Below are positions 1-64,000 of a stretch of 64,000 bases of DNA, piece after piece. The stretch's first letter is position 1, and each line of letters starts with the position of its first letter. The notes below the pieces were generated by a model, which was not told the origin of the DNA, searched no databases, and was given only the letters and a program-made list of their open reading frames with translations. Source of the stretch: Treponemataceae bacterium. GTDB lineage: Bacteria; Spirochaetota; Spirochaetia; Treponematales; Rectinemataceae. The stretch spans positions 1,440,001-1,504,000 of the forward strand of contig CAXXHO010000003.1 of assembly GCA_963667725.2 (NCBI GenBank). Reading direction: 5' to 3'. The position numbers and the translations under genes were made by a program.

Positions 1-2
1 TC

Positions 3-1184
3 TCGCTGATCCTCAATCCGCGCGATGAGATCGCCTTCAGGAGAGTGGTCAACAAGCCCGCGAGGGGCCTGGGCGACACCAGCGTCGATGCCATCCTGGA
101 CAACGCCATGCGCCGCGGCGCCTCGGTGCTCGATTCCTGCAGGGACTGCAGGGAGTCCATGCGCGGCAAGGGAAAAACGGGCCTGGACCAGTTCCTCGCC
201 ATCATGGATCACGCGGGGAGCTTGCTGGGAGACCGCGGGACAGTCCAACCGCGCCCGCCCCAGGCCGGCGACGCGGACATAAGCGACGGACCCTACTCTC
301 TCTCGGATGGGGGCAGGGCCAATCCCGATTCCGGGTCTTCGTCCTTAGGTCTCCTCCTCGAAGCCCTCATCAAGGAGAGCGGCCTGGCCGGCTACCACAA
401 GGACCAGGACGAGATCGCGGGCACCCAGAAACTCGCCAACATGGAAGAACTCGTCAACGCTTCCTCGATTTATCCCCTGGTGAGAGAGGGCCTGGCAGAA
501 TTTCTCGAGACGATAGAGCTGGACAGGGGTTTTCAGGCGGGCGACCAGTCCGAGACGAAGGAAGCGGTGACCCTCATCACCATGCACAATACGAAGGGAC
601 TCGAATTCCCGATCGTCATCGTGACCGGACTGGAGCAGGGACTCTTCCCCCGCGACGACGAGGAAGGCGACGATCTGGAGGAGCAGAGACGCCTGTTCTA
701 TGTCGCCCTCACGCGGGCCAAGAACAGTCTCTATCTTTCCGCCTGCCGCTGGCGCCGCATGAGAGGCAGGCTCTTCGAGACTTCCCCCTCGCGCTTCCTG
801 ACCGAAATGGATCCGAAGATGTACGAGTTCTGGAAGAGCGGAGCGAGCGCTTCGCGCCCCATGACTGCTCACTTCCCGCATTCCCAGCCATCCTCCGGAT
901 CGCCAGGGACAGGTTCCCACGCGGCGGTCCGATCGGGAACCAATCCCATGGCGGGATCGTACGGCGGGCAAAGCCCCAGGAAGGGAACGCAGGATGCCGC
1001 TTCGGCCGGTTCGGAGTGGAAACAAGGACAATCTGTCTATCACGACGAGTACGGGCAAGGCGCCATCATCAAGGTGAGCATGACCGAGAGTTCAGGTTCC
1101 CTCGTCATCGTGCAGTTCGAATCGGGTAAAATCGCGCAGTTCTTCCCCAAATACACGAGAAAACTCGAGAGGATAAAGGAATGA
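3..1184 (+). CDS. pcrA: ATP-dependent DNA helicase PcrA/UvrD, C-terminal part (5' end outside window)
   Basis: Frame open from window start (LILNPRDEIAFRRVVNKPARGLG); motifs TLITMHNTKGLEF and EEQRRLFYVALTRAK; C-terminal Tudor-like GQSVYHDEYGQG. Confidence 0.92.
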   Translation, partial: SLILNPRDEIAFRRVVNKPARGLGDTSVDAILDNAMRRGASVLDSCRDCRESMRGKGKTGLDQFLAIMDHAGSLLGDRGTVQPRPPQAGDADISDGPYSLSDGGRANPDSGSSSLGLLLEALIKESGLAGYHKDQDEIAGTQKLANMEELVNASSIYPLVREGLAEFLETIELDRGFQAGDQSETKEAVTLITMHNTKGLEFPIVIVTGLEQGLFPRDDEEGDDLEEQRRLFYVALTRAKNSLYLSACRWRRMRGRLFETSPSRFLTEMDPKMYEFWKSGASASRPMTAHFPHSQPSSGSPGTGSHAAVRSGTNPMAGSYGGQSPRKGTQDAASAGSEWKQGQSVYHDEYGQGAIIKVSMTESSGSLVIVQFESGKIAQFFPKYTRKLERIKE

Positions 1185-2047
1185 TGCAGCAGCTTTCCCG
1201 CGAGGCCCTCGATCTCCTCGAAACCTTTCCGGTAGTGCGAAGGGCGCGCGGATGGAGACTTTACGGCGCCGATAATTCCAGGATCCTGGACATGTACCTC
1301 GACGGCGGAAGATCAGTGACGGGCAGGCGCAGCGGCGCGTCGGGCAGGCTGGAGAAGGAATGCATAGACAGAGGCCTCGATTCATCCCTTCCCACGTTCT
1401 GGAAGCGGCGCCTGGAAAAAGAAATTCTCGCCTGGCTGCCCGGATATGCCCGGGTCCGTTTCTTCGCGTCCGAGGCCGAGGCGCTCCTGGCGCTCGCCGA
1501 TAAGGACGCCGATTTCGCGCGAAGACTACGCGCCGGCGATTCATTCCCCGATGCCTTGCGGTTTTTCGCCGAAAGCGTTTTCGTGGAAGCGCCCTTTTCG
1601 GCATACAGAACCGACCTCGCGAAAGATCCCGCTACCCGCGCTTTCGGTGGAGGGTTGGCGATGGCTATCCTGCCCCTCGCTCCCGCGTGGAGTCTGGGCG
1701 TCATCCTCGAAAAAGAAGAAAGCGAAGATTGGGGAGATCAAGCATCCGCAGCCCCCATCCCGACGATCAGGCTCGCGGCGGCGGCCAGAGCGCTCTCGGA
1801 TTTCACGGCCTTCGCCAAGGATTTCGGGGAAAAGAAATGGGCGGCCATCGATCCCTTCATCGCCGGGCTCTTTCTCCGCTCGGGTCCTTGGCTCTACCCA
1901 GCCTATCCAAGGGAAGCACATGGCGAAGTCTTCGCCGCCTGCCTGAAAAAGAACATCCTGATCTCGCCCGACTACGATCAGCCTTCGCTGGTTCCGGGAG
2001 AATTCGAAGCGGGAGAAGTATCGCCGCTGAAGTCTATCCGGCCATAG
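1181..2047 (+). CDS. Hypothetical protein with degenerate class-III PLP aminotransferase-like N-terminus
   Basis: VRRARGWRLYGADNSRILDM resembles class-III aminotransferase N-termini; start overlaps the pcrA stop (ATGA). Confidence 0.6.
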   Translation: MMQQLSREALDLLETFPVVRRARGWRLYGADNSRILDMYLDGGRSVTGRRSGASGRLEKECIDRGLDSSLPTFWKRRLEKEILAWLPGYARVRFFASEAEALLALADKDADFARRLRAGDSFPDALRFFAESVFVEAPFSAYRTDLAKDPATRAFGGGLAMAILPLAPAWSLGVILEKEESEDWGDQASAAPIPTIRLAAAARALSDFTAFAKDFGEKKWAAIDPFIAGLFLRSGPWLYPAYPREAHGEVFAACLKKNILISPDYDQPSLVPGEFEAGEVSPLKSIRP

Positions 2048-2051
2048 GGAG

Positions 2052-3008
2052 TCAGCCTCGCCTGAGAGAGAACAGGCGAAGCGTCACGACGCCCCCGATT
2101 ATAAACAGCCCGCCCCATATTCTGTTCGCCGTCAGTTGCTCCCCGAGAATCAGCGCCGAAAGCAGCACGGTCATCACCGGTTCCACCGTGCTGATGAGCG
2201 ACGCGTTGGTCGCGCCTATTCTTTTCATGGAGGAAAACAGGGAGGTGATGGGAAGGACCGTGGCCACGAGGGCTATGCACGCGATGAAGACCCACTCCAT
2301 AGCGCTGCCGGGAACCTTGACGGGGAGTCCGGCGACAAAAAGCAAAGCCCAGTAGAATATCCCGGCTGTCGTCATGATGACAGCCGTCGAAAAGAAGGGA
2401 TCGAAACCCGCGAGGATCTTCTCGCCGCTGACGAGATAGACGCCATAGCTTATGGCCACCAGGACGCCCAGGAGCAGGCCGGCCATGGGATACTCGCCGG
2501 GTTCGAAAAATGTCACGACGCAGCCGAGAAAGCTTATGGTCAGGGCGATCAGCTGCCCCGTCGTCGGCTTTCTTTTGAGGAAAAAAGCCGAGAGAAGAAG
2601 CACGAAGGCGGGGTAAAGGTAGAGAAGGAGGCTTGTTATGCCGGGGGCGAGCAGCTTGACCGTCAGGAAATAGAGGCCGGCCTGCGGCGTGAAGCCGAAG
2701 AGCGCCAGAAGAAGCAGATTGCGGAAGGCCCTGGATTTTTCCCCCTCAGCCCCGATGCCCTGATCATCATGGAAGGATTCCCCGGCACTCTTATTCGAAC
2801 TCACCCATCTCCGTACTCCGAGAAAGCACCATAGAAACGCGGAAGCGACGGTGAAGCGCCACGCGAGCGTCTGCGGCACCGAAAAGCCGTATCCGTAGAG
2901 GTTGGTGGCGAAGATGCCGAGGGTGGAAAAACCTATGGCCGACACCAGGGCGAGAGCCATGCCAGCGCCCGACAGTCCCACCGTTTTTGCGGCTATTTTT
3001 TCGTTCAT
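2052..3008 (-). CDS. DMT/EamA family transporter
   Basis: About 10 hydrophobic helices in two EamA repeats; IGATNASLISTVEPV motif. Confidence 0.9.
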   Translation of the reverse strand: MNEKIAAKTVGLSGAGMALALVSAIGFSTLGIFATNLYGYGFSVPQTLAWRFTVASAFLWCFLGVRRWVSSNKSAGESFHDDQGIGAEGEKSRAFRNLLLLALFGFTPQAGLYFLTVKLLAPGITSLLLYLYPAFVLLLSAFFLKRKPTTGQLIALTISFLGCVVTFFEPGEYPMAGLLLGVLVAISYGVYLVSGEKILAGFDPFFSTAVIMTTAGIFYWALLFVAGLPVKVPGSAMEWVFIACIALVATVLPITSLFSSMKRIGATNASLISTVEPVMTVLLSALILGEQLTANRIWGGLFIIGGVVTLRLFSLRRG

Positions 3009-3036
3009 GTCGCGTTCCTTGAGAGCCGATCGAAGC

Positions 3037-4563
3037 TTAGGCTTTGGCTTCGGTATCGAAAATCGCCTTCCCCGGGGCGAAGATGGAGGTGTCGATGCTC
3101 GCCCGGAGCTTTTCGACCTCAGACTGAGTTCGCGCTATCTCCCGGTATTCATAGCCGCCGTCCGATGGTTCGGCGCCCGACCAGACCGCCAGCCGCTTCG
3201 CGATTTTCTCGGCCGCGCGAACATCGGAGGGTCTGGCTTCGTCCAAGGGAGGGGTGACGCTTTCCGGCTTGAAGATATCACGCGCCGACAGGATGTTCCT
3301 GTACACGACGCGCCTCAGATTTTCGAACTTGATCTTCTCGTCTTCGGCCTTCTGCTTGATAGAGCGAATCACGGGGATGCCGAAGAACATTCCCGAAAAA
3401 ATCAGAGGAACTATGCCGAGGCCCCAAAAAAGCCCCGGTATGGGATTAGTCGAACCCAGAAGCTGGAAAAGGTAACCCGCCGCGGAATAGACAATGGGAA
3501 AACCGCCCCGCAGGGCATATCCCTGGGGAGTATTCACATAGATGGCGGTGCCGATCGTGATCGCGTTATAAAGGAAATAGCCGCCGAAGGCCAGGTTGAA
3601 GATATTGATGAGCCTGAAGGTTCTGTCCACCTTGGGTGCGTTGGAGGAGAATTTGTTGAGCCGTTTGAGGGCAACCGTCGAGCCCATGATTTCGGGCGTC
3701 GTGCCGACGCGCGCCAGGAGCTTCGGAAAATTGAAATACAGGACGCCAGATTCGGATACTTCGGGATTGCCCTCGAACTCGAGGAGGTATCTATTGATGG
3801 CGAGTTCGGCGTCGGCGGGATCCATGCCGGTAATGGCCATGAATTCAGCCATCGTGATGACGCCCTTATGTGTCTGGAGAAATGCCACGATGGCTTTCTT
3901 TTCCACTTCAGGCCATTTGGCGTTGGGATCGCCGTCGCCGAAGACGTGCGAAAAAATAGCCTTAGGCAGAGGCCTGCGTTCGCGTCTTTCCATGAACTGC
4001 CTGTTGCGCGTCTCCGGGCTCTTGAACAGTTCGGAATAGAACCAGATGCGGATAAAGCTGTCGAAGAGACTCGTGGTGAGCCATAGTCCCCCAAGACCGC
4101 CGCCTCTCCTGCTGCTGCTGCGGCTGTCGCGGTTTCCTCCGCCCTGCTGCACCGCCACCGATGCCACCATGGCGAAAAGCGCCAAGGCTATGAAAAGGAT
4201 GAAATAGCCGACAAGCATGACCATTATCCAGACCTTGAATACGGCCTTCGCGACTTCAACCGCGCCCTTTTTTGCCAGGCGAAGGAAACGCTTCAGCGAC
4301 GGGCCGAAACCTCTGTAGCGGCTTTTCATTCCATTAGGAAAGGAGTAGAGGATATCGCCCTTCTCCGTGACCCTGAGCCTGGCGCCGAATTCGTCGGCCA
4401 CGGCGGGGAGTTCAGCCTCTATCTGGTGCAACGGCAACCCCGTAAGCCCGGCGAGATCGGCCACCGTGGATTCGCGTCCCGTCGCCCTGAAGCCCCCGAG
4501 CAATTTTCCCCTGACGAGTTCCCTATCGTAATCGTATACTTTCTCGTTTTTTTCCTTAGCCAC
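3037..4563 (-). CDS. Conserved membrane protein of unknown function, resembling the chloroplast At5g03900/cyanobacterial family
   Basis: N-terminal TVADLAGLTGL...GDILYSFP, TM hairpin, FSHVFGDGDPN motif, FEGNPEVSESGVLYFNFP; family match recalled from memory. Confidence 0.65.
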   Translation of the reverse strand: MAKEKNEKVYDYDRELVRGKLLGGFRATGRESTVADLAGLTGLPLHQIEAELPAVADEFGARLRVTEKGDILYSFPNGMKSRYRGFGPSLKRFLRLAKKGAVEVAKAVFKVWIMVMLVGYFILFIALALFAMVASVAVQQGGGNRDSRSSSRRGGGLGGLWLTTSLFDSFIRIWFYSELFKSPETRNRQFMERRERRPLPKAIFSHVFGDGDPNAKWPEVEKKAIVAFLQTHKGVITMAEFMAITGMDPADAELAINRYLLEFEGNPEVSESGVLYFNFPKLLARVGTTPEIMGSTVALKRLNKFSSNAPKVDRTFRLINIFNLAFGGYFLYNAITIGTAIYVNTPQGYALRGGFPIVYSAAGYLFQLLGSTNPIPGLFWGLGIVPLIFSGMFFGIPVIRSIKQKAEDEKIKFENLRRVVYRNILSARDIFKPESVTPPLDEARPSDVRAAEKIAKRLAVWSGAEPSDGGYEYREIARTQSEVEKLRASIDTSIFAPGKAIFDTEAKA

Positions 4564-4612
4564 TCATTCCACCTTTTTGCGTCGACAAAGATTGAGAATT
4601 CCGGAATGTCCC

Positions 4613-6091
4613 TTACAGGAACTTGGATCTTCGCATCGCCATGGCCCTGCCGTATAGAGCGGTATACTCGCTGGCGGACTTTTCCCAGGAAAACTCCCGC
4701 GTCATGGCCTTCATGCGCATGATCTCTATATGCTCCCGGCGGTTGTACCAAGCCCAGACCGCCCAGCCTATCGTATTGAAAAGGGCGCGCGGCGTCAGGT
4801 CGTCGAACATGAAGCCCGTGCCGTCGCCCGTATCCTGGGCGTAATTTTCCACGGTATCGGCGAGGCCGCCGGTACGGTGCACTATGGGAAGGGTTCCATA
4901 ACGGAGCGAGTACATCTGGTTCAGGCCGCAAGGCTCGTAGCGGCTCGGCATCAGATAGAAATCGGAACCCGCCTCGATGAGGTGGGCAAGCCCTTCGTCG
5001 TAGCCGATTTTCGCCTTGAAATTAGGGAAGCGCGCCGAAAGAGATTTCAGCTCTTCCTCGCACCAGGCGTCCCCCGAACCGACAATGGCCATCTGGACAT
5101 TCATGGTCGAGAGAACATTCTGTATCGCCCCATACCCTCTGCCGAACATTTCCCCTATGCCTTTCTGTTCGGTAAGCCTGGCGACCATCCCCAGGAGAGG
5201 GATTTTATCGTCGACGGCCAGTCCGAATTTCTCCTGGAGGGCGCGTTTGCATGCCGCCTTGCCCTCCAGATCGACCACGGAGTATCGCGCGGGTATCAGC
5301 GTATCGGTTTCGGGATTCCAGATATCTTTATCCACCCCGTTCAGGATGCCGACAAGGTCGCGGCTCCTGTGGCGCAGAAGGCCGTCGAGACCGAATCCAT
5401 AGGCCGGCGTCTGTATCTCCCTCGCGTAGGTAGGCGAGACTGTGGTCAGGCAATCGGCTGCCGTGATGCCGGCCTTTAAAAGATTGACCGCGTCGTGGAA
5501 CTCGAATCCCGACGCGTGAAAATGCATCCAGTCGAGGCCGAAGAAGGGAAAATGCTCCTTGGCGTAGACACCTTGATAGCCAAGATTATGTATCGTCAAG
5601 ACGCTGGCCGTATTGGCAAAGCCCTTTTCCTTCTCCAGCGTCGAGAGGTAGACGGGGACGAGGGAGGTCGGCCAGTCATGGGCATGCATGATATCGGGCG
5701 TCCATCCCAGTTTCCTGCAAAGCTGAAAAGCCGATCTGGACAGAAGGCCGAAACGTTCCGGATTGTCGGAATATTCGCTTTGGCTGGACTGACCGTAGAC
5801 GCCGGTTCGTCCAAAAAAATCTTCATAATCCAGAAAATAGACGGGCACATTCGAGGAAGGCAGCGTGGAGGAATAGACGCGGGTCCAGTATTCGCCGTTT
5901 CCCGCGGGAACGGCCATAGGTTCGTCGAGGACGGCCAGGTTGTCCGTAGGGATGAAATAGTATCGGGGCATGATGACGCGCACGTCATGGCCAAGCCTGG
6001 AGAGGGCTATGGCCAGCGCGCTCACCGCGTCGCCCAGACCGCCCGATTTGGCAAAAGGAACAGCCTCGCTCGAGATCATCAGAATCTTCAC
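4613..6091 (-). CDS. glgA: Glycogen synthase
   Basis: SEAVPFAKSGGLGD, HAHDW and MPSRYEPCGLNQ motifs; GTG start at 6091 after GGAGG (ORF-track start at 6286 is too long). Confidence 0.95.
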   Translation of the reverse strand: MKILMISSEAVPFAKSGGLGDAVSALAIALSRLGHDVRVIMPRYYFIPTDNLAVLDEPMAVPAGNGEYWTRVYSSTLPSSNVPVYFLDYEDFFGRTGVYGQSSQSEYSDNPERFGLLSRSAFQLCRKLGWTPDIMHAHDWPTSLVPVYLSTLEKEKGFANTASVLTIHNLGYQGVYAKEHFPFFGLDWMHFHASGFEFHDAVNLLKAGITAADCLTTVSPTYAREIQTPAYGFGLDGLLRHRSRDLVGILNGVDKDIWNPETDTLIPARYSVVDLEGKAACKRALQEKFGLAVDDKIPLLGMVARLTEQKGIGEMFGRGYGAIQNVLSTMNVQMAIVGSGDAWCEEELKSLSARFPNFKAKIGYDEGLAHLIEAGSDFYLMPSRYEPCGLNQMYSLRYGTLPIVHRTGGLADTVENYAQDTGDGTGFMFDDLTPRALFNTIGWAVWAWYNRREHIEIMRMKAMTREFSWEKSASEYTALYGRAMAMRRSKFL

Positions 6092-6257
6092 CGCAGGTCC
6101 TCCAGAAATATTGAACTGCACGGGGCCGACGTTCGCCATGGATGGAAACACTACATCGGAATGCGGCAGGAACAATTCGATTATACAAATACTGACGGCA
6201 ACCTGCAATGCTGAATCGCGCGGCCGATGTCCGCGCGCTTTCCGTTTGGAGGTAGCT

Positions 6258-8462
6258 ATGAAGAGAACAATATCATGGCCATTCATGTTACTGCCGATTT
6301 TAACCCTCGCCTGCGCCTGTACGGGGCTTCAGAACAACAGGCTGGGGACCCTGGCCGTCAAGCTCCGATTCGACTCAGGCTGGATCGGGTCCAAATCCAT
6401 CTTTCAGGCGAAGAGCGGAGGTGTTAAGTCCATAATCCCATCGGAAGACTGGGGTCCCGCGAGATTCGTCATCACGGGCACTGGCCCTGGAGGAAGCGTC
6501 GTTTCCCTCGAAAGCGGCGATATGAACATAGAAACCAAGCTGGTTCCGGGAGACTGGGAGATCGACGTGAAGGCGTTTTCAGCCGCGAACAAGGAGGTGG
6601 CCGCCGGAACGCTGACCTGCCTGCTCCAGCCAGGCAGGACTACCGCCGCCAATATCGTACTTTATCCGCTCGAGGGCACCGGCAATCTATCGATCGCCAT
6701 AACCAGCAATATCGCAGTACCCGCGGGAGGGCGAATAACCGGCAATCTCGCGTATAAAGGCCTGCCTGGACACCCGGCCCCCTCAGAGCCGACGACCTTG
6801 GCTATCGACATCCCGTCTGAACAGACGAGCCTCTCATTCGAAGCGCTGCAGTCAGGCCATTATTCCATCAGTTTGAAGCTGCTCGCCTCGGATGGAGTCG
6901 TATCGGGCGGCTGCGTCGATACGGTGATGGTCATGTCGGGCTTCCTGAGCGAGGGGACCTGCCTCATAGAGATGGGCATGCCGGTCGCCGACCTCACCGC
7001 CACGCTGTATCCTTCATCGTCCCTCACTCCGCCCCTATTATCCGTGGAACATACATTCTCCCAAACCCATGGCTACATGCCGCTGGCCATTCCGCTTCAT
7101 GTGCCGGAGGCCGGCGACGAGATCGCGAGGAAATGGTACGCGAATGGCGAAGAAGCAGGAGAAGCGGTTCGGCTTACGGGAAACAGGGGCATCCTTCCGG
7201 AAGGGACATTCGCCTTTCCCCAGAGCATCCCGCTTTCTCCCCTTTCCCTCGTGCGCGCCGATATCGTGGAAGAATCACTGTCCACCTTCCGCGCCGGATC
7301 TGCCAGCGTGACTCTCGGCGCCGGCGAAGGAGACGATTCCGGAACCTTCGGATGGCGTGCCAGCTACGACTATGCCGCGGCCCTCTCTCCCTCGCTCCAC
7401 CAAAACACGGCGACCAACAACGGCGGTTCCGGGAGCATGTATGCCGCGAAGGCGATCGCGGCCAGCCCCTCTGGGCTCGTCGCTGTATCGGGCTTAGATG
7501 GCGAAGGAGCGCTCCACGCCTTCGCCGCGGGCTACGGGGCCGAGCTGGACCCGGCCGTGGTCGGGGCTGGAAAGGCCCTCTCCATCGACGCCTCCTGGGT
7601 CAGGCTATGGCGGGAAAAAATCAGAGTCGCCAATGTGGTCAAGACCGCCGATAGGCTCGCTATATCCAACGATGGGCGATTCATCGCTTCCGCGTCGTCG
7701 CAGTCCAACTGGATACACCTCTGCTCTCTCGACTCGAGCGGGACCCTTCTCGCCGCCTTTACGGCGACGGCCGAGGGGGACCTAAAGGCACTCTGCTTTT
7801 CCCCGGATAGCGGCAAGCTCTACGCCGCGGCCAATTCGACCAAGAAAATTTATGCCTTCAATATCAACGTGACAGGGATAAGTCCCGCATGGAGCACTCA
7901 ACTCACGTCGGGAGGCGAGACCCTTTCGCTCCAGGATATGGCGGTCACGAGTTCCGGAAGCATTATCGTCACGGCTAAGGACGCATCCAGGATTTATATT
8001 CTATCAAACGAGGGTTCCCTCAATGCGGAAATGACTATCCAGGGCGCCTCGGGCGGAACCGATCCCTACCATCCCGGCGCGCTCGCGATATCCAGCCGAG
8101 GGGACGCATTCTACGTTCTCTGCGACGAGGAAAAGATCATCCGCTACAGCCGGGCCGATTCCCTTTCTCCCTACGCTCCGGAGGCTTTCTTCATCCTTCC
8201 CGCCGCAGCGGAAGGAAGCTGTTTCATCGCCGCGGGAACCCAATCGGGTGAAACCGCGGAAATCGTGGCCGCCGCGGGTGGGGCCACTATCGAACTCTTC
8301 GAGATCGGCGGCGATGGAACCTTCCTGAACGGCTATCCGCTCAACTCCGCGCCTGGGGTTCCCGCCGGCACCCAGATGAGCGACATGCTCTGTTTCGCGA
8401 GGGGCGCATTCCTGCTGTCGGGAGGAACTTCAGGCGTCGTTTCAGTATTCGGGGCCGACTAG
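6258..8462 (+). CDS. Putative lipoprotein with Ig-like N-terminal region and C-terminal beta-propeller
   Basis: GGAGG RBS; signal MKRTISWPFMLLPILTLACAC; repeated AISNDGRF/CFSPDSGKLY/AISSRGDAFY blades. Confidence 0.65.
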   Translation: MKRTISWPFMLLPILTLACACTGLQNNRLGTLAVKLRFDSGWIGSKSIFQAKSGGVKSIIPSEDWGPARFVITGTGPGGSVVSLESGDMNIETKLVPGDWEIDVKAFSAANKEVAAGTLTCLLQPGRTTAANIVLYPLEGTGNLSIAITSNIAVPAGGRITGNLAYKGLPGHPAPSEPTTLAIDIPSEQTSLSFEALQSGHYSISLKLLASDGVVSGGCVDTVMVMSGFLSEGTCLIEMGMPVADLTATLYPSSSLTPPLLSVEHTFSQTHGYMPLAIPLHVPEAGDEIARKWYANGEEAGEAVRLTGNRGILPEGTFAFPQSIPLSPLSLVRADIVEESLSTFRAGSASVTLGAGEGDDSGTFGWRASYDYAAALSPSLHQNTATNNGGSGSMYAAKAIAASPSGLVAVSGLDGEGALHAFAAGYGAELDPAVVGAGKALSIDASWVRLWREKIRVANVVKTADRLAISNDGRFIASASSQSNWIHLCSLDSSGTLLAAFTATAEGDLKALCFSPDSGKLYAAANSTKKIYAFNINVTGISPAWSTQLTSGGETLSLQDMAVTSSGSIIVTAKDASRIYILSNEGSLNAEMTIQGASGGTDPYHPGALAISSRGDAFYVLCDEEKIIRYSRADSLSPYAPEAFFILPAAAEGSCFIAAGTQSGETAEIVAAAGGATIELFEIGGDGTFLNGYPLNSAPGVPAGTQMSDMLCFARGAFLLSGGTSGVVSVFGAD

Positions 8463-8560
8463 GAACAGGCGAGCGTGGGGACTGGGGCGTTTCGCGCCTG
8501 CGCGGTCACTGGCGCAGAGTGCTCCAGTTGCTGTATCTTTATGCTTTCAGGAGAAAGCGA

Positions 8561-10330
8561 ATGTACAAACTGGAAAACTTCACGCTCGTCGAAATGGTAA
8601 AAAAAAGCGGAAAACATTACGCATCCCTGCCCGCCCTCTCCATGGTAGGAGGAATGCGGCTAACGTACGAAGAGGTGGAAAAGCGCTCGGCGACCATGGC
8701 CGCTGTCCTCGCCTCCCATGGCGTCGGCGCAGGCGATAAAGTTGCCCTGCTCGCCGAAAGCTCCCCTTACTGGGGCGTCGCCTATTTTGGCATTCTCCGC
8801 GCGGGCGCCATCGTCGTCCCCATCCTCACGGATTTTACCGCCGAGCAGATCAGGAACATCGTCGTCCATTCGGAAGCCAGAGCCATCATATGTTCGGACA
8901 AGCTCGTTCAGAAAACGCAGTCCCTGGGGCTTTCCATTCTCCTCCTCGACATCAAGGACGGAGCCCGACGGAGCCTAGCCTCCGAGACGGCCGGCGAGGC
9001 GTCCCTCGAACCCGCTCCCGCCGCCGATCGGCCTTCCGTCGATCCGGCGTTCGTCACCGCCTCGCCGCGGCCCGATGATATAGCTATGATCGTCTATACT
9101 TCGGGAACGACGGGTCTGTCGAAAGGCGTCATGCTCAGCCACCGGAACATCCTATCCAACGCCTTAGGATGCCGCTCCATCATCATTCTCCACAGAACCG
9201 ATAAGTTGCTCTCCATTCTTCCCCTCGCCCATACCTACGAATTCACCATTGGCTTCATCATCCCGCTGCTCTCGGGTTCGCAGATATTCTATCTGGACAG
9301 ACCTCCTTCGCCCACGGTCCTGCTTCCGGCCCTGAAGCTGATCAGGCCGACCATCATGCTCTCGGTTCCTCTCGTCATCGAAAAGGTCTATCGATCGAAT
9401 ATCAAGCCCACCCTCGAAGCCATGAAACTATACGCCAACCCGATGATCAAGCCGATTCTCATCAAGTTTGCCGGCATCAAGCTCAAGAAAACCTTCGGCG
9501 GCCGAATACGATTTTTCGGCGTCGGGGGAGCGCCGCTCGCCAGCGATGTAGAAGAATTCCTCAAGAAGGCGAATTTCCACTACGCCATCGGCTACGGCCT
9601 GACCGAGTGCGCCCCGCTTCTCGCCGGAGCTCCTCCCAGTAAAACCTTTCTCCGTTCGACCGGCCCGGCCCTCGATGGCGTCACCATCAGGATAGCCAAC
9701 CCCAACCCGAACACGGGAGAAGGCGAGATACAAGCCAAGGGCGATAATATTTTCAAAGGGTATTACAAGGATCCGGAACGCACGAAGGAAACCTTCACCG
9801 AGGATGGCTGGTTCAAGACAGGCGACTTGGGATTCATCGACGAAAAGAAAAGGGTATTCGTGCGCGGACGGATCAAGACCATGATCCTCGGCGCCTCGGG
9901 CGAGAATATCTATCCCGAGGAAATCGAGGCTGTGCTGAATCAGTCGCCCTATGTGGCTGAATCTCTCGTCATAGAAGGCGAGTCCGGCCTTACGGCCTTC
10001 GTCTATCTGAAAAGCGAAGTGCTTGAGAACCTTGAAGCCAGAATACAGGACGGACTGGACGCGGCCGGGGACATTTCTTCCCGGATGGGAAACGCCCTGG
10101 CCCAAGCCGAAAAATCGGTGGCCAAATCCATCGGTCAGGCCTGGGGCGACGCCGAGAAAACCGCTGGGAAACTTCTGGAAACCATACGAAAAGAGACCAA
10201 CGCGAAGCTCACCTCCTTTTCCAAGATACGCACGATAAAGCTGCACGACGGACCTTTCGAAAAGACGCCCACGCAGAAAATCAAGAGGTTCCTGTATTCG
10301 AAATCGGGGGACATCAAGCCCAATAACTGA
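8561..10330 (+). CDS. Long-chain fatty acyl-CoA ligase (AMP-binding)
   Basis: YTSGTTGLSKG, GYGLTE and GWFKTGDLG motifs; AGGAG RBS before ATG 8561. Confidence 0.9.
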   Translation: MYKLENFTLVEMVKKSGKHYASLPALSMVGGMRLTYEEVEKRSATMAAVLASHGVGAGDKVALLAESSPYWGVAYFGILRAGAIVVPILTDFTAEQIRNIVVHSEARAIICSDKLVQKTQSLGLSILLLDIKDGARRSLASETAGEASLEPAPAADRPSVDPAFVTASPRPDDIAMIVYTSGTTGLSKGVMLSHRNILSNALGCRSIIILHRTDKLLSILPLAHTYEFTIGFIIPLLSGSQIFYLDRPPSPTVLLPALKLIRPTIMLSVPLVIEKVYRSNIKPTLEAMKLYANPMIKPILIKFAGIKLKKTFGGRIRFFGVGGAPLASDVEEFLKKANFHYAIGYGLTECAPLLAGAPPSKTFLRSTGPALDGVTIRIANPNPNTGEGEIQAKGDNIFKGYYKDPERTKETFTEDGWFKTGDLGFIDEKKRVFVRGRIKTMILGASGENIYPEEIEAVLNQSPYVAESLVIEGESGLTAFVYLKSEVLENLEARIQDGLDAAGDISSRMGNALAQAEKSVAKSIGQAWGDAEKTAGKLLETIRKETNAKLTSFSKIRTIKLHDGPFEKTPTQKIKRFLYSKSGDIKPNN

Positions 10331-10341
10331 TCAGGGCGATT

Positions 10342-11391
10342 TCAGCTTTCCCTGACTGAGGTTTTCCGGTTGATGAAGACGAAGAACATCACGAGGATCG
10401 CGATGGCTGAAATTCTCGTGACAAAACCGGCGGTTCTGTTCATATAGAGGGGGCTGAGGGCCGCGACGGCGAGAAGTATATTGATGCTGTAGATGATGAG
10501 CAGGACCCAGCCCGTGGATTTGACCTTTCTGAGAAGGATGTGATGGAGATGCCCCTTGTCCGCGGTAAAGAAGGATACGTGAGCTTTCTTGCGCCTGTAC
10601 ATGGCCGACAGGGTGTCGAAAATCGGTATGCCCAGCGTTGTCGCCGCCGAAATGAGCCCAACTTCCGCGTTTTTACTCCCCCCATTGCCGAGAAGCGGCA
10701 ATACGGCCAGACAAAAACCCAGAAAGAGACTGCCCGAATCGCCCATGAAAATCTTGGCGGGGGGAAAGTTGAAAACGAGAAAGCCGGCAGTCGCTCCCGC
10801 TATCGCCAGGCAAATCTCGGCTGAAAGAAGAGCTCCCTGAATCCAGAAAGAAATGCCGAAAGTCACCGAAGCGATAAAGCAGATGCCCCCGGCGAGACCA
10901 TCGAGACCGTCGATCAGGTTCATGGCGTTCGTTATACCGATGATCCAAAGCAGCGTTATGGGATAGGAGAATAATCCCAGATTTATGAAGCCATTGCCCC
11001 AGGGCACGATCATAACCTTGAAACGGAAGCCGAATAGTATGAGGAAGATGGCGGCCGTCACCTGAACGAAGAATTTCAGCCTCGCCCGCAAATCGACGAG
11101 ATCGTCGATGAGGCCGAGGAAAAATATCGCGGTTCCGGCGAGCACGATCGGCCAGATTTTATACTGTACCTGAAAATTATCGATCAGAGGTCCCTGCAGC
11201 AGCATCAGCGCCAGCATCGTGGCAAAAAAAGCCGAGGCTATCCCTACGCCGCCCAGCCTGGGGATGTTCCCATTATGGATCTTCCTCTCGTTTACCGTAT
11301 CGTAGAGTCCTTGCTTGTGCGCAAAATATAGTATCGCCGGTACCATCGACGAGGCAAAGGCGCATGACAATAGCATTGATATCAGCGGCAC
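10342..11391 (-). CDS. WecA/TagO-like undecaprenyl-phosphate GlcNAc-1-phosphate transferase (MraY family)
   Basis: PRLGG, GLIDD, NAMNLIDGLDGLA, FMGDSGS and DKGHLHH motifs; GTG start after GGAGG. Confidence 0.9.
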   Translation of the reverse strand: MPLISMLLSCAFASSMVPAILYFAHKQGLYDTVNERKIHNGNIPRLGGVGIASAFFATMLALMLLQGPLIDNFQVQYKIWPIVLAGTAIFFLGLIDDLVDLRARLKFFVQVTAAIFLILFGFRFKVMIVPWGNGFINLGLFSYPITLLWIIGITNAMNLIDGLDGLAGGICFIASVTFGISFWIQGALLSAEICLAIAGATAGFLVFNFPPAKIFMGDSGSLFLGFCLAVLPLLGNGGSKNAEVGLISAATTLGIPIFDTLSAMYRRKKAHVSFFTADKGHLHHILLRKVKSTGWVLLIIYSINILLAVAALSPLYMNRTAGFVTRISAIAILVMFFVFINRKTSVRES

Positions 11392-11452
11392 GAGATCCTC
11401 CCGGACTTTTTGAAAACAAAACACTTCATCACATAGTAATTGTATTCTAAAG

Positions 11453-11487
11453 CAAAAGCGGCCGGAATCGCAAGGTTCCGGCCGCTC
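11453..11487 (-). terminator. Intrinsic terminator of the gcv operon
   Basis: GCGGCCGGAA...TTCCGGCCGC hairpin followed by TTTT on the minus strand. Confidence 0.7.
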
Positions 11488-11528
11488 TAAATGAGCAGGA
11501 TAAGGGCTAGGACGGCTTGCGCCGCGAT

Positions 11529-12962
11529 TCAGCCTCTATAGCAGAGCACGGGGGAGCGGGCCGCGGCTACCTCGTCCATTCGCCCGACAGGCGTCGTCGA
11601 GGGCGCTTGATGGAGGAGTTCGGGATTAGTCCTGGCCTCTTCGGCGATGGCGAGCATCGCGTCGGCGAAGGCATCGAGATTGCGCTTGCTCTCCGTTTCC
11701 GTCGGCTCGATCATGAGGGCCTCGGGCACGATCAGGGGGAAGTAGATTGTGGGCGGATGGAATCCGTAGTCTATGAGGCGCTTGGCTATATCCAAGGTAT
11801 GGATGCCCGGCGCGATATCGCCCATCGCGACGAATTCGTGCATGCACGTGCGCGTATACTTGAGCTTGTACGCTTTTTCCAGGCGAGCCCTCAGGTAATT
11901 GGCGTTGAGGACAGAATTTTCCGCGATCCGCCTCATGCCGTTAGCCCCCTGCATCCTGACATAGGTATAGGCGCGAACAAGCACTCCGAAGTTTCCGTAG
12001 AAAGCCTTTACCTTGCCGATGCTGAACTCGGGCATTGAGAGCGCGTATTTGCCGCCCTTCCGGATCGCGACCGGACCGGGAAGATAGGGCACTAGTTCCT
12101 TGACGGCGCCGACCATGCCCGCGCCTGGCCCTCCGCCGCCGTGGGGGGTGGAGAAGGTTTTATGCAGGTTGAAGTGCATGACGTCGATGCCGCTCTTGCC
12201 GGGCTTGAAGACGCCCGTCAGCGCGTTCATGTTCGCGCCGTCGCCGTACACCAGGCCGCCAGCCTCATGGACCATCTTCGCTATCTTCGTGATGTTCCTC
12301 TCGAACAGCCCGAGGGTATTGGGGTTGGTGATCATGATGCCGGCCACCGAATCGTCCAGGGCAGCCTTGAGGGCCTTGAGATCGATGTTGCCGTCGCGCC
12401 CCGAAGGAATGGTCTGGGTGACGAAGCCGGCCATCGTGCAGGAAGCCGGGTTGGTGCCATGAGCGGAATCGGGGATGAGCATCTTGGTGCGTTGTGTTTG
12501 TCCCTTGGCCCTCAGGTAATCCCTTATCATGAGGACGCCGGAAAGCTCGCCATGGGCGCCGGCCGCTGGCTGCAGGGATACCGCCGCGAAACCGCCTATT
12601 TCGGCGAGGCTGGCCTGGAGCTTGTAGATGAGTTCGATCGCGCCCTGGGACTGAGCGTCGCCGGCGAGAGGATGCGCGTTACGCCATCCCGCCATCGCGG
12701 CGGCCGTCTCGTTGGCTCTGGGGTTATACTTCATCGTGCAGGAACCCAGAGGATAGAAATGCGTATCGATGGAATAATTCTTCTGGGAAAGCTTCGTGAA
12801 ATGCCGCACCACCGTCAGCTCGTCCAGTTCGGGCAAGGCAAGGGATTCGCGGACAAGGCCAGCAGGCAAGGAAGCTTTCGGCACATCGGAATCGGGAAGA
12901 GAACAACCGATGAGACCGGGACTCGTGAGTTCGAAGACCAGAGGTTCCTGAATGAGATTCAT
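11529..12962 (-). CDS. gcvPB: Glycine dehydrogenase (decarboxylating) subunit 2
   Basis: YPLGSCTMKYNP and HFNLHKTFSTPHGGGGPG (PLP lysine). Confidence 0.96.
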   Translation of the reverse strand: MNLIQEPLVFELTSPGLIGCSLPDSDVPKASLPAGLVRESLALPELDELTVVRHFTKLSQKNYSIDTHFYPLGSCTMKYNPRANETAAAMAGWRNAHPLAGDAQSQGAIELIYKLQASLAEIGGFAAVSLQPAAGAHGELSGVLMIRDYLRAKGQTQRTKMLIPDSAHGTNPASCTMAGFVTQTIPSGRDGNIDLKALKAALDDSVAGIMITNPNTLGLFERNITKIAKMVHEAGGLVYGDGANMNALTGVFKPGKSGIDVMHFNLHKTFSTPHGGGGPGAGMVGAVKELVPYLPGPVAIRKGGKYALSMPEFSIGKVKAFYGNFGVLVRAYTYVRMQGANGMRRIAENSVLNANYLRARLEKAYKLKYTRTCMHEFVAMGDIAPGIHTLDIAKRLIDYGFHPPTIYFPLIVPEALMIEPTETESKRNLDAFADAMLAIAEEARTNPELLHQAPSTTPVGRMDEVAAARSPVLCYRG

Positions 12963-14278
12963 GCCGAAACCTCCTTGAGGGCGGCGGCAAGTCTGTCGAT
13001 GTCCGCCTTGGTGTTCATTTCAGTCACGCAGACGAGCAACTCCTTGGTCCGCGAGGCGTCGTAGCGGGAGAGAGGCAGGCCGGGCACGATATGTTTCTTT
13101 ACGAGCGCCGCATAGATGTCGGCCGCGGGTTTGGGCGTCGAAACGAGGAACTCCTTGAAGAAGCTCTTCGTGACCACCTTGAACCCCGGAATTTCCGCGA
13201 TCTTGGAAGCGGCGTAGTGAGCCTTGTCGTTGCAGAGCGATGCGACCATCTCCATTCCCTTGGACCCCATGGCGGCCATGTAGATGCAGGCCTGGAGCAT
13301 GACGAGACCCTGATTCGAGCAGATGTTGGATACGGCTTTTTCGCGCCGGATATGCTGCTCGCGCGCGGTCAGCGTGAGCACGAAACCCCGCCTTCCGTCG
13401 TGGTCCTTGGCTTCGCCCACGATGCGTCCAGGCATCTTGCGCATGAACTTCACCGTCGTCCCCATCATGCCGAGGTAGGGGCCGCCGAAATTCATGGAAT
13501 TGCCGAGGCATTGGCCTTCGGCGACGACGATGTCGGCCCCCTGGGCTCCCGGGCTCTTCAGGATCGCGCACATGATCGGGTCGGCCTGCACGATGAAGAG
13601 CGCGCCGGAATCATGAGCCTTTTTCGCGCCCGCCTCGAGGGGATAAATCTCCCCGGAAAAGCTCGGATAGGCGGCCACGAGACAAGCCGTCAGGCCGTCC
13701 ACGGGAGCCGTCTCCGGAGCGCCCTTGTACTCCACGATTTCCACATCGAAGGATGAGAAATAGGTTTTCACCACATCCTTGTACTCAGGATGAATGTCGG
13801 CGGGGAGAAGAATCCGCTTCCGCGCCTCGTCGATTTTCCACGCCATGAGGATGGCTTCGGCCAGAGCCGTGGCGCCATCGTAGTGAGAGGCGTTGACGAC
13901 GGCCATTCCCAGGAGTTCGGCGGCCATGCTCTGGTATTCGAAGATCGCCTGCAGCGTCCCCTGGGACACTTCGGGCTGGTAGGGAGTGTAGGCGGTGAGG
14001 AATTCGCCTCTCGAAGCGAGGGCTGGCACGATGGAAGGAATGAAATGATTGTAGGCCCCCGCTCCCAGAAACCAGGCAGCCTGTCCGGCTCCCAGATTCT
14101 TGGCCGACAAAGCCTCGATTTCCTTGAGAACCTCGAGCTCCGAAATTCCGTCGGGCAATTTTAGCGGAGGAAAGCGCCGGCTCGCCGGAATGTCGGAAAA
14201 GAGCTCTTCCACGCTCCCCTTCCCGATCACCTCCAGCATGGCCTTGCGTTCAACCTCGGAATTGGGAATAAACGGCAC
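12959..14278 (-). CDS. gcvPA: Glycine dehydrogenase (decarboxylating) subunit 1
   Basis: FLTAYTPYQPEVSQG and REQHIRREKAVSNICSNQ. Confidence 0.96.
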   Translation of the reverse strand: MPFIPNSEVERKAMLEVIGKGSVEELFSDIPASRRFPPLKLPDGISELEVLKEIEALSAKNLGAGQAAWFLGAGAYNHFIPSIVPALASRGEFLTAYTPYQPEVSQGTLQAIFEYQSMAAELLGMAVVNASHYDGATALAEAILMAWKIDEARKRILLPADIHPEYKDVVKTYFSSFDVEIVEYKGAPETAPVDGLTACLVAAYPSFSGEIYPLEAGAKKAHDSGALFIVQADPIMCAILKSPGAQGADIVVAEGQCLGNSMNFGGPYLGMMGTTVKFMRKMPGRIVGEAKDHDGRRGFVLTLTAREQHIRREKAVSNICSNQGLVMLQACIYMAAMGSKGMEMVASLCNDKAHYAASKIAEIPGFKVVTKSFFKEFLVSTPKPAADIYAALVKKHIVPGLPLSRYDASRTKELLVCVTEMNTKADIDRLAAALKEVSA

Positions 14279-14282
14279 GGAC

Positions 14283-14666
14283 TCACGCCTCCCCTATGGC
14301 TTTCGCATAGTCCTGCGCGCTCATCAGCGCGTCCAGTTCGGCGATATTGGACGGTTGGATCTTGAGCATCCATCCCGCGGCATAGGGCTCTTTATTTATG
14401 AGGGCGGGATCAGCCTGGAGGGCCTCGTTGACGGCGGCGATCGTGCCTGAAACCGGCATGTAGAGATCGCTGGCCGCCTTCACGGATTCGACGGTCCCGA
14501 AAGTCTGACCCTTGGCGATGGTTTTCCCGACGGCGGGCAATTCGATGAATACGATGTCGCCGAGTTCGGCCTGGGCATGATCGGAAATGCCGACGACAAC
14601 AAGGCCGCTTTCGAGCCTCGCGAATTCATGGGATTCGGCGTACTTCGCTTTCGTATCGATACTCAT
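14283..14666 (-). CDS. gcvH: Glycine cleavage system H protein
   Basis: Lipoyl-lysine motif VESVKAASD. Confidence 0.96.
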   Translation of the reverse strand: MSIDTKAKYAESHEFARLESGLVVVGISDHAQAELGDIVFIELPAVGKTIAKGQTFGTVESVKAASDLYMPVSGTIAAVNEALQADPALINKEPYAAGWMLKIQPSNIAELDALMSAQDYAKAIGEA

Positions 14667-14691
14667 GGTTCTACTCCTTTATCTTCTTCGC

Positions 14692-15786
14692 TTATCTTCG
14701 GTATGCGGGAATATAGAGAGGGCGCTTCACGACGACCGCGTCCTTGGGCTGGCCGCGGATGATGACCTTGAGCGCCGTGCCCACCTTGTTGAACCCAGGC
14801 TCCACGAAGGCGTTGGCCGCGTATTTCTTGACCGTGGGGCAGAACATGCCGGCGACGCAATGCCCGACGATCTTGCCCGAAGCGTCGGCCACCTCGTAGC
14901 CTTCGCGCGGCACGCCGCCCGTGACGTCCAGGCCTACGAGCCTTCTCGCGAGCCCCTTCTCGGCGATCTCGGACAGAGCGGCCTTGCCGACGAATTCCTT
15001 GTCGAAATCGCAGGCCCACTTGAAGCCCGCCTCGAGAGGGTTGATGGCGGGGCTGATCTCGTGCCCATGGAGCGGCATTCCCGCCTCGAAGCGCAGACTG
15101 TCCCTCGCCGCGAGCCCTATCGGTTTGGTTTCGATCCCGAGCGCCTCGCCTTTCTCAATGAGGAAATTCCATAGAAACTCGGCCTTGGCCGCGGGGAAGA
15201 AAAGCTCGCCGCCATCCTCGCCCGTGTAGCCCGTCCTGCCGAAAAGCACCGGCACGCCGGCGATATCGATGTTGCCCCAGGTAAATCGCTCGAGGGCGGA
15301 AACGGCCGGGGTGCCGACGGCATCGAGAAGCTCGATGGCTTTGGGTCCCTGAACCGCTATCATGTAGGTATCATCCGACCTGTCGACGATCTTGACGCTC
15401 CTGTCGGCATGGGAGGTGAACCAGGCCAGATCGGTCTCGCGGTTGGACGCGTTGACGACGATCCACCATGAATCGGGCATGCGATAGATGAAAAGATCGT
15501 CGAGCACCAAGCCCTTCTCGTCGAGAAGGAGGGAATAGCGCGCCATGGGGGGAACCATATCCAGGATCTTCGCGCTGACGAGACCCGAGACGAAAGCGTC
15601 GGCGCCGGGGCCCGAAACCTCGAATTGGCCCATATGATCGATATCGAAGAGGCCGACGGAACGCCTCGTTATGGCATGTTCCTCGATCGCTCCCGTGGCG
15701 TAGGAAATAGGCATATCGTAGCCGGCGAAAGGCGCCATCTTGGCTCCGTGCCCCAGATGCCAGCCGTGCAATGCTGTCGTGTTCGT
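14692..15786 (-). CDS. gcvT: Glycine cleavage system aminomethyltransferase T
   Basis: GLFDIDHMG, RTGYTGEDG and GLAARDSLRFEAG; start uncertain (ACG 15786 after GAGGAGG, or TTG 15771). Confidence 0.93.
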   Translation of the reverse strand, partial: TNTTALHGWHLGHGAKMAPFAGYDMPISYATGAIEEHAITRRSVGLFDIDHMGQFEVSGPGADAFVSGLVSAKILDMVPPMARYSLLLDEKGLVLDDLFIYRMPDSWWIVVNASNRETDLAWFTSHADRSVKIVDRSDDTYMIAVQGPKAIELLDAVGTPAVSALERFTWGNIDIAGVPVLFGRTGYTGEDGGELFFPAAKAEFLWNFLIEKGEALGIETKPIGLAARDSLRFEAGMPLHGHEISPAINPLEAGFKWACDFDKEFVGKAALSEIAEKGLARRLVGLDVTGGVPREGYEVADASGKIVGHCVAGMFCPTVKKYAANAFVEPGFNKVGTALKVIIRGQPKDAVVVKRPLYIPAYRR

Positions 15787-15833
15787 AATAGCCTCCTCAT
15801 GAGGGATATATGTGCGGTGAAAAAATTATAACA

Positions 15834-16622
15834 TTAGAAACTGTTCCGCGAAAGCGGCTTCCCGATATAAACGCCTTCCCCGCCGAGATACTCCTTCAGT
15901 TTTCCCTCCACGAGAATCTGAACATCCTGAACCGAAGGAAAGGAGGTGGCCGTATAGACGATCTGCCTCAACTGGGCTGAAAAGCCCTCGACACCATAAT
16001 GATTGTACATGAATGGCTCGCTCAGATCGATGATGGCCGTGCTGCCTCGAAGCGTTATGCCTAGAAGTTTCGTGCCACGAGGGATCAGGGAAACCAGACC
16101 GCTCCGTATCTCCCCCTCGCTTGGTCCCGAAATGAGGGCGTTGATCGCGTCGGTAAGGGGCGAATCGCTCGCGGGAATGCTCCGCTTGACTTCATGACGT
16201 GAAATCACGCCATCGTCTTCGATTTTAACGAAGAAAAGCCTGGCTTGGCGAATCTGGCTCTCGGGAACCGTACTTGCGGTGGAAGGAGATGGTTTTTCCG
16301 TTTTGGTGACAGGGGTGTCAGTAACAGGGACACTAGTGACGGGAACGCTGGTAACAGCGATGCTTGTGACAGGGACATTTGGCACGGCGATGGGGCCTAG
16401 CGTCGAAGCAGGCGCTGGAGCCTCGGTTTCCCGATCCTTCGCCGGAGGCGTCGTCGTGGTCACCCTCTGCTTTACGAGGTTAAGGAAATTGGTGCTATCG
16501 AGCGTCGCCTTGATATCGGGGAATTTCACCGCGAAGATGACGACAAGTATGATAATTCCCGCCAAAAGTATGAGGCAGCCGATATTCGAACCGCGGGAAG
16601 ATTTCTTTTTTCTCGATGCCAT
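15834..16622 (-). CDS. GerMN-domain membrane-anchored protein
   Basis: N-terminal TM, Pro/Thr/Val-rich linker, C-terminal LISGP...QIVYTATSFPSVQDVQILVEG. Confidence 0.85.
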   Translation of the reverse strand: MASRKKKSSRGSNIGCLILLAGIIILVVIFAVKFPDIKATLDSTNFLNLVKQRVTTTTPPAKDRETEAPAPASTLGPIAVPNVPVTSIAVTSVPVTSVPVTDTPVTKTEKPSPSTASTVPESQIRQARLFFVKIEDDGVISRHEVKRSIPASDSPLTDAINALISGPSEGEIRSGLVSLIPRGTKLLGITLRGSTAIIDLSEPFMYNHYGVEGFSAQLRQIVYTATSFPSVQDVQILVEGKLKEYLGGEGVYIGKPLSRNSF

Positions 16623-16634
16623 GGTTAAAAAATA

Positions 16635-17744
16635 CTAGTGCCGGGAGGCTGAATGGTCAAGATGGAAGGGATGAACCCTATCAGCTAACGTCATTCCCCC
16701 TCCCCCGTCCGCGATTTCATACAGAGAAAATCCCGATGAAACGCCCTCCGCGCCATTCTCGATCCAGGCGATTTGCCTGCGTTCGACGTTATGGATCTGA
16801 ACGAGGCGTCCTCCGGCCCGCAGGGCATAAGCCCCCTGAACCGGACGATGGCCGGAAATCCAGAGACTTCGACGATCTTCAATCGAGATCCCGAGCAGAA
16901 CCTTTAGACTCTCGTTCACCGCGTTTTCCTCGGCCTGGCCGTTCCCTGTCCAGATGAGCGCCTTGACGACATCGGCCCGCGCCCGATAGTCCAGCAAGTC
17001 GGCTTCGCGGAGCGGGAAAGCCGGTTCGGCGTGGCTTGCGCAGAACCAATTCCCGACGGCGACGAGGGGGAGGAGGAGCTCGTAGCGCCTTATCGTCTTC
17101 ATCAAGGCTTCGCCGTAACGCAGCCGGAACCACTCGGCGCCCATGGCTCCCTCGAGAGCGTACTTGAAGAAAGGAAAATCGCCATTCGTGCCCGAATTGC
17201 CTATATTGTCGTGATTTCCCTTGAGGCAGTGAAAATTTCCGCCGAAACGCGCTTTCAGCATCATGACAAGACAGAGAGCGCCGAGGGAAGCGGCCATTTC
17301 CTCATCCATCTCGGGGCTCAGAATTCCGCCCAACCCCTGGCCCGATTCAAGGCTTTTGGCCGCTCCGCCCCACCTTTCCGCGCCCAGGCGGCCTTCGCTG
17401 TGGAGGATGTCGCCCAGGCAGACGAGGGTGAGCCTGCCATCCAGTATCAGATCGACGAGGCGAGTCCTGGAATCGACGGGCGAAAAAGAGCGGAGGAGAT
17501 CGGCAAGCAGGCTGGATCGGGCATGGAGGTCGGGCACGACGGCGACATAGGGACTCGCGACGCGGACGAAACCGCCGGGTTCCTCCGAGGAAGAGAGAGG
17601 GCGGATTTCCGGGAGCTCTGAGGAAAGGGCGAGAATGGCGGCTTCCGAGAATTCAGCGAGCCTTGCCGGTTCGGGAAATTCACGCCGGCTGGCCAGGGAA
17701 TGCGCGAGTTGCAGAATATCGCCCGCCGCGGATACTGCGCTCAT
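16635..17744 (-). CDS. Calcineurin-like metallophosphoesterase
   Basis: PDLHA, LGDILH, KGNHD, SHA and SGH motifs; ATG 17744 after GAGGAGGGAG. Confidence 0.8.
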   Translation of the reverse strand: MSAVSAAGDILQLAHSLASRREFPEPARLAEFSEAAILALSSELPEIRPLSSSEEPGGFVRVASPYVAVVPDLHARSSLLADLLRSFSPVDSRTRLVDLILDGRLTLVCLGDILHSEGRLGAERWGGAAKSLESGQGLGGILSPEMDEEMAASLGALCLVMMLKARFGGNFHCLKGNHDNIGNSGTNGDFPFFKYALEGAMGAEWFRLRYGEALMKTIRRYELLLPLVAVGNWFCASHAEPAFPLREADLLDYRARADVVKALIWTGNGQAEENAVNESLKVLLGISIEDRRSLWISGHRPVQGAYALRAGGRLVQIHNVERRQIAWIENGAEGVSSGFSLYEIADGGGGMTLADRVHPFHLDHSASRH

Positions 17745-17772
17745 CGCGCTCCCTCCTCGAAATCCTGCGATC

Positions 17773-19059
17773 CTAGCCTTCGCTCTCCGTTTTCCTGATC
17801 CAATCCTGGGCCAGGGCGTCATCGGGATCGATGACGAGGGCGCTCTTGAAAAATCCTATGGCTTCGCCCTTTTTTCCCATTCTGTGGGAGAGCGCGCCGA
17901 GATTTACGATTATCTTGACGTTCTCGGGTTCCAGGCGCAGAGCCCTTTCTAGGCTCGCGCGGGCACCCGGGAGATCGTCAAGCTCGATCTGGCAGAGCGC
18001 CATCTCGTTGAAGGTATCGGTTTCCTGGGAACCGAGGCTTATCGCCTTCGCGAAGGCTTTCTCTCCTTCCTTCCAGTTGCCCAGCCTTCTGTTAGCCCAT
18101 CCAACAAGGAACCAGCCATTCCATACGTTCGGATATCGCCGCACGAATTCCCTTGCCCTGTCTAGCCCCTTTTCCTCCTCACCCATCTGGATGAAGTCGT
18201 AGGCTTCCTTGAAGGTAGTGTCCAGATATCCCAGCTCCTCGAGTTTTTTCAGGATATCTTTCGCGCGCTGGACTTTCCCTTCGTCGTCGCTCAGGCCGAT
18301 GAAACTGGTAAAAAGGGAGACGGCGCGGTCAAAGGATCTCTTGCGGACGAAAAAGAAGGCCGCGTGGTAATAGGCGGGCGCGAAAGGCGGTTCCATGGCT
18401 AAAAGCTTCCTGTAGCATTCGTAGGCGAGGTCGTCCTCTTCGTCGGCCTTGTCCTCCTGCGATTCCTCCCTGAAAAGCTTGGCGTGTTCCTCACGCAGAA
18501 GGGCGAGATCGAGAAGGGGTTCGGGAACTTCCGGATAGAGCCCCACGAGGGCGAGGAAGATTTCTTCGGCGATATCCCATTCCTTGGACTGGGCCTTGGC
18601 TATGCCGGCGTCCGACAGCTCGGCAAGCAGGCCGGGCCTGATGGATTTCACGAGATCGCGGTATTGTGGAGCGGCTTTGTTCTCCGGCTGCCAGGCGAGC
18701 ACCCGCAGGATGCCGGCGATGATGCTTTCGACGTTCACCATGGAGGCGTCGAAACGGACGATGGGTCCGGCGGTCTGCACAGGGATGGTCGTTCCGGGGC
18801 CGATTCCCGCCAGGCCAAGGGCCTCGAGAGCCTGAGGAGGCAACTGGACGAAGACGACCGAAGCGAGGGCCTTCTCGGCCCTTTCCTTGAGAAGCTCAGC
18901 GTGGGCGCCGGCGCCCGCCCGCCCCTCCCCCGCGCCCCATGCCCCGCCATCGGGCGCCGGCGGCGCCTTGCGCCCCTCGCCCTTCGCCGTATCGGATTTA
19001 GTTTTGTTCAGTCGTAGAGGCGGCTTCGAGCCCGGCTCCCTGCGCGTGGATTCCTTCAT
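17773..19059 (-). CDS. Tetratricopeptide repeat protein
   Basis: Multiple TPR-like repeats (ALRLEPENVKIIVNLG, ALVIDPDD). Confidence 0.85.
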   Translation of the reverse strand: MKESTRREPGSKPPLRLNKTKSDTAKGEGRKAPPAPDGGAWGAGEGRAGAGAHAELLKERAEKALASVVFVQLPPQALEALGLAGIGPGTTIPVQTAGPIVRFDASMVNVESIIAGILRVLAWQPENKAAPQYRDLVKSIRPGLLAELSDAGIAKAQSKEWDIAEEIFLALVGLYPEVPEPLLDLALLREEHAKLFREESQEDKADEEDDLAYECYRKLLAMEPPFAPAYYHAAFFFVRKRSFDRAVSLFTSFIGLSDDEGKVQRAKDILKKLEELGYLDTTFKEAYDFIQMGEEEKGLDRAREFVRRYPNVWNGWFLVGWANRRLGNWKEGEKAFAKAISLGSQETDTFNEMALCQIELDDLPGARASLERALRLEPENVKIIVNLGALSHRMGKKGEAIGFFKSALVIDPDDALAQDWIRKTESEG

Positions 19060-19835
19060 TTACCTTCCTTCCATGGGAAAATCATTCCCTTCAGCGTTCG
19101 CTCGCCCACCAGTTCCTTCTCCTCCTGGAGGAGCTCTTCCCAGGGAACATGCTTTCTATCGGCCTGCGGATTCCGCTCCAGCCATTCGTACTTCATCATC
19201 CGGAGCTTCACGGCATCGGCCGAAGCCAGGGCCAGGCCCGCCATGCCCGGCGCCATGAAGGCCGTGAGCACGGAGACAATCAAGGTAACGACATTATAGA
19301 GAAAAAGGAAAACCGTGAAGCCGAGATTGTCCATCATGAGGATGAGCGCGACCTTAACGTTCTTCCTGAATCCCCCACCCCTGCGAACCAGGAGCGGAAG
19401 ATAATACTGCGACGCGAGAAGGGCAACGAGACAGGTCCAGAAAAGGAGGCTGGCCAGGAAAAGCCCCAGGAAGCCCTTCTGGGCGAGATAGAAAGGTATG
19501 CCCACCGTAAAAGAGAAAAACAGCGCCAGATTGAGGAGGCCGACGACGAGTCCCGATTTCCAGGATTTCCCGAAAAAGGCGAAGGTGGACTTGAATCCGG
19601 GAGACCTGTAATTCGAAACGCCGTCCATCGCGAAGGCCGAAACCGCCTGCCACTGCGATATGGCGAGAATGCCCAGAACGAGAAAGGCGATGGAGAGCGC
19701 GTCCCCGATTCCCAGGGAAAGCGGGAGCGCCATAAAGAGCATCGCCAGCGCGAGGTAGACGATGTTGAAGGCCGCCAGGGAGAAGAGATTGTCCCAGCCG
19801 TCGAAAAACGCTTTTTTGATGAAGAAACCAATCAT
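19056..19835 (-). CDS. Hypothetical integral membrane protein
   Basis: About 6 TM segments; stop overlaps the TPR gene start. Confidence 0.75.
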   Translation of the reverse strand: MIGFFIKKAFFDGWDNLFSLAAFNIVYLALAMLFMALPLSLGIGDALSIAFLVLGILAISQWQAVSAFAMDGVSNYRSPGFKSTFAFFGKSWKSGLVVGLLNLALFFSFTVGIPFYLAQKGFLGLFLASLLFWTCLVALLASQYYLPLLVRRGGGFRKNVKVALILMMDNLGFTVFLFLYNVVTLIVSVLTAFMAPGMAGLALASADAVKLRMMKYEWLERNPQADRKHVPWEELLQEEKELVGERTLKGMIFPWKEGK

Positions 19836-19890
19836 ATAGTGTCTATACTACCTTCTTGACCTTTGGGCAAGTAGATTAGTATTGTAGGTC

Positions 19891-19958
19891 TTGGATACGT
19901 CGCCGGACCCCGGTCTGACGCTCCGCCCGCCGATATTTCCTGGTTCGGCAGGGTCCAA
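19891..19958 (+). promoter_or_regulatory. Candidate structured 5' leader of the ornithine decarboxylase gene
   Basis: Three-stem junction with an alternative GGACCC/GGGTCC pairing (see findings). Confidence 0.35.
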
Positions 19959-19983
19959 ACACACAGGTGAAAGGGGTACGGCA

Positions 19984-21162
19984 ATGAAAGATCAGTACCA
20001 CTTCCCGCTCGAGAACTTCATCACGAAGGAACGCTTCGAGCGCATCAAGGCCTTTGCGGGAGACAAGGAAACCCCTTGCCTCATCATCGATCTGGACATC
20101 ATCAAGAAGAATTACGAAGATCTCCGGAGATTTCTTCCCTTCGCGAAAATATTCTACGCGGTCAAAGCCAATCCGGATGACGCCGTGGTCGCACTCCTCC
20201 GCGATCTGGGCTCGAGTTTCGACGTGGCTACCCGCTACGAGCTCGACCAGCTCCTGCGCCTCGGCGTAGAACCCGACAGGATGAGTTTCGGCAACACGAT
20301 CAAGAAAGAGAAAGACATAGCCTATTTCTACGAAAAGGGCGTCCGGCTCTTCGCCACCGACTCGATAACCGACGTGGACAAGATCGCCAGGGCGGCTCCC
20401 GGCTCCAAGGTCTTCTTCAGGCTGCTCACCGAGGGCCTGGGCGCGGACTGGCCCCTCTCCAAGAAGTTCGGCTCCCATCCCGACCTCGCGCGACAGCTTA
20501 TCAAGACGGCCGTGCGCTTCGGCCTCCAGCCCTACGGCATCTCCTTCCATCCCGGCAGCCAGCAGCGCGACGTGGGCCAGTGGTCCACGGCGCTGACCAC
20601 GGTATCCCAGCTTTTCACCTGGGCGCGCGACGATCTGAAGGTCAACCTCAAGATGATCAACATGGGCGGCGGATTCCCGGCTAACTACGTGGAGCCGACG
20701 GATTCCCTCGGCCAGTACGCCGACGACATCAAGCGCTTTCTCGACAACTCCTTCAAGAACGACTGGCCCGAGGAGATCATCATCGAACCCGGCCGCTCCA
20801 TGGCGGGCGATTCGGGCGTCATCGTCTCGGAAATCATCAATATCGCGAAAAAGTCGGTGCACGAGCGCTACCCCTGGGTTTTCCTCGACATCGGCAAGTT
20901 CGGCGGATTGATCGAGACGCTGGACGAGGCCATCAAGTATCCCATCTATTTCGAGGGCGAAGGCACGGCGGTGGACGTCATCCTGGCCGGCCCCACCTGC
21001 GACTCAATGGATATTCTCTATGAGAAGACGCAGTACATGATGCCCGATCAGGCGCGTATCGGCGACAGGGTGTACATTCTCACGACAGGGGCCTACACGC
21101 AGAGTTATTCTTCCGTTTATTTCAACGGCTTTCCGCCCCTCAAGTCATATATTCTGAAGTGA
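19984..21162 (+). CDS. Fold-type III PLP-dependent ornithine/lysine decarboxylase
   Basis: FYAVKANP, FDVAT, SFHPGSQ, MGGGF, IEPGR and GPTCDSMD motifs. Confidence 0.92.
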   Translation: MKDQYHFPLENFITKERFERIKAFAGDKETPCLIIDLDIIKKNYEDLRRFLPFAKIFYAVKANPDDAVVALLRDLGSSFDVATRYELDQLLRLGVEPDRMSFGNTIKKEKDIAYFYEKGVRLFATDSITDVDKIARAAPGSKVFFRLLTEGLGADWPLSKKFGSHPDLARQLIKTAVRFGLQPYGISFHPGSQQRDVGQWSTALTTVSQLFTWARDDLKVNLKMINMGGGFPANYVEPTDSLGQYADDIKRFLDNSFKNDWPEEIIIEPGRSMAGDSGVIVSEIINIAKKSVHERYPWVFLDIGKFGGLIETLDEAIKYPIYFEGEGTAVDVILAGPTCDSMDILYEKTQYMMPDQARIGDRVYILTTGAYTQSYSSVYFNGFPPLKSYILK

Positions 21163-21195
21163 GAGGCAGCCCGCGCCGAAAGCCATGAGAACGAA

Positions 21196-22335
21196 ATGAA
21201 GAAACTATCCAGAGAGGCTAAAAGCGGCGCGGACCGGAGGACATGGGCGCGATGGCGGTCGCTGGCGACCGCCGCCCTGAGCCTCCTGACCATCGCCGCG
21301 GTCGTTTTCCTGGTCGTTAGCGCCTTTTCAGGCAGTCCCAATAACGTTCTCCTGCAGGCACAGGAAAATCCCACGCTTGAAATCCAGGCCCCATTAAAAC
21401 CGGCTCCCCTAAAGCAGGATACTCTGAAGGCCGCGCCGGCCGCGCCAGCCGTGAAAGAAGCCCCTGCTCCCGGCACCGTCGGCACCGTCGGCGCCCTCGG
21501 CGCGGCCGACCCAAGCCTGCGCGTCGCTACCTGGAACGTCCGCGACTGCGCCGCCATGGACGCCGCCTCCAACTCCCGCGTCGCCCTCCATGACTTTGTG
21601 GCGCGGTCTATAAAAGCCGCGCGCGCCGACATCATCGTCCTCGAGGAAATACAATCGGATGAAAGCAAGGGCGGCGACATAGCCCTCCTCTCCGTGGCCC
21701 TCGCCCGCGAAGGCTGGGCCATGCCCTTCGTGGCCGTCGTCAACGCGAGGGGCGAGGACGACCTCGCCATTTTTTCCCGCTACAGGATAGCCGATTACGG
21801 ACCTGTCCTCGAACCCGCGAAGACCGATCCATGGCCGCGCCCGGGCATCCGCGCGTCTATTCAGGCAGGCTCAGGTTCCCTGGACCTTTACGGATTCCAT
21901 TTCAAGGCCATGGGCGACGAAAAATCAGAAAGAGCGAGACGAGCCCAGGCCGAAGCCCTGGGCCTTCACCTTCTGGCCGCCTACGGCGAGGGGCTGACTT
22001 CCCGGGCTATCGTGCTCGCCGGTGATTTCAACACGGCCAATGATTCCGATTTCCTTACCAAGGCTTCGACGATGAGCGCGCTCAGACTGGCAGACGACGC
22101 GGACAAGTCCAACGATTTCCTCGACACGAACTACAGCTACCGCCAGGGCGAACCGACCTTCGTCGATTCCAGGTATTCGAGCATACTGGACCATGTCCTG
22201 ATTTCGCCGACCCTCGCCGCGGGCTTCGACAAGAAAAAGGTGGAAGTGCTGACGCCATCGCCGGGGCCGGGCAGGATCCCGACCTCAGACCACAACATGG
22301 TCCTCGTCGAAATCTCCCTGCCCCGGGACAACTGA
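21196..22335 (+). CDS. Membrane-anchored endonuclease/exonuclease/phosphatase (EEP) family protein
   Basis: ATWNV, LEEI, HFKA, AGDFN, LDH and SDH motifs; N-terminal TM. Confidence 0.88.
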   Translation: MKKLSREAKSGADRRTWARWRSLATAALSLLTIAAVVFLVVSAFSGSPNNVLLQAQENPTLEIQAPLKPAPLKQDTLKAAPAAPAVKEAPAPGTVGTVGALGAADPSLRVATWNVRDCAAMDAASNSRVALHDFVARSIKAARADIIVLEEIQSDESKGGDIALLSVALAREGWAMPFVAVVNARGEDDLAIFSRYRIADYGPVLEPAKTDPWPRPGIRASIQAGSGSLDLYGFHFKAMGDEKSERARRAQAEALGLHLLAAYGEGLTSRAIVLAGDFNTANDSDFLTKASTMSALRLADDADKSNDFLDTNYSYRQGEPTFVDSRYSSILDHVLISPTLAAGFDKKKVEVLTPSPGPGRIPTSDHNMVLVEISLPRDN

Positions 22336-22344
22336 GAAAAATCC

Positions 22345-23640
22345 TTATTTGACTAAAGCGACCGCCGTGGCGTAGATGGCGTCCAGAAGCGGGCCCACCT
22401 GTTCCTCCTCCACGCTCGAGAAGGCTACGCGCAGGTATTTGTCCTGCATAGAAATGGTGCCGATGCCCAATTTTTCGAGAAGGTCCACCCTCAGCTTTTC
22501 AGCGGAAATGCCCTTGCAGAGGAAACTCATGAAATAGCCTGAGTTGAAGGGAAGCGGCGCGATGCAGGCAGGCGCCGCGTGCGACGCGAAGTATTTCTTC
22601 ATCGCTTTATAGCGGCCTTCGAGAATTTCCCTGTAGCGAGCCTTCTGGTCCTCGTAGCCGGGGAACTGGAGCGCCTTGAGCAGCAGGTTCTGGGCAAGTC
22701 CGCTCGAGCTCGACACCGAAGATCTGATGATGCCCAAAAGCTTCTTCACGAGGGCATCCTGCTGGGCTTCGGTAAGTCCCTTGCCGCCGAAGCTGACGAA
22801 GCCGACCCTGAATCCCCAGACATAGTCTTCCTTGGTGGGACCGTCGGCCTTTACCGCGAGGATGTTCTCGTGGGCATCGACGAGGCGCGCGAAGATGGAT
22901 TCGCGCAGGAGGTTTTCCTCGTACTGGAGACCGAAATACGCGTCGTCGGCGATGACGAGAAGGTCTGTCCCTTCCTTGGCGATGGAAACAAGCAGCCTGA
23001 CGATGGCGTCGGCTTCCTTCAGCGTCAGGGAATAGCCCGTAGGATTGTTGGGGAAATTGAGTACGCAGACGGCCTTTCCCCTGCGCGCGCCCGCGTCCCG
23101 CAAGCCCGCTTCCAGGCCTGCGATATTGTATCCGCCCTCGGCGAAAATCGGGAAGGTGAGCCCGGCGGCCATCTTCCTCTCCTCGATGATGAGCCTGTAG
23201 TTCGGCCAGTGGAGGTCGGGCACGACGACCGTGTCGCCCGGTTCGATGAACATATCGCTCAGGTAGGAGACCGCTGCGGTGAGTCCGGGAACGACGACGG
23301 GCAAGGAAAAGGATTTGCCTTCGAGGGAGGGATTTTTCTTGACCATGGCCGCTTTCCATTCATGGCGCAGGGCCATCACCCCGCCCGTGGACGCGTAGGC
23401 GACGGCCTCGTTGGGCGTGAGCGTGGGAAGCGCCTCGCGGAGGGCGTCGAGCATCATGGGTTCGCCCAGTTCATAGGCCATGCCGATGGTGGCGTTATAG
23501 CGATGGGCTTTGGAGGTGGCTTCCGCGCTTTGCGTGAGGATTCCCTTGGGGAAATACATGCGGCGCCCCATTTCCGATAAAAGGCGGCTCGCCGCGGTAT
23601 TGGCAAGGACGGCGTTGAGCTCTTCGGCCAGTTGATTCAT
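22345..23640 (-). CDS. Class I/II PLP-dependent aminotransferase
   Basis: NFPNNPTG, DDAY and DGPTKEDYVWGFRVG. Confidence 0.9.
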   Translation of the reverse strand: MNQLAEELNAVLANTAASRLLSEMGRRMYFPKGILTQSAEATSKAHRYNATIGMAYELGEPMMLDALREALPTLTPNEAVAYASTGGVMALRHEWKAAMVKKNPSLEGKSFSLPVVVPGLTAAVSYLSDMFIEPGDTVVVPDLHWPNYRLIIEERKMAAGLTFPIFAEGGYNIAGLEAGLRDAGARRGKAVCVLNFPNNPTGYSLTLKEADAIVRLLVSIAKEGTDLLVIADDAYFGLQYEENLLRESIFARLVDAHENILAVKADGPTKEDYVWGFRVGFVSFGGKGLTEAQQDALVKKLLGIIRSSVSSSSGLAQNLLLKALQFPGYEDQKARYREILEGRYKAMKKYFASHAAPACIAPLPFNSGYFMSFLCKGISAEKLRVDLLEKLGIGTISMQDKYLRVAFSSVEEEQVGPLLDAIYATAVALVK

Positions 23641-23939
23641 CGTACGCTCCTGAGTCCGCGGAATCGGCTCCGATCCACGGAGATGATGGTAAAAGATTAT
23701 GGGGCTTTCGGCCGTCTGTCAAGGAAGCCGGCCGATTTTTACCGCGTTCCGGACCGCGCGCCGGCCCCCAAAGACCTTTGACGGCCGAGCCTCAAAAAGT
23801 CATTTTCATTTAGTAATCGCTATATATAGTACTTGTCATTATAGACGGATACTTGCTATTATAATCGTGGATTTTATATCGATTGCATTAGAGCTGCCCT
23901 ATATAGTGGCAAGCATATTATTGTTGTTGGAGGGTCATT

Positions 23940-24752
23940 ATGAAGAAATCGATACTGCTGATTCTCGCGCTCGCTCTCGTCGCGGGAACGGCTTTCGCCC
24001 AGGTCAATCTTTCCAAGGTAAAAGACGGCGTCTATTTCGCCCAGAGCAAGGAATTTTCCAGTTCCGGCTGGAAGGAACAAGTCATTCTCGAAGTAGCCAA
24101 CGGAAAAATAGTGGCCGCGACGTGGAATGGCGTTTCCAACATCGCGGGCGCCGCGGACAAGGCAGCCTATGCCGCGGCCGGCAAGTACGGCATGGTCAAG
24201 GCTTCCAAGATCAAGGCTGAATGGAACGTTCAGGCCAAAACCGTAGCCGATTATCTCGTGAAGACCCAGGACCTCAACCTCAAGGCCAATACGAGCGGCA
24301 AGACCGATGCCATCTCCGGCGCCACCATGACCGTTGCCGAATTCTTCGCTCTCGCCCAGCAGGCTCTCGCCTCCAGTCCCGTCGCCAAAGGTTCCTACAA
24401 GGACGGATGGTATTACGCCGAAGAAGCCGCCTTTAAGTCCGGCTGGAAGATCAGCGCCCTCGTCACCGTCGCGAACGGTTCCATCGTCGATGTCGTCCTC
24501 AACGGCGTCCCCCAGACCGCCGGCGCCAAATCCAAACTCGTGCAGAGCGTGGCCGGCACCTACAAGATGAACGCCAAGAACGGCGAGTACCATGTGCAGG
24601 CCACCCGCGTCGAGGAAGCCATCATCAAGGCAGGCGATCCTTCCAAGATCGCGATCAACGCCAAAGGCAAGGCCGACGCCATCTCCGGCGTTTCGATTTC
24701 CGTCAAGACCGAGATCGCCCTCGTTCTCGAGGCGCTCAAAGCGGCGAAGTAA
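23940..24752 (+). CDS. Secreted protein with two FMN-binding (flavinylation-type) domains
   Basis: Signal peptide ending AFA-Q; two repeats starting KDG.Y and ending DAISGAT / DAISGVS. Confidence 0.85.
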   Translation: MKKSILLILALALVAGTAFAQVNLSKVKDGVYFAQSKEFSSSGWKEQVILEVANGKIVAATWNGVSNIAGAADKAAYAAAGKYGMVKASKIKAEWNVQAKTVADYLVKTQDLNLKANTSGKTDAISGATMTVAEFFALAQQALASSPVAKGSYKDGWYYAEEAAFKSGWKISALVTVANGSIVDVVLNGVPQTAGAKSKLVQSVAGTYKMNAKNGEYHVQATRVEEAIIKAGDPSKIAINAKGKADAISGVSISVKTEIALVLEALKAAK

Positions 24753-24770
24753 TTAACCTATACTGTTTCA

Positions 24771-24801
24771 GAAAAGCGGTCGGGAACGGCCGCTTTTTTT
24801 T
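24771..24801 (+). terminator. Intrinsic terminator
   Basis: AAAAGCGGTCG...CGGCCGCTTTTTTTT. Confidence 0.8.
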
Positions 24802-24881
24802 ATCCTTTTCGGTTGACGAAGCGGCTCGCGAAAGGCGATCATCTTTCCATATGTCAGTTCTTACTTCGAGGAACAAATAAC

Positions 24882-25409
24882 ATGACTGATAAAGATGATC
24901 CGGATACTCCCGGCATGGCCGATGGTCCGGCGTATGTGGCGCCGAGCGCTTCCATAACCGGCGAAGTCACCCTCGGCAGGGATTCCTCGGTGTGGCACAA
25001 TGCCGTTCTCCGCGGCGACCTGGCCCCCATCAGGGTGGGCGAGCGTTCCAACATACAGGACGGCGCCGTGCTTCATGTCGCCACCGGCCTCCCCTGCCTT
25101 ATAGGCGACGACGTGACGATCGGCCATGGCGCCATCGTGCACGGCTGCAAGGTGGGAGACCGATGCCTCATCGGGATGGGTTCTATCATTCTCAACGGAG
25201 CCGAGATCGGCGATGAATGCATCGTCGCGGCGGGAGCCCTCGTCACAGAAGGCAAGAAGATTCCGCCGCGCAGCCTCGTCCTGGGCAGCCCGGCCAAGAT
25301 CGTCAGGGCGACGAGCGAGGAGGATATGGTGAAGATCCTCCATACGGCCGAAGCTTACCGCAGGCTGGCGAGTAAGGCGAGCACGGATTCCACGACTGAT
25401 CCCTGCTGA
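24882..25409 (+). CDS. Gamma-carbonic anhydrase family (YrdA-like) hexapeptide-repeat protein
   Basis: LRGD, NIQDGAVLH and TIGHGAIVHG. Confidence 0.9.
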   Translation: MTDKDDPDTPGMADGPAYVAPSASITGEVTLGRDSSVWHNAVLRGDLAPIRVGERSNIQDGAVLHVATGLPCLIGDDVTIGHGAIVHGCKVGDRCLIGMGSIILNGAEIGDECIVAAGALVTEGKKIPPRSLVLGSPAKIVRATSEEDMVKILHTAEAYRRLASKASTDSTTDPC

Positions 25410-26239
25410 CGGCTGGGCGGTATCTCGGCCGCTCCATCGCCCTTCTGGGTTCCGTAATCGCCGAACTGGGCGTGGTTGCCGCCGGCTATTCTGACGTAGC
25501 TGGCAGAATCGGGAAGCAGGGTCTTGGCTTTGCCGATTTTTTCCTGCGTAGCGAGCATATCGTTGGAGGCCGAGACGCTGAGGACCCTGATCCTGGTCTC
25601 GGCTAGAGAGCCTGACGCGGCGGGATAGGAGGCGAGGAAGACAATCCCGTCGACGAGGTCCTGGTGTTGCTTCGCGAAGCCGGACGCTGCCACGCCGCCG
25701 AGGGAATGCCCGGCCAGCACCCATTTTCGGACGCCGGGAAGCGCGACTATGGAGCGGGAGGCCGCCTGCGCGTCGAAAATCGCGAACCCCAGCCTGACAT
25801 CGAGGAGGACGGCCGGATAGCCCGCTTCGGCTACAGCCCGACCCAGGTAGGAATAGGCTTCCTTGGGCACTTTGGCTCCCGGGTACAAAATGAAGCCCAG
25901 CGCGGCATTTTCAGAACCCTCGGGCAGGAAATAGAGATCCCCGCCTTCCTCATATATGTCGATGGACGATGTGGGAGTCCGCAGGGCCGGATCGGAACGA
26001 TCCGGAAGCGGCGAGAATATCTGTATGAGGGCGGCGGCAAGAATCGCCAAGACCGCCAGCGCGAAAAAGGCTTTCAGTCGATAACCGCAGCCTTTCTTCA
26101 CGGCGGATTTTGAGTCTTGGGACGATTTTGCTCTGTCTGACGGCGCGGTATCGCTGGTTGGCGTGGCTTTACTGGATGGGGCGGTGTCGCTGGAGGGCTC
26201 CGGCTTTTCGTTCATCGCTGTCTGTTTCCTGCGGTTCAT
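25355..26239 (-). CDS. Alpha/beta hydrolase, membrane anchored
   Basis: YPGAKV, GHSLGG nucleophile and GGNHAQFGDYG; 3' end overlaps the convergent gene; start may be the second Met (MNEKPEP). Confidence 0.85.
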   Translation of the reverse strand: MNRRKQTAMNEKPEPSSDTAPSSKATPTSDTAPSDRAKSSQDSKSAVKKGCGYRLKAFFALAVLAILAAALIQIFSPLPDRSDPALRTPTSSIDIYEEGGDLYFLPEGSENAALGFILYPGAKVPKEAYSYLGRAVAEAGYPAVLLDVRLGFAIFDAQAASRSIVALPGVRKWVLAGHSLGGVAASGFAKQHQDLVDGIVFLASYPAASGSLAETRIRVLSVSASNDMLATQEKIGKAKTLLPDSASYVRIAGGNHAQFGDYGTQKGDGAAEIPPSRQQGSVVESVLALLASLR

Positions 26240-26318
26240 AAAAAAAGTATATATGATCCATGTACAAATGGACAGTTGTTTTGCATACTGGGATCGAATT
26301 CACAACCAAGGTGAGAGG

Positions 26319-27752
26319 ATGAAGGACAAAGAGGATTTATCGGCATTGGATCGCATTCCGGTGGCTCTGGACGGCGCTCAGGCGGCGCGGAAAGACGGCC
26401 TGGCCGCGGCGGCGGGGACCGGTACCGCCGCTCGGGATGACCTGCCCCTGCCGTCGAGAATTCCGCTGCTCGCTTCCATCGACGCGCTCTATCCGCCGGA
26501 TTCGCTGGATGCCCAAAGGCTTCGATACGGGAAACTGAAGAATAATTTTTTCAGGCATTTCCCGGATAGGCAGGCCTTGTCGGAACCGCTTTTCTTCTCG
26601 GCGCCGGGCAGGACAGAGCTATGCGGGAACCATACCGACCACAACAACGGAAGGGTGCTGGCCGCAGCCATCAGCCTCGACACGATCGGGGCCACCGCGC
26701 CGCGCTCGGACACCCTCGTCCGCATCGTCTCGGAAGGCTTTGGCGCCTTCGAGCTAGACTTGGCCGACCTTTCGGTCCTGCCGGAGGAAGGGGGGGGCTC
26801 GGCGGCCATCGTGAGGGGAATGGCGGCCGGGTTGGCGGAGCTCGCGGTGCGGCGCGGCTCAATGCCTCAAATCCAAGGCTTCGACGCTTACATTGAATCA
26901 AAAATCCTTCCCGGTTCGGGACTCTCCAGTTCAGCTGCTTTCGAAGTGCTCATCGGCGGAATCTTCGGCGTTTTTTCCGGCAACGAGATATCGCCCATGG
27001 AAATAGCCCGAATCGGCCAATTCGCGGAGAACGAGTATTTCGGCAAACCCTGCGGTCTCATGGACCAGATGGCCTGTGCCCTGGGCGGCACGACAGCCAT
27101 CGATTTCGGCGAGGCGGACAGGATAAAAGTGGAACTCCTGCGCTTCGATCCAGGCGAATATGGTCTTTCCCTCGTCATTGTGGCCACCGGCGGCAGCCAT
27201 GCCGATCTCACCGAGGATTACGCGGCGATTCCCTGCGAAATGAAAGCTGTCGCGGCGTTACTCGGCCGCTCAACGTTAGCCGGCACATCCACTGACGGTC
27301 TGCTCGCCCAAGCGGGAGAAATACGGAAATCCTGCGGCGACAGGGCCTTTCTGCGCGCCTGGCATTTCGTCAAGGAAACGGAACGTCCCGCGGCCCTGCG
27401 GAACGCGATCCGGAAAGCGGACATCGCCGCCTATCTGGCCACGATATGCGATTCTGGTAATTCCAGCGCGAAATATCTCCAGAATTTGTATTCACCGAAA
27501 AACCCATCGGAACAGGGGCTTCTCATAGCTCTCGCCGCCACAGAGGACTTCCTCGCCGGAAGCGGCGCGTGCAGGGTCCATGGCGGAGGTTTCGCTGGCA
27601 CGATTCAGTCCTACGTACCGACCTCTGAGCTGCAGGCTTACAAAACCCTCATGGAATCCCTATTCGGTCCGTACTGCGTTTTTCCCTTGCGAATCCGTCC
27701 CTTCGGTGTAGTATGTATCGAAAACCCACAAGGAGCGTTCGATGAAAGATGA
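26319..27752 (+). CDS. galK: Galactokinase (GHMP kinase)
   Basis: APGRTELCGNHTDH, PGSGLSSSAA, CGLMDQ and RVHGGGFAG. Confidence 0.88.
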   Translation: MKDKEDLSALDRIPVALDGAQAARKDGLAAAAGTGTAARDDLPLPSRIPLLASIDALYPPDSLDAQRLRYGKLKNNFFRHFPDRQALSEPLFFSAPGRTELCGNHTDHNNGRVLAAAISLDTIGATAPRSDTLVRIVSEGFGAFELDLADLSVLPEEGGGSAAIVRGMAAGLAELAVRRGSMPQIQGFDAYIESKILPGSGLSSSAAFEVLIGGIFGVFSGNEISPMEIARIGQFAENEYFGKPCGLMDQMACALGGTTAIDFGEADRIKVELLRFDPGEYGLSLVIVATGGSHADLTEDYAAIPCEMKAVAALLGRSTLAGTSTDGLLAQAGEIRKSCGDRAFLRAWHFVKETERPAALRNAIRKADIAAYLATICDSGNSSAKYLQNLYSPKNPSEQGLLIALAATEDFLAGSGACRVHGGGFAGTIQSYVPTSELQAYKTLMESLFGPYCVFPLRIRPFGVVCIENPQGAFDER

Positions 27753-29031
27753 CAAGAAAGGCTTCAAGCCTTACCTGAAACTGACTTTCCTGATTGGTTT
27801 CGGATTCTTCACCATGGGTCTCATGGATCCGCTCTACGACACCTATGTGCCGATCTTTCTGGGGAAATATGTCTCATCGATGACGCTCGTCGGCCTCATC
27901 ATGACGCTCGACAACATCTTCGCCCTTTTCCTCATTCCCCTGTCCAGCGTGCTTTCGGACAGGACAGACACGAAGATCGGCCGAAGGATGCCCTACATCG
28001 TCACGCTCCTTCCCCTGACCGCGATTTTCTTCGGCGCCATGCCCTACGCTGCCGCCGCGTCGCTCGGCGCCCTGATAGCGCTCATCTTCTGCCTTAATCT
28101 CGCGAAACAAGGGGCTCGAGGCCCGGTTGTCGCGCTCATGCCCGACATAATACCCGCCGAATTCAGATCCGAGGCCAACGGCGTCATCAACACGATGGGC
28201 GGCATCGCCACGATAGTGGGCACCATCGGTCTCGCCCGCCTCATGGATATCGACATCGTGCTTCCGATCATCGGCAGTACGAAAGACCGCCTTCCCTTCC
28301 CTCTCGCGGGCATCCTCGTGATATTGGCGGTGATCCTTCTTTTCCTCTTCGTCAAGGAAAAAAAGCACCCCTCCGGCGCTTCTTCCGAAAAGAAGGAGCC
28401 CCTCCTCGCGAGCTTCAAGGCGGTGGCCGGGCAATCGGACAAGAGCGCCCTCTACATTCTCATTTCACTTTTCCTGTGGTTCCTGGGCTATCAGGGCGTC
28501 CTTCCCTTCATCGGCAAGTACTCCATCGACATTCTTAAAACCTCCTCGGGGACGGCGGCCCTCGCCGCGGGCATGGTGGGCGTGGCCTACGCGATTTTCG
28601 CCATACCCTCGGGGTATATCGCCCATAAGAACGGACGCAAAAAGACGATACGCACGAGCCTTATCGTGATCGCCTGTCTCACCACGCTTTTGTTCTTCCA
28701 CGATCCTCTCACCGCCAGCCTCCCAGCCTCGCTACGTCTCTACAGCTTCTGGCTCATAATGTTCGTGTTCGGCATGTTCTGGGTGTCGGTGGTAACCAAC
28801 TCTTTCCCGATGCTCTGGCAGATGGCGAGCTGGGGAACCATGGGAATCTACACAGGACTCTACTACACGGCGAGCCAGGGGGCAGCCATTCTCGCGCCCA
28901 TCCTCACGGGCGCCATCATCGACATTGTCGGCTACAGGGGCATCTTCCTCTTCTGTTCGATCTGCATGGTCGCTGCCTTCCTCGTGATGGGCAAAGTTCG
29001 TTCCGGCGAAGCCGAATCGAAAACAGCGTGA
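27742..29031 (+). CDS. MFS sugar transporter (maltose/sucrose-type)
   Basis: About 12 TM; SDRTDTKIGRRMPY motif; overlaps galK end. Confidence 0.87.
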   Translation: MKDDKKGFKPYLKLTFLIGFGFFTMGLMDPLYDTYVPIFLGKYVSSMTLVGLIMTLDNIFALFLIPLSSVLSDRTDTKIGRRMPYIVTLLPLTAIFFGAMPYAAAASLGALIALIFCLNLAKQGARGPVVALMPDIIPAEFRSEANGVINTMGGIATIVGTIGLARLMDIDIVLPIIGSTKDRLPFPLAGILVILAVILLFLFVKEKKHPSGASSEKKEPLLASFKAVAGQSDKSALYILISLFLWFLGYQGVLPFIGKYSIDILKTSSGTAALAAGMVGVAYAIFAIPSGYIAHKNGRKKTIRTSLIVIACLTTLLFFHDPLTASLPASLRLYSFWLIMFVFGMFWVSVVTNSFPMLWQMASWGTMGIYTGLYYTASQGAAILAPILTGAIIDIVGYRGIFLFCSICMVAAFLVMGKVRSGEAESKTA

Positions 29032-29037
29032 GGGATG

Positions 29038-29066
29038 TTGATAATTCTACGATTACTGCCGATAAT
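29038..29066 (+). promoter_or_regulatory. Sigma70-type promoter for the small basic protein
   Basis: TTGATA-N17-GATAAT. Confidence 0.55.
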
Positions 29067-29161
29067 AAGGGAAGCGCTTTTATGCGCTCGCAAGCGGGCT
29101 CGCAACCCGCCCAGCCCCTGTCGGGACTCAGGAAATTCTACTCTTAATAGGAGGATCGGAT

Positions 29162-29272
29162 ATGAAATCACAGGATAGACCGAAGTCGGCGGAGAAAAAG
29201 AAGCCGCAGAAGACGCTCAAGGAAAAGAGGGCCGAAAAAAAGGCCAAGAAGGATACCAAGACCGAAGACTGA
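29162..29272 (+). CDS. 36-aa Lys-rich small protein (absent from ORF track)
   Basis: AGGAGG RBS; MKSQDRPKSAEKKKPQKTLKEKRAEKKAKKDTKTED*; followed by a terminator. Confidence 0.8.
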   Translation: MKSQDRPKSAEKKKPQKTLKEKRAEKKAKKDTKTED

Positions 29273-29290
29273 AAACGTCTATTGAAAAGC

Positions 29291-29321
29291 GAAGAGACCG
29301 CCTCGTGCGGTCTCTTTTTTT
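29291..29321 (+). terminator. Intrinsic terminator, possibly bidirectional
   Basis: AAGAGACCGC-CTCGT-GCGGTCTCTTTTTTT. Confidence 0.85.
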
Positions 29322-29359
29322 GCCCCGATTCTCGCGTATTTCTCCGTGACGCGGCCGCT

Positions 29360-29947
29360 TCAGCGGGCTACAGGCGCCCCCACGGAGAGCAGATCTTTCC
29401 TCAGCGATGCCGCGTCGGTATAAAGAAAGGCCCGCATGCCGAGCGCTCGCGCCGCTTCGACATTCTTCGGACTGTCGTCCGTGAAAAATGCCCGCTCGGG
29501 CGCGACCCCTTCGCTCTCGAGGATTTCTCGCCAGAAAAGCGGATCGGGCTTGCTCCTGTGCATGATGTGCGAGGCATACACGGCGTGGAAGGGTTCGTAC
29601 ATGCCCAACATCTCGTTTATCGCGTGATGGCAGTCGATCGTGTTCGTTCCGCAGACGGTTCTGGCGCCCAAGGCCAATTCGCGCACGAGAGCGAAAGTCG
29701 GCTCGTCGCGCGTGGGTTTGAAACATTCGGCCCACCAATTTCGCTCAACCTTGATCCCTGTGCGCGCCTCGAAGCGGCGCCAGAATCCGCCCGAATCTAT
29801 TTCCCCATTGGACATGAGGATCATATCGGGGGGAAGCAGCTTGAGCAGAGTTTCCCTCTCCATCCCCATGGCGGCGGCCACGTCGCCGAGCACCATATGG
29901 TTGCGGATGAGCACGCCGCCTTCGTCGAAAATGTAGAGATCGATCAT
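29360..29947 (-). CDS. HAD-superfamily phosphatase
   Basis: FDEGGVL motif I, KPDP and FTDDSPKNV; coupled to the ABC permease stop. Confidence 0.85.
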   Translation of the reverse strand: MIDLYIFDEGGVLIRNHMVLGDVAAAMGMERETLLKLLPPDMILMSNGEIDSGGFWRRFEARTGIKVERNWWAECFKPTRDEPTFALVRELALGARTVCGTNTIDCHHAINEMLGMYEPFHAVYASHIMHRSKPDPLFWREILESEGVAPERAFFTDDSPKNVEAARALGMRAFLYTDAASLRKDLLSVGAPVAR

Positions 29948-30825
29948 GTCTTGCTCCCCGAATAGACGCCCGCGCCCTGGAGGAAATACTTTGACATGGA
30001 GAAGAAGAGTATGAATACAGGCAGGGCAGCGATCACCGCCACGGCCATCATGGTGCCTTCGTCCGCTGTTAGATCGGCCGTATAACGTACGATGTAGGAG
30101 GGAATCGTCTTGAGCTTGTCCGACTGCGTTATGAGGAGGGGCCAGAGAAGGTTGTCCCATTGGCCTCTGAACGCGAGAATCGCGAGGGTCGCGATCGCCG
30201 GCCGGGCGTTCTTGAACACTATGCTGCGAAAAATCCGCGGTTCGGAACAGCCGTCTATCCTCGCCGCATCCAGAAGCTCATCGGGGAAACCGAGCAGGTA
30301 CTGCCGCATCAGGAAAACGCCGAAGGCGCTGGTTAGAAAGGGCAGAATGAGGCCGGCGTAGCTGTCCTGAAGGCCGAGTTTGACCGCGGTCAGGTAGAGG
30401 GGGATCATGACAGCCTCGAAAGGAATCATCATGGTGGACATTATGCCCATGAAAACGATGTTCCTGCCCCTGAACTTAAATTTAGCGAGTCCATATCCCA
30501 CGCAGGAAGCGAGCGTGATCGAGGAGAGAGCGACCGTGGTGGCCACGATGAAGGAATTCAGGATGTTCCGGAGATATATCCAGTCGCCGTCGCTTCCCTG
30601 GAGAGCGCGCGCATAATTTGACCAGAGGGGTTTCGCGGGAATCCAGCGGTAGGGAATCGACGTGACGTCGGAACCCGGCATGAGAGAGGCTCCCGCCATA
30701 AAAGCGAAGGGAATGATGGCGATGCACGATACCGCCACGAGGATGGCCATCGCGAGGAAATTCCCTGCGCGATGCGCGGTGATGTGTCCCGGAACGCGGT
30801 GGAGGCTTGGGTTTGTTTTCTTCAC
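29944..30825 (-). CDS. Carbohydrate ABC transporter permease (MalG-like)
   Basis: EAA loop ELLDAARIDGCS; GTG start overlapping the upstream stop. Confidence 0.9.
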   Translation of the reverse strand: MKKTNPSLHRVPGHITAHRAGNFLAMAILVAVSCIAIIPFAFMAGASLMPGSDVTSIPYRWIPAKPLWSNYARALQGSDGDWIYLRNILNSFIVATTVALSSITLASCVGYGLAKFKFRGRNIVFMGIMSTMMIPFEAVMIPLYLTAVKLGLQDSYAGLILPFLTSAFGVFLMRQYLLGFPDELLDAARIDGCSEPRIFRSIVFKNARPAIATLAILAFRGQWDNLLWPLLITQSDKLKTIPSYIVRYTADLTADEGTMMAVAVIAALPVFILFFSMSKYFLQGAGVYSGSKT

Positions 30826-31730
30826 ATATCCTCCCCGGAGCCGCCGGCGCGAACCTGCAGCCAGGCGAGGATGAGGAGCGTGACGAAGAGCAGGAGGCTC
30901 ATCACGCTGGCCCTGCCCAGATTCTGCTCGATGATGGCCGTATCGTAGATATTGAGCGTCAGCACGTTGATGGGCGCCAATGGAGCCCCCCTCTGGGTGA
31001 ACAGGTACTGGGTGGAAAAAGTCTTGAGGCTGCCGGTAAATATCATGACCGACACTAAAGCCATCGTCGGTTTCAGAAGGGGAATCGTTATACGCGTCAG
31101 CCGCTGCCAGGCGTTGGCTCCGTCTATGACCGAAGCCTCGATGACGGACAGGGGTATTTTGCCTATGCCAGTGACAAAAAGAATGCAGTAGTAGCCGACG
31201 GTTTTCCATATGTATACGAGCATCGTGGATATCTGGACCATGGCGGCGTCAGCCAGCCAGCGATGGTCGATTCCGGGCGTCCCCATGATCCCGTTCAAAA
31301 ATTGATTGGCCAGGCCGCGAGGGTCGAACATGATGGCCCATACGCTCGCGGTGACGACTGAGGAAAGGACGGCCGGGGAATACAGAGCCATCTGGAAGAC
31401 TCGCCTTCCCTTGGTGCGAGTAGCGATGAGAACACCCAGAAGGAGTGAGGCCACGAATATGGGCACAAAAACGCCCAGGCAGAAGGTGGCCGAGGCGCGC
31501 ACGGAATTCCAGAAGTCGGGCGACGTGAGCACCTTCGCGTAGTTCTGGAAGCCTATGAATTTCGGGGGTTTCAGCGAGAGCAGCCTTTTATTGTGGAAGG
31601 AAGTCCAGATCGCGTAGAGGATGGGGTAAAGCGAGAAGGTCGAGAAAAAAAGAACGCCAGGAGCGGCGAATACCCACCCCCAGCTGTTTCTTTTCGTTTC
31701 AAGGGATTTCTTGGCATGGGTGACTGACAT
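30822..31730 (-). CDS. Carbohydrate ABC transporter permease (MalF-like)
   Basis: EASVIDGANAWQRLTRITIPLL. Confidence 0.92.
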   Translation of the reverse strand: MSVTHAKKSLETKRNSWGWVFAAPGVLFFSTFSLYPILYAIWTSFHNKRLLSLKPPKFIGFQNYAKVLTSPDFWNSVRASATFCLGVFVPIFVASLLLGVLIATRTKGRRVFQMALYSPAVLSSVVTASVWAIMFDPRGLANQFLNGIMGTPGIDHRWLADAAMVQISTMLVYIWKTVGYYCILFVTGIGKIPLSVIEASVIDGANAWQRLTRITIPLLKPTMALVSVMIFTGSLKTFSTQYLFTQRGAPLAPINVLTLNIYDTAIIEQNLGRASVMSLLLFVTLLILAWLQVRAGGSGEDM

Positions 31731-31822
31731 CTATGGATTCCTGTGAAAGGCCGGAAATTAAAGGCCGATACCGCAGGGCATCGGCCTCGATCGGAATTTC
31801 AGCTGAGAAAAGGGGGCCGAAA

Positions 31823-33127
31823 TCAGTCGGCTTCGTCCAAAACCGCCTGAGCGCTCTTGCGCAGTTTGTCGAGAGCGTCCTTGGGTTCAACGCCGGCGAG
31901 CATGACGCTTTCGAAGGCTGCCTTGAGGAGGGCGTTCAGGCGCGAGCTGCCCTTTCCGATATAGACAATCTTGGCGGCATCGAAGTCCTTCATGAAGACA
32001 TCCGAATAAGGCATTGCCTTGAGGACAGCGGATTCATTGAGCTTCTGGGTCGGCTGGACAACGGCGACCTTTTCGAGGTACTGGTCCCCATGACCGAGCA
32101 TATAGTCGAGGAGGATCCAACTGGCTTCCTGCTTGAGTTTGTCGGACTGGACGTTGACCATGTAATAGTGGCCGGAATAGTTAGCGGTGACACGCTTTTT
32201 CGCGTCCTTCCACTGAGGGAAGGGCACCACCATCCAATCTTTCGAACTATAGAAGGCCGGGTTGGAAGCCTTCATTCTCGCTTCCTGATAAAGACCTGAG
32301 AAAGACATGGCGATAAGGCCGGTGTTCTTGTCGAATTCCGTCCTGGCCGCCGTGTAGGTCGGCGATCCGAGATTCTTGGCGCCGGGACCGAAATCCTTCA
32401 CGTACTGGAGAACCTTTAGCCAGGCGGCGTCGCCGACGATAGCTGTCTTCCCGTCTTTCGACACGAGTTCGCCGCCGAGCTGCTCGACCATCGGGACAAA
32501 GGTGTTGGGATAGGCGTCGTAACGGAAGTCGAACCCGCGACGGGTGATGATCTGTCCATTGCGCTTTACGAGTTTTTCGGAGAGCGCCATCACGTCTTCC
32601 CAGGTTTTCGGGGCGTCCTTATCGGGATCAAGGCCGGCCTCGATGAACATTTTCCTATTCACGTAAAGACACATATTGGTCAGTTCCAGGGGCAATCCAT
32701 ATATTTCGTCATCGCGGGAAACGGCGGCGAGCATGCCAGGCAGATAGGCGGCTTCCAGAGCCGAAGCATCCTTGTAGCCTATGGCCTTGTAGTTGACGGG
32801 CGTGATTCTGCCGTTATCGAGAAAGGAAATGGCGCTGGTGATCGCCACGTTGAAAATATCGGGACCCTGGTTGGCGGCAAAAGCCGTCGTGAGCGTTTCC
32901 AGGATTTTCCCCGAAGGATAGCTGGAGTAATTCACCTTGATGCCGGGATTCGCGGCCATGAACTCCGCGATGAATTTCTTTTCGAGAGGTCCGCGGTTCG
33001 CGTCGTCATGGGTCCACATGTTGATCTCGATATTTTTCCCTTTCAGTCCGGGAACCACCGGGGCCTGCGCAAAGGCAACCGAAGCCGCAATTGCCGCCAA
33101 AACGATAGAAACTATCACCTTCTTCAT
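31823..33127 (-). CDS. Carbohydrate ABC transporter substrate-binding protein
   Basis: Signal peptide MKKVIVSIVLAAIAASVAFA; GPDIF, IYGLP and PKTWED; GGAGG RBS. Confidence 0.9.
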   Translation of the reverse strand: MKKVIVSIVLAAIAASVAFAQAPVVPGLKGKNIEINMWTHDDANRGPLEKKFIAEFMAANPGIKVNYSSYPSGKILETLTTAFAANQGPDIFNVAITSAISFLDNGRITPVNYKAIGYKDASALEAAYLPGMLAAVSRDDEIYGLPLELTNMCLYVNRKMFIEAGLDPDKDAPKTWEDVMALSEKLVKRNGQIITRRGFDFRYDAYPNTFVPMVEQLGGELVSKDGKTAIVGDAAWLKVLQYVKDFGPGAKNLGSPTYTAARTEFDKNTGLIAMSFSGLYQEARMKASNPAFYSSKDWMVVPFPQWKDAKKRVTANYSGHYYMVNVQSDKLKQEASWILLDYMLGHGDQYLEKVAVVQPTQKLNESAVLKAMPYSDVFMKDFDAAKIVYIGKGSSRLNALLKAAFESVMLAGVEPKDALDKLRKSAQAVLDEAD

Positions 33128-33322
33128 CTGCGTCCCTCCAGGTAAGCATATCGGGATATGACATATCGCGCGATTCGCCATAGTGTAGCCCGGTTTCCGC
33201 GGCCGCACAAGAATTTTTTCAATGCAAAAACCTTCATGAATCGAAATTTCAGGGATGTTTTTATCCACGGCTTTCTCCTGGAGACTGCCCCGATCGAGCG
33301 CTTTATGCTAGCATAGCCGTGT

Positions 33323-34465
33323 ATGCCGAATGCTAAAAAGGTTCCCCGGGGGACTCCTCGCGAGAGCCCCAGTTCGCTCGATACGCTCATCGACGAAGCC
33401 TTGCTCGACAGGACTTTTCCCGGCATCGCCTGCGGACTGTGGATCGATGGACGGCAAGAATATGTCAGGTACGCGGGATTCAGCGATCCGGACGAAGACG
33501 AGATTGACGGAAATGCCCCAATCTCCGAAAATACCTTGTTCGACGCGGCTTCGCTCACAAAACCCCTCGCGACCTCGCTGCTCGTACTGAAGGCTTGCGA
33601 GGCGGGCGCCATCGACCTGAACGGAACCTTGGGGCAGTACCTTCCCCGCGAGAATCCCCTGGCGAGGGATATTCCCATCCACAGCCTACTGACGCACACG
33701 AGCGGATTGCCCGCCATCCCCGCCATCGAACGTCGCTTCCCCTCGCCGCTTTTAATCGATAGGGAGGCGGCCGTTTCGGAGCTTTACTCTATCCAGCCTG
33801 AGAAAGGCCACGGGGAGGCCGTCGTATATTCCTGCACGGGGTATTTACTTCTTGGCCTTATCCTGGAGAGGATATCTGGAAGGCTCTTGGGCGACCTTTA
33901 TGGAACCGAAGTCGCCGAGCCCCTGCATCTGCCGCGAGCAGCCTTCGCCCCCGGCATCGGTCCCGACGGCGAACCTCTTGGCATCGGGGGCGCCGCAGCG
34001 ACCGAATACTGCGATTGGAGGAAAAAGCGGGTGCGCGGCCAAGTCCACGACGAGAGCGCCTATTGTTTTGGCGGTCACGCAGGCAACGCCGGTCTCTTCG
34101 TCTCGCTCGAGGACGTGTTCAGGACAGCCTCCATCCTGCTGGAAGGTGGCGTCTCGGAAGGAAAGCGGTTCCTCGGAGAGAACTTTATCCGCGATCTCAC
34201 CGAGGATAAAACACCCAACCTCGGAGAGCGGCGCTCTTTCGGCTTCAGGATGAAGGAGCCTGGTACCTTCACGGGTCCGCTATGGCCCAGCTCGTCCTTC
34301 GGGCATACGGGATTCACGGGAACGAGTCTCGCCGTCTCGCCGCGGCAAGGCCTGACCGCGATCATCCTCACGAACCGCGTGTATTATGGCAGAAATGATA
34401 CGACACAAAAAATCGCCGATTTCCGGACGAGGTTCCACACGATCGCGTTCAGGAGTTTTTGTTGA
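33323..34465 (+). CDS. Serine hydrolase, beta-lactamase class C-like family
   Basis: ASLTK (SxxK), LLTHTSGL, YSC and FGHTGFTG; no signal peptide. Confidence 0.88.
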   Translation: MPNAKKVPRGTPRESPSSLDTLIDEALLDRTFPGIACGLWIDGRQEYVRYAGFSDPDEDEIDGNAPISENTLFDAASLTKPLATSLLVLKACEAGAIDLNGTLGQYLPRENPLARDIPIHSLLTHTSGLPAIPAIERRFPSPLLIDREAAVSELYSIQPEKGHGEAVVYSCTGYLLLGLILERISGRLLGDLYGTEVAEPLHLPRAAFAPGIGPDGEPLGIGGAAATEYCDWRKKRVRGQVHDESAYCFGGHAGNAGLFVSLEDVFRTASILLEGGVSEGKRFLGENFIRDLTEDKTPNLGERRSFGFRMKEPGTFTGPLWPSSSFGHTGFTGTSLAVSPRQGLTAIILTNRVYYGRNDTTQKIADFRTRFHTIAFRSFC

Positions 34466-34489
34466 CGTATTCTAGATTCCTTAATTTCT

Positions 34490-34630
34490 TACATATATGA
34501 AACTATAATATATTATAAATACACATTTGTAACAAAATTTATTCAATAAAATTCTATAATATCAATTTTAGTATACATATTTTTGACAAATACATAATTA
34601 CCTACATATTATGTTCTTTTACTTACATAT
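34490..34630 (+). repeat. Six TACATAT-like direct repeats in an AT-rich island upstream of amtB
   Basis: TACATAT at 34490, 34574, 34603, 34624; TACACAT at 34520; TACATAA at 34591. Confidence 0.6.
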
Positions 34631-34667
34631 TTGTACTATTAAATTTAAAATGCTACTTTATTTATTT

Positions 34668-34684
34668 TTGGCATGTTTCCTGCT
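34668..34684 (+). promoter_or_regulatory. Sigma54 (-24/-12) promoter of amtB-glnK
   Basis: TTGGCATGTTTCCTGCT with GG-N10-GC spacing, 33 bp before the ATG. Confidence 0.75.
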
Positions 34685-34717
34685 AGTTAAAAGCAACACT
34701 GCTCAGGAGGAAACATA

Positions 34718-36037
34718 ATGCGCAAAAAGAGCGTCATGCTCATCGTGCTCGGAGCCTGCGTCCTTGCCCGAGTCGCCGCGGAGGAGACTGTCGCGGGCCT
34801 GGCTTCGGCTATCGATATGCTATGGCTCATCATCACCGGTTCTCTGGTCTTCTTCATGCAAGCAGGATTCGCCTTCGTCGAAACCGGCCTGACGCGCGCC
34901 AAGAACGCGACGAACATCCTCATGAAGAACCTGATGGATTTCTGCTTCGGTTCCATCGTTTTCTGGATGATCGGCTGGGGATTCATGTACGGCGCCGACA
35001 AGCTGGGCGGCTTCGTCGGTTTCTCGGAATTCTTCAAGGGACCTATGGGAGACCCCACCTTCTACCGGAACTGGTTTTTCCAGGTAGTCTTCGCGGCCAC
35101 GTCGGCCACGATCGTCTCCGGCGCCATGGCCGAACGGACGAAGTTCAAATCCTACCTCATCTATACCTGTTTCATCTCCGCCTTCATCTATCCCGTCTCC
35201 GGCCATTGGATATGGGGCGGTGGATGGCTCGCCAAGCTCGGTTTCCACGATTTTGCCGGCTCTAGCGTCGTTCATTCCGTCGGAGGCTGGGCGGCATTCG
35301 TTGGAGCCGCCATCCTCGGCCCAAGAACCGGCAAATACGTCAGGTGCAACGGAAAAGTCAGCGTCAAGGCTTTCCCTGGCCATAATATCGGCTGGGCTTT
35401 CCTCGGCGTCTTCATCCTCTGGTTCGGCTGGTATGGCTTCAATCCCGGGTCTACCCTTTCGGGCATGAGCGCCGACATCGGAAGAATCGCCGTCACGACA
35501 ACCTTGGGAGGATCGGCGGGAGCCGTGGCCGCTCTAGTCTTCTCCTGGATTTGGTTCAAGAAGCCCGACGCGTCCATGACGCTGAACGGCTGCCTCGCCG
35601 GCCTCGTCGCAATAACCGCGCCCTGCGCCGTCGTCTCCCCTGGCGACGCCATCGTCATCGGCCTGATCGCCGGCGTCCTCGTCGTCCTGGCCGTCGAGTT
35701 CATCGACAAGGTGCTCAAGATCGACGATCCCGTGGGCGCCTCCTCCGTCCACATGGTGAACGGAATCTTCGGAACCCTCGCCGTCGGCATTTGGGGCAAT
35801 GTGGACGGGGTGGCCGTCGGACTGCTTTACGGCGGCGGCCTTCATCAGCTGGGCATCCAGGCCCTGGGCGCTTTTTCCGTGGCCGCCTGGGCAGGACTGA
35901 CCAGCGTCGCCCTCTTCTTCGCCATCAAGAAAACGGTCGGCCTCAGGGTTACGGCCAAGGAAGAACTCATGGGGCTCGACCTCGGCGAGCACAAGTCCGA
36001 AGCCTATCCCGGCTTCCAGTTCTTCAGCAATCTTTAA
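34718..36037 (+). CDS. amtB: Ammonium transporter
   Basis: [28 protein letters not shown] and [10 protein letters not shown]. Confidence 0.96.
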
Positions 36038-36047
36038 GGAGGACGCT

Positions 36048-36389
36048 ATGAAGATGATAATCGCCTATATTCAGCCCCACCAGCTCAACGAGGTGAAGCA
36101 GGAACTCTATAAGTCCGAGATCTACAAGATCTCGGTGTCGAACGCCATGGGCTGCGGACAGCAGAAAGGCTACAGCGAGATTTATAGAGGAGTCGACATC
36201 GAGGTCAATCTGCTCAAGAAAGTGAGGATCGAGATCGGCGTCAACGACAATTTCGTGAAGCCGACGGTGGATGCGATAATCAAGGGGGCGCAGACGGGAG
36301 AAATCGGGGATGGGAAGATATTCATCCTGCCCATGGATGAGTGCATCAGGATAAGAACAGGGGAGACAGGTTCCGAAGCGATCGGCTGA
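36048..36389 (+). CDS. glnK: P-II nitrogen regulatory protein
   Basis: T-loop EIYRG and [10 protein letters not shown]; directly downstream of amtB. Confidence 0.92.
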
Positions 36390-36422
36390 AAGAGAGAGGT
36401 GGCCCCGACAGCCTCCAAGCCC

Positions 36423-37481
36423 TCAGTTCAAGGCTTCGAACAGCTTCTGGGCGAAAACAGCCGATGTTTCCCTGGGGCAGAGGTAGGCCACGGCGCTGGG
36501 ATCATCGCAGTCCAGTTCGATCACGTCTAGTCCTATGGTCCGCACTGATTCACGAGCCAGGACGACGCCTTTCGCGCCGGCAGCCGCGGAAAAGACCGCC
36601 GTCACGCGAAGCTTGTTACCTGGCCCGGAGCAAGTAGCGAGCCCGAGGAAATTAGGAACCTCGGCACCCTGGGATGCCGGTCCGATGAGGGTGCCTTCGC
36701 CCTCGTCGAAGGTGGAACGCACGCGCATTCTCAGGCCGCTGGCCTTGGCCAGCAGGGCGGACTTGTCGTGCAGCACTCTCGCGCCATGATTCGCCAGCCT
36801 GAACATGGAGTCGTAGTCGAGAAAATGCATGAAGGGGACGCCCTTAACGAGCCGAGGATCCGCCTTGGCCACGCCGGGGACATCCTTGTAGATATCGACG
36901 AAATCGGCCCCGAGCGCCGCCCCTATCGCGACGGCGCTTGTGTCGCTCCCGCCGCGGCCGAGGGTGAGTATGTCGCCCACGGCGTCGACGCCCTGGAAGC
37001 CCGTCACGACAGGAACCTTCCCGGCCGCCAGAACAGCTCTGAGGCGCGCCGGATCGATCGCGGCAGGCGCCGCGTCCCCGAAGGGGCCACTGGCCGCGAT
37101 GCCGGCAGAGTGCGCCGTCATGGGAACGGCCCCGATGCCCATGGAATTGAGGAGGGCCGCTATCACGCAGGCCGAGATCACTTCTCCGCAGGAGACCAGT
37201 AGGTCGCTGGTGAGCCCATCCATGCCGCCAGCCGCATCGGCGGCGACGACCGGGCCGGCCGAGCCTACGCCGCCCGCTGTGCCTGCACCGCCGGAATATT
37301 CTCCCAGCAGATCAAGGAGCGTATCGGTGGCGTAGGGATCTCCCCTCCGCCCCATCGCGGAAACGACGAGGACGATTTCGTCCCCGGCGTCCCGCGCCGC
37401 GCCGACTTTTTTCGCGAGCATTTCTCTCGCGGCGGGATCAGCCAGCGACGTTCCGCCGAATTTCTGAACAATCAAAGCCAT
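36423..37481 (-). CDS. Aspartate kinase, DapG-like, with short divergent C-terminus
   Basis: VQKFGGTS, VVSAMGRRGDPYATDTL, TLGRGGSDTSA and ADPR. Confidence 0.88.
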   Translation of the reverse strand: MALIVQKFGGTSLADPAAREMLAKKVGAARDAGDEIVLVVSAMGRRGDPYATDTLLDLLGEYSGGAGTAGGVGSAGPVVAADAAGGMDGLTSDLLVSCGEVISACVIAALLNSMGIGAVPMTAHSAGIAASGPFGDAAPAAIDPARLRAVLAAGKVPVVTGFQGVDAVGDILTLGRGGSDTSAVAIGAALGADFVDIYKDVPGVAKADPRLVKGVPFMHFLDYDSMFRLANHGARVLHDKSALLAKASGLRMRVRSTFDEGEGTLIGPASQGAEVPNFLGLATCSGPGNKLRVTAVFSAAAGAKGVVLARESVRTIGLDVIELDCDDPSAVAYLCPRETSAVFAQKLFEALN

Positions 37482-38504
37482 CTATAATTTCCTTGGTTCG
37501 AGTCCCCGCGCCGCGAGGGTTTCGGCGATCTGGACGGCGTTGAGGGCGGCGCCCTTCCTGAGGTTGTCCGACACCACCCAGAGATTCAGTCCGTTGGGCA
37601 CCGTCGGGTCCCTGCGGATCCTGCCGATAAAGACCTCATCCCGGCCTTCGCAGTCCAGGGCCGTAGGATACACCAGGTTCGCCGGATCGTCCATCACGAG
37701 CACCCCGGGCGCCTTCTTCAAAAGCGCCACCACCTCGGCCAGCTCGAAAGGCTTCTCCGTCTCGATGTTGATCGACTCCGAATGCCCTCTCGTCACCCCG
37801 ATCCGCACCGCCGTCGGACTCACCAGAATGTTCGGGTCCAGCATCTTGTGCGTCTCGTGCACCATCTTCATCTCTTCTTTCGTGTAGCCGTTGTCCAGGA
37901 ACACGTCGATGTGCGGCAGGGCGTTGAAGAGTATCTGTCTCGGATAGACCGCCACCGTGAGGGGCTTGCCCTCGGTGAATTCCTTCGCTTGGTTCCGCAG
38001 CTCGGCTATGGCCGCCGCTCCCGTGCCCGAAACCGCCTGATAGGTCGCGACGACGATCCGCTTGATCTTGTAGGCATCGTGGATGGGCTTGGCCGCCACG
38101 AGCATCTGGATGGTCGAGCAGTTGGGGTTGGCGATGATGCCTTTGTGCCAGGCAAGGTCCTGGGGATTGACTTCGGGGATGACGAGGGGGACCTTGGGGT
38201 CCATGCGCCACTGGCTGGAGTTGTCGATGACGATGGCGCCTTCAGAGGCCGCCGCCGGAGCGAGGATTTCGCTGGCTTCGGCGCCCGCAGAGAAGAGGGC
38301 GATGTCGACATCGCCGAAGGCGCCCGGCTTGGCCGCCCTCACCGTCTTTTCCACGCCCTTGAAGGTCACTTTCTTTCCGGCCATGGCCTCGACGTCCATG
38401 GGGATGATCTCCGAGACCGGAAAGTCCCTCTGCTCGAGGGTTTTCAGCATTTCCGTGCCCACGGCGCCCAGGGCGCCCACCACCGCGACTCTATAGGATT
38501 TCAT
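37482..38504 (-). CDS. asd: Aspartate-semialdehyde dehydrogenase
   Basis: VVGALGAVG, IIANPNCSTIQ and SDNLRKGAALNAVQIAE. Confidence 0.96.
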   Translation of the reverse strand: MKSYRVAVVGALGAVGTEMLKTLEQRDFPVSEIIPMDVEAMAGKKVTFKGVEKTVRAAKPGAFGDVDIALFSAGAEASEILAPAAASEGAIVIDNSSQWRMDPKVPLVIPEVNPQDLAWHKGIIANPNCSTIQMLVAAKPIHDAYKIKRIVVATYQAVSGTGAAAIAELRNQAKEFTEGKPLTVAVYPRQILFNALPHIDVFLDNGYTKEEMKMVHETHKMLDPNILVSPTAVRIGVTRGHSESINIETEKPFELAEVVALLKKAPGVLVMDDPANLVYPTALDCEGRDEVFIGRIRRDPTVPNGLNLWVVSDNLRKGAALNAVQIAETLAARGLEPRKL

Positions 38505-39003
38505 GATTCCTCCGAATGCTTATGACATTTTCCACGAATTCTTTCGGGAACTCCGCCGTCACGACGGCCGTCCTGTTGTTCCGCGCGGGATTGATCGCCG
38601 CGATCACCACGCCGGGACAGACAACCTGCCCCTGACGGTCCACCATTTCCACTTTCTGTCCCTTCACCGGAAGCGGCAGGTATTCCCAGGGGAAGCGAAT
38701 CCTCGCCATGTCGCCATCGACGCTTTTGATCGTTATGGCGAGTCCGGGACAGGCAGGGATGCAGAGCCCGCAGAGGATGCATTTTCCCCTGTCGATGACG
38801 GGCAGGTTCGTTATGGGGGAGCCCACCGTAAGCGCGTTCTGCGGGCAGCTTGTCTCGCAGGGGTTGCAGGGAATTTCCTCGACGCATTCGATGCAGAGAC
38901 AGGCTTTCTCCTCCAGGTCCGCGAGGGTGGTCAGCATGCCGGCGGCGCGCAGCTCTTCAAGAGAAGGCGCTCCCGTCGTTTTCAGCGATTGATTGTCACT
39001 CAT
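38491..39003 (-). CDS. 4Fe-4S dicluster protein (oxidase/dehydrogenase subunit)
   Basis: ECVEEIPCNPCETSCP and CILCGLCIPACPG. Confidence 0.87.
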   Translation of the reverse strand: MSDNQSLKTTGAPSLEELRAAGMLTTLADLEEKACLCIECVEEIPCNPCETSCPQNALTVGSPITNLPVIDRGKCILCGLCIPACPGLAITIKSVDGDMARIRFPWEYLPLPVKGQKVEMVDRQGQVVCPGVVIAAINPARNNRTAVVTAEFPKEFVENVISIRRNHEIL

Positions 39004-40100
39004 TGGGCCGCTCCCTTCTCAAGAATCCTCTGTTTCGCGGCAAAGCGTTTCTGCCCGAATACGCCCTGCCTGAGGGAACTCAGACGTTGTACGGTTTCTT
39101 CCGTCCTGGCCTTCATCGTGGCTTCGTCCAGATATCCCATGGCATATGCCGCGTGGATGCCCGCGAGCCTTCCTTCTTCCATGGCCGTGCTAGCTTCCTC
39201 AACGCCCGCTATGTCGCCTACCACGTAGATAGATTCATCGCTGGAGCGCATGTACCGATCGTGGCCCGGCATATTGCCGCCGAGCTCCGGAATGTATATT
39301 TCCTTGCATCCCGCTATGCATGCCAGTTCTATGGAAGGCGTGAGGCCGACGGCGAGGCAGATGGTGTCCACTTCGAGGGTCTCTTCCGTTCCCGGTATGG
39401 GCTGGAAACGCGAGTCGATCTTCGCGATGATCGCGCGCTCAACGCTTTCCTTGCCCTCGGCGCGAAGGATTGTCGTGGCGCAGCGGAAGGGCACGCCGGC
39501 GCGGGCCACTTTGGCCGTGTGGACGCCGTAACCGCCTAACTTGGGAAGGGCTTCCACCACCGCCACCACCTCGGCTCCTGCCTGCATAAGCTGATAGGCC
39601 ACGATGACGCCGACGTTGCCCGATCCTATCATGAGCACCCGTTTTCCGGGCAGGACGCGATGCACGTTAATGAGGGTCTGGGCGCAGCCGGCCGTCATGA
39701 CGCCAGGCAAGGTCCAGCCGGGAAAGCTGAGGGCGTTCTCGGTCGCCCCCGTGGCGAGGATGAGTTTCGAGGCTTCTATCGTGTATGAGCGATTTCGGTT
39801 TTCCACCGCCCACACTTTCAGTCCGCTTTCTATGCCCACGACTTCCGTCTTGAGCCGCACATCGATGCCCAGGTTGAGCGATTCGGTCAGGAGTTCCTTC
39901 CCGATCTCGAAACCCCTGGTGCCGGCCTTGTGCTCGCGGGAACCGAAAAACTTGTGTATCTGCTTGAAGAGCTGTCCGCCCGGCTTGGAGTTTTCATCCA
40001 TCAATATCACCGGAGCGCCGGCTTTTTTCAGTTCTATCGCCGCGCAGAGCCCGGCCGGCCCGGCGCCGACCACTATGGCGGGTTTCCTGTCAGTTTCCAT
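39000..40100 (-). CDS. FAD/NAD(P)-dependent oxidoreductase, sarcosine-oxidase alpha/HcnB/OoxA-like subunit
   Basis: VGAGPAG, PGGQLFKQIH, ATGATE, FPGWTLPGV and GSGNVG. Confidence 0.87.
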   Translation of the reverse strand: METDRKPAIVVGAGPAGLCAAIELKKAGAPVILMDENSKPGGQLFKQIHKFFGSREHKAGTRGFEIGKELLTESLNLGIDVRLKTEVVGIESGLKVWAVENRNRSYTIEASKLILATGATENALSFPGWTLPGVMTAGCAQTLINVHRVLPGKRVLMIGSGNVGVIVAYQLMQAGAEVVAVVEALPKLGGYGVHTAKVARAGVPFRCATTILRAEGKESVERAIIAKIDSRFQPIPGTEETLEVDTICLAVGLTPSIELACIAGCKEIYIPELGGNMPGHDRYMRSSDESIYVVGDIAGVEEASTAMEEGRLAGIHAAYAMGYLDEATMKARTEETVQRLSSLRQGVFGQKRFAAKQRILEKGAAQ

Positions 40101-40449
40101 CGCCGGCCTCCGCTTCGATTTTCCAGCTTCCCACGCCTTTCTGCCGCTCAACAGTCATGCCGTCGCGCACATCGGTCACGCAGGTGCGGACGCCCGGAAC
40201 GCCGTCCACCATCATGACGCAGTCGGTGCAGCGCCCGATGCCGCAGAACATCCTGCGGGGAGATCCTTTCTTCGTATAGCGGAACACCTTGACGCCGGCG
40301 GCGATAAGCGCCGACATGATCGGCTCGCCGGCTCTCGCCTTCAGCGCCTTCCCCTCGAAGAAGATGGTGACTTCTTCCGTCGCCTCGAGGTCGCCGAGAA
40401 TGGCGTGATGGCCTATTCTCGAGCCTTCCTGAATGCTGCCGTCCTTCAT
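40090..40449 (-). CDS. 2Fe-2S protein, HcnA/sarcosine oxidase alpha N-terminal-like
   Basis: FCGIGRCTDC...VRTC. Confidence 0.87.
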   Translation of the reverse strand: MKDGSIQEGSRIGHHAILGDLEATEEVTIFFEGKALKARAGEPIMSALIAAGVKVFRYTKKGSPRRMFCGIGRCTDCVMMVDGVPGVRTCVTDVRDGMTVERQKGVGSWKIEAEAGDGN

Positions 40450-41324
40450 TTTAGGAGCCCCAGATCGGCGAGCGCCGCATGAAGGGCCGCGGTTACTTCC
40501 GTCGAGGCGTCCTTGAGGGGAGCCCGCAGGGAACCCGCGTTGAAGCCGCAGAGCCTGAGCGCCATTTTCACCGGCACGGGGTTCGGCTGGAGGAAAAGGG
40601 CCTTGTTGATGGCCTGCAGTTTCACGTGCAGGGCCGCCGCTTTGGCGTTGTCGCCGGCCAGGTAGGCTTCAATCATCTTTTTCATGATCCCGCCGGCCAC
40701 ATGTCCGGTCACCGACACGACTCCATAGCCGCCAATAGCGAGCGTGGGCAGGGTGAGCGAATCCTCGCCCGTATAGACCCTGAAGCCCGGCACCGCGTTC
40801 TTGATGACGATGGTCGTGTCGTCGAGCACGCCGGCGGCGTCCTTGAGCATCGTGATGTTCGGCACGTCGCGCGAAAGCTTCACGATGGTCTCAGGCCTGA
40901 TGCTTATGCCCGTTCTTCCCGGGACATTGTAGAGCATCGAGGGAATCTTCACCGACGAGGCTATGGCGGCGAAATGATCGTAGAGCATTCCCTGATCGGG
41001 CTTGTTGTAGTAAGGAGCGACGAGAAGAAGGCCATCGGCCCCGGCCTCCTCGGCGTCGAGAGCGTTCTGGATCGAGGCCGCCGTGCTGTTCGTGCCGGCG
41101 TTTCCGATGAGCGGCACGGAGACAGCCTTCCTCACCGCCTTTATGAGGTCTATCTTTTCCTGGCGCGTCAAGGTCGGCGATTCGCCTGTCGTTCCGCTCA
41201 GGACGAGGGCGTCGACGCCGTCGGCGATGAGCCGTTTTGCCAGTTCGACCGCTTTTCCGGGATCCAGTTCCAAGTCCTCGCGAAAAGGTGTTGCCATAGC
41301 GACAATGAGTCTTCCGAAATCCAT
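40446..41324 (-). CDS. dapA: 4-hydroxy-tetrahydrodipicolinate synthase
   Basis: GTTGES, PYYNKP, YNVPGRT, catalytic LKDA and NPVPVK. Confidence 0.88.
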   Translation of the reverse strand: MDFGRLIVAMATPFREDLELDPGKAVELAKRLIADGVDALVLSGTTGESPTLTRQEKIDLIKAVRKAVSVPLIGNAGTNSTAASIQNALDAEEAGADGLLLVAPYYNKPDQGMLYDHFAAIASSVKIPSMLYNVPGRTGISIRPETIVKLSRDVPNITMLKDAAGVLDDTTIVIKNAVPGFRVYTGEDSLTLPTLAIGGYGVVSVTGHVAGGIMKKMIEAYLAGDNAKAAALHVKLQAINKALFLQPNPVPVKMALRLCGFNAGSLRAPLKDASTEVTAALHAALADLGLLK

Positions 41325-41368
41325 CGTATTTCCTCCGTTATTGTTCCGCGGTCGACACGACCGCGCTT

Positions 41369-41650
41369 TCAGTCATCCATCGATTTGATTGAAACCGGAC
41401 GCACTGGCTGCCTGAAAGAAGCGATCTCCACTTCCTCCGGTTTCAGATGCAGTTCTTCCGCCAGAATTCTCTCCACGAGACGCCGGCAGGACCTGCCCTG
41501 ACATATACCCATGCCGGCTCGCGTCCAGCGCTTTACTTCGATGACACTCTTAGCTCCCGCGCGGATCGCGTCCCGGATTTCCTGCTCGGTGACTTCTTCG
41601 CATCGGCAGATATACTTTTCGTTTCCTTTAGCATTCTCTTCGGCCATCAC
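41369..41650 (-). CDS. BFD-like 2Fe-2S protein
   Basis: ICRCEEV...TRAGMGICQGRSC...RQPVRP. Confidence 0.87.
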   Translation of the reverse strand: MMAEENAKGNEKYICRCEEVTEQEIRDAIRAGAKSVIEVKRWTRAGMGICQGRSCRRLVERILAEELHLKPEEVEIASFRQPVRPVSIKSMDD

Positions 41651-41651
41651 C

Positions 41652-42377
41652 TTACTCCCTGTAATGTTCCCAATATTTCTTCACATCCTCGATGAGGGAA
41701 TCCATATGTCCGCTGATACACGTTTCCGCCTTGTCCGGATCATGAGCCGTCAGGGCCTCGAGGATCGATCGATGGGCTGTCCTGTAGTTTCCTCCGACCC
41801 GGCTCCGCATGAACTCAAAGAGTTCAGACTGCTGCCCCATCATGGCAAGGATGCCGTAAAGCGCAACCAGAGCCGAATTGGTGGAAGCTTCGGCAATGCC
41901 GCGGTGGAAGGCAATATCGACTTCCGCGATGCTTTCGCCTCTCGCCGCTTTGGCTTCCTGTTCTTCCAGAATCTGCTTGAGGTGTTCCAGCTTCGCTTCC
42001 GTGATGTTCTCGGCGGCCAGGCGCACTGTCTCTCTCTCTATAGCCTTTCTTGCCTGCAGCACCATGATATATTCATCGAGAATCCGGCTATCTATTAGAT
42101 TCTCCAGCTCTTTCCTATGCATATCGAACGATTTATAGCTTTTCGCCCTCTCTATGGCCTTCAGCCCCTGTTTCGTCAGCACGCGGCCTTTGTTCGTCCT
42201 GCTTTCCACATAGCCGAGTGACTCAAGCCTGTATAGAATTCGCCCGATAGATGCTGAACTGACCTTGCAATTCCTTTTTTCGCACTCCTCCACGAGACTC
42301 CAGGATCCGAGAGGCTCACCCGCGTCGCGGATGAATTCGAGCACCATCAGATCTCGCTCGTCGAGATTGGTTTTCAC
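41652..42377 (-). CDS. Transcriptional regulator with winged-HTH and FCD (GntR-type) ligand domain
   Basis: EPLGSWSL...GRILYRLESLGYV...GRVLT; FCD motifs ARKAIE, DIAFHRGIAEASTN and HRSIL; GTG start. Confidence 0.85.
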   Translation of the reverse strand: MKTNLDERDLMVLEFIRDAGEPLGSWSLVEECEKRNCKVSSASIGRILYRLESLGYVESRTNKGRVLTKQGLKAIERAKSYKSFDMHRKELENLIDSRILDEYIMVLQARKAIERETVRLAAENITEAKLEHLKQILEEQEAKAARGESIAEVDIAFHRGIAEASTNSALVALYGILAMMGQQSELFEFMRSRVGGNYRTAHRSILEALTAHDPDKAETCISGHMDSLIEDVKKYWEHYRE

Positions 42378-42390
42378 GCGATAATTCCTT

Positions 42391-43575
42391 TCAGACGCTT
42401 TGGAAGCGCCCAGGAGCAAATTTTTCGAGAGAAAATTCCGGCGTCACTCCGCAGACGAGATCGGCCATCACCCTGCCAGTTATTGGCGATAGGGCAATGC
42501 CGTCGCCTTCGTGACCGGCGGCTATGAAGAAGCCCGGCGCGCCGGGGATCTCCCCGAGGAAGGGCATTCCATCCGGTGTCGAAGGCCGCAGGCCGGCGAA
42601 GGTCCTTATAAAGTTTATCTTTTCCATCACGGGGAAGAACCGCTTGGCTTGGGCGGCCAGCAAAGCGAGAGCGTCGGGATTGGTAGTCTTGTCGAAGCCA
42701 ACGTTCTCCCTTGTGGAGCCGATGAGATAGTTGCCGCTGTGCGTCCCCGTGAAAGCAAATCCCAGGCCAAACTTATCGCCGGGCTTGGCCGAGGCGTCTT
42801 TGGGAACCGCCTGCGGTCTCAACTTCGAGACAATATACTGAGCGCTCCAGACGTTGGTTTCCCCGAGCGGAGGAATGGATTCTGTGACAATGACCTGACC
42901 TTTCCGCGGTGTTATGGGCACCTCAAAGCCTATGAGTCTGGTGACTTCGTTTGCCCAGGCACCCGTCGCGTTGACGACACTTTCCGCCTCAACCACATCT
43001 CCCGTTGAGAGGCTGAGCACCCAATAACCATCGCGCTTAGCGATTTCAGTTGGCCTTGCCCGGTCCATAAATCTAAGGCCATGCTTTTTTGCGCCGAGAA
43101 GGAATCCCTTCATGAGGAGCATAGGGTTAACCTGGGAGTCGCGCTCGCTATACGTGGAAGCGATGATGTCCCTGGCAACCAGCGGCTGCAGCTCGCGAAG
43201 ACGTTTGGCGTCGATTATCTCGACCTTGAGGCCATAACTGTTCTGGCTGGCGACAAAGTCCTCCATTACCTTGAGATGCTCCTCATCCTCTATCAGGATG
43301 GTTCCGCCGTGGGTATCAAATTCAATATCGCAGGGAAGCTCCTGCTTCAGGCCTTCAAAAAGCTCCAGGCTCCTGAATGCCATTTCGAGAAGAATGCCAG
43401 GTTTCTTGGACTGGAGAAGGATCATGTCATCGCAGGAACCGGAAGCGCCGGCGCCCGGAACTACCTTGTCTATAAGAATCACGTTCTTACCGCGCTTGCA
43501 TAGTTCATAGGCTATGGATGTTCCATTGACGCCGGCGCCAAGCACCGCCACATCGCATTTCGTTGTCGCCATCAT
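42391..43575 (-). CDS. FAD-dependent D-amino-acid/imino-acid oxidase family subunit (HcnC/OoxB/SoxB-like)
   Basis: LGAGVNG, NATGAWA, PRKGQ, FAGLRPSTPDG and GHEGDGIALSPITG. Confidence 0.9.
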   Translation of the reverse strand: MMATTKCDVAVLGAGVNGTSIAYELCKRGKNVILIDKVVPGAGASGSCDDMILLQSKKPGILLEMAFRSLELFEGLKQELPCDIEFDTHGGTILIEDEEHLKVMEDFVASQNSYGLKVEIIDAKRLRELQPLVARDIIASTYSERDSQVNPMLLMKGFLLGAKKHGLRFMDRARPTEIAKRDGYWVLSLSTGDVVEAESVVNATGAWANEVTRLIGFEVPITPRKGQVIVTESIPPLGETNVWSAQYIVSKLRPQAVPKDASAKPGDKFGLGFAFTGTHSGNYLIGSTRENVGFDKTTNPDALALLAAQAKRFFPVMEKINFIRTFAGLRPSTPDGMPFLGEIPGAPGFFIAAGHEGDGIALSPITGRVMADLVCGVTPEFSLEKFAPGRFQSV

Positions 43576-44304
43576 TTAGCCTCTGTCCTGAATCAAGCCG
43601 GAATGGATATATCCCGCAAGCGTCACGATGTCGAACACCGGCCTGCCGCAGGATTCCTGAATCGCCTTTCTGAAAGGGGGCATATTCGTACACTCCAAAA
43701 CTATGAAATTTATGTCGGGATGTCGATCCACGAGTCTGCGGGCGACACTTCTTAGCTCGGTTTCCGCCTTGCCTCTATCGAGACATGGTACTGAATCGAT
43801 GTCTCCCTTCTCTAGAAATACTCTCGTGAATTCTGGACTATCGTCCATTCCCGCTACCGCCAAGGGAAGCCCAGATGCTCCGCATTGGTCAAAATGCCGG
43901 CTGCCGAGCGAAGAAGCCCGCGCGGTCATTACTCCAATTTTTCCCTTTCCTCCGAAAAGCGAGAACAGAAAGGGAATCTGCAGGAGACTGGAAGTGAAAA
44001 CCGGAATACTGACCGCCGCCGCGAGCTCTTTCTGGAAGAGGACGAGAAAGCCGCAGCTTGTCGTTATGGCTTCCACGCCTTCCGCCTCAAGCTCCCGCGC
44101 CGCGGCGATGAAGGGATCGAGGAGAGCGGGGTCACCCTCCTCTACCACACGCTTCGGCGAAGCTCCCTCGACCTTGAGGTAGCGTACGGGAAAAGGAAAG
44201 GTACGGGCATTCCCTATGTCCCCGGGAATTCGGGGAAACCTCGTGTCCAGCATCAAGATGCCGAGAGATTGACCATAGGTTGTATACCCTCCCTTCGCGA
44301 TCAT
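43576..44304 (-). CDS. Aspartate/glutamate/hydantoin racemase family protein
   Basis: Two-cysteine motifs TTSCGF and LECTNMPP. Confidence 0.85.
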   Translation of the reverse strand: MIAKGGYTTYGQSLGILMLDTRFPRIPGDIGNARTFPFPVRYLKVEGASPKRVVEEGDPALLDPFIAAARELEAEGVEAITTSCGFLVLFQKELAAAVSIPVFTSSLLQIPFLFSLFGGKGKIGVMTARASSLGSRHFDQCGASGLPLAVAGMDDSPEFTRVFLEKGDIDSVPCLDRGKAETELRSVARRLVDRHPDINFIVLECTNMPPFRKAIQESCGRPVFDIVTLAGYIHSGLIQDRG

Positions 44305-46214
44305 GCAAATGCCTCCATGTGGGCTTTGACCGCTTTCTTGTTGAGGATGAAGAAGGCGATCAGTATCACGGCGGAAGCAACGATTATGATGATCTGAGGA
44401 ACAAGCTGCGTCATGATGGAAACATTACAGACGAGGACGACGAGCGCGGCGGTAAAGACGCCCAGGAGCATCTGCAGCACTCTGCCGATATTTTTAAAGA
44501 GATAGCCCGTGAAGGTCGCGGACCAGAGCATGGAGATGATCAGACCCAGAAGGAAGGTCGCGAGGATATCCAGCGGAGTACCTTTCAGGATCAGGGCGTT
44601 ATTGTAGACGAATATGAAGGGAATAAGATAACCCATGATAGCCAGCATGGATGCCTCAACCCCAGTGGCCAGAGGTTTAGTGCCCGCAATAGCCGCTCCG
44701 CAATAGGACGCGATGCATACAGGAGGCGTTACCTCAGCCATTATGGCGAAATAGAATACGAAGAGATGGGCAGGCAGGACATCGATGCCGAGAGCCATCA
44801 TGGCCGGTCCACCGATCGTCACCGCGATAATGTACGCGGGTGTGCAGGGCAAACCCATGCCGAGCAGAAGGCATGTAAGCATGACGAGAATCAGCGCAGG
44901 AAGGAGGAAACCGCCCGAGAGGCTCTGGATGGCCGTGGCGATGCCGAGAGCCAAGCCTGTGTAGGTAACAACGCTGACAACTATGCCTGCGCCTGCGCAG
45001 GTAACGCCCAACATTATGCAGTTATAGCCGGAATTCTCAAAAATCTGAAAAAGCTTTTTCGGCGTAAGTCTCGTATCCTTGCGGAAAAAGCTGAGAACGA
45101 AGGACGAAGCGATCGAGTAGATGCAGGCTCCGAAAGGTGAATAGCCTATGACAAGGAAGGCGATAAGGACCACGAGGGGGAGGAGGAGATAAGAATCCAT
45201 GATGATCTGCTTCCAGGAGAGCATGTCCTTGGGATCCATCGCCTTGAGGTGTTCTTTGAGCGCTACGAAGTGCACTCGCCAGTAGATGCTCACATAGTAA
45301 AGGATCGCGCCCAAGGCTGCCGCCAGGGCTATCGTCGCATATGGGATATTCGTGATCTCAGACATCACGAAGGCTCCAGCGCCCATTATCGGCGGCATGA
45401 TGAGCCCTCCCGTCGATGCCGCGGCCTCAACGGCGCCGGCGAACTGGGGTCTGTATCCGAGCTTTTTCATGAGAGGTATGGTGAAGGTCCCCGTGGCGTA
45501 GACATTGGCCGACGCGACGCCCGATATGGAGCCGAAAAGGCCGGAACTGATGACGGCGATCTTGGCCGGACCGCCCGGCCCCCGCCCCGCGATCTTGGTG
45601 GCAAAATTGGTGAAAAACGCGCCGGTCTTCGTCGTTTCCATGAAACAGCCAAAAATGACGAAAATGGCAACAAAGGTCGCCGTAACGCCGGTGATCGCTC
45701 CGTAGATGCCCGTATCGGTCAGCAGATAATTCATCTCGACAATGCGGGCAAAACGTGTGGGCCTCGCATAAAAAATGCCTGGCAAATATGGGGCTACGAA
45801 AACGTAAAGAATAAAGACCCCGACCAGCACCGCCATGGCTGGCACGACGACACGCCGAATCGCCTCGAGGATGAGCAATATGTTTATGGTCCCCAGAACT
45901 ACTTGAAGTGTAGACACCGAGGAGACCATCTGCATTCGCATATTGAGCGGCTCATTGTAGATGATGATATAGAGGGCCGGCACGAAGGAGAGGAGGGCGA
46001 GCAGAACGTCCAAAATGGTCGGCCTGTCGACTGGAGACTTCGTTTTGGATGCCGGAAATAGGATGAAAGCCATTGGAAGCAGAAACAACAAATGAACGCC
46101 TCGCTGGACGCGGGGCTGCATGACGCCAAAAACCGCCGTGTAAAGATAGAACAGGGCGATTATGGCAGACCATATACCAACCAAGGTCTTGAGCGGACCT
46201 GTGAGTTTTCGCAT
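44301..46214 (-). CDS. TRAP transporter fused 4TM/12TM permease (TAXI type)
   Basis: GPGGPAKIAVISS, EAAASTGGLIMPPIMGAGAF and VTPPV. Confidence 0.93.
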   Translation of the reverse strand: MRKLTGPLKTLVGIWSAIIALFYLYTAVFGVMQPRVQRGVHLLFLLPMAFILFPASKTKSPVDRPTILDVLLALLSFVPALYIIIYNEPLNMRMQMVSSVSTLQVVLGTINILLILEAIRRVVVPAMAVLVGVFILYVFVAPYLPGIFYARPTRFARIVEMNYLLTDTGIYGAITGVTATFVAIFVIFGCFMETTKTGAFFTNFATKIAGRGPGGPAKIAVISSGLFGSISGVASANVYATGTFTIPLMKKLGYRPQFAGAVEAAASTGGLIMPPIMGAGAFVMSEITNIPYATIALAAALGAILYYVSIYWRVHFVALKEHLKAMDPKDMLSWKQIIMDSYLLLPLVVLIAFLVIGYSPFGACIYSIASSFVLSFFRKDTRLTPKKLFQIFENSGYNCIMLGVTCAGAGIVVSVVTYTGLALGIATAIQSLSGGFLLPALILVMLTCLLLGMGLPCTPAYIIAVTIGGPAMMALGIDVLPAHLFVFYFAIMAEVTPPVCIASYCGAAIAGTKPLATGVEASMLAIMGYLIPFIFVYNNALILKGTPLDILATFLLGLIISMLWSATFTGYLFKNIGRVLQMLLGVFTAALVVLVCNVSIMTQLVPQIIIIVASAVILIAFFILNKKAVKAHMEAFA

Positions 46215-46254
46215 AAATTCCCCTTTTGGAAAAAAACGGATCAGTCAGGGAACC

Positions 46255-46288
46255 GGAGCGGCGCTTCAGGTCTCTGAAACGCCGCTCC
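46255..46288 (-). other. Intergenic stem-loop between TAXI binding protein and permease
   Basis: GGAGCGGCGCTTCAG...CTGAAACGCCGCTCC inverted repeat. Confidence 0.65.
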
Positions 46289-46317
46289 AATCCAAGAAAA
46301 GCAGAATATAGAACGGA

Positions 46318-47340
46318 TTATTTCATCAAGCCCGCTTCGCGATAATACTTAAGGGCGCCTGGGTGCAGGGGGACCTGAACGGTGGTGCCGGCATTCTTGG
46401 GCTCGAAAACCTTATATCCTGCGCCCATCTGGAGCAGGAAGTCTTTGTTCTCGTTGAGAACTTTCGTGAGGACATAGACGACATCATCAGAAAGTTTCGG
46501 GCTGACAAGCATTTCTGTCGAATGACAGAGTGTCTGGATGTCGCTGGGCATACCTGTGTACGTGCCGCCGGGAACCCTGGCTAGTCCAGAATTGAGGGCG
46601 ACTGTTCCATAGGTGGTGGCGCAGAAATTGATGAGCTCATCGGAGAGCGCCATGAGGGTGGCGGGTCTGCCCATCGCCATTTCGGTGATGATTGCCGCGG
46701 GGAGTCCGACGCAGGTGAAGGCGTAATCGACGTGGCGGTCCTTGAAGAGGCTCGTCATGTCGCCATAGATGGCCTGGATCACCTTACCGCCGTTCTGTTT
46801 GATCTTGTCATAGGAAATGCCATAATGCTGGAGCACAAAGGAGGTCATGACATATTCGGAAGTACCGGTCATGGGTGCCGCGACGTTCAGTTTGTCGCCC
46901 TTCTTAACCTTGGCGACAAACTGGTCGAGGGTAGTGACGCCCTGATCCTTGGCGGCCAGGAAGTGATAGTAATCGACGGCGAGAGTGCCAGCAAAAGCCG
47001 AGATCCTCTTATATGACTTGTCATAGATCGGCGCCGTACCGTTAAAGGCTGCCTTGTCCACATAACCGACGCCCCAGGCTATATCGGCGTCTCCCTGATC
47101 GAGAGCGATGGGGTTGGCCACTCCGCCGCCCGGGACGACCTTGATAGTGATGCGAGGCTCTTTTTCATTGACAAGGCGCGCGAAACCGCCTGCCACCGTG
47201 TACCAGCCGCCGCCCATGCCGCCCGCTACCCATGTATAGGTTCCCGCTTTCATGTTCGCCGGACCTACCTGCGCGTAAGCCATACCCGCTGCGACAAAGC
47301 AAAGAACCAACAGCGCCAAGGGCTTCCCTAACTTTTTCAT
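46318..47340 (-). CDS. TAXI-family TRAP solute-binding protein
   Basis: Signal peptide; AGGMGGGWY, PGGGVAN and VPLHPGALKYYRE. Confidence 0.92.
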   Translation of the reverse strand: MKKLGKPLALLVLCFVAAGMAYAQVGPANMKAGTYTWVAGGMGGGWYTVAGGFARLVNEKEPRITIKVVPGGGVANPIALDQGDADIAWGVGYVDKAAFNGTAPIYDKSYKRISAFAGTLAVDYYHFLAAKDQGVTTLDQFVAKVKKGDKLNVAAPMTGTSEYVMTSFVLQHYGISYDKIKQNGGKVIQAIYGDMTSLFKDRHVDYAFTCVGLPAAIITEMAMGRPATLMALSDELINFCATTYGTVALNSGLARVPGGTYTGMPSDIQTLCHSTEMLVSPKLSDDVVYVLTKVLNENKDFLLQMGAGYKVFEPKNAGTTVQVPLHPGALKYYREAGLMK

Positions 47341-47369
47341 GTGTGCCTCCTATGGAAATTTCTCTACCA

Positions 47370-47416
47370 CTCATCAGTAGATGAGCAATCGTACGACAAG
47401 TATTTGAACCTGTCAA
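47370..47416 (-). promoter_or_regulatory. Sigma70 promoter and candidate operator of the TRAP-dap operon
   Basis: Minus-strand TTGACA-N17-TACGAT (47416-47388); palindrome CTCATC-AGTA-GATGAG at 47370-47385. Confidence 0.65.
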
Positions 47417-47478
47417 GAAAAATTTATAGTATATTTATGCTGATTTACAGAGGGAAAACAAATTTTTATGAATAATTT

Positions 47479-49071
47479 TTACAAAATCGGGCGCTCAAAA
47501 ACCAATTTGCCGGCGACTGCCGTCGCTGAAACCTTTGTTATCCGAAGCGAGTTCTCATCATCCTCGATCAAATCGCCATCGAGAACGGTGAAGTCGGCCC
47601 ACTTTCCGGGCTCGAGGCTCCCCCTGCCGCCTTCCTCGAAATTGGCGCGCGCGGCCCAGATCGTCATGGCGCGCAGGGCATCGGCCCGGGACATGGCTTG
47701 CGAAGGCCTGTAGCCTCCTTCAGGCAGCCATGCGTCGTCCTTCCTGAAAACCGCCGAGCGGAAACCGCGCAGCGGTTCTAGTCTCTCTATGGGAAAGTCG
47801 CTGCCGTTGGCCAGCCAGCCGTTCTGCGCGAGGAGGTCGCGGTAGCGGTGCGAGCGGGACATGCGTTCATGTCCAAGACGCGTTTCGGTCCAGGCCATGT
47901 CGGAGGTGGCGTGGCTGGTCTGTACCGAGGGGATGATGTTGAGGCGGCCGAAACGCGGAAGGTCGTCGTCGTGGACAAGCTGGGCGTGCTCGACGCGCCA
48001 GCGCAGATCGTTGCCAGGTTCGAGAAATCTTTCGTAGGTATTGAGAACGAGGCGGGCGGCCGCGTCGCCGATGGCGTGGACATTCATCTGGAATCCGCTG
48101 GCCTTGGCGATTCCGCAGACACGCGCGAGCTCGTCGGGGTCCAGGGTAAAAAGGCCGCGGTTTCCAGGATCGTCGGCGTAGGGCTCCAGGAGACGCGCGC
48201 CCCGCGAGCCCAGGGCTCCGTCGGCGAACATCTTGAAAGACCTGACCGTGAGCCTATCGCCGGCACTAGGACCGCGCGACGCGAAATATTCGATATTCTC
48301 CAGGGTAGGCAGCAGCATGACATAGATGCGGATGGGGAGATCCCCCTCCCCCTGCATTTTTTCCATGAAGAGCGCGTCGTTTTTTTCGGTTCCGGCGTTG
48401 GAAACCGAGGTAAGCCCGGCGGCGAAGCACTTCTCCTGGGCGACGAGGAGGGCTTGCCTCGTGGTCGCTTCGCCAGGCGAGGGAATTACGCTTTTCACCC
48501 TGTCGACGGCGTTGTCCAGGAGAAGCCCTGTGGGACGGCCGCCCGAAACGACGATTGTCCCGCCGTCAATGCGGGACGCCGCGTCTATGCCCGCGGCGGA
48601 GAGGGCGGCGGAATTGGCCATGGCGGCGTGTCCGTCGACGCGGATCGCCAGGACAGGGACGCGGGGAAAGGCTCTATCGAGAAGCTCATTGCTGGGGAAT
48701 TGTCCCGATTCCCATGTGTTCTGGTCCCAGCCGCGGCCCTGGACCCAGGGCTCAGGGCTATTGGTGGCATGCGCGACAAGTCTCGCCACCGTTTCCTCCC
48801 AGGACCTAGCGCCGAAAAGCTGGGCGCGCTGAAGGACGTAGCCATAGCTCAGGAAGTGGCAGTGCGGATCCATGAAGCCAGGGTAGACGACGGCATTTCC
48901 GAAATCGAGCCGCCGTCGCGGCGAGAATGCCTCTTCCATATCGTCGCGCCTTCCGACGGCAATAACGCGGCCGAGGTCGACGGCCACGCACTCGGCGACG
49001 GAGAAGGCTTTATCCACGGTATAGATGCGGCGAGCGTTGACGATGAGATCGACTCGGGTCTTCATGCCCAT
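47479..49071 (-). CDS. YtcJ-like metal-dependent amidohydrolase
   Basis: PGFMDPHCH, KMFADGALGS, HAIGD, RVEHAQ and GSDFP. Confidence 0.9.
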   Translation of the reverse strand: MGMKTRVDLIVNARRIYTVDKAFSVAECVAVDLGRVIAVGRRDDMEEAFSPRRRLDFGNAVVYPGFMDPHCHFLSYGYVLQRAQLFGARSWEETVARLVAHATNSPEPWVQGRGWDQNTWESGQFPSNELLDRAFPRVPVLAIRVDGHAAMANSAALSAAGIDAASRIDGGTIVVSGGRPTGLLLDNAVDRVKSVIPSPGEATTRQALLVAQEKCFAAGLTSVSNAGTEKNDALFMEKMQGEGDLPIRIYVMLLPTLENIEYFASRGPSAGDRLTVRSFKMFADGALGSRGARLLEPYADDPGNRGLFTLDPDELARVCGIAKASGFQMNVHAIGDAAARLVLNTYERFLEPGNDLRWRVEHAQLVHDDDLPRFGRLNIIPSVQTSHATSDMAWTETRLGHERMSRSHRYRDLLAQNGWLANGSDFPIERLEPLRGFRSAVFRKDDAWLPEGGYRPSQAMSRADALRAMTIWAARANFEEGGRGSLEPGKWADFTVLDGDLIEDDENSLRITKVSATAVAGKLVFERPIL

Positions 49072-49141
49072 TTCCCTGCCTTTGACATTCGCGTGCGTTT
49101 TTTCGAATATTATCGTATAGCAGTTTCCAAAGGAAAAACCA

Positions 49142-49645
49142 GTGCAAGAGTCAAACTTTTATGATTTCGAGGTCAAGTCCGGAAACGGCTCGGCCTTTTC
49201 ACTGAAGGGGCTCGAGGAAAAAGTCCTCCTCATCGTCAACACGGCGAGCAAGTGCGGCTTCACGCCTCAATACAAGGGGCTAGAGGAGCTGCACCGTAAG
49301 TATGGGGATAAGGGGCTCGTCGTCCTGGGCTTTCCCTGCGACCAGTTCGCCCATCAGGAACCGGGCAGCGACGAGGAAATCGCGAGTTTCTGCCAGGTAA
49401 ATTTCGGCGTCACCTTCCCGATCATGTCAAAGGTTCTCGTGAACGGACCCGACGCCCATCCCCTCTTCCTCCTCCTGCGCAAGCGCACCGCCGGCATCCT
49501 GGGCGATGCCGTCAAATGGAATTTCACGAAATTCCTCGTATCGCCGGGCGCCAGGCGGGTCAAGCGCTACGAATCCTTCGTGACGCCGGAAAAGCTCGAG
49601 GCTGACATCGAAAAAATGCTTACGTCGCGGCCGGTTGGCCAATAA
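49142..49645 (+). CDS. Glutathione peroxidase family protein (Cys-type)
   Basis: VNTASKCGFT, GFPCDQF and KWNFTKFL. Confidence 0.93.
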   Translation: MQESNFYDFEVKSGNGSAFSLKGLEEKVLLIVNTASKCGFTPQYKGLEELHRKYGDKGLVVLGFPCDQFAHQEPGSDEEIASFCQVNFGVTFPIMSKVLVNGPDAHPLFLLLRKRTAGILGDAVKWNFTKFLVSPGARRVKRYESFVTPEKLEADIEKMLTSRPVGQ

Positions 49646-49669
49646 GCCGCATTGATATGATCAATCGAT

Positions 49670-49700
49670 AAAAAAGGGCGCCCTTTCGGGGCGCCCTTTT
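49670..49700. terminator. Bidirectional intrinsic terminator
   Basis: AAAAAAGGGCGCCC-TTTCG-GGGCGCCCTTTT between convergent genes. Confidence 0.85.
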
Positions 49701-49725
49701 CGTGCAGAGAATGGATGGAATCCGC

Positions 49726-50847
49726 TCAGGCTTCCTGCTCGTTCCATTTGACGGGGAGGATGGACTTTTCGGTTTCCCTGTCAAAATATCGAGCCTTGCT
49801 CATCGTGGGATCGAAAACGATTTCGTCGCCATGTTTATAGACATAATGGGGACCAATGCGAGCGACCATGCCCTGGGTGGGCGTGGATGCCTGGAGATGA
49901 ATCTCGGCGCCGAGGGGCTCGACGACCGTGACCTTGGCCTTGATGACGCCGATTTCGAGTTTCTGGTTCGCCACATCGAGATCCTCGGGGCGGATGCCGA
50001 AGGAGACTTCCTTGCCGACATAGGGTTTCAGGAAGGATTCATGGGCGGCGTCAGGGATCAGCTTGAACGAGCCTTCGTCGATGATGACCTTTCCGCCTTC
50101 TTCCAGGACCTTGACGGTGAGGAAGTTCATGGGCGGGGATCCGATGAAACCGGCGACGAACTTGTTGATCGGATTGTTGTACATGTAGAGCGGCGAACCG
50201 ATCTGCTGTACGAGACCGTCCTTCATGACGACGATCTTGTCGCCCATGGTCATGGCTTCGACCTGGTCGTGGGTTACATAGATCATGGTGGCCTGGAGCT
50301 TGTCGTGGAGCTCGATCAGTTCGGCGCGCATCTGCACGCGGAGCTTGGCGTCGAGGTTGGACAGCGGCTCGTCGAAGAGGAATACCTTGGGCTTGCGGAC
50401 GATGGCGCGGCCTACGGCGACGCGCTGGCGTTGGCCGCCCGAAAGCTGTTTGGGCTTGCGGTCGAGGAGCTTTTCGATGTCGAGAATGCGGGCCGCTTCC
50501 TTGACGCGCTGGTCGATCTCGGCCTTGGGAATCTTGCGGATCTTGAGTCCGAACGCCATGTTGTCGTAGACGGACATATGGGGATAGAGGGCGTAATTCT
50601 GGAAGACCATCGCGATGTCGCGATCCTTGGGCGGAACATCGTTGACCAGTTTGCCGTCGATGTAGAGTTCGCCCTCGGTGATGTCCTCAAGACCTGCCAC
50701 CATTCGCAAGGTTGTCGTCTTGCCACATCCCGACGGGCCGACAAAAACGACGAACTCCTTGTCGTTGACGATGATGTTCGCGTCGCTCACGGCGCGGACG
50801 TTGCCATCGTACACTTTTCCGATCTTCTTCAATTCAACTTTGGCCAT
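49726..50847 (-). CDS. Stand-alone sugar ABC ATPase (MsmX/UgpC/MalK family)
   Basis: GPSGCGKTT, LSGGQRQR, DEPLSNLD and C-terminal TOBE region. Confidence 0.95.
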   Translation of the reverse strand: MAKVELKKIGKVYDGNVRAVSDANIIVNDKEFVVFVGPSGCGKTTTLRMVAGLEDITEGELYIDGKLVNDVPPKDRDIAMVFQNYALYPHMSVYDNMAFGLKIRKIPKAEIDQRVKEAARILDIEKLLDRKPKQLSGGQRQRVAVGRAIVRKPKVFLFDEPLSNLDAKLRVQMRAELIELHDKLQATMIYVTHDQVEAMTMGDKIVVMKDGLVQQIGSPLYMYNNPINKFVAGFIGSPPMNFLTVKVLEEGGKVIIDEGSFKLIPDAAHESFLKPYVGKEVSFGIRPEDLDVANQKLEIGVIKAKVTVVEPLGAEIHLQASTPTQGMVARIGPHYVYKHGDEIVFDPTMSKARYFDRETEKSILPVKWNEQEA

Positions 50848-51011
50848 ACTGCCTCCCTTTAGGGGTTTATGTTAGTTTGTCCAGTCTAACCCGATTTTCC
50901 CGACCGGTCAACGCTTAAAACACATCGAACGGCCCCACGAAAGAGGCGGACAGCGCGACGTTCACACCTATTCCTCAAAAATGAATTATATTAGTTTATG
51001 GAGGCTACACG

Positions 51012-51470
51012 ATGAAAACAGTAAACGACATACTCAAGATGAAAGGATCCAAGGTCATAACCGTCGATTCGGACGCGATCGTCGTCAACGCCCTCGCGCT
51101 CATGGCGGAGAACAACATTGGCGCCGTCCTTGTCACGGACAAGTCGGGCAACGTTTCCGGCATTTTTTCCGAAAGGGATTTCGTCCGAAAGATAATCGTC
51201 AAGGGCCGGAACAGCGAAACGGCGCGCGTGGCCGAACTCATGACCGCCGATCCAATAGCGGTAGGTCCCGAAGCCTCGCTTGGCGAGTGCATGAATCTGA
51301 TGACAGACCATAAATTCCGTCACCTTCCCGTCATGAAGAACGGCCGGCTCATAGGAATCATATCCATCGGCGATGTCGTGAAAGCGCTCATCGACGATCA
51401 GGACAAGATAATATCCGAGCAGGCCTTCGAACTGGGCCAGATCGAGCGCACGAATATGGGAGCCATCTGA
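51012..51470 (+). CDS. CBS-domain protein
   Basis: GIFSERD, RHLPV and GIISIGDVVK. Confidence 0.92.
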   Translation: MKTVNDILKMKGSKVITVDSDAIVVNALALMAENNIGAVLVTDKSGNVSGIFSERDFVRKIIVKGRNSETARVAELMTADPIAVGPEASLGECMNLMTDHKFRHLPVMKNGRLIGIISIGDVVKALIDDQDKIISEQAFELGQIERTNMGAI

Positions 51471-51490
51471 AAGCCTGCCCGCGAACATCC

Positions 51491-52308
51491 TCAGATTGAG
51501 GATATCCATGCCTGGGCGGCTATGCCGAAGGCGACGGCGACATTTATGGAAGCCTTGATTCCCCGCATGGGGATGCTTACGCGACGCCCTTCGGCCAGGG
51601 CAAGACACGATTCGGAAACGCCCAGCTCTTCCGATCCGAGGATAAGCAGTCCTCTGTCGGGAAAGACGAACGTGTCCAGGGACAGCCCCCCAATTCAAGA
51701 GCGAAGACAGGCCCAAAGCCCGGCAATTCATCGGGGGAGCAGCGCCTCCAGGGGATGAGGTCCACGGCTCCCATGGATGAGCGCAGCGCCCTGGGATGCA
51801 GAGGATCGGCGCAGCCTGCCGAGAGGAGGATTTCCTCGAAGCCGAGCGCTTCGGCAGTCCTCAGGATGGTGCCGACATTGAAGGGCGAGCGTATGTCCTC
51901 GAGGTAAACCTTGAGTCCCGGAAGGAAGGCGCGCGCTAGGCCCTCAGCCGCGCTTGCCCTGGGCGAGACGAAGTCGTGGAGATCCCAGTCCGCAGGAGCT
52001 TGGCCTGAAATCCTCATGAGCACATGGCGAAAATCGTCGATGGCGCGGAAGGCAAGGGGATATTCCAGCCGGGCGAGACCCTTGAGGCAAGCACCGGCAG
52101 CCGCGGCAAGCTCGGGAGAGGATTCAGCCTCGCCGGCCAGAAAGGCGGCCAGGTCGCGGGCGTAGGCGAGCAGTTCGGCCATGCGCGGCGTGACGGACGA
52201 TCCGTCGCCGATTTCGGAAAGCTCAAGCTGCGCCCTCTCGAGAAGGATGGCGCATTTGCGCGTCCTCGCGACGCCGTGGAGCTTGGAAAGCAGTCTCACC
52301 TGGATCAT
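51491..52308 (-). pseudogene. TrmH/SpoU-family RNA methyltransferase with a single frameshift
   Basis: EDIRSPFNVGTILRTA in one frame; LILGSEELGV and IPMRGIKASINVAVA in another after about 51686. Confidence 0.8.
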
Positions 52309-52315
52309 ACAGCGG

Positions 52316-53050
52316 TCAGCCTTCGGAGCGGCTTTCCTCCGCTTCGTCATCGGTTTCCGATTTGTCGCTCTTGCCCGCCACGAGTACGGCGAACTCGCCT
52401 TTCTGGGGGATTGGGTCGCCCTCCCCTCCGGCGATGCGGGCGGAAAGTTCGGCGGCGCTGCCGATGGCGATCTGTTCATGGATCTTGGTGAGTTCCCTGC
52501 CGATGCAGACCTGGCGCCCGGGCGCGAGACCCGCAATGTCCGCGATAAGTTTGGCGATCCTGAAGGGAGATTCGTAGAGCATGAAGGCTTCTTCCCTCTC
52601 CAGGAGGGCGGCGAGGCGCGCGCGGCGCCGGGAAGCCTTGGGGCTCATGAAGCCGTCGAAGAGGAGGCCCCGGCCGCCGAAGCCACAGGCGCTCACGAGG
52701 GTGGCGAAGGCCGAGGGGCCGGGTATCGGGATGACGCGGTGGCCGGCCGCGCGCGCCGAACGGACGAGCACGGCTCCCGGGTCGGAGAGTCCGGGCGTGC
52801 CCGCGTCGGTGCAGTAGGCCACTTTCTTGCCGGCATCGAGAAGGGAGATGATGCGCGCCGAAGCCCTGAGCTCGTCGTTCGCGTGACAGGAGACAAGGGG
52901 TTTCGCGATGGCGAAATGGTTGAGGAGCTGGAGGGTGTGCCTCGTATCCTCACAGGCTATGGTATCGGCGTTTTTCAGGGTTTCGAGCGCCCTCAGCGTT
53001 ATATCCCCAAGATTTCCTATCGGCGTTCCCACGATATAAAGTTCACCCAT
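52316..53050 (-). CDS. rsmI: 16S rRNA C1402 2'-O-methyltransferase
   Basis: VGTPIGNLGDIT, DAGTPGLSDPG, YESPFR and GRELTKIHE. Confidence 0.95.
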   Translation of the reverse strand: MGELYIVGTPIGNLGDITLRALETLKNADTIACEDTRHTLQLLNHFAIAKPLVSCHANDELRASARIISLLDAGKKVAYCTDAGTPGLSDPGAVLVRSARAAGHRVIPIPGPSAFATLVSACGFGGRGLLFDGFMSPKASRRRARLAALLEREEAFMLYESPFRIAKLIADIAGLAPGRQVCIGRELTKIHEQIAIGSAAELSARIAGGEGDPIPQKGEFAVLVAGKSDKSETDDEAEESRSEG

Positions 53051-53179
53051 CGCCCGATTCTCCTCATTGCTTGCTTTTTTTATTGTACAGAAGCGGCCGC
53101 GCTTGCGGAAGCGGTTTCAAAGCGCGGGTATCGCGCGCCAAAGCTCGACAAAGCAGGCAAATGAAGGTATTTTAGCAGC

Positions 53180-54304
53180 ATGACATCAGGTACCACCAAG
53201 AAACAGATATTCCTCATTTTTTTCATAGCCTTGTTCCTGCTCGTGGCAAGACTCTTCTATCCATTTTTAACGGTTATCCTGTGGTCCGGCGTGATCTACG
53301 CCTTCATCGCCCCGCTGTATGAGCGTTGCGCAAAGGTTTTCACCAAGCGCGACAAGCTCTCCCAGAAAAAGCGATCCGTGGTGGAGAATATTCTCGGCGG
53401 CATCTTCGCCGTCCTGGGAGTCCTCGTCCTGGCTGTTCCCTTCACCTTCCTCTTCATAGCCCTTCTCAAACAGGTCGTCGATCTATCCGGCAACATGATA
53501 AGGGTCATCGAGGAACATCCGGACATTTTCTCCCTGAGCCACACGAGTCCCATAGGCGGCTTCGTCTATCGGCTGTCGGCCGGCGCCATAGACCTGAGCG
53601 GCATCGATGTCCTCCACGAGGCGAAGGGCTTCCTCATCGCCAGTTCCAGCCGGATCATCGGTTTCTCTGGCACCATCCTCAAGAACGGCGTCTCACTATT
53701 GACCACCCTGGCCTTCATGATATTCACCTTGTATTTCCTTCTCGTCGACGGCAAGCACCTGGCTTCCCTCGTCGTTTCCGCCGTGCCGATCGAGCGCACC
53801 TACACGAAAATGTTCATGCAGAAAATGAGCGAATCCGGACGCCAGCTCGTCCTGGGATTTTTCCTCGTCGCCATCTATCAGGCTGTCGTGATGTTCATTC
53901 TCAGCCTCATTTTCAAGCTCGAGGGACCGCTCGTACTGGCCTCGCTCACCGCCGTCGCATCCTTCATACCCATGGTGGGAACCTCGCTCGTCTGGATTCC
54001 CATCTCCCTCTATATGGGGCTTACCGGCGATGTCGGAAGGGCGCTTCTGTTCTGCGCGCTGGCCGGCTTTTTCGTTTCATTCACCGACAACTTCCTGAGG
54101 CCGATGGTGCTGGGCGACAGGCTGAAGATGCATCCCCTCCTCATCTTTTTCGCCATCGTCGGGGGTTTGAGCATTTTTGGTTTCAACGGGCTCATAATGG
54201 GTCCGCTTATCGTGATTATCTTTTTCTCGGCCGTCGAGCTCTATGACCAGATCGATCAAGTCAAGGCAACCAATCCAGGCAGCGACGAGCAGAGTTCCTC
54301 GTAG
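53180..54304 (+). CDS. AI-2E (PerM) family transporter
   Basis: IPMVGTSLVWIP, DNFLRP and GGLSIFGFNGLIMGP. Confidence 0.9.
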   Translation: MTSGTTKKQIFLIFFIALFLLVARLFYPFLTVILWSGVIYAFIAPLYERCAKVFTKRDKLSQKKRSVVENILGGIFAVLGVLVLAVPFTFLFIALLKQVVDLSGNMIRVIEEHPDIFSLSHTSPIGGFVYRLSAGAIDLSGIDVLHEAKGFLIASSSRIIGFSGTILKNGVSLLTTLAFMIFTLYFLLVDGKHLASLVVSAVPIERTYTKMFMQKMSESGRQLVLGFFLVAIYQAVVMFILSLIFKLEGPLVLASLTAVASFIPMVGTSLVWIPISLYMGLTGDVGRALLFCALAGFFVSFTDNFLRPMVLGDRLKMHPLLIFFAIVGGLSIFGFNGLIMGPLIVIIFFSAVELYDQIDQVKATNPGSDEQSSS

Positions 54305-55110
54305 AAGGAATCGGCGACGGGGATTCCCCCCGCCGTCCTTCCGAGGCCGCAGGCCGGCTTCTCCGCGTTGTGGAAGTCCGATCCCGCCGTGACGAGAAAT
54401 CCTCGTTCCCTCGCCATATGTTCCAATATCCTGCACTGCCCCAATTTAGCCGTCGGATGATAGGCTTCGATGCCTTCCACGCCCGCTTCCTTCCATTCGT
54501 CCATGAGGGTGGCGAGTCTTGTCTTGCTGACAAAGAGCGAGTACGGATGCGCTATGACGGCTACGCCTCCAGAGTCTTTTATGAGGCGGAGGGCTTTGGC
54601 GAAGGGGAGACAATCCTTGGGAAGGTAAAACGGTTTCCCTTTGCCGAGGAACCGATCGAAGGCTTCCTGTTTCGTGCGCACTATCTTGCGTCTCATGAGG
54701 GCTTCGGCCAGGTGCGGCCGACCTATGCGTTCGGTTCCGGCTATCTCCGCTATCTCATCGAGATCGATCGAGATGCCGTCGACATGGAAAAGTTCGACGA
54801 TGCGCTCGTTCCTGATCACTCGCGCCTCGGCCAGGAGGGAGAGGGCCTCGAGGAGTCCCGAGCCGTTTTCGTCTATCCCCAAGCCTAGAAGGTGGAATTC
54901 TCCCGGATCGAAGTCGATTTCGATCTCCACGCCGGACACGAAGGCCAGGGAGAGTTCGGCCGCGCGGCGGCGAGCCTCGGCCACGCCCGCCACCGTGTCA
55001 TGATCGGTGAGGGCGAGGGCTTTGAGGCCCGTTTTTTTGGCAAGATTTACCAGCTCGACGGGAGAAAGCGCTCCGTCGGAAGCGGTCGAATGGGTGTGGA
55101 GATCGATCAT
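54256..55110 (-). CDS. PHP-domain phosphoesterase (YciV/TrpH-like)
   Basis: DLHTHSTASDG, TDHD, GRPHLA, AHP and GSDFH. Confidence 0.9.
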   Translation of the reverse strand: MIDLHTHSTASDGALSPVELVNLAKKTGLKALALTDHDTVAGVAEARRRAAELSLAFVSGVEIEIDFDPGEFHLLGLGIDENGSGLLEALSLLAEARVIRNERIVELFHVDGISIDLDEIAEIAGTERIGRPHLAEALMRRKIVRTKQEAFDRFLGKGKPFYLPKDCLPFAKALRLIKDSGGVAVIAHPYSLFVSKTRLATLMDEWKEAGVEGIEAYHPTAKLGQCRILEHMARERGFLVTAGSDFHNAEKPACGLGRTAGGIPVADSFYEELCSSLPGLVALT

Positions 55111-56030
55111 CGCTGCAGCAGGGGGCCAGTGCCCCGCTCGCCGTAACCGTATATCGGCAGGGGCCGGCTCAGCGCGCCGGAGACGAGGCCGACGAATCTC
55201 ATGACCGCTTCATCGGAAAGGGCGCTGATTCCGGCTTCCAGAGGCGCGCGAGCGAGCGTGTATACTTGGATGGCGTTGATGGCGGCGCCTTTTTCCAGCA
55301 TGGCGTTGACGCGGACGGCGTAGGACAGGGCTTCGGCATCGTCGGCGGCACAGGTGGCGCCGGAAGCGGTGACGGCTTTAGCAGCGGCGCCGACGGCCCC
55401 GTCGGCGGCGCCATCCATGCCGCAGATCATGGTCTGGATGGTGACGGGCGTCGATCGGGCGAAATTCCCGAGGGCTTCCGAAATGTCGTCGAGGCTATAG
55501 GATGAGCGCGACATGAGGGCGAAGCGTTCCTGGCTGCCGGCGTCGAGTTTCGCCCAAATCTCCAGGGGTTCGCGGCGCGCGAACTCGGCCAGGCGGCGCG
55601 CGGTCTCCTCAGCCATAAAGCCGGTTGAATTAGTGATGATGACGATGGGGCAGGCGCCGGGGACGAGGATGTCCTGATGTCGGCGCCGCGCCGCGGCGCA
55701 GATTTCGAGGGCTTCCCAAAGATGCGGCGAAAGCGTGGGTTCGCCGTTGCCCGAAACGCAGAGGTCGCGGACGGGCCGCGGCGCCCATGCCGCTTTGTAG
55801 CCCACGGCGAGAAAAGCTTCCAGTTCATCTTCAAGCGCCTCCGCGGAAAAAACCCTGCTACCGGCAAAGGGCCGCACCTCGCAATAGGGGCAGTCGAAGC
55901 TGCAGCGCTTGCCGTCGGGAAAGAGATTGATTCCCACGGAGAGGCCGCCCGAGCGCCTCGAAACGACAGGGTAGACCAGCGAGGACTGATCCGCTCCCCT
56001 GTCGTGAACTGAAACGGTGTATTTTCCCAT
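55107..56030 (-). CDS. Radical SAM protein of unknown function
   Basis: CSFDCPYC (CxxxCxxC), SGNGEPT and KLDAG; ATG 56030 preferred over ORF-track 56252. Confidence 0.85.
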   Translation of the reverse strand: MGKYTVSVHDRGADQSSLVYPVVSRRSGGLSVGINLFPDGKRCSFDCPYCEVRPFAGSRVFSAEALEDELEAFLAVGYKAAWAPRPVRDLCVSGNGEPTLSPHLWEALEICAAARRRHQDILVPGACPIVIITNSTGFMAEETARRLAEFARREPLEIWAKLDAGSQERFALMSRSSYSLDDISEALGNFARSTPVTIQTMICGMDGAADGAVGAAAKAVTASGATCAADDAEALSYAVRVNAMLEKGAAINAIQVYTLARAPLEAGISALSDEAVMRFVGLVSGALSRPLPIYGYGERGTGPLLQR

Positions 56031-56138
56031 ATGTATGATGTCATAGTAACGCCAAAATGAAAAATTATGCAATATTGAGCGGATTTCTGACAAGGTTATT
56101 GACAAATGCCCCCATATCATGTTTCTATGGGCAACATC

Positions 56139-56231
56139 ATGAATAGCACTGTCAGCGCCACGAACGGGTTCACGACCCTCCATCATAGCCACGGTCATCA
56201 TCTCAGATCGCCGGGGTCGAGTAGGGCTTAG
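56139..56231 (+). CDS. hisL: His-operon leader peptide
   Basis: MNSTVSATNGFTTLHHSHGHHLRSPGSSRA* (alternative in-frame ATG 56127); 5 His in 7 codons; upstream of a terminator and hisG. Confidence 0.75.
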   Translation: MNSTVSATNGFTTLHHSHGHHLRSPGSSRA

Positions 56232-56259
56232 ATCCGTTAAGGGATAAAGCATGCTATGG

Positions 56260-56294
56260 AAAACGCCGGCTCGCCAAAGCCGGCGTTTTTATTT
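56260..56294 (+). terminator. Attenuator terminator of the his leader
   Basis: AAAACGCCGGC-TCGCCAAA-GCCGGCGTTTTTATTT. Confidence 0.85.
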
Positions 56295-56368
56295 AGAGAA
56301 CCGTGGATCGCGACGGTTTCCCTGAAGAGCGCCGGCAGCCAAGACGGGCGCGGCAAAAGGGAGACACT

Positions 56369-57301
56369 ATGGATAATTCGGACAATCTTCTGAGAATCGG
56401 GCTGCCCAAGGGCAGGATGCAGGGCAAAGTCATCCAGCTCCTCTCCGACGCCGGCCTGCCCGTGAACGTCGACGAGAGGGAATACCGCCCGAGAATTGGC
56501 GGCGATTCCTCCAGCGCGGTCGGCTCGACCATGCTCCAGTACGAAGCGAAACTCCTCAAACCCCAGAACATCGTCGAAATGCTCGCCTCAGGCAGCCGCG
56601 ACATCGGTTTCGCCGGCGCGGATTGGGTTAAGGAACTCGATGTCGACCTCGTCGAGCTCTTCGACACGGGCATGGACCCCGTCAGCGTGGTGGCCGCCGC
56701 GCCGGAAACCCTCATGGCCAAAATCGGCTCGCTCGCCAACCCAAAAATATCCTGGGAAGAAGCCTGCGGCAGGACCCCCGTCATCGCCTCCGAATACCAG
56801 ACGATAGCCAGGAAATGGATGAAGAAACACATCGCGGGCGCGACCTTCATCCGATCCTACGGCGCCACCGAAGTGTTCCCCCCCGAGGACGCCGACCTCA
56901 TCGTCGATAACTGCGCGACGGGAAGCACGCTCAGGGCGAACGGCCTTGTCATCATCGACACGATCATGAAAAGCTCCACCCGCCTCTACGCTTCCCGGAA
57001 AGCGATGGAAAACCCGGCCAAGCGGGAAGCGGCCGACGCCCTCATCCTGATCCTTCGCTCCGTCCTGGAAGCGAGGAGAAGGGTCATGCTGGAAGTCAAC
57101 GTTTCCGCGGCCGACCTGGAATCAGTCATCAGCATCCTGCCCTGCCTCAGATCCCCCACTCTTTCCCCCCTCGAAGGAGGCAAGGACTTCGCCGTGCGCG
57201 TCGCCGCTCCCCGCGACAAGCTGGCTGCCCTCATCCCCGAAATCAAGCGCCGCGGCGGCACCGACATCGTCGTCACCCAGCTCAGCCAGCTCGTGCCATG
57301 A
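56369..57301 (+). CDS. hisG: ATP phosphoribosyltransferase, long form
   Basis: RIGLPKGR, GATE...ADLIVD...TGSTLRANGL and C-terminal regulatory domain SPTLSPL. Confidence 0.93.
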   Translation: MDNSDNLLRIGLPKGRMQGKVIQLLSDAGLPVNVDEREYRPRIGGDSSSAVGSTMLQYEAKLLKPQNIVEMLASGSRDIGFAGADWVKELDVDLVELFDTGMDPVSVVAAAPETLMAKIGSLANPKISWEEACGRTPVIASEYQTIARKWMKKHIAGATFIRSYGATEVFPPEDADLIVDNCATGSTLRANGLVIIDTIMKSSTRLYASRKAMENPAKREAADALILILRSVLEARRRVMLEVNVSAADLESVISILPCLRSPTLSPLEGGKDFAVRVAAPRDKLAALIPEIKRRGGTDIVVTQLSQLVP

Positions 57302-58344
57302 AGGAGTGCCCCATCGTGGAAAAAACCGACTGGCTCAAGATCGACGCCAACGAAGGCCGCTGCATCCTGAGCGAGGAGCAGCTGGCCAGAGTCCTTTCTC
57401 CCGAGGTCGCGCGCCGCTACCCCAGGGCCGATCTTCTGGAAAAGGATATCGCCGCCTTCTTCAAGGTCGACGAGAATCAGGTCATCGCGACCGCCGGAGC
57501 CGACGACGCCATAGAGAGGGTCTTCAGGGCTCTGACCGGCCCTGGCTCCAAAATCCTCACGACGGTGCCTGGTTTCGTCGAATTCCTCGACGCGGCGAAA
57601 AGGACAAAGGCGACATTCGTCCCCGTCCGCAGGGAACCGATATCGGCCTTCCCCGCCGAAAAATTCTGTTCCCTCATCGATTCCGAAAAACCGGCCATCG
57701 CCATAGTCGCCAGCCCCGACAATCCGGCAGGCACCATGCTCGCGCTGGATGACTTCAGGAAGATAACAGCCGCCTGCGCAGCGCGTGGTAGCCTCTTTCT
57801 CCTCGATGTCACCTACATCGACTTCGCCGACGATACGTCGATTTTCGACGAGGCGCTGAAAACGCCCGGTGTCCTCCTCACCGGGAGTTTCTCCAAATCC
57901 AGGGGACTGGCCGGCTTCAGGGCAGGCTGGGGCATGACGGGCAAGGCGACCGCGGGCATCATCGCGAGCATGAGGGAAGCAGGCCCGCCCTTCTCCCTCT
58001 CGTCGCCCGCCATCGAGGCGGCCCGTCTCGCCCTCGCCGAAGGCAGGGAAGGATATGCCGGATTCGTGAAACGCGTCGCCGAAGAACGGAAAATACTGAA
58101 AGGGATCCTCGACGGCATGGGTGCGAGGACATGGCCATCCCAGGCCAACTTCGTGAGCGCCCTCGTGCCTGACGCCGAAAAATTCGTCCTCGCGCTCAGG
58201 GCTCGGGGAATACTCATCCGCTACTGGCCGGGCAGCCCCGACGCCGAAGGTCTCGTGCGCATCACCTGTCCCGGCGAAAAGGTATCATTCGACAGACTGC
58301 GATCGGCGCTTTCGCGCATGGAGGCATTTTCATGGAAAGCTTGA
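57298..58344 (+). CDS. hisC: Histidinol-phosphate aminotransferase
   Basis: SPDNPAG and SFSKSRGLAGFRAG; position in the his operon. Confidence 0.85.
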   Translation: MKECPIVEKTDWLKIDANEGRCILSEEQLARVLSPEVARRYPRADLLEKDIAAFFKVDENQVIATAGADDAIERVFRALTGPGSKILTTVPGFVEFLDAAKRTKATFVPVRREPISAFPAEKFCSLIDSEKPAIAIVASPDNPAGTMLALDDFRKITAACAARGSLFLLDVTYIDFADDTSIFDEALKTPGVLLTGSFSKSRGLAGFRAGWGMTGKATAGIIASMREAGPPFSLSSPAIEAARLALAEGREGYAGFVKRVAEERKILKGILDGMGARTWPSQANFVSALVPDAEKFVLALRARGILIRYWPGSPDAEGLVRITCPGEKVSFDRLRSALSRMEAFSWKA

Positions 58345-59024
58345 AGAACGGCAGAACCGCGTCAAGGACGAAACAGACCTACATCGTCGCCACGAGAGAG
58401 AGCAGGGAGACAAGTATAAAGGTCGAACTCGGCCTCTTTCCCGGCCCCATCTCGATCGGCACCGGCATCGGTTTCCTGGATCATATGCTGACGAGCCTGG
58501 CCTGCCACGCGGGATGGTCCCTCGCCCTCGACTGCGAAGGCGACATGGTCGTGGACGACCACCACAGCGTCGAGGACTGCGCCATCACGCTAGGGATCGC
58601 CCTCAGGGAAGCCATCGTCGAGCGCGGCGCCATAGCCCGCTTTGGGTATGCCTACGCTCCCCTGGACGAATCCCTCGCCAGGGCCGTGGTCGACGTCTCG
58701 GGCCGCCCCTTCTGCGACTGCGATCTCCAGTTCGAACGCGAGGCTATCGGCGAATTGGCGACCGAAAATATCGGCCACTTCTTCGCCAGTCTCGCGACGA
58801 ACGCTGGCCTGACCCTCCATGTCGATGTCCTCAAGGGTTCCAACGATCACCACAAGGCGGAAGCCGCCTTCAAGGCGCTCGCGCTCGCGCTGCGGGATGC
58901 GCTCGCCCCGGCTTCTGCCGTGACGTCAGCCTCCGATGCCGAGAATGCCCCGGCAAGCACGAAGGGAACGACGGTGATCAAGGTGACGAAGCGGGAAAAG
59001 GCCGGCGAGGAAAAAAACGAATGA
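58332..59024 (+). CDS. hisB: Imidazoleglycerol-phosphate dehydratase (monofunctional)
   Basis: GFLDHML, DDHHSVED and NDHHKAEAAFKA. Confidence 0.95.
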   Translation: MESLKNGRTASRTKQTYIVATRESRETSIKVELGLFPGPISIGTGIGFLDHMLTSLACHAGWSLALDCEGDMVVDDHHSVEDCAITLGIALREAIVERGAIARFGYAYAPLDESLARAVVDVSGRPFCDCDLQFEREAIGELATENIGHFFASLATNAGLTLHVDVLKGSNDHHKAEAAFKALALALRDALAPASAVTSASDAENAPASTKGTTVIKVTKREKAGEEKNE

Positions 59025-60493
59025 AAGCGCCCATCCTTACCATAGCGGCCACGGGTGCAGCCAATCTGGCGTCGGTAAAGGCCATGTGCGCCAGAGCCGG
59101 CGTCGAAGCTCTCGTAACCGAAGATCCCGAGGTCCTCTTCAAGGCCGAGAAAGCCCTGCTCCCCGGCGTGGGGGCTTTCGGCGCCGCGCTCGCTAAGCTA
59201 AGGCGCACCGGCCTCGACAAAGCGCTCGTGGCGCGCGTCGATGCAGGCCGTCCAACGATGGGCATATGTCTCGGCATGCAGATGCTCTGCGCTTCGAGCG
59301 AGGAAACCGTAGGCGTGCCAGGCATCGGCGCCATTCCCTGCGCTGTCAAAAAACTCGAGACCGAGCTTCCCCTGCCCCAGCTGGGCTGGAACAGGGTACA
59401 GCCGGCGGCCGGCGACAGTTTCCTCAAGCCAGGCTGGGCCTATTTCGCCAATTCGTACGTGATCGCAAAGGCGCCGGAAGGCTATGTCTCGGCATCCTGC
59501 GCCTACGGAGAGAAGTTCGCCGCGACGCTGGAAGGCCGCTTCGACGCGGCGACGAAGAGGCCGGAAATTCTGCTCTGCCAGTTCCACCCCGAGCTTTCGG
59601 GCCGCTGGGGACTCGATCTTTTCATGCGCTGGATGGGCCTGGACGGTCTGAAAAGCCTAGGAGGCTTGGAAGACCTGGAGGTCCCGAAAGACTCCGCGCC
59701 GAACATGCCAGCCGAGGAAAAAGGAAGAGGAACCGCCACACGCATCATCCCATGCCTCGACATAAAGGGCGGAAGGGTAGTCAAGGGCGTCCGGTTCGAG
59801 AATCTTGTCGATTCGGGGGCACCGGCCGAGCTGGCCGCGCGCTACGAGGCCGAGGGCGCGGACGAAATCGCCCTCCTCGACATCAGCGCCACGCTCGAGG
59901 AAAGGAAGACAGCGCTCGAGTCGGTAGCCGCCGTGAGGCGATCCGTTTCCATCCCCATATCCGTCGGCGGAGGGATAAAAAGCGTCGAGGACGCCGAAAG
60001 GCTCCTGAACGCCGGCGCCGACAGGGTTTCCGTCAACAGCGCCGCGGTACGCGATCCGGGGCTCATCTCGGCCCTCGCGGAGCGCTTCGGCGTCCAATGC
60101 GTCGTCGTAGCCATCGACGCCCGCCGCAGGGCCGCCAATGAAGCCGAATCATGGGAAGTGGTGATAGACGCCGGCAAATCGGCCACAGGCCTCGACGCTG
60201 TGGAATGGGCGCGGCGCTGCGCCGCCCTCGGCGCCGGCGAAATCCTCCTCACTTCCATAGACAGGGACGGGACGGGACTTGGCTACGATTGCGCCCTCGT
60301 CAAAGCGATCGCCGACGCCGCCCGAATCCCCGTCATCGCCTCGGGAGGAGCCACGAGACCCGAGCATTTCCTCGACGGCGTACGCGCGGGGGCGAGCGCC
60401 GTGCTCGGCGCCGGCGCTTTCCACAGAAAAGAACTGGCGATAGTTGACCTTAAACGTTATCTTTCAGTCTGTAGGGTGGAGGTGAGATCATGA
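59021..60493 (+). CDS. hisHF: Fused imidazole glycerol phosphate synthase HisH-HisF
   Basis: LPGVG, GICLG, QFHPE, then linker, then RIIPCLD, VGGGI and LLTSIDRDG in one frame. Confidence 0.9.
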   Translation: MKAPILTIAATGAANLASVKAMCARAGVEALVTEDPEVLFKAEKALLPGVGAFGAALAKLRRTGLDKALVARVDAGRPTMGICLGMQMLCASSEETVGVPGIGAIPCAVKKLETELPLPQLGWNRVQPAAGDSFLKPGWAYFANSYVIAKAPEGYVSASCAYGEKFAATLEGRFDAATKRPEILLCQFHPELSGRWGLDLFMRWMGLDGLKSLGGLEDLEVPKDSAPNMPAEEKGRGTATRIIPCLDIKGGRVVKGVRFENLVDSGAPAELAARYEAEGADEIALLDISATLEERKTALESVAAVRRSVSIPISVGGGIKSVEDAERLLNAGADRVSVNSAAVRDPGLISALAERFGVQCVVVAIDARRRAANEAESWEVVIDAGKSATGLDAVEWARRCAALGAGEILLTSIDRDGTGLGYDCALVKAIADAARIPVIASGGATRPEHFLDGVRAGASAVLGAGAFHRKELAIVDLKRYLSVCRVEVRS

Positions 60494-61803
60494 TAGTACC
60501 CAGCATCGATATTCTCGGCGGGAAAGCCGTCCAGCTGAGGGGCGGACGCCATCCTTTGCTGGAGGTGGGCGACCCCGAAATCCTGGCGGAAAAACTCTCC
60601 CGGGCGGGAGAAATCGCCGTCGTGGACCTCGACGCCGCTCTCGGCAAGGGATCCAACAAGGCCCTCATCCTCAACCTTGTCTCCAAATATGCCTGCAGGG
60701 TCGGAGGAGGCATCAGGACGAAGGAGCTGGCAGTCGAATACCTGAACGCGGGCGCCCGCGCCGTCATGATAGGGACGAAGGCCACGCCGGAATTCCTTTC
60801 GGGGCTTCCGTCTGAGCGCCTGATCGCCGCCCTGGACACGAACAAGGAAAAAATCATGGTCGAGGGCTGGACCCGCGCGACGGAAGCCGGTCTTTTTGAC
60901 AAGATCGCTGAACTCAAGCCCTATGTGGGCGGATTCCTCGTCACGACCATCGACAGGGAAGGCGAGATGAACGGCTTCGATTTCGAGCGGGCCGCGGCAA
61001 TTGTGGAAGCGGCGAAAGGCGTACGCGTCACCTTCGCGGGAGGCGCTTCGGGAGGCGACGAGGGCGCGGAACAGATCGCCCGCCTCGACGCCATGGGCGC
61101 CGATGTGCAGGCAGGCACCGCCATCGCCACGGGGGCATTGAGCATCGCGAAGGCCTTTTCGGCTCCCCTTTCCTCCGACCGCAGCGACGGACTCTGGCCC
61201 ACCATTGTCTGCGATGAGGGCGGCAGATTCCTCGGCCTCGTCTATTCGGACTTGGAAAGCCTGAACGCTGCCTTCGAAACGGGGCGCGGCGTCTACAAGT
61301 CGCGGTCCAGGGGGCTCTGGATCAAGGGAGAAACCTCAGGCAACGGCCAGCGCTTCCTGCGCGCCGACCTCGACTGCGACCGCGACTGCATCCGCTTCAC
61401 CGTCAAACAGGAAGGGGCGGGGTTCTGCCACCTGGACAGGCGCACTTGCTTCGACGACGGCTATGGCATCGAAAAACTTTCGCGCACGATCACGGCGAGG
61501 CTCAAGGACGCGCCAGAAGGTTCCTATACGAGGCGGCTTTTCAGCGACTCGGGGCTTCTCGCCTCGAAGCTGAGGGAAGAGGCTGACGAGCTGGCGGTGA
61601 CGACAAACGCCAAGGACGCGGCCTTCGAGGCGGCCGATGTGGTCTATTTCGCCCTCGTGAAGGCGCTGCGCGAAGGGGCTAGGCTACAGGACATCGAGGC
61701 CGAGCTGGAAAGGCGCTCCTACAAGGTCCAGAGAAGGCCGGGCAACGCGAAACCTGGCTACGATGCTTCGGATGGAGGTTCGGCATGGACAGGTATCCAT
61801 TGA
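60490..61803 (+). CDS. hisAIE: Fusion of a HisA-like TIM barrel, HisI (PR-AMP cyclohydrolase) and HisE (PR-ATP pyrophosphatase)
   Basis: IVPSIDI..GKAVQL, VVDLDAA, VGGGIR; WIKGETSGN, DCDRD, FCH..RRTCF; GSYTRRLF, KLREEADE, EAAD. Confidence 0.87.
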   Translation: MIVPSIDILGGKAVQLRGGRHPLLEVGDPEILAEKLSRAGEIAVVDLDAALGKGSNKALILNLVSKYACRVGGGIRTKELAVEYLNAGARAVMIGTKATPEFLSGLPSERLIAALDTNKEKIMVEGWTRATEAGLFDKIAELKPYVGGFLVTTIDREGEMNGFDFERAAAIVEAAKGVRVTFAGGASGGDEGAEQIARLDAMGADVQAGTAIATGALSIAKAFSAPLSSDRSDGLWPTIVCDEGGRFLGLVYSDLESLNAAFETGRGVYKSRSRGLWIKGETSGNGQRFLRADLDCDRDCIRFTVKQEGAGFCHLDRRTCFDDGYGIEKLSRTITARLKDAPEGSYTRRLFSDSGLLASKLREEADELAVTTNAKDAAFEAADVVYFALVKALREGARLQDIEAELERRSYKVQRRPGNAKPGYDASDGGSAWTGIH

Positions 61804-63041
61804 GAAGAATCGCGCCCGACGAGATTCCGAGTTCACAGGCACGGCTCTTCTCTCCCGAAGTGGACGCCACGGCGGCTAGAGCCATCGCCGATGTGCGCGA
61901 TTCGGGCGAGAAGGCGCTCAGGGCTTGGGCCGAAAAACTGGGCGAACTGTCGCCCGGCGAATCCCTCGTTCTCGGCAGGGCAGAGCTCGAGGCCGCCTTC
62001 GGGCGCGTGGATCCGGCCGTACGAGAACTGCTGGCGCGCGCGAAAAGCCGCATAGCGGCTTTCGCGGCCGCCCAGCGCTCCTCCCTTTCCGATCTCGACA
62101 TCGTGGTCCCGGGCGGCCGCGCCGGGCACGAGTTCCTGCCCGTCGCGCGCGCCGGCTGCTACGTGCCCGGCGGGCGTTACCCCCTGCCCTCCACCGCCCT
62201 CATGACCGTGACGCCCGCCGTCCAGGCCGGCGTCGGCGAAGTCTGGTGCGCCGGCCCCCGCCCCACCGACATCACCCTCGCCGCCGCCTGCATAGCCGGA
62301 GCCGCGGGCTTCCTGCGCTGCGGCGGAGCCCACGCCATCGCGGCCCTCGCCTTCGGCATCGCCGTACCGCGCTGCGATGTTGTCGTAGGCCCCGGCGGAC
62401 GCTACGTGGCGAGCGCCAAGCGCCAGCTCTTCGGCGCCGTCGGCACCGAGGCCCCCGCCGGCCCCTCCGAACTCCTCGTCGTAGCCGATGGCACCGCCGA
62501 TCCCGATACCGTCGCGGCCGATCTCATCGCGCAGGCCGAACACGACACCGAAGCGGTTCCCATGCTCATCTGCGCCTCAGAACGCTTCGCCGCCGACGTC
62601 GAAGAAGCGCTCGCCTCCCGCCTCGAGACCATGCCAGAGCCCAACAGGACGACAGCCAAGGCATCTCTCAAGAAAGGCTGGGCCCTCGTCACCGCCAACG
62701 ATACGGTAGCCTGCGCCTGCGCCGAGCGATGCGCGCCGGAACACCTGGAACTCATCGTCGACGACCCCGAGTCCTATGCGGCGCGGATCCGGTCGGCCGG
62801 CGCCGTATTCCTCGGCCCCGGTTCCGCTGAAGTCTTCGGCGACTACGGCGCCGGCCCCAACCACACCCTCCCCACCGGAGGCGCCGCCCGTTTCGCGTCG
62901 GGACTTTCGGTCCTGCACTTCCTGCGCGCGCGCACCTGGCTCAACATGGACGACCCTGAAAACCTCGCCGCTGACAGCGCGGCCTTCGCCCGCCTGGAAG
63001 GCCTCGAGGGCCACGCCAGGGCTGCCGAAGCCAGAAAATGA
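61785..63041 (+). CDS. hisD: Histidinol dehydrogenase
   Basis: GCYVPGG, AGPSE, DLIAQAEH, APEHLE and GDYGAGPNHTLPT. Confidence 0.95.
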   Translation: MDRYPLRRIAPDEIPSSQARLFSPEVDATAARAIADVRDSGEKALRAWAEKLGELSPGESLVLGRAELEAAFGRVDPAVRELLARAKSRIAAFAAAQRSSLSDLDIVVPGGRAGHEFLPVARAGCYVPGGRYPLPSTALMTVTPAVQAGVGEVWCAGPRPTDITLAAACIAGAAGFLRCGGAHAIAALAFGIAVPRCDVVVGPGGRYVASAKRQLFGAVGTEAPAGPSELLVVADGTADPDTVAADLIAQAEHDTEAVPMLICASERFAADVEEALASRLETMPEPNRTTAKASLKKGWALVTANDTVACACAERCAPEHLELIVDDPESYAARIRSAGAVFLGPGSAEVFGDYGAGPNHTLPTGGAARFASGLSVLHFLRARTWLNMDDPENLAADSAAFARLEGLEGHARAAEARK

Positions 63042-63078
63042 AAAGAGACAGACCGGGATTCCGGTCTGTCTCTTTTTT
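63041..63078. terminator. Bidirectional intrinsic terminator
   Basis: AAAAGAGACAGACCGG-GATT-CCGGTCTGTCTCTTTTTT. Confidence 0.88.
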
Positions 63079-63134
63079 CGATTCGGTTTTCCAATAAACG
63101 ATTACGCGCTGCGCCTCAGGGCACAACCCTGAAT

Positions 63135-64000
63135 CTAGAAACCGTAAATCCTCGAATACTTCTCTTCCAGATACCTCGTAAAATACGAAGCGTCCAAAGG
63201 CTTTCCCGTCACCTTCTCGAGAAGCTCGCCGGGAAGATAGCTGTTGCCTGGCTTGTGAATGTTCCGCTGCAGCCATCCGCGAACCGGCGCGCAGTCGCCC
63301 GCGCCCAGCCTCTCGCCGAGATCGGGGAGATCCTCATTCATCTTCGACCAGAACTGGGCGGCGTAGAGATTGCCGAGAGCGTAGCTGGGGAAATAACCGA
63401 AGGCGCCCATGGCCCAATGGACATCCTGCAGACAACCCTGGGCGTTGTCCGGCACCTCGAGACCGAGCAGCTCCTTCATCTTCCGGTTCCATGCCTCGGG
63501 CAGATCGGACACGGAAAGACTCCCGCTGATGAGGGCGGCTTCCAGATCGAAACGCAGGATGACATGGAGCCCGTAAGTCACCTCGTCGGCTTCCGTCCTG
63601 ATCAGGCTCGGCTCCACCTTATTGATAGCCCTGATGAAATTCTCGAAGCCGATGCCGTCCAGGGCTCCCTCGGCCATCCCGACGAGCGAGGCGTAGTGAG
63701 GCTTCCAGAACTGGCTTGAACGGCCGATGAGGTTTTCCCACATCCTGGACTGGGACTCGTGCACGGCCATCGATACGGCGTCCGCGAGCTTCGTGCCCCT
63801 GAAATCGGGATGAGGATCGATCCCCATCTCATAGAGAGCGTGCCCGGCCTCATGGACCGTGCTGAAAATGCTCGACGGGAAGTAATCCTCTATATAGCGC
63901 GTCGTTATCCTGATATCGTCCCTGCCCAGGGTCGTCGTGAAGGGATGGGCCGTGATATCGAGCCTGCCCCTGCTCCTGTCGAAACCGATCGCGTCCATGA
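63135..64000 (-). CDS. Carboxypeptidase M32 (Taq-type), C-terminal part
   Basis: HPF, HEAGH, HESQSR, IRTEADE, GCLQDVHW and GYFPSY. Confidence 0.93.
   Translation of the reverse strand, partial: MDAIGFDRSRGRLDITAHPFTTTLGRDDIRITTRYIEDYFPSSIFSTVHEAGHALYEMGIDPHPDFRGTKLADAVSMAVHESQSRMWENLIGRSSQFWKPHYASLVGMAEGALDGIGFENFIRAINKVEPSLIRTEADEVTYGLHVILRFDLEAALISGSLSVSDLPEAWNRKMKELLGLEVPDNAQGCLQDVHWAMGAFGYFPSYALGNLYAAQFWSKMNEDLPDLGERLGAGDCAPVRGWLQRNIHKPGNSYLPGELLEKVTGKPLDASYFTRYLEEKYSRIYGF

Follow-up and report, generated by a model that had tools for sequence, protein, structure and literature searches.

We have found, in a window of 64,000 nucleotides from a Treponemataceae bacterium (contig CAXXHO010000003.1, positions 1,440,001 to 1,504,000), a unit of twelve genes, conserved across Spirochaetota and Clostridia, that likely connects an imported compound with the aspartate-semialdehyde/pyruvate node. 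The reading that we prefer, at a probability of about 0.5, is that the unit imports dipicolinate, reduces its ring and cleaves it via reversed DapA, followed by Asd and aspartokinase. Dipicolinate, the chief small molecule in bacterial spores, is released from endospores. In the accessible text of PMC11472048 it is given as 5–15% of spore dry weight and as a large carbon pool in sediments. Its anaerobic fermentation was reported in 1990, and the available part of a 2022 paper describes the enzymatic pathway as not elucidated (PMC9826295). That the unit is this missing pathway, with hydride dearomatisation by a DAO-fold enzyme, three lysine steps reversed and some lineages salvaging to diaminopimelate or lysine, we put at slightly under even odds. 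A literature search that covered few subscription papers and no supplements gave no description of this cluster or pathway, and the pipecolate dehydrogenase literature gave nothing on the cluster. The unit is a complete testable candidate for the unexplained fermentation: it comes with a binding protein and with both a regulator and an operator, and an ortholog of its beta-subunit flavoprotein is carried by cultured species. If the proposal is true, the complex would be a pyridine-ring reductase of a new kind, and DapA, Asd and aspartokinase would each have a reverse role in physiology.

By open reading frame and profile calls, the twelve genes are all on the minus strand, downstream of one promoter. 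Strand and order are those of the initial annotation, which counted eleven genes while its own list names twelve. The first two code for a TAXI-family TRAP solute-binding protein of 340 aa (46318..47340; TIGR02122 166 bits, cut-off 84), whose solved relatives are too distant for reading a ligand, and a fused 4TM/12TM TRAP permease of 637 aa (44301..46214; TIGR02123 567 bits, cut-off 321). With the frames as first taken, the intergenic gaps range from -29 to +44 nt, the sole exception being the 103 nt between these two genes, and from this spacing we infer that the twelve are co-transcribed. Starts matched to orthologs were adopted for the FCD regulator gene (41652–42377) and the HcnB-like gene (39000–40100). 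Contigs of run X1, which may be the source sample, tile positions 36000–47824 with zero differences, ruling out an assembly artefact; chance adjacency is ruled out by conservation and operator linkage.

The sigma-70-type promoter TTGACA-N17-TACGAT reported in the initial annotation is present at 47416–47388 on the minus strand. The scan gave 14 promoter-like sites where shuffled sequences gave 7.4 ± 2.6, so that a consensus match alone is little proof, and among its matches is a weaker site on the minus strand within the TRAP gene (45040–45013). The head promoter is better supported because each of the 13 orthologous upstream regions printed keeps the -35 and -10 boxes in position, as well as an operator. 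This operator, the palindrome RCTCAT-N6-ATGAGY directly behind the -10 box (47369..47386), was found by pattern search once in the window against 0.01 expected, and recurs across Spirochaetota and Clostridia. The strict pattern occurs in 15 of 23 module genomes and a reversed control pattern in 1 of 23. A second copy precedes an off-locus asd-ask pair in one genome (G463) and asd in another (G470), which links the parts of the unit; an additional site (G023:C16) was among the rows left out. The operator is likely bound by the repressor-like protein of 241 aa encoded in the unit (41652..42377, minus strand), which has a winged HTH and an FCD ligand domain (PF07729, PF08461). In the genome studied here (G000) a second operator-like site precedes an ABC transporter whose binding protein is only 28–30% identical to those near related flavoproteins.

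The constant partner of the flavoprotein is dapA. It was found in 22 of 26 genome loci, the other four ending before its position (L045, at 27% identity, was dropped from the count), and in 39 of the 45 rows of the flavoprotein clade, with varying gene order. The linkage of dapA, asd and ask with the oxidase, which the initial annotation had proposed to check by gene neighbourhood, is conserved across phyla. The DapA of the unit (40446..41324, minus strand; TIGR00674 282 bits, cut-off 206) is of the canonical, Bacillus-like type, its best solved matches are 4-hydroxy-tetrahydrodipicolinate synthases (DHDPS), and it keeps T44, T45, Y107, Y133, R138, K161, G186 and N248 in E. coli numbering. The linked copies retain both R138 and N248, and this Arg/Asn pair is absent from hydroxyproline-type DapA homologues. 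Eight of eight weaker DapA-like proteins, most of them in hydroxyproline-type clusters, differ at one or more of the eight residues compared, and seven lose both R138 and N248. Judged by these residues, the unit's DapA is predicted to be a true DHDPS. In 10 draft genomes the module copy is the only dapA over the cut-off and so probably also runs forward, which would support indirectly a real DapA activity. The linked copies of L063 and L064 fall outside the main dapA clade in a fast tree, and were therefore likely recruited separately. DHDPS is usually treated as one-way, and we found no literature on its running in reverse.

The last two genes code for an aspartate-semialdehyde dehydrogenase of the Gram-positive type (asd_B, 37482..38504; TIGR01296 440 bits, cut-off 324), with a near-identical twin elsewhere in the genome, and a short aspartokinase (36423..37481) whose closest model in the profile search, PRK08210, is matched below its cut-off. 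No ACT domain was detectable in this kinase by the scan that finds two ACT stretches in the housekeeping LysC, and we predict it to be insensitive to feedback. The genome has a separate asd-lysC-dapB-dapA-dapD operon under a lysine riboswitch, so the asd, dapA and ask of the unit are extra copies, and dapB, which the initial annotation gave as absent, is absent from the unit and present there, its only place in G000. The unit is not the housekeeping lysine operon, since it is the separate operon that has dapB and dapD, lysine control and an ACT-bearing kinase.

A catabolic direction has good support from the importer, the FCD regulator, the ACT-less kinase and the separate riboswitch-controlled lysine operon, and also because an aldehyde:ferredoxin oxidoreductase replaces asd and ask in L186, L192 and L215, with the operator behind its promoter in L186. 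The importer varies among loci between TAXI-TRAP and a sodium:solute symporter, and the swapping of two unrelated importer families into the unit, like the aldehyde oxidoreductase in those three loci, argues against the forward direction. There, Ask, Asd and DapA would make HTPA, and the complex would oxidise it to dipicolinate, as an alternative to SpoVFAB or EtfA, or replace DapB. We consider this improbable, even if Bacillus dipicolinate synthesis has the same first three enzymes (PMC9024752, in its accessible part), the kinase lacks ACT domains and dpaB over the TIGR02852 cut-off was found in none of five module genomes. Of 16 module genomes, 9 have no dapA in the housekeeping cluster, as have 4 of 21 module-free relatives (p=0.036, kin not being independent); one reversible enzyme that covers both uses would account for this loss just as well. 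Replacement of DapB, an option of the initial annotation, is disfavoured by the presence of dapB in 27 of the 30 genomes with the flavoprotein or a close paralog, sometimes co-regulated with the complex. To our knowledge spirochaetes form no endospores, which also speaks against synthesis.

The point of entry, between DapA and DapB, likewise has good support, because only this leaves the dapB, ddh and dapL-lysA partners non-redundant. One or another of these joins the unit in a minority of relatives (L052, L064, L104, L121, L126, L164 and L270), ddh being next to the flavoprotein in L121 and L052 and dapL-lysA being co-regulated in L064 and L164. The argument draws also on the operon being without dapB, on the rarity of operators close to dapB (2 of 27 genomes have one within 1.5 kb), and on finding no ddh in G000 and four other module genomes; with dapB somewhere in 27 of the 30, entry could also lie one step lower. 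The initial annotation had offered as well the cleavage of a nicotianamine- or carboxyspermidine-like N-(3-amino-3-carboxypropyl) compound to aspartate semialdehyde; in the version considered here the compound might also be staphylopine-like, the cleavage would be oxidative and DapA would consume the aldehyde. Opine dehydrogenases share the subunit set (PMC4575208, in the part available) and asd is in the regulon, but this would not explain dapA as the most constant partner, its fixed place, rather than that of asd, among the redox genes, or the usual lack of dapB, and the neighbourhoods examined show no recurring gene for the amine half. We regard it as very improbable.

The redox genes, all on the minus strand, code for a DAO-superfamily flavoprotein, the substrate-binding beta subunit (42391..43575; PF01266), a BFD-like [2Fe-2S] subunit with Cys15, 17, 50 and 55 of a 93-aa frame (41369..41647; PF04324, PF17806), an HcnA/OdhC-like [2Fe-2S] subunit with Cys69, 74, 77 and 90 (40090..40449; PF13510), an HcnB/OdhA/SoxA-like FAD/NAD(H) flavoprotein of 366 aa, the alpha subunit (39000..40100; PF07992), whose closest solved chains are sarcosine oxidase alpha and PDH1 alpha, and a ferredoxin-like subunit with Cys sets for two predicted [4Fe-4S] clusters (38491..39003; PF12838, PF00037). 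A DAO beta, an FAD alpha and [2Fe-2S] subunits encoded together with their Cys motifs are the set of heteromeric amine dehydrogenases. The structure model of a beta-subunit ortholog gave a TM of 0.85 to glycine oxidase and to PDH1-beta. In the alignment the beta subunit has the GLRP Arg330 of glycine oxidase type and a GHEGDG motif, that is, the carboxylate Arg of glycine oxidase and D-amino-acid enzymes and not the one of sarcosine and proline oxidases. Its R-x-F aligns with the R-T-W of PDH1, and the R-x-W of the FMN site is not there. It scores under the NCBIfam cut-offs for ThiO (174 vs 251), SoxB (80 vs 529), pipecolate oxidase AmaA (58 vs 600) and D-proline dehydrogenase (45 vs 600). No clear active-site signature common to the four dap-linked beta-subunit clades appeared in the alignment. 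The flavoprotein trees, quick or fast ones with soft deep branches, excluded matches under 300 (quick tree) or 240 (fast clade tree) aligned residues, and L163 in the latter; sister clades of the orthologs come with piperideine-6-carboxylate (P6C) dehydrogenase or alanine dehydrogenase.

The type of Arg in the beta subunit favours a different enzyme, a D-centre dehydrogenase for a saturated C7 compound, with DapA, Asd and kinase then reversed; we think this possible, if clearly less probable than dipicolinate breakdown. Its substrate would be meso-diaminopimelate or cis-piperidine-2,6-dicarboxylate, giving (S)-tetrahydrodipicolinate and needing reversed DapB, or a 4-hydroxy form, giving HTPA directly, with a racemase widening the range of isomers. 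Dead cells are rich in meso-diaminopimelate, and in several loci dapB shares its regulation with the complex or lies next to it, besides its presence in 27 of 30 genomes. Necromass is what related spirochaetes live on (PMC6052044), which we count on the same side, and the hydroxyproline route is a parallel with its epimerase, D-dehydrogenase, DapA-fold enzyme and semialdehyde dehydrogenase (PMC6608401, accessible text). Oxidation is the activity of all characterised relatives, and none in the available parts of PMC4575208 and PMC6608401 reduces a pyridine ring; this, and the P6C and alanine dehydrogenases of the sister clades, which suit oxidation of a saturated imino acid, count against the dipicolinate reading. 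So does the Arg, since a D-specific reduction would yield the wrong enantiomer for DapA and Asd, a problem that stands because the racemase, a possible corrector, is missing from a third of the loci, whereas D-centre oxidation would retain the needed (S) centre with the racemase optional. However, a diaminopimelate or piperidine-dicarboxylate substrate would require DapB, which most operons lack, and G000 keeps dedicated dapA, asd and ask with its only dapB in the riboswitch operon. The ddh beside the flavoprotein (L121, L052) would duplicate diaminopimelate oxidation, and the co-regulated dapL-lysA (L064, L164) makes little sense for imported diaminopimelate. For the remaining version, we know of no abundant natural 4-hydroxy form. 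Such a dehydrogenase would still mean an undescribed catabolic route through the lysine pathway, and under either reading the labels that annotation pipelines give these genes, sarcosine oxidase or HCN synthase and lysine biosynthesis, are wrong.

Degradation of a dipicolinate-related ring with Asd and kinase reversed, another option of the initial annotation, is the best reading, with moderate support for dipicolinate as the compound and the flavoprotein as a reductase. TAXI-TRAP would import dipicolinate (pyridine-2,6-dicarboxylate), and the five-subunit flavin/iron-sulfur complex would reduce it to dihydrodipicolinate by hydride transfer to C2, NADH and/or ferredoxin supplying the electrons through the alpha, [2Fe-2S] and [4Fe-4S] subunits. 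Reversed DapA would cleave the hydrated ring to pyruvate and aspartate semialdehyde, and reversed Asd and aspartokinase would turn the latter into aspartate, NAD(P)H and ATP. In some relatives the intermediate might also go forward via DapB and Ddh or DapL-LysA to diaminopimelate and lysine. Non-sporulating anaerobes would in this way live off the spores of others. The products of the 1990 fermentation, as cited in later papers, are those expected from pyruvate and aspartate, and by our arithmetic the electron balance closes. The propionate branch lacks support here, since G000 has no clear aspartase among three lyase matches and its fumarate-reductase match is on a contig that may be a contaminant.

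The racemase-fold protein (43576..44304, minus strand) may correct stereochemistry or tautomer. It belongs by profiles and fold comparison to the uncharacterised family PRK07475, with generic fold matches (TM 0.5–0.6) to Asp/Glu/hydantoin racemases, and over 25 rows Cys84 is invariant and Cys205 kept in 90% or more, as in the Asp/Glu racemase superfamily. Sequence search found no solved relative, one weak profile match and only unnamed Atlas clusters. The gene is missing from 8 of the 24 loci covering its position, and is optional. From the initial interpretation, the linkage, the extra copies and the aspartate-semialdehyde/pyruvate node have held; the racemase as a core part has not.

The L-hydroxyproline pathway (LhpA epimerase, LhpBEF D-hydroxyproline dehydrogenase, LhpC Pyr4H2C deaminase and KGSA dehydrogenase; PMC6608401, PMC4575208, accessible parts) shares with the unit a racemase, a complex of DAO-beta, alpha and [2Fe-2S] subunits, a DapA-fold enzyme, semialdehyde oxidation and a GntR/FCD regulator. 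The unit differs in a flavoprotein of a separate clade (fast tree), a canonical DapA with R138 and N248 instead of an LhpC-like one, Asd and kinase in place of KGSA dehydrogenase, a racemase of the Asp/Glu and not the proline-racemase fold, and an extra [4Fe-4S] subunit. A proline-racemase-family epimerase was not found in the unit and was found in a separate hydroxyproline-type clade; having no such epimerase, LhpC-type DapA or KGSA dehydrogenase, the unit is not this pathway. Bacillota hydroxyproline-type clusters are the nearest annotated plasmid matches (34% identity). The archaeal dye-linked L-proline dehydrogenases (PDH1, PDB 1Y56, and the heterotetrameric Thermococcus enzyme), the opine dehydrogenases OdhABC and the HCN synthase HcnABC have the same fold, subunit families, [2Fe-2S] and ADP-binding motifs, but are about 25% identical, with a different active-site Arg and the FMN-site R-x-W (PMC4575208, in part) where the unit has R-x-F, and none is described with dapA, asd or ask in the accessible text of the papers examined. 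Dipicolinate synthesis by SpoVFAB (DpaAB) or EtfA draws on the same three enzymes upstream and likewise places a redox step where the path branches at HTPA (PMC9024752, available part), whereas the unit has an unrelated redox enzyme, an importer, a repressor, a non-sporulating host and a proposed opposite direction. The aerobic dip cluster of Alcaligenes faecalis JQ135 shares the substrate that we propose here. It is set apart, by description only, by an O2-dependent monooxygenase yielding 3-hydroxydipicolinate and by the operator GWATAC (PMC11472048, accessible text), and its GntR/FadR repressor senses dipicolinate, which we count in favour of dipicolinate for our FCD-bearing unit.

The operon between 47340 and 36423 of the window (minus strand) encodes, in this order, a TAXI binding protein, a fused TRAP permease, a racemase-fold protein, a DAO-superfamily flavoprotein (the beta subunit, 42391..43575), an HTH-FCD regulator, a BFD [2Fe-2S] protein, dapA, an HcnA-like [2Fe-2S] protein, an HcnB-like flavoprotein, a [4Fe-4S] protein, asd and aspartokinase. 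The initial annotation had described eleven abutting or overlapping genes behind one promoter; order, strand, tight spacing and promoter position were right, and the count is twelve. Contigs from a public run cover the region end to end with zero differences. Its nearest loci have Rectinemataceae or Treponemataceae names, so the host is probably a spirochaete of that type. A separate lysC/asd/dapA/dapB set, whose presence had been left to a genome check, was found in the same genome (G000) as an asd-lysC-dapB-dapA-dapD operon under a lysine riboswitch (contig C3:132006-137247), with thrA at yet another place. The asd, dapA and ask of the window are thus extra copies, and the two DapA proteins are 35% identical. 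The GC3 of the operon is mosaic (0.60–0.69 from TAXI to BFD, 0.73–0.85 from dapA to ask), and the loci L027 and L041, with two FCD genes, are 92–100% identical from dapA onward and 63–87% before it. Just upstream of the promoter lies an Amidohydro_3 metal-dependent hydrolase (47479-49071, minus strand), likewise in 10 related loci; since promoter and operator separate it from the operon, this is probably shared synteny. Genes for an amtB-glnK-like ammonium transporter and PII protein (34718-36389, plus strand, read from sequence) are convergent with the operon end.

We have found orthologs of the flavoprotein in 12 of 61 related genomes and 2 of 401 Spirochaetota (G000 included in both; a third spirochaete match was of the hydroxyproline type), and in 3 of 399 Clostridia, centre genome included. 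Among cultured species, Anaerovirgula multivorans and Marinisporobacter balticus have an ortholog of this beta subunit. The expected linkage of dapA with the oxidase is conserved in other genomes, dapA being present in 22 of 26 mapped loci and the remaining four ending short of its position. In the clade of the window flavoprotein (45 entries, some redundant) 39 have dapA, five are truncated, and in L055 dapA is missing from its usual position. The clostridial members have a sodium:solute symporter replacing TAXI-TRAP and a shuffled gene order. Three more flavoprotein clades include members adjoining dapA, dapB or ddh, and no clear active-site signature shared among the dap-linked clades was found. 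Among 401 Bacillota genomes, 27 had a flavoprotein match and canonical dapA adjoined it in only five; the others are paralogous systems, so that the subunit set by itself is uninformative on the substrate.

Directly behind the -10 box there is a palindrome, RCTCAT-N6-ATGAGY (47369..47386), which occurs once in the window, where 0.01 matches would be expected. This operator is kept with at most one change in all 13 spirochaete promoters compared, and also heads the clostridial operons, where L051, L063 and L064 have it with a spacer of 3 nt. The strict pattern appeared in 15 of 23 genomes with the module, and a reversed control in 1 of 23. Five strict sites lie off the main operon; of the four inspected, two precede asd-ask (genome G463) or asd (G470) and two fall within unrelated ORFs. 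The main locus of G463 is devoid of asd and ask. Co-occurrence makes the FCD protein the putative binder of the operator. A second high-scoring operator-like site of G000 (C3:1379744), in a low-GC island, is followed after about 225 nt by an ABC transporter of the branched-chain-amino-acid type, which may be a further regulon member.

The window DapA passes the dapA model and its nearest solved structures are DHDPS. T44, T45, Y107, Y133, R138, K161, G186 and N248 (E. coli numbering) are kept in all linked copies covering these positions, R138 and N248 being lost in the DapA-like proteins of hydroxyproline-type clusters; the window protein is therefore predicted to be a real DHDPS. Moreover, dapA is missing from the housekeeping cluster in 9 of 16 module genomes versus 4 of 21 module-less relatives (kin, not independent), and ten draft genomes have no dapA above the cut-off other than the module copy. 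From these residues, losses and sole copies, the module DapA would act on HTPA as well as on aspartate semialdehyde and pyruvate, probably working both forwards and backwards.

The importer, the FCD regulator and an aspartokinase without ACT domains point to a catabolic direction. No ACT domain was seen in the window aspartokinase and three orthologs by a scan that found two ACT stretches in the housekeeping LysC. An aldehyde:ferredoxin oxidoreductase stands in place of asd/ask in L186 (with its own operator), L192 and L215, a swap that suits oxidation of the semialdehyde. A minority of loci add later lysine genes to the unit. In G020 and L104 this is dapB, accompanied by an operator; in L064 and L164, dapB-dapA and dapB-dapL-lysA surround the operator; in L052 and L121 the added gene is ddh, which in L042 lies upstream of the operator. 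A distance of 1.5 kb or less between an operator and dapB was seen in 2 of 27 genomes, and no ddh was found in G000. Forward flux through the unit is improbable, and cleavage of an aminocarboxypropyl compound still more so. We infer that the product of the imported compound enters between DapA and DapB, since all lysine partners would then be useful and none but DapA essential for breakdown.

Dipicolinate is abundant in nature and a single two-electron step away from this entry point; on that ground it is our proposed substrate, with a probability of about one half. It would be reduced by the flavoprotein complex, and the reduced ring cleaved by DapA running backwards to pyruvate and aspartate semialdehyde. 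Pyruvate would give acetate, and the semialdehyde would go to aspartate and on through fumarate and succinate to propionate. By our own arithmetic the electrons of these branches would balance; the aspartase branch was not found in G000. If this role is true, a stated gap in spore-carbon recycling would be closed (for ecological context only, see PMC8048543 and PMC6052044). G000 has genes that, read by eye, resemble those for methylmalonyl-CoA mutase, its GTPase, an epimerase and a sodium-pumping decarboxylase (succinate to propionate; C3:468000-474600). Apparently frameshifted succinate dehydrogenase/fumarate reductase genes lie at C4:126291-129359, on a contig with foreign-looking neighbours that is possibly a contaminant, the assembly being 6% contaminated.

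Against dipicolinate counts the glycine-oxidase-type Arg that the beta subunit carries in the alignment. Such an Arg implies D-specific chemistry at the carboxyl-bearing carbon, so the racemase would be demanded; yet it is optional, being absent from 8 of 24 loci covering its position. The same Arg suits oxidation of saturated C7 compounds (meso-diaminopimelate, cis-piperidine-2,6-dicarboxylate or a 4-hydroxy form), a tentative alternative that also agrees with the piperideine-6-carboxylate dehydrogenase or alanine dehydrogenase beside sister clades. However, the meso-diaminopimelate and cis-piperidine-2,6-dicarboxylate routes require DapB, and the unit has no dapB, that of G000 being kept under lysine control. 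The remaining probability goes to something unforeseen.

The hydroxyproline pathway (PMC6608401, PMC4575208) has a similar layout, but the unit lacks its epimerase, deaminase and aldehyde dehydrogenase, which rules out identity. Dipicolinate synthesis (PMC9024752) has Ask, Asd and DapA in common with the unit, and its dpaB was not found in the five module genomes searched. The aerobic dip cluster (PMC11472048) resembles the unit in nothing but the proposed substrate and the class of regulator. A literature search found no description of the dapA-flavoprotein unit. It is real and conserved, probably co-regulated and catabolic, built from known enzyme families and apparently undescribed so far.

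In sister flavoprotein clades that lack dapA (L119, L102; L187, L197, L199-L203, L079, L096, L124), a racemase of the family seen in the window is accompanied either by piperideine-6-carboxylate dehydrogenase or by a 450-aa membrane protein, without a name or Pfam match, and an alanine or 2-hydroxyacid dehydrogenase. These clades may represent anaerobic pathways of the pipecolate or alanopine type. G1080 (L188, L189), G1157 (L191) and G1207 (L186, L187) each have two beta subunits, from different clades. Electron-transfer genes are absent next to the dapA-linked beta gene of G1080, which suggests subunit sharing. G000 itself has three paralogous DAO/BFD/flavoprotein modules (C3:908864-912165, 314744-317918 and 2218992-2221609) without dap genes, their beta subunits being about 24–25% identical. 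It also contains a second asd, real by read depth and with 866 consecutive bases identical to the window asd, as the last gene of a unit with a TPP enzyme and a class I aminotransferase (L001, C3:217127-227207). Divergent GntR-TRAP-TAXI genes and a P5C dehydrogenase are nearby, and the locus points to another catabolic route, likewise ending in aspartate semialdehyde. Gene conversion between the two asd copies is also suggested, and two copies of this type are found in G001, G002, G005 and G012.
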